Below, piece by piece: positions 1 through 64,000 of a stretch of DNA of 64,000 nucleotides. Both the position numbers and the translations under genes were made by a program. This stretch comes from Octopus vulgaris (Eukaryota), in NCBI GenBank assembly GCA_951406725.2, contig OX597814.1, positions 189,224,001 through 189,288,000 of the forward strand, given 5' to 3'. The number at the start of each line of letters is the position of its first letter. The stretch's first letter is position 1. The notes beneath the pieces were generated by a model that did no database searches, was not told where the DNA came from, and saw only the letters and a list, made by a program, of their open reading frames with translations.

Positions 1-42101: not shown

Positions 42102-44419
42102 ACTGCACGCGCACACATACGTATGTATGCATATGTATGGGGATGGGATAGTGATTGTGCCAAGGTCCGATATAAATTCGATCTATCGAATTACATTCAC
42201 ATCTTTCTATCTGTCATTCAAAAGTAACTTCGCAAGAGTAACCTTATATGGCGATATAACTATTATTGTTTATTTGGCCAATAGCTACATTTTTTAAAAT
42301 TTAAGTTTTCCATCCGGGTATGAATGTTGTTTATACCTTTTGTTTGCTGATTTCAATAATTACCCCTATAAACATGTTGGACGTAGTTAATAAATCATAT
42401 ATGTGAACAGAATCGTCTTCTTACATGTTTCTCTCGTCAGGATAGACGCACAATTCAACACAATTTAGCCTTTCTCCTACTGAGCATAGCTTTTTAGATG
42501 GCAACATCTTGAGAGAACACGTTAAACATTAACAATATTCTTCATTTCAGTGGTTAAGGTGATATAAACTTGATTCTATGATCAAAATTATACCCCTTCC
42601 TTTCGAATGATTTTATTTCTGTCTCTCATATTTTCCTTTATTTCGTAACAGAGTAGCCATATTGTTTCAACCTGAACACTTACTAGATCGAGCATATTAA
42701 GCTTTACAACACCGCTCGATTGCCGCACTATCCGAGCATAAAAATTTAATTAGCTCACGTATAACTCACGGATTCATTAAATACTATTTATCTCTCGCTA
42801 AATTGAGTGCTATGTTTGCTTTTTTTATGAATCCTGTCATCTACTGAGCTTATACCCTTAAAACACAAATTTACGCTGTACATTCATATGAACTTGCATC
42901 ACATACGATTGGCATATGTGTAGTAGAGGCTTCTAAGGATGCGACCAAGGTAACGCAGGAATGGATTGCTCTATCCACAATATACCTACAACGCCTTGAA
43001 AGCCATATCTTAGGATGCTCCTTCAGAAAGTGGAAGACTTTGTGAGATAGGCACGATTGAGGGCCCTATATCTTAATGTTGAGCTAATGTATGCATCTGA
43101 AGAAGTTTCTGTTATCGAACTTTAAAACGCCCTATTACATGATTAGACGCCGTTTGACGCACTTTAGACTTTCCCTACTCGACTAACCATGCTAGGCATA
43201 GATTTTTTTCTAGATGCCAACACCCAGATAAAACATAAACACACAAACACACAAACACATACGCACGCACACTCGTGCATATATATACACGCAAATTCAT
43301 ACATATCTATATGCAATGTGAAACTAAATAAGCTCGTTACGATTCAAAAAGCTTCAGTGTCTGAGTCTAAATGGTGTGTGTGCATTGTAGGTATGTGTGC
43401 TGTGTGCGTACGTCTTGTGAGTGTATGTGTTGCGAGCGGCTGTATATGTATGTGTGTGTGTGAGTGTGTGTGTGTATGCGTGTGTGAGTGTGTGTGTGTG
43501 TGCAAAACATAACTTCTTGAATCGTAAAATTTCCAATAAATCAAACGATTTTAAGAATGGAAGCAGTGGGACATTATCTATGAAATACATCGAATTATTA
43601 TCAATCATATTGATTTGATTTGTTGCGATTAAATGGTTTGATATCGTGTCACGTATTCCACTGTTCACTCTCTCGTGCGCAGGCATGCAAACAAACGCAG
43701 TGTTTTCGTGTCTTCAACAACATCTACAAACAAGGAAGGAAATGATGTTGCTGAAAGCAGAGTATAGACGAATGAATTAATTCTCTTTTTACTTTATGGT
43801 TACCATTACTGGGAAATGAACCATTGTAGCCAGATATTTCAAGATTCCCCCTAAAACTGGGCACCTAAATAACTACAATTTTTTCACCATTTCAGAGGTT
43901 TAGTTAAAAATTGCAAAAGACAAAAAGATGTTCTCTAGTAAAGAAAAGAATCCACCTTCTCGAAACAATAATGTACGAACGGCGTATTGTATATTAGGTG
44001 AATCGATGTTATATTTCTCAATATTAACATCTCTTAAACTAAATATATTTTTATATATTACAATAGTACAGCATATTTTAAGTCCATAACTATATATGAT
44101 GAGAGAATTCTCTATAGTGCTACTGAATAGTCTACAGGAGTTTTATAATGTTTGTACAGTTCTTTTGATAAGGGTTATAGAATCAGTGTTCATCTTGTTG
44201 CAGTCGTGACTCACCTTGATACTATTTCAATTAAACAACTTACTCGATCTATACTGAACCAACGGTCAGTGGTGGGGACATTCTTACAGCTGCAATTCAT
44301 GTTAATAATATTCTTGCTAAACATCTTACTATACCTACATGGGGGCAACGGTCTTCTGGGAGATGCTTATTTATTAGGTTTACGAAAATATTGGTAACAA
44401 TCAGACATAAAAAAATACT

Positions 44420-44770
44420 AAATACAGGTCAGTTGTGCAGCTGTCAATTTTAATCTCTTGCAACCTCTTTAGGTAGCAATTTGGGTGCTGTGCCAAATTC
44501 GCCAATTACCACAGGAACAGTTCTCACTTTGGTCTTACACAATCTTTTCATCTTCTGGCTAGGTTTTGATATTTCTCAAATTTCTCAGTTTCTTTGAAAT
44601 CGATTCTAAAATCATACTGCAAAAGAATATTACCTTGCTTATTATTTTTTTTTTGTCTGTTATAACCATATCTGATCACCTTCCTTCAGTACTATAATCA
44701 ACCTTTATGCAAAACTCAAATAAAATACCGTGACTATTATTCTCCATGACAACCTCTGTTTCTTGTTCAT
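44420..44770 (-). mobile_element. Degenerate RLE-type LINE C-terminal fragment
   Basis: Reverse complement reads approximately DFRIDFKETEKFEKYQNLA...KVRTVPVVIGEFGTAPK. Confidence 0.6.
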
Positions 44771-44772
44771 AC

Positions 44773-45000
44773 CTATTTCTTAACTACCCACAAGGGGCTA
44801 AACACAGAGAGGACAAACAAGGACAAACAGATTAAGTCGATTATATCGACCCCAGTGCGTAACTGGTACTTATTTAATCGACCCCGAAAGGATGAAAGGC
44901 AAAGTTGACCTCGGCGGAATTTGAACTCAGAACGTAACGGCAGACGAAATACGGTTACGCACATCGCCCGGCGTGCTAACGTTCCTGCCAGCTCGACGCC
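44773..45000 (-). mobile_element. SINE, same MetaSINE-like family
   Basis: Matches 58219-58450. Confidence 0.85.
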
Positions 45001-45979
45001 TAGAGCGGCACCGCACTTCAATCCCTTTAAATCTACACATTACGTGAACATCTCAATGTACTCTTTTACCTGCTCTTATTTTCTTTTCTTTTCTTTTTTG
45101 TACTAGGCTACTGCCTTCGTTTAAGAGACACTTAATAGTTTCATCTCCTTTCCCACAGATTCTGCGTTTGCTCCCTGACTGAGTTTCATAAATCTTTGCC
45201 TTTATAAATTTTATTGCAATGGCTTTTCTCTGAGCGATAATAATTATTGATTCTGCTTCTCATTTCATATTTCCCTCGATCAAATTTACCTTTCGTCACT
45301 CCGAGGCCAATACAGTAATCTACAAGTCAAGTACTTGGGTCAATTTTATCAACTAGTACTCCTCCTTAAAATATAAGATTTTTATTAAAAAACAACAAAA
45401 TTAGGAATAGGATTAATCAATTTGATTAATCTTATTTCATCAAAAGTCAAACAAACATAGATTACACAAAAACTGATGTGTGCACACATGTGCAAGTGCG
45501 TGAGGTATTTGATTAACTATGTCCACATTGAACATTTAGACATAAGTGTGTAGGTACTCAAGTATATGCTAATGTGTGTGTGTAACTGTGGATGTATGTC
45601 TATGTACGTATGTGATCATGTATGTACGCATGTATGCACGTATGCAAAGGACAACATTCGTGAATTTAGATAAAAGTACATATACATGATTTTATTTAAA
45701 TACATTGGGAGATGGGCAGACATACAGGCAGGACAACAGACACACAAGAATATATATATATATATATATATGAGAGAGATTTTCTTTAAGTATTAGAAAT
45801 AGCTTTAAAAAAGTTTTTTAGCTGCTATTTCTAATGAGTTCAGTATGCGGCAAAGTAATTTATTTTACTAAGCCCTTTTATATAATGTAATAATTTGAAT
45901 TCGCCTTAAATGGTCCCTTTGCATACTGAACACTTGGTGAAATTGATTAATAATTAATTAATTTTACCCTCAATTGTTG

Positions 45980-46030
<51 letters not shown>

Positions 46031-46031
46031 C

Positions 46032-46069
<38 letters not shown>

Positions 46070-46218
46070 CAACTGTGAGCGAGAGAGAGAAAGAGAACGA
46101 GGAGAGAGAAAGAGAAAATGGGGAGAAAGATAGAGAGAAAGAGAAAGAGGTGTGAGGGGGAGAGACAATTATACAAATAGGTAGACAGACAGACAGACAG
46201 ATAGACAGACAGACAGAC

Positions 46219-46294
<76 letters not shown>

Positions 46295-47062
46295 GTGATC
46301 CGGAGCGAATGCATAAAACGAAAGAATAGATTGTGAAAGGTCGTGGTGAGAGAGATCCACAATAGAACAAAGGGAGAGCGGAGAAAAAAGGAAGATAGAG
46401 AGAGAGAAGGAGAGAGATAGAGTGATTGTGCGTGTGAGAGAGGGCGAGAGAGTGACAAACAGACAGACAAATATCAGACAAATAGATAGGCAGACAGTCA
46501 AAGGAGAGAGAGAGAGAGACAGAGGAGGAGAGAGGGGGAAAAACGCTTTTAGCTTATAGCCGGCTTTGAATCTCGATTCCGGAACGAAAGAGATTCTCTG
46601 AAAAACTGATGTGGACAGCTGCAATTCTGTTCACGGTTGTTCGCTTCAAATGTAGAAAACGGATTTGAACATATATAAGTTTTAAAAATTCATTCCGCAC
46701 CAAACACCAGTTTATCATATGAACGATGTTCCGGTGTGTTTGCGTACGTATGCGTGCATGACTGTAGAGTTTCGGTATAGGTGGGTGGAGAGATGAATGT
46801 TGTTTGCGTGTCTGTCTGTCTCTGTCGATGTGTGATTGTGTCTGCCTGCTTATATATGCGTGAGAGTTTGTGCCTGTGTGTGTGGAGGCGATATACCACT
46901 CGGTATTTGACCGAAAATATGTGTTGTTTTATTTTTTATGTCTATGAATGCGTGCATGTTTGTGAGTATAATATATATGTATACATATGTAAAATGCATG
47001 TGTCTACTCTGTGTGTGTGACGTGAGAGAGAGAATATTTGTTTGTGTGTATATATATATATA

Positions 47063-47131
<69 letters not shown>

Positions 47132-47188
47132 ACACACGTACATACATTTATTTATAAACACTGAAAGAAAGATTGAAAGAAAGCGATT

Positions 47189-47251
<63 letters not shown>

Positions 47252-47689
47252 ACAGAAGGACAGACTGATAGATAGACTGATAGACTGATAGATAGACTGA
47301 TAGACTGATTGATAGACTGATAGATAGACTGACAGACAGACACACAGATAGACAGACAGACAGACACACAGATAGACAGACAGACAGACTCACAGATAAA
47401 TAGAGTGAGTGAGTGATTGCGTGAGTGTGTGAGTGAGCAATAGAGAGAGAGAAAGAGAGCGCGGAACCGGACAGATAAGTAGATATAAGCTCGTACACAA
47501 GCATACACATACACATATATATATATATGGATGCTTGTACGTGTGCCAGTAAACGCGTCTAAGAACATTTGCGCAAATTTCCAGAAGCGTATAAAAGTAG
47601 TTGTACACAGTATCTGTACGTATTTGTATGCAAATTAATGTTTGTGTGTTTATTTAGATCCATGTGTTTGCATGTGTGTATGAGTCTAG

Positions 47690-47739
<50 letters not shown>

Positions 47740-48167
47740 CAAAAGGATGTGTTATAATACTATTCCACATATACAATAACAGTCATACCAACAATCCAAC
47801 ATAACTCCATCATCAGCTGCCCCACGGATATCATTATGGTTTTGACACCTAAGCAATACCAACACTAAAATAAATGTTCGTTTGGGAACAAACAGACCAA
47901 AGAAGCAACAACATTCAAACACATTTACCCTATGCACAGCCGTATCTATGAATAAATCCAATCAGTACATTACAACCAATTCTTAAATAGGTAACAGCGA
48001 CCAATCCTTTAAGTCATACAAAAATTATAATCCCTACCGTCTTCCATAGTATAATATAACAGTGAAAGCTTTATAACCAAATTTATTCAATCAATCAATT
48101 TATAGACAGGATTAAACACTAACTTTAATAAAACTACAACACAGAAACACGTAACCATAAACCAATG

Positions 48168-48205
<38 letters not shown>

Positions 48206-48369
48206 CATAAAATAGAAAATGGGACAAGAACGCAAAACATCCGGACAACTAGGTGATACAAAAAGGGACAACAAAACATCCAGACAGACGATACAAAGAA
48301 ACAAGGACGGGTCGTTCGAAGCCTCTTATCTTCAGTCAAGAACTGGATCATCTTCGCAATTTCGGCTGA

Positions 48370-48770
<401 letters not shown>

Positions 48771-48877
48771 AACCAGGGTACTGACCGGCCGACGTTCCCG
48801 AACATACACATATATCTGGGCACACTTGCAAAAGAGCATATTCACAGACATTGAATACAAAAATACTAGCACACACT

Positions 48878-48918
<41 letters not shown>

Positions 48919-49000
48919 ATAGACAGTCGCAATACCTATACGCATATTCGCTGTATTTTTTACGCTGTCAGTATATCTATTTCTGTTTTTCTCTCGCCCC

Positions 49001-49032
<32 letters not shown>

Positions 49033-49316
49033 TCTATCTCACACACACAATCATCTGTGCATTGGTAGACGCATATACTCACATACATATTCAGAAATGC
49101 AGACATACTCACACACACACACATACTTCTACACAGATGGTCGTGTTATTATTCCCTTATTTACATTATTCAGTCCATAAGCCCTAACTAGCATTACCAT
49201 TCCACGCAATCTCACATCCCCTCAACCAACAAAGGCGGCTTCGACATGCTCGCTAAATGTACCACTTCCATTTACCTTTAACAACACATCGTAGATTTAT
49301 CGGTCGTCCAGTTGTG

Positions 49317-49560
49317 GGAGGCGCATGGCTTAGTGGTTAAGGTGTTGAACTCATGATCGTAAGGTTGTGGTTTCGATTCCTGGATCGGGCGATGCGTTGT
49401 GTTCTTGAGCAAAACACTTCATTTTCACGTTGCTCCAGTCCACTAAGCAGGCAAAAATGAGTAATCCTGCGACGGACCGGCGTCCCGTTCAGGTGGGGAA
49501 TTTCTACGCCACTGAAGCCGGCCCTTATAAGCCTGGCATGGCTCGAGAAGAAGGAAGGAA
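49317..49560 (+). mobile_element. tRNA-derived SINE (OR-like, head B)
   Basis: GGAGGCGCATGGCTTAGTGGTTAAGG...GTTTCGATTCC. Confidence 0.8.
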
Positions 49561-50533
49561 TACCTCTACATGGTCCTCTGCTACTTTAAGCAGAGTCCAT
49601 TCTGTTGAAAGTATTCGGTCCGGCTTCCTTGAAGTTCTTCACTTCTTTTCCTCAGTCGGAGAAGCCAGGAAAAAGGTCACAGACACTATTCTTCTACATT
49701 AATTGCTTTGTTCCTCCTCTGACTTTACCTTTCATTCTTTCGGAGTCAATAAAATAAGTACCAGTTGAGTATTGGGATCAACGTATTGGACTTACCCACT
49801 CCCTTGAAATTGCTGGCCTTGTGCCAAAATTTGTAAATAATCACGGTAGAGGGCTTGAAATTTGATAGAGTCTGGGTTAGTAAACAACATCGACAGTATT
49901 ACTTGGCAGGCACTTTATTTTATCGATTCCGGAAAGATGAAAGGCAAAGCTGACCTCGGCAGAGATTGAAGTGGAAACATAAAGAACCAGAAAATATACC
50001 GAAGGCATACATTGGATAATGTAGCACGTGTAGCAAGGGATGGTCATGTCTGGAAAGCTTTTGATCATAGGTTTGCAAGATTACGGCTGAGCTTGAGGCT
50101 AAGCAACTAAATTCATTCCCATTTTCATATTTATATTATATTATTGATCACTTCTTTCATCTTATATTTCAATACGATTGACTGTCACTCCTTTTCTTCT
50201 CTCTCGCTCTCTCTCCCTCGATCTGTCTATCTGTCTACCTATCTTTCTATCTATCCGACTGTCTGCTTCTCAAATAGTTCGTCTTTAACTCCAACCACAT
50301 TTAGATCCTTTTAGTGTACTCTCTCGCAGACAACATATCCACATACGTATACATCAAAGTACACACGCATATACCTAAACACACACACACACACACATAC
50401 ACACACACAAACACACACATATATATATATATATATACAGAAAGAGAAAGAGAGAGAGAAGGAGAGAAGGATGGATAGATAGATAGATGTGTTTGTGTAT
50501 ACATATATATACATATATATATGTATGTATATA

Positions 50534-50587
<54 letters not shown>

Positions 50588-51045
50588 CGTGTGTAGATAT
50601 ATCTGAAGATACGCACACACATGCAAAAACATACACGACGTGCTCATACACACACACACACGCACACATATACACACACACGCACTCATACAAATACAAA
50701 ACCACACACGTGCACACATATTTTTCCTCTTGCTTTGTATGTCACTCCTCCGTTCTCTCTCTCCGTCTGTCTGTGTGTCTTTCTCCCAAGTATGGATAGA
50801 TAGACAAATAGAGAGAGAGAGAGAGTGAAAGAGAGAGAAAAGAAGCAGACAATACCAATATGTCGCACGTTCCTCCCTCACACCACCACTCTCGCTTTCT
50901 CTAGCCACATCTCTTGTTCTTCAATTTTTGTGTCATCTTTTTTCTTTGATCTTATTTCTTCTGTCATTCACGTTTCATTCTCGGTGCCTTACTCTCCATG
51001 TGTCACTATTTCCTTTCCCCCATAGTCTTGTATTTCTCCTCTCAT

Positions 51046-51081
<36 letters not shown>

Positions 51082-51419
51082 TTTGTTCCTCTCTTTCACC
51101 CACTCTTTGACACCCATCATCCCTTCTATTAAACAATTTATCAAGGCGCATTACACCGCCACGTACCAGACTTCAACGTTGCGACGCGAATACGTTTGCG
51201 CTTGCAAATTCACGTGTCAAAATCGAAGCAGGTGTAAATACAAGTACTTTTGTAGTTTTATTTACATGCTATATATAACCACATTCCTTACCGTAAACAC
51301 AAGCGCACACACTCACACACATATACGCACACATAAATGACACATGTACACGTATTTATATATGCATATATATATATACACACGATCACCTGTCCATATC
51401 TATATTTATCTATATATAT

Positions 51420-51536
51420 ATTTCTTTACTACCCACAAGGGGCTAAACACAGAGGGGACAAACAGATTAAGTCAATTACATCGACCCCAGTGCGTAACTG
51501 GTACTTAATTTATCGACCCCGAAACGATGAAAGGCA
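51420..51536 (-). mobile_element. 5'-truncated MetaSINE-like copy
   Basis: TTTCTTTACTACCCACAAGGGGCTAAACAC...GATGAAAGGCA. Confidence 0.75.
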
Positions 51537-52257
51537 TATATATATATATATATTCTTAAGGTGGCTAGCCGCAATTTAAAAACCAAAGGCATAAGTACAA
51601 ATGTCACTAAAGTGTCGAAGGGTGAAAATCAGCACCACCAATGCTAGAGATACCAGTTAAAATAACCCTTAGCCACGTGCAGGCACTTACCTATTGACTG
51701 AAAAGAGAGAGCCAACCTCCCTATAGCAAGCGAGATACATACATTCATGAATGCATACATACATACATAAATGAATGCATACATACATACATACAAACAT
51801 GCATACATACATAGTGACCAGCTTGAATTCTTCAAAGCGTAAAACTTAAATCCCAAAGAATTATATACATGCATATATACACCCATACAAACGCAGGTAT
51901 TTGTAGAAGCACGTCAGAGCTGGTAGTACTGATAAATATATTTAAAAGCTTAACCTGTAGTGAACATACATATTGATCGTGCGTGTGTACCTGCGTTTTT
52001 CTGAACACACACACGCATATATATATGTATGTATATATATATATATATATAGCAATAATAATTCTCTAAAAGGGATATAGACAGTAACTGCTCGATAACA
52101 TAAGGGACTAAAGCCATCTGAATATGGCTAGGGACAGGGCAGGGTGTTACTGTTGCATTTAGCCCCAGGCGAACATCGACGTCACCAGAAAGGCTCGACA
52201 CCGTCACGGTGCCCTTAACCTGCAAAGGGAGGTAATTCCCCGATGAAGCGGAAACCA

Positions 52258-52303
52258 CACACGGACCATGGTTTCAAGGTGTATTGCCTATCATCGGCGT
52301 GTG
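52258..52303 (-). ncRNA. Minimal type I hammerhead ribozyme in the inverted arm
   Basis: Exact reverse complement of 52925-52970. Confidence 0.8.
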
Positions 52304-52924
52304 GTAGGCCTCCGCTTCCTCGACAAATTCTCTCTGCAGGATTTTCCTATATAGATTTTCAAGCAAAATACATTTGCTGATTTCGAAAATCTGTTCGAAA
52401 GCAATAATAATTCTCTAAAAGGGATATAGACAGTAACTGCTCGATAACATAAGGGACTAAAGCCATCTGAATATGGCTAGGGACAGGGCAGGGTGGTGGG
52501 GGTGTTACTGTTGCATTTAGCCCCAGGCGAACATCGACGTCACCAGAAAGGCTCGACACCGTCACGGTGCCCTTAACCTGCAAAGGGAGGTAATTCCCCG
52601 ATGAAGCGGAAACCACACACTTCATCGGGGAATTACCTCCCTTTGCAGGTTAAGGGCACCGTGACGGTGTCGAGCCTTTCTGGTGACGTCGATGTTCGCC
52701 TGGGGCTAAATGCAACAGTAACACCCCCACCACCCTGCCCTGTCCCTAGCCATATTCAGATGGCTTTAGTCCCTTATGTTATCGAGCAGTTACTGTCTAT
52801 ATCCCTTTTAGAGAATTATTATTGCTTTCGAACAGATTTTCGAAATCAGCAAATGTATTTTGCTTGAAAATCTATATAAGAAAATCCTGCAGAGAGAGAA
52901 TCCGTCGAGGAAGCGGAGGCCTAC

Positions 52925-52970
52925 CACACGCCGATGATAGGCAATACACCTTGAAACCATGGTCCGTGTG
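52925..52970 (+). ncRNA. Minimal type I hammerhead ribozyme (variant core), copy 1; predicted cleavage after C52964
   Basis: CACACG-CCGATGA-tAGG caataca CCTt-GAAA-CCATGG-TC-CGTGTG. Stem I is CACACG/CGTGTG, extendable via GAAGCGGA/TCCGCTTC. Stem III is the palindrome ACCATGGT and the triplet is GUC. Confidence 0.8.
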
Positions 52971-53284
52971 TGGTTTCCGCTTCATCGGGGAATTACCTCC
53001 CTTTGCAGGTTAAGGGCACCGTGACGGTGTCGAGCCTTTCTGGTGACGTCGATGTTCGCCTGGGGCTAAATGCAACAGTAACACCCCCACCACCCTGCCC
53101 TGTCCCTAGCCATATTCAGATGGCTTTAGTCCCTTATGTTATCGAGCAGTTACTGTCTATATCCCTTTTAGAGAATTATTATTGCTTTCGAACAGATTTT
53201 CGAAATCAGCAAATGTATTTTGCTTGAAAATCTATATAAGAAAATCCTGCAGAGAGAGAATTCGTCGAGGAAGCGGAGGCCTAC

Positions 53285-53330
53285 CACACGCCGATGATAG
53301 GCAATACACCTTGAAACCATGGTCCGTGTG
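53285..53330 (+). ncRNA. Minimal type I hammerhead ribozyme, copy 2; predicted cleavage after 53324
   Basis: Identical to 52925-52970. Confidence 0.8.
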
Positions 53331-53644
53331 TGGTTTCCGCTTCATCGGGGAATTACCTCCCTTTGCAGGTTAAGGGCACCGTGACGGTGTCGAGCCTTTC
53401 TGGTGACGTCGATGTTCGCCTGGGGCTAAATGCAACAGTAACACACCCACCACCCTGCCCTGTCCCTAGCCATATTCAGATGGCTTTAGTCCCTTATGTT
53501 ATCGAGCAGTTACTGTCTATATCCCTTTTAGAGAATTATTATTGCTTTCGAACAGATTTTCGAAATCAGCAAATGTATTTTGCTTGAAAATCTATATAAG
53601 AAAATCCTGCAGAGAGAGAATTCGTCGAGGAAGCGGAGGCCTAC

Positions 53645-53690
53645 CACACGCCGATGATAGGCAATACACCTTGAAACCATGGTCCGTGTG
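53645..53690 (+). ncRNA. Minimal type I hammerhead ribozyme, copy 3; predicted cleavage after 53684
   Basis: Identical to 52925-52970. Confidence 0.8.
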
Positions 53691-53858
53691 TGGTTTCCGC
53701 TTCATCGGGGAATTACCTCCCTTTGCAGGTTAAGGGCACCGTGACGGTGTCGAGCCTTTCTGGTGACGTCGATGTTCGCCTGGGGCTAAATGCAACAGTA
53801 ACACCCCCACCACCCTGCCCTGTCCCTAGCCATATTCAGATGGCTTTAGTCCCTTATG

Positions 53859-53904
<46 letters not shown>

Positions 53905-53978
53905 GCATACATACATGTGTGTGTATATATATACACACACATATATATATGCATACATACACATATATACATATATAC

Positions 53979-54019
<41 letters not shown>

Positions 54020-54194
54020 GACACAATTTCATTATTTAAATAGAACCTTTAGAACGTGTGAAATGTGTGACTATACATACATATATGCATGCGTGTGTGC
54101 TTCTGTGTGCGTGTGTGTATGTGTGTGTCTGTGTTTATGCTTAAAAGGAACTATTAATTAAATTTTTGAATATGTAAACATACCCACACACCCA

Positions 54195-54631
54195 TATCCA
54201 TCCATCCATCCATCCATCCATCCATCCATCCATCCATCCATCCATCCATCCATCCATCCATCCATCCATCCATCCATCCATCCATCCATCCATCCATCCA
54301 TCCATCCATCCATCCATCCATCCATCCATCCATCCATCCATCCATCCATCCATCCATCCATCCATCCATCCATCCATCCATCCATCCATCCATCCATCCA
54401 TCCATCCATCCATCCATCCATCCATCCATCCATCCATCCATCCATCCATCCATCCATCCATCCATCCATCCATCCATCCATCCATCCATCCATCCATCCA
54501 TCCATCCATCCATCCATCCATCCATCCATCCATCCATCCATCCATCCATCCATCCATCCATCCATCCATCCATCCATCCATCCATCCATCCATCCATCCA
54601 TCCATCCATCCATCCATCCATCCATCCATCC

Positions 54632-54708
<77 letters not shown>

Positions 54709-54716
54709 ATCTATCT
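54195..54716. repeat. Compound (ATCC)n (~435 bp) + (ATCT)n microsatellite
   Basis: Directly visible. Confidence 0.95.
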
Positions 54717-56056
54717 TACATTACATCATTGTGTTCTGGCATGTTTAGCAGGTTACAAGAATGACGGATACGCAGAATCTACTAAATAAACCTGAGTAAC
54801 TTACTGGTACGTATTCGTATTTTATCGACCCTGGAAGAATGAAAGGGAGCACCAACTCCTGTGGAATTTGAACTAACCATATAGAAATACATCCCACAAA
54901 TTATCTTGGCCGGCAGTTGTATATTATATATAGCTAATAAATTTCAATTTAAATGGGTATTCAGGGGTTTATATTGAACCCAATTATTTTAGGGGTCATG
55001 TATTTTGTTGACTAGGAATCTATGAAAGTCTGAGACGACTTCTACACGATTCGAACTCAGAATTTAAAAGAACAAAATATAGTACCACGAGCTATGCTAA
55101 AATGGTCTATATTAAAGAAATATTGAAGAGAAGGAAAAAAATTAAAAGATTACAGATATTTATGTACTAAGAACGATTGGTTTCGAGGGACCTTAATTAT
55201 GCAAAATAGTGTATAATTCCTAATAGCGACTATAAGTTATATACCAGTAGCTGATGTACTCCTCTGCTTGACCTTTTTTTGGAGTTTGACCTAAGATCAA
55301 AATTTTAGCTCGTGACCTCATTTTTTTCTGCTCAAATATTATACAAAAGAACTGCTATTTCTCCGCCAGCTTTACGTATATATCTGCACGCTTACACACA
55401 TGCGCATAACTATACGCAAATATTTATATACGTAGAAGTCTGCATGTGAGTGCATGTCTATGCCTCTGTATACCTGTGCGCCGCGTGTTTGTATGTGTGT
55501 TTGCTCGCATTTTGAAATACATGCGTATGTTCAAATATTTACGTATATACTGACATTTATACACACAAACGTGGCCGTATCGTAAAATAATGACGATTTT
55601 ATGTTATCCAAGAAAATAGAGGAAACTGCACAATCAGTTTTATTTTGTTGTGTTGTGGTTTTTAAGATACAATTATGGTAATAAATAAATATAATAGAAT
55701 AATAAATATTTGCTCAGTAAGTTATTGATTTCTTCCATTGGCTCAAGGTACCATAAATTTATTTGTTTCTATCTATCTATCTATATATTTATCTCACTCA
55801 CTCACTCTCTCTCTCTCTCTAGTTTATTTTGTCCTTTTTGTCTTCTCTCCTGGTGCTGTATGAACATTTAATGTGGTTTTAGAGTCAAGTTTTGGCTGCT
55901 ATTTCCAGCGTAGATGTATCTCTTATATACCCTACATTATAATTTTAATAATAATTATTACCTTTGAAGGTTTTTTATTCCCATACTGGCCACTTGATAA
56001 GATCGATATTTAAATTAACGATCTTATCCTTGTTTATATACATACATACATATATG

Positions 56057-56114
<58 letters not shown>

Positions 56115-56317
56115 ACCGCGTGTGTACCGTTGGCGATTTTTTTCCCTCTGTCTTCCCTTCTCTAGATCTTTCCTTCTCCTATGATTCCGACGAAGAGCTC
56201 CGCTCGAAACGTTAAACCCTCCCTCTTTCCTTCTTTCCTGAGCGTCCAATAATACTATATTTGTTCCACGTCCTCGCGTTGCTGCGTTTTTTTGTGCTTT
56301 CATGTTTGGATTAACTT

Positions 56318-56318
<1 letters not shown>
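56115..56318 (+). mobile_element. Penelope-type terminal-repeat fragment with a hammerhead-like motif (56187-56216)
   Basis: CCGACGA-AGAGCtccGCTC-GAAACGTT-AAA; ends in a TA tract. Confidence 0.6.
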
Positions 56319-56373
<55 letters not shown>

Positions 56374-56952
56374 AATAATATATATATATATATATATATA
56401 TGCATTTATTGATATACAAATGCAGAGACTGGGAAATTAGAATCCTTCTATCGGCGAGATATGTTAGCTAAATCAATCTCAACGCACCCACAACATACAC
56501 TGAACCATATTAAAATGGATACATTGGATATTATAGTTTTCGATACTTTATGTCAAACTGAAATACAGGAAGGTCATAGAGGCAGCGTTTTTGATCATAA
56601 GTCCACTTGGTTAAACTACTACCAGAACAAATTACCCAATGCACAATTGCATCCATATGTCATTGAGTCTGCACCAGTCGGCTCGTACAGATAGAAAGAG
56701 CAGATTTAATTACATTCGAATGACATTGTAGTACCGACTTGTAAAATAATAGAAAATATATGCCTACATACCCCTAAAAAGATAGCATGATCGCAAATAG
56801 CGTTGATTTTCATCATTCCCATGGTCTAAATATGACAATTGTGTTATTTCTTATATAGAGATATACGCACACACGAACACACACAAACTCACACTCACAC
56901 ACACAGAACATGAAAGAGAGATTCCATAATGCATACATGCATACGTATGAGT

Positions 56953-57125
56953 AGAGGCGCGTATCTTAGTGGTTAGGGTATTGCATTCATTATAAGATTG
57001 TGGTTCCGATTCCTAGTTCATGTGTTGCGTTGCGTTTTCGAGGAAAACACTTCATTCACGTTGTTCAAGTCCATTCATTTAGCAAAATGAGCAATCCTGC
57101 GATGAACTGGCTTCTTCTCCAGCGA
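56953..57125 (+). mobile_element. Diverged OR-like SINE (head B)
   Basis: GAGGCGCGTATCTTAGTGGTTAGGG...CCTGCGATGAACTGG. Confidence 0.65.
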
Positions 57126-57269
57126 TTTTATATGTATACACAACACAAAATCCAAGAAACAAGCCTTATGAACCTATAGCTTAAGAAAAATCTTTGGTCT
57201 TTTTTTTTGTATGTATTTATGCTTATATTAAGTGAATATATATATATATATATATACATATTCAAATAA

Positions 57270-57600
57270 AGGTTATAAACTTAATTAAGGGATGATAAAA
57301 TCCAATGAAAATACTGCTTAGTTACCAATCCAAAGAAAGTTCAACTATAAAGTAACTATATAAACCGTAGTTCATATATTTATATATTTAAAAAATAATT
57401 AGAAAAGGGAGAAGTAATTAATAAAATATTATTTATTAATTATATCGCTGACAGCTGTTTCGATTCAGTAAAATTTAGATAATTAATCTATTAAATTAAG
57501 ATCATTATAAAATGAATATCTTCAGAAGTAGTAAAGAAATATAGCGATTATAAATACGTGTTGAGATAACGGCTGCAAACCGTTAACTGATAGCAAATAT
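57270..57600 (-). mobile_element. AT-rich insert in a TA tract with a hammerhead-like motif (57445-57530)
   Basis: Reverse complement reads CTGAAGA-tATTCA...TGAATc-GAAA-CAGCTG-TC, with palindromic stem III and weak stem I. Confidence 0.5.
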
Positions 57601-58218
57601 ACAAAAAAAAAAAAAATATATATATATATATATCAACACATCAAAACCTGTTGTCAATTAGTTTTGAGGTACTAACACAGACACAAAGACACACACACAC
57701 ACACATACACACACACACACACATACACACACACACTTCAGTGGAAGTAACTCTAGCCATAGCGATAACGTGTCCCCAAATCAGAAGCGTACTGAACGCA
57801 TTTGATGTGTTGACTTTCATATTTCAAGGTTTACATAGATGCTTTATCTACAAATGCTTTATTTCCAGAACATCTTAAAATAAATTTCATCTTGAAAACT
57901 CTACCGCATACCTAAATAGCTTTCTATGTATTTACGTAGGTATGTATATATGAATGTACCTAATCGTGTCTGTACGTCTGTGTTTTCGTTTATTCTAAGC
58001 TGAAGGTTCATTCTGTCGCATTTCTGAGATTTCCATCACCATCAATGTAAGTGTGTAAGAAAGAAAAATGACGGAATTAAACCACATGTATATATTTTGC
58101 GGAGCGAATATCTCCAGCAATTATAGACTGTCCTACTTCCTCTCGCAGGTATTACGACCTCATAGATTGTGTAGTGGGTAGTATGGACGTAATTCCATTC
58201 TACCCTTCTATAGATATA

Positions 58219-58450
58219 TATTTCTTTACTACCCACAAGGGGCTAAACACAGAGAGGTCAAACAAGGACAGACAAACAGATTAAGTCGATTATATCGACT
58301 CCAGTGCGTAACTGGTACTTAATTTATCGACCCCGAAAGGATGAAAGGCAAAGTCGACCTCGGCGGAATTTGAACCCAGAACGTAGCGGCAGACGAAATA
58401 CGGCTACGCATTTCGCCCGGCGTGCTAACGTTTCTTCCAGCTCACCGCCT
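58219..58450 (-). mobile_element. SINE with GCCTTTCATCCTTTCGGGGTCGATAAATTAAGTACCAG central domain (MetaSINE-like), full length
   Basis: Near-identical to 44773-45000; flanked by an ATAGATATA direct repeat. Confidence 0.85.
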
Positions 58451-58464
58451 TCATAGATATAGAT

Positions 58465-58786
58465 TATTTATTTATCTATTCATGCACCCTTTTCAAGCCT
58501 AGCCAGGCTCATGGGCCCGATTTCCCGGTTTCTGTGGCGTATGTGTTCCCCCCAGCTGCACGGGACGCCAGTCCATCGCAGCGTTACTCAAGAAACAGGA
58601 AGAAAGATTGAGAGAAAGTTGGGGTGAAAGAATAGAACAGGGGTCGCCACCACACCCTGCCGGAGCCACGTGGAGCTTTAGGTTTTTTCGCTCAATAAAC
58701 ATACACAACGCCCGGTTTGGGAATCGAAACCGCGATCCTCCGACCGCGAGTCCGCTGCCCTAACCACTGGGTCATTGCACCTCCAC
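58465..58786 (-). mobile_element. tRNA-derived SINE (OR-like; head A + tail Y)
   Basis: Reverse-complement match to 40859-41155. Confidence 0.85.
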
Positions 58787-58799
58787 AGACATAGATTTT

Positions 58800-59957
58800 G
58801 CTAAGGAGAAATGCATTGAGATAATTTGTGAAAGTGAAGCTGAATTCCGTGAAGTAAACACGGGGGAACTGGGCCTCCTCCTTAGACTAAGCTATGACCG
58901 TGACTATTTAGACGACCATGACATCAGTAGATACTGTTCTACCAGGTCACAGAGAGGAAGACCACCCACCATCGCCTCAGCGGCAAAGGAAAACACTGCA
59001 GCGCGCTGACGTGGCTGGACCGTACCCACCCAAGACCCTGAGAACAGCAATCAGGTGAAATGAATGATTGCACATGCAACAGGGGCTGGCGTAAGAACCA
59101 TCTTGAAGAACCACATAGTAAAGTTTAACAAGAAACTATACATGCAGGTTCAAGGTGTAGCCATTGGTGTCGGTGTAGCTGGAGATGTGACCGGGCTCTT
59201 TATGACCTGGTGGGACAGAAAACTTAAACAATCCTTAGAAGAACAGTCCATAACTCTTTTACTTTACAGTAGTTATGTAGACGACATTAATATCCTAGTT
59301 AAGACCAACTCTAGTAACAGTAATATAAAAAACGAGAGGAACGTAATGGAGAGCATCCACAAGTAGCTAACTGCAAAGTATCAAGATAACTATAGGTTAC
59401 CCCACTAGGCACCCCAACAATAGACTACCCGTCCTTGTTACTGAACTTTGGTTAGAGGCTGTGTACAACAAAGTGCAGCTCCTCCACTCCTATTACATGA
59501 AACCCATAACTTCGAAATATTTTGTTCACAAGAACTCAGCTTTGTCACACAACATAAAAATTAACATACTGATAGCAGACTTAGTTAGGGTGAAGAATAG
59601 CGTGTCCCCACTATGCAAACCCTATGAAACGAAGAAAATGTACCGAACTTCATGCACCGCATGCAATTCTCTGGACATGATCAGAAAGATAGGGTTCGAG
59701 TATACAGGGATGCTAGAAAGAAGTTAGATAACATTATATGTAATGAAATCAGTGGTACCTGCCCTAGATATAGAAGTAAAGACTGGAATAGAATACAGAG
59801 AGGTTGTGACAAAGCAAACGGGGTGAACTCGTGGTACAAAACCGACAAATATCAAGGAGTGATATCTGTAAAGACCATAGCCCATGAAGATCTAGCTAGT
59901 AGATTTAGGAAAGCTCTGAAGGAGACCAAACTCAACATTAAGATCGTTGAAAAGCCA
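58800..59957 (+). mobile_element. Penelope-like retroelement reverse transcriptase and thumb fragment (Nematis-like), decayed
   Basis: KLYMQVQGVAIG..AGDVTGLFMTWWD...YSSYVDDINI; HPNNRLPVL; YYMKPITSK..HKNSAL; RMQFSGH...IKIVEK. It contains stops and frameshifts and is truncated at a microsatellite before the endonuclease. Confidence 0.8.
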
Positions 59958-60387
59958 CATACATACATACGCACACATACATACAGACACACGCTTATAC
60001 GCATGAATAGACATACATACATGCATACATACATACATACATACATACATACATACATACATACATACATACATACATACATACATACATACATGTGTAT
60101 GTGCACTCATACATAGATGTGCATGCGCACACTCGCTGACCTACACACATGCGCACAAATAAACAAAAAGAAAGTAGCTCGGATAACGGACAAAGTCAAC
60201 GACTATTGAAATGTTTCCAAGATGCAACGAAAGCTTTAGGTAAAATAAATAAGTAAATGAGTGGAAACTTTACCAGTGAGTGTGCTAAATAACAAGGCAC
60301 TAACAGAGAACGACTCTCCCCAGACACAACAAAATATGCTTCAACACACGAACTCACATAATCATGCAAACCAAATCCCAAAACGAA

Positions 60388-60431
<44 letters not shown>

Positions 60432-60585
60432 GTATATACATATATATATGTATATATATATATACATGTATGTATATACATATATATATGTATATATATA
60501 TGTGTATGTATGTATATACATGTGTATGTGTGTGTATTTGTGTGTGTGTGTGTGTGCGTGTGTATGTATGTATGTTTGTATATAT

Positions 60586-60845
60586 AGTTGAAATTTGCAG
60601 AAAAACAAAAGACGAAGACAGGTGTATAAACAACAAGCAGGTGTATTAATTTGACGCTCAGGAAGGTGAGACAGTCTTTTACATTTCGAGCCTGCGCTCT
60701 TCAAAAGAAAGGAACACGATGAAATAAACAGAGAATGAATTATTAAAAATACTTGTGGATTTAGCGGTCAATCATGGCGACTGCTTGGACAAAGATAGTT
60801 GGACAGGAGAGCTAGGAAGAAGGGGAGATAAAATACTAGTGATCC
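60586..60845 (-). mobile_element. Penelope-type terminal-repeat fragment with a decayed hammerhead
   Basis: GTCTTTTACATTTCGAGCCTGCGCTCTTCAAAAGAAAG is homologous to 2326-2365. Confidence 0.55.
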
Positions 60846-60994
60846 CAACATACACATATCTATCTATCTATAGCTCTCTTTCTATATATATATATATCCT
60901 TAAGGCAATATCATCATTATCATTATAGTGGTTGTTGTTATTATTATTATTATTATCATCATCATTGTTATTATTATAAATTATTATTATTATT

Positions 60995-61330
60995 ACTTGA
61001 TGAAAACTCACAGCTTATTTTGCTGGATATGATGGGTTGTGTCGCCTGTCCACAGCCAGCAGACTAAGGTGACACTTGTTTATTGGATATGCCTCAAGAA
61101 CCCTGTGCAGAATTCTTGCAGTTCCGAGCAATGCTGATTTTCGTAGGTGTTCTACCTTTACATTTGTGCCAGTCTTTTTGAGCCATGTTGGTAGTGCAGT
61201 GCTGATACTTCCAAGTTCGCCAATTCCTATTGATATCACGTCTACTCTCTTCATTGACCTCAGCCTTCGTATTTCCCACTTCAAATCGTCGTAATTGTTC
61301 AGTTTTTTTTTCTTTTTTTCGATCCTGTAA
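60995..61330 (-). mobile_element. R4/Dong-like element 3' end with (TAA)n flank
   Basis: KWEIRRL..MKRVDVISIGIGELGSI...EHLRKSALLGTARILHRVL; TTA tract at about 60935-60993. Confidence 0.8.
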
Positions 61331-62207
61331 ACTGTATTTCATAATGATATGTCATCTTGCATTTAACTCTCCTGAGGTATTTAATATTAGCTCAGTATAA
61401 GCGAGACACACACATACACACCAACACACAAGCACACACATACAGGCGTGCACACAGACTCGCATCCATGCACACACACACACACATAAGTGTGTGTGTA
61501 TGTACGGGCGTGTTGGTTGTGTTTGTGGGTTCTTGTCTGAGTGCGTGCGTCATTATACTGATCAATCGATTAAATAATTGATTGATTTATTGATTGTTTT
61601 CAACAGCAATCAGTAACTTAGTAATGCAGTAATAATTTTTTAAATTTTTTATTCATAATACTAAATCGATCTTTTCTACAGGAGCCAACAAGTACAGCCC
61701 AAAATTCCTCGCTCGACATGCTGGAAACTGCAATCAACTTACCAAAAACTTACAACTGAATTAAGGAAGAGATTTTGAATAAGTTAATCCAAAATACACA
61801 ACACTCAAAATTGTAAATATACGCATTATACTGAGGAGGAATTACAACCGTGTTTCGTGGTCTGCTACCACAACAGCTCCTTTATAGGATCCAGTTAGCT
61901 CAAGACATCAGGAGGAACCACGTCCGGTTTCGGCCCCTACTCCTCAACCTTTTTGACGTGGAGGGCACCCCCCTTTCGGAGGTGCCATCAGCTCTGGTGT
62001 TGGGTGCATAACTTCTTTCTTCTGTTCCCTTGCCTCTTCGATGTATCGTCAGCGAGTATCAGCCGGTGACTGACTGACTTGTCAAACTTTACCCTTTAAA
62101 TACCTGCCGCTTGGCTCCAGCAGGCAGCGCCAGCAAGTTGTCACGTGACACTGTCTCACCTTAACTGACCAGTGAAGGCGCGTAGTATTAGCCCGCGCAT
62201 TCTCTAA

Positions 62208-62640
62208 ATACTTGTGACGGAGTTCACCCAAGGCGGGTTGAGCCGGCTTCTCTGTTCCTAACGGCATCACGAACCATGGTGGCCCACGCTCGACGATCCT
62301 GTGGAGATAGCGAGCCATTCGCCGTTCCATCTGCGCAGATCGACCACCTGCGGACCTGAGAGTTCGGAGAGGTTCTCCTTTATGGTCGTTGCCCAGGTCT
62401 TCAGCTGCCCACCCTTGCGTTTGCGCCAGCTGGGCAGTGGAGGTGGGAGGAGGACATCGCGAATCAGCTCACCCTCTGGACACCGGGCCGCATTACCAAA
62501 CCACATTAAGCGCCGTTGTAGAAGCACCGAAGGGAGGAGGCCGGAGATTCAGGTGATGACGAAGACCGGCTGTAGGAACCCGATCAATGCGTCGGCAGCG
62601 AAGAATGCGGCAGTGACAGTCATTGTCGAACACCTCCACA
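62208..62640 (-). mobile_element. RTE-clade LINE 3' fragment
   Basis: EVFDNDCHCRILRCRRIDRV...LQRRLMWFGNAAR...WRKRKGGQLKTWATTIKENL...DRRAWATMVRDA, ending at CAAGTA. Confidence 0.85.
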
Positions 62641-63321
62641 TACGCATTATGGTCACGTTTGGATCGTATTTGATCGAATATCATCAAAGATGCCTAGTTT
62701 GAGGCTCAGTGAAGTTTCTTTTTCATATTCCATCATTAATTTTGGATACTTCCACTCATCTGTGTTATCAATGTCATCCTTCTGCCTGCACATCCATTTA
62801 ACAGTCTGTCTATCAACTCAGTAAAACACATTCTACCCTATATCTAATCATAAATTTTATATTATATATTGACCCATTTAATGATCGATGGATCTTTCAT
62901 CAATGCATATCTCTCTGACTCTTTCTTCTTCTTCTTTTTCTTTCGCTCTCTCGCTCTCTTCCCCTCCCCCCGTTTATCTCTATGTATCTATCTGTATATC
63001 AATATTTGTACACACACACATATATATATATATATGCATATGATTAAAGTTTATGAATATATATGTATAAATGTGTGTGCGTTTGTGTGTGTGTGTCTAT
63101 AACTATTCATACGTATACATATACACATGCATGTTGAATGTGACTTGGGAAAGAAATCAATACATGTAACTGAATTTAAAATTTATTTCATAAAGAAAAT
63201 GGACACAGTGACTTCAAAGTGTGTATGTGTGTGTGCTCTTGCGTGTGTATGTATATGTGTGTGTGTATATTTGCATGCGCAAACGCACACACACACACAC
63301 ATATATATATATACATTTATA

Positions 63322-63358
<37 letters not shown>

Positions 63359-63594
63359 GCACACACAAACTGTATCAGTATATGTGTATGTGTGTATGCA
63401 TATATCTGCACACACACATGCACACACATACGCACACACACACGTTTCCTTTATTGTAGCATACTTTCTTTCCCTATCACACACACAGATACGCACACAC
63501 TTTCGCTTACATGTGTGCGCGTGAGTGTGTGCGCGCTCGAGCGTGTATGTAGATATGTAAGCGCATGTGCACATGTGTGAATGTGTATCATATT

Positions 63595-63637
<43 letters not shown>

Positions 63638-63844
63638 CAATATAGACGTTTTGAAATACTTTGCTATATTGCATTTTTATGTTACCCTTATAACTTCCAA
63701 CAAAGAAAAAAAAATTGAAACCCTTAATTTTTATTTTTTCACATTCAAAATTGAAATTCAAAATTGAAATTCCTCAAAATATTTTTTTTTTCTTAACATT
63801 CCCCTCGCACACACACACGCTTACAAACATGCACACATATACAA

Positions 63845-63920
63845 AATCAAACATAAATACACACATATATAGAATCAAACATAAATACACATATATACAG
63901 AATCAAACATAAATACATAC
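63845..63920. repeat. ~30-bp minisatellite, 2.5 copies
   Basis: AATCAAACATAAATACA occurs three times. Confidence 0.8.
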
Positions 63921-64000
63921 AAACACACGTGCGCACATACTCAATATTTCATTGATCAGCGTCAGCTAAATTCAATAGATATCGCTGACAAAGAAAACTA

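Follow-up and report, generated by a model that had tools for sequence, protein, structure and literature searches.

The window considered here is a stretch of 64,000 nt from the Octopus vulgaris genome (contig OX597814.1, positions 189,224,001 to 189,288,000, forward strand), in which two TA-rich tracts enclose an insertion at 52051-53862 that is built throughout of a 360-nt unit, arranged as two arms in head-to-head orientation. Unit positions are numbered such that +1 is the first base 3' of the predicted hammerhead cut between GUC and C, and the features of the locus, in this numbering, are as follows.

52017..52051, no strand assigned: left (TA)n target tract
52051..52620, minus strand: left arm, 570 nt, unit +2 to 360 followed by 1 to 222 (long 3' end)
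52051..52094, minus strand: 44-nt 'tail', unit 179-222, exclusive to the left outer end
52254..52305, minus strand: predicted type I hammerhead of the left arm, C17 at 52264
52607..52620, no strand assigned: head-to-head junction, 13-nt spacer plus the shared C at 52620
52620..53862, plus strand: right arm, 1243 nt, unit +16 to 360, two full 360-nt units, then 1 to 178 (short 3' end)
52923..52974, plus strand: predicted type I hammerhead of the right arm, C17 at 52964
53283..53334, plus strand: predicted type I hammerhead of the right arm, C17 at 53324
53643..53694, plus strand: predicted type I hammerhead of the right arm, C17 at 53684
53860..54016, no strand assigned: right (TA)n-rich target tract

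The C at 52620 is common to both arms, being unit +2 on the minus strand and +16 on the plus strand, and a spacer of 13 nt separates the perfect inverted arms at this junction. The right arm (52620-53862) is a tandem with a period of 360 nt and 3.5 copies; three intact hammerhead cores are crossed by it and one by the left arm, which carries private changes at unit 275, 287 (a 2-nt deletion) and 299 together with a 9-nt deletion at 118. The two flanks of the insertion are not mirrored, and an ORF for RT and GIY-YIG is absent from within it. This anatomy, with arm starts at +2 and +16, an overlap of a single C, outer ends in TA and one plus three cores, is as the initial annotation had described it. 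A near-twin of the junction, with arm starts at +4 and +16/17, was seen at another locus (L306, the same as L048). Elsewhere in the window, a U6 snRNA copy of full model length (39961-40067, minus strand, 91.3 bits) with several substitutions represents a gene or a pseudogene, and a tandem at 37054-37449 has a 187-nt period, 2.1 copies and 88% matches.

The 360-nt unit is tandem and putatively non-coding, with one predicted type I hammerhead each; its predicted fold is rod-like (z -5.3), and an arm at locus L251 holds 14 full units. In the predicted hammerhead, stem II has a U.U pair at its base and stem III is short and palindromic; core position 4 is a C in place of U in copies of the young subfamily. 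When the structure, as named by the analyst, was laid over 34 hand-picked sequences (33 distinct, four from a sister family), 97.4% of cells were paired and five pairs showed two-sided change, against at most 47% paired in slid controls. Across this set the 3-8 pair is C-G, U-A or U-G: the youngest and most numerous subfamily has C3-C4...G8 (e.g. 53291-53297), and older copies have U3-U4 and, at position 8, either G or A. At its centre, stem III varies among AU, UA, UG and CG and is always self-complementary, which a passage of PMC4209133 names as a hallmark of hammerheads cleaving in dimer form, and the U4C change, according to a passage of PMC3088659, lowers activity in vitro, yet is sufficient in a viroid. 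Because the helices covary, cleavage of the predicted ribozyme is plausible as far as sequence can tell. No hammerhead appears among the 150 of 290 Rfam matches listed for the window, and none of the sequencing runs listed as holding the unit is recorded as RNA; the joint from 360 to 1 is present in contigs, and a DNA tandem alone gives the same joint.

Non-LTR retrozymes have been described (PMC7229834) and linked to Penelope-like elements (bioRxiv 10.64898/2026.07.22.740005), as set out in passages of both sources. In the passages compared, metazoan non-LTR retrozymes likewise consist of a tandem unit of 170-400 nt with one type I hammerhead each, a rod-like fold and many dispersed copies, and axolotl HHR_Amex2 (PMC7229834) has in common with the octopus hammerhead a 2-bp helix III and the U.U at the stem II base; the C at core position 4 sets the young octopus subfamily apart from them. 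By its tandem length range and its conserved per-unit hammerhead the octopus unit would fit a non-LTR retrozyme, a likeness drawn from DNA, with the RNA circle and its cleavage being predictions. The head-to-head layout with fixed, paired 3' ends belongs to the octopus family and is absent from the retrozyme passages compared. Neither retrozyme head-to-head insertions nor a published breakpoint map for retrozymes was found in a literature search over open-access papers without their supplements.

The window copy is one of many. Exact patterns that require TA detected, genome-wide, at least 755 outer ends joined to TA at unit 222 and 530 at unit 178, and in a set of loci not chosen on TA the outer ends mostly adjoin TA too. 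Three sets were mapped: the first 100 listed places with a 222/TA end (set 1), 19 further loci found with an internal pattern, the one not chosen on TA (set 2), and 40 loci found by a 178/TA end (set 3). A mappable head-to-head junction was present in 82 of the 100 loci of set 1; in 77 of these 82 the partner arm stopped at 173-178, and no partner arm stopped at 222. The 18 unmapped loci include two too long for the stretch examined and three with tiny partner arms. Set 2 contains nine head-to-head loci out of 19, all nine pairing a short with a long end, the rest being eight single arms, one chimera and one degraded copy, and set 3 has one junction in 28 of 40 loci, always with a partner end at 215-222 (28/28), besides 11 single arms and one double junction. 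Loci with a single arm make up about a sixth to a quarter of sets 1 and 3, and weigh against the twin-priming explanation preferred below. Loci L132-L140 were left out of the breakpoint statistics because they had been picked by score and are hence biased to long arrays. At one locus (L255:3713-4561) two adjacent head-to-head insertions were observed, all arms of which begin near unit 33.

The layout and the fixed outer ends are direct observations: one arm stops at 178, the other at 215-222, and the tail is one-sided. This pairing of outer ends is the known Penelope layout of a 'tail' plus an inverted copy, and the window insertion is a real, young and ordinary example of an already known kind. 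Penelope insertions carry an inverted 5'-truncated copy and a tail of 30-40 bp at one end, in (TA)n targets, as stated in parts of PMC8557442. The octopus copies resemble such endonuclease-positive Penelope-like insertions (passages of PMC8557442 and PMC3846280) in the inverted 5'-truncated copy, the one-sided tail and the (TA)n targets, and differ from those described there in a unit putatively without ORF, a tail of 44 nt rather than 30-40, and arms made of several units in tandem.

In the initial annotation, the junction was read as a footprint of in vivo cleavage, with cDNAs running to the ribozyme-made 5' end; a peak of breakpoints at the cut site would have supported it, and an even spread along the unit would have refuted it. 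At the cut site, the mapped arms show the refuting outcome. Among 214 arm starts (sets 1 and 3; the window was excluded because it had been chosen for its cut-site feature), one falls at +1 to +3 and six lie within 5 nt of the cut, where 6.5 were expected; in the window itself the right arm begins at +16, so the right cDNA did not reach the cut end either. Genome-wide, exact patterns breaking at five successive positions gave 15, 4, 14, 7 and 4 raw hits, and after removal of point variants and small indels in continuing units the true ends at +2, +1, +3, +4 and 360 numbered 5 (window included), 1 (ambiguous), 4, 6 and 3, in counts that detect close copies only and in which 1-base overlaps blur end positions by one. 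These counts are flat around the predicted cut: the mean stopping rate predicts 3.35 ends per position, and the probability of at least five at one position is 0.25. The cut site is read through 1518 times genome-wide by exact sequence, stops at +1/+2 amount to at most 6 of 1537 arrivals (0.4%), and on the first pass stopping at unit 1-10 ranks with the lowest rates obtained (one event, 0.76 per 1000 nt). The breakpoints as a whole are non-uniform, with their excess at unit 43-59 and not at +1.

By chance, one of the two arms falls in a 5-position interval at the cut site at 2.8% of loci, so that about twenty coincidences like that of the window are expected over 755 loci. The window junction does lie close to the predicted cut site, but chance alone would give as much. 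As inner joints have no cut-site preference genome-wide, the window copy is no evidence of in vivo cutting; over the population of copies the footprint reading is refuted, and for this single copy no such claim can be made.

The spread of the inner joints, the correlation of arm lengths and the sharing of variants can be read directly from the copies. Arm lengths correlate within loci (rho 0.57, n=82, set 1; rho 0.65, n=26, set 3, two complex junctions having been dropped), and the cut site is crossed equally often in both arms at 64 of 107 loci vs 33.8 after shuffling, the window again being excluded. Subfamily variants agree between arms 677 times and disagree 37 times over 88 loci, a count without a null. 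Of 19 private substitutions present in at least two segments, eight occupy all covering segments of both arms, five one whole arm and six some segments; singleton private changes number 41 in young loci. Together, the correlated lengths and shared variants suggest two coordinated cDNAs on one RNA. The cut site is crossed at least once by 130 of 214 arms, which bears out the earlier proposal that templates were circular or uncleaved multimeric.

Arm starts cluster at unit 43-59, and within it at 48-57 (24 vs 4.9 in set 1, 6 vs 1.4 in set 3), just 3' of a long predicted stem that pairs 2-45 with 282-327. Stops in this cluster occur at 29 of 181 arrivals on the first pass vs 6 of 112 on later passes (p=0.005), the pattern to be expected of an enzyme that opens a circle on its first round and rolls on from there, but within identity classes the contrast is not significant (p=0.21 and 0.17), so that a circle is only hinted at. 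Later-pass ends fit uniformity (p=0.13 and 0.29, pooled 0.07), and the first-pass rates above unit 120 are underestimates, since detection is poor for very short arms. A depletion of breakpoints at unit 229-360 among the first 30 loci faded with more loci. A circular monomer is the favoured template; mosaic variants at L109 and L049 do not fit a single homogeneous circle, and at L109 three private variants are dispersed, in both arms, over part of the units, which suggests mixed templates or switching. At L142:1520-2555 (the same as L242), the two joined arms come from different hammerhead families, one being a 178-end arm of the 360-nt family and the other belonging to a 490-nt family, and each of them ends in TA; this chimera indicates that two RNAs can supply the two arms. 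Overlaps of at least 3 nt at junctions are enriched in the family (13/56 vs 5.7%, window excluded), and the 1-nt overlap of the window is at the chance level.

In twin priming of L1, two cDNAs are started from both ends of one break and joined inside, which generates an inversion. This process serves as the working analogue for the octopus insertions (passages of bioRxiv 10.1101/2024.12.14.628481), which differ from it in that a poly(A) end is lacking, both priming sites are fixed and internal, and the arms overlap in the template. With good confidence, we regard the window copy as a non-LTR retrozyme that was inserted recently in head-to-head form, with the match to the cut site due to chance. 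Its maker was likely an RT/GIY-YIG enzyme of the Penelope-like kind, which would have primed two cDNAs, one from either end of a cut TA tract. Such a protein would cut both strands of the tract and begin one cDNA at unit 178 and another near 222, two internal sites that lie 44 nt apart, with one RNA or sibling transcripts as template; it would read through uncut hammerheads and stop at variable places, and the two cDNA ends would then be joined with little or no microhomology. We infer the enzyme, the shared template and the circle from the copies; that two arms have their 3' ends facing opposite ends of the TA tract, as proposed before, is supported.

A biochemical precedent is the Anolis Penelope element PAc, for which passages of PMC11167929 report, in vitro, two internal RT start sites that delimit the tail, cutting and extension of both strands, and unprocessed RNA as the main template. 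Hammerhead cleavage was dispensable there, and RNA ends were not seen at the cut site. With respect to those passages, the octopus family would be alike in its two predicted start sites bounding the tail and in the use of both strands, and its lack of an excess of ends at the cut site matches them. It differs in that its ends share 1-3 nt with TA, the PAc start site being non-homologous to DNA, and in its multi-unit arms, the PAc work being without a multi-round template.

ORFs of Penelope-type RT plus GIY-YIG are present elsewhere in the octopus genome. A search for GIY-YIG gave 6136 candidates, 150 of which were scored, and in 42 stretches around GIY-YIG hits (30 + 12, partly overlapping) none of the elements proved to be an autonomous one with sequence in common with the unit, such as the pLTR homology that would mark a non-autonomous Penelope derivative; we therefore infer the helper. 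At L199:1821-4983, a Penelope-like copy truncated at its 5' side lies head-to-head between TA tracts with a perfect inverted arm of 766 bp, both arms ending at the same 3' position in TA with no tail difference. A tail match at L199 was considered as proof of the helper and rejected, as it belongs to a separate neighbouring insertion of a sister family. That older sister family of hammerhead repeats (L199:5575-5817 and L203-L231; 2830 candidates, canonical core) is about 67-80% like unit 89-245; it includes copies in head-to-head form, and its two 3' ends are separated by about 49 nt. Loci L190-L198 represent a young Penelope-like family with a 781-aa frame of RT plus GIY-YIG, often preceded by an upstream frame of 330-480 aa, and with direct repeats of 300-500 bp in several copies; a pattern search of this family found no hammerhead.

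Other origins of the window junction have to be weighed against twin priming. That its left cDNA terminated at a 5' end made by the ribozyme, as a rare event in the family, is unlikely: the start of the left arm at +2, the five exact-pattern ends at +2 vs one at +1 and the covarying helices, which would make cleavage plausible, speak for it, but control positions hold 3, 4 and 6 ends, five or more at one position would arise readily (P=0.25), stops at +1/+2 and first-pass stops at unit 1-10 are as rare as given above, and the right arm starts at +16. Fold-back of a single cDNA, which by self-priming would give an inverted arm as proposed for palindromic Penelope junctions (argued in a passage of PMC3846280), is highly improbable for the window. 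It draws on the 13-nt loop and 1-nt overlap of the window junction, and in the family on breakpoints at most 10 nt apart, which exceed the shuffled numbers (16 vs 7.0 in set 1, 6 vs 1.6 in set 3), as well as on 9 of 107 junctions (L031, L056, L071, L090, L093, L122, L257, L263 and L272) whose arms start at the same unit position within 1 nt. These symmetric starts range over 14-326, none at the cut site, and could have arisen by fold-back, or by two cDNAs that both ran off the same broken end of a template. Fold-back fits the window copy poorly, because the arms are not identical, with differences at several sites, and the one that holds the loop measures 570 nt, less than the 1243 nt of what would be its copy; random joins give a 1-nt overlap in 28%, the process is impossible for the cross-family chimera L142/L242, and in one case, L132, the mirrored positions of a private variant are counted from the outer ends, not from the junction.

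We give hardly any credence to the junction being an assembly or library chimera. Contigs bridging 52620 were found in 0 of 4 public runs, but contigs prove presence only and the runs may derive from other individuals; the junction of another locus, L117, appears as a loose end in two of those runs. Against a chimera stand the unmirrored flanks, arm ends at both family-typical positions with private variants that differ between arms, and an equal layout at more than 100 loci.

Beyond the preferred reading of twin priming by a Penelope-like enzyme, it is possible, if rather doubtful, that a two-headed Penelope RT uses two fixed sites of a single circular retrozyme RNA to prime both ends of the DNA, and rolls around that RNA in step. 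If this were true, the correlation of arm lengths, the shared private variants and the stall at the base of the long RNA stem, mainly on the first pass, would constitute genomic evidence for rolling-circle twin priming, and one mechanism would account for both the Penelope inverted repeat and its tail. The claim that the locus records cutting by the ribozyme in vivo does not hold, in agreement with the use of unprocessed RNA by Penelope in vitro. With hundreds of young insertions whose ends can be mapped, the octopus family is a natural data set that allows tests of how Penelope-type inversions and tails are formed and of retrozyme circles as template.
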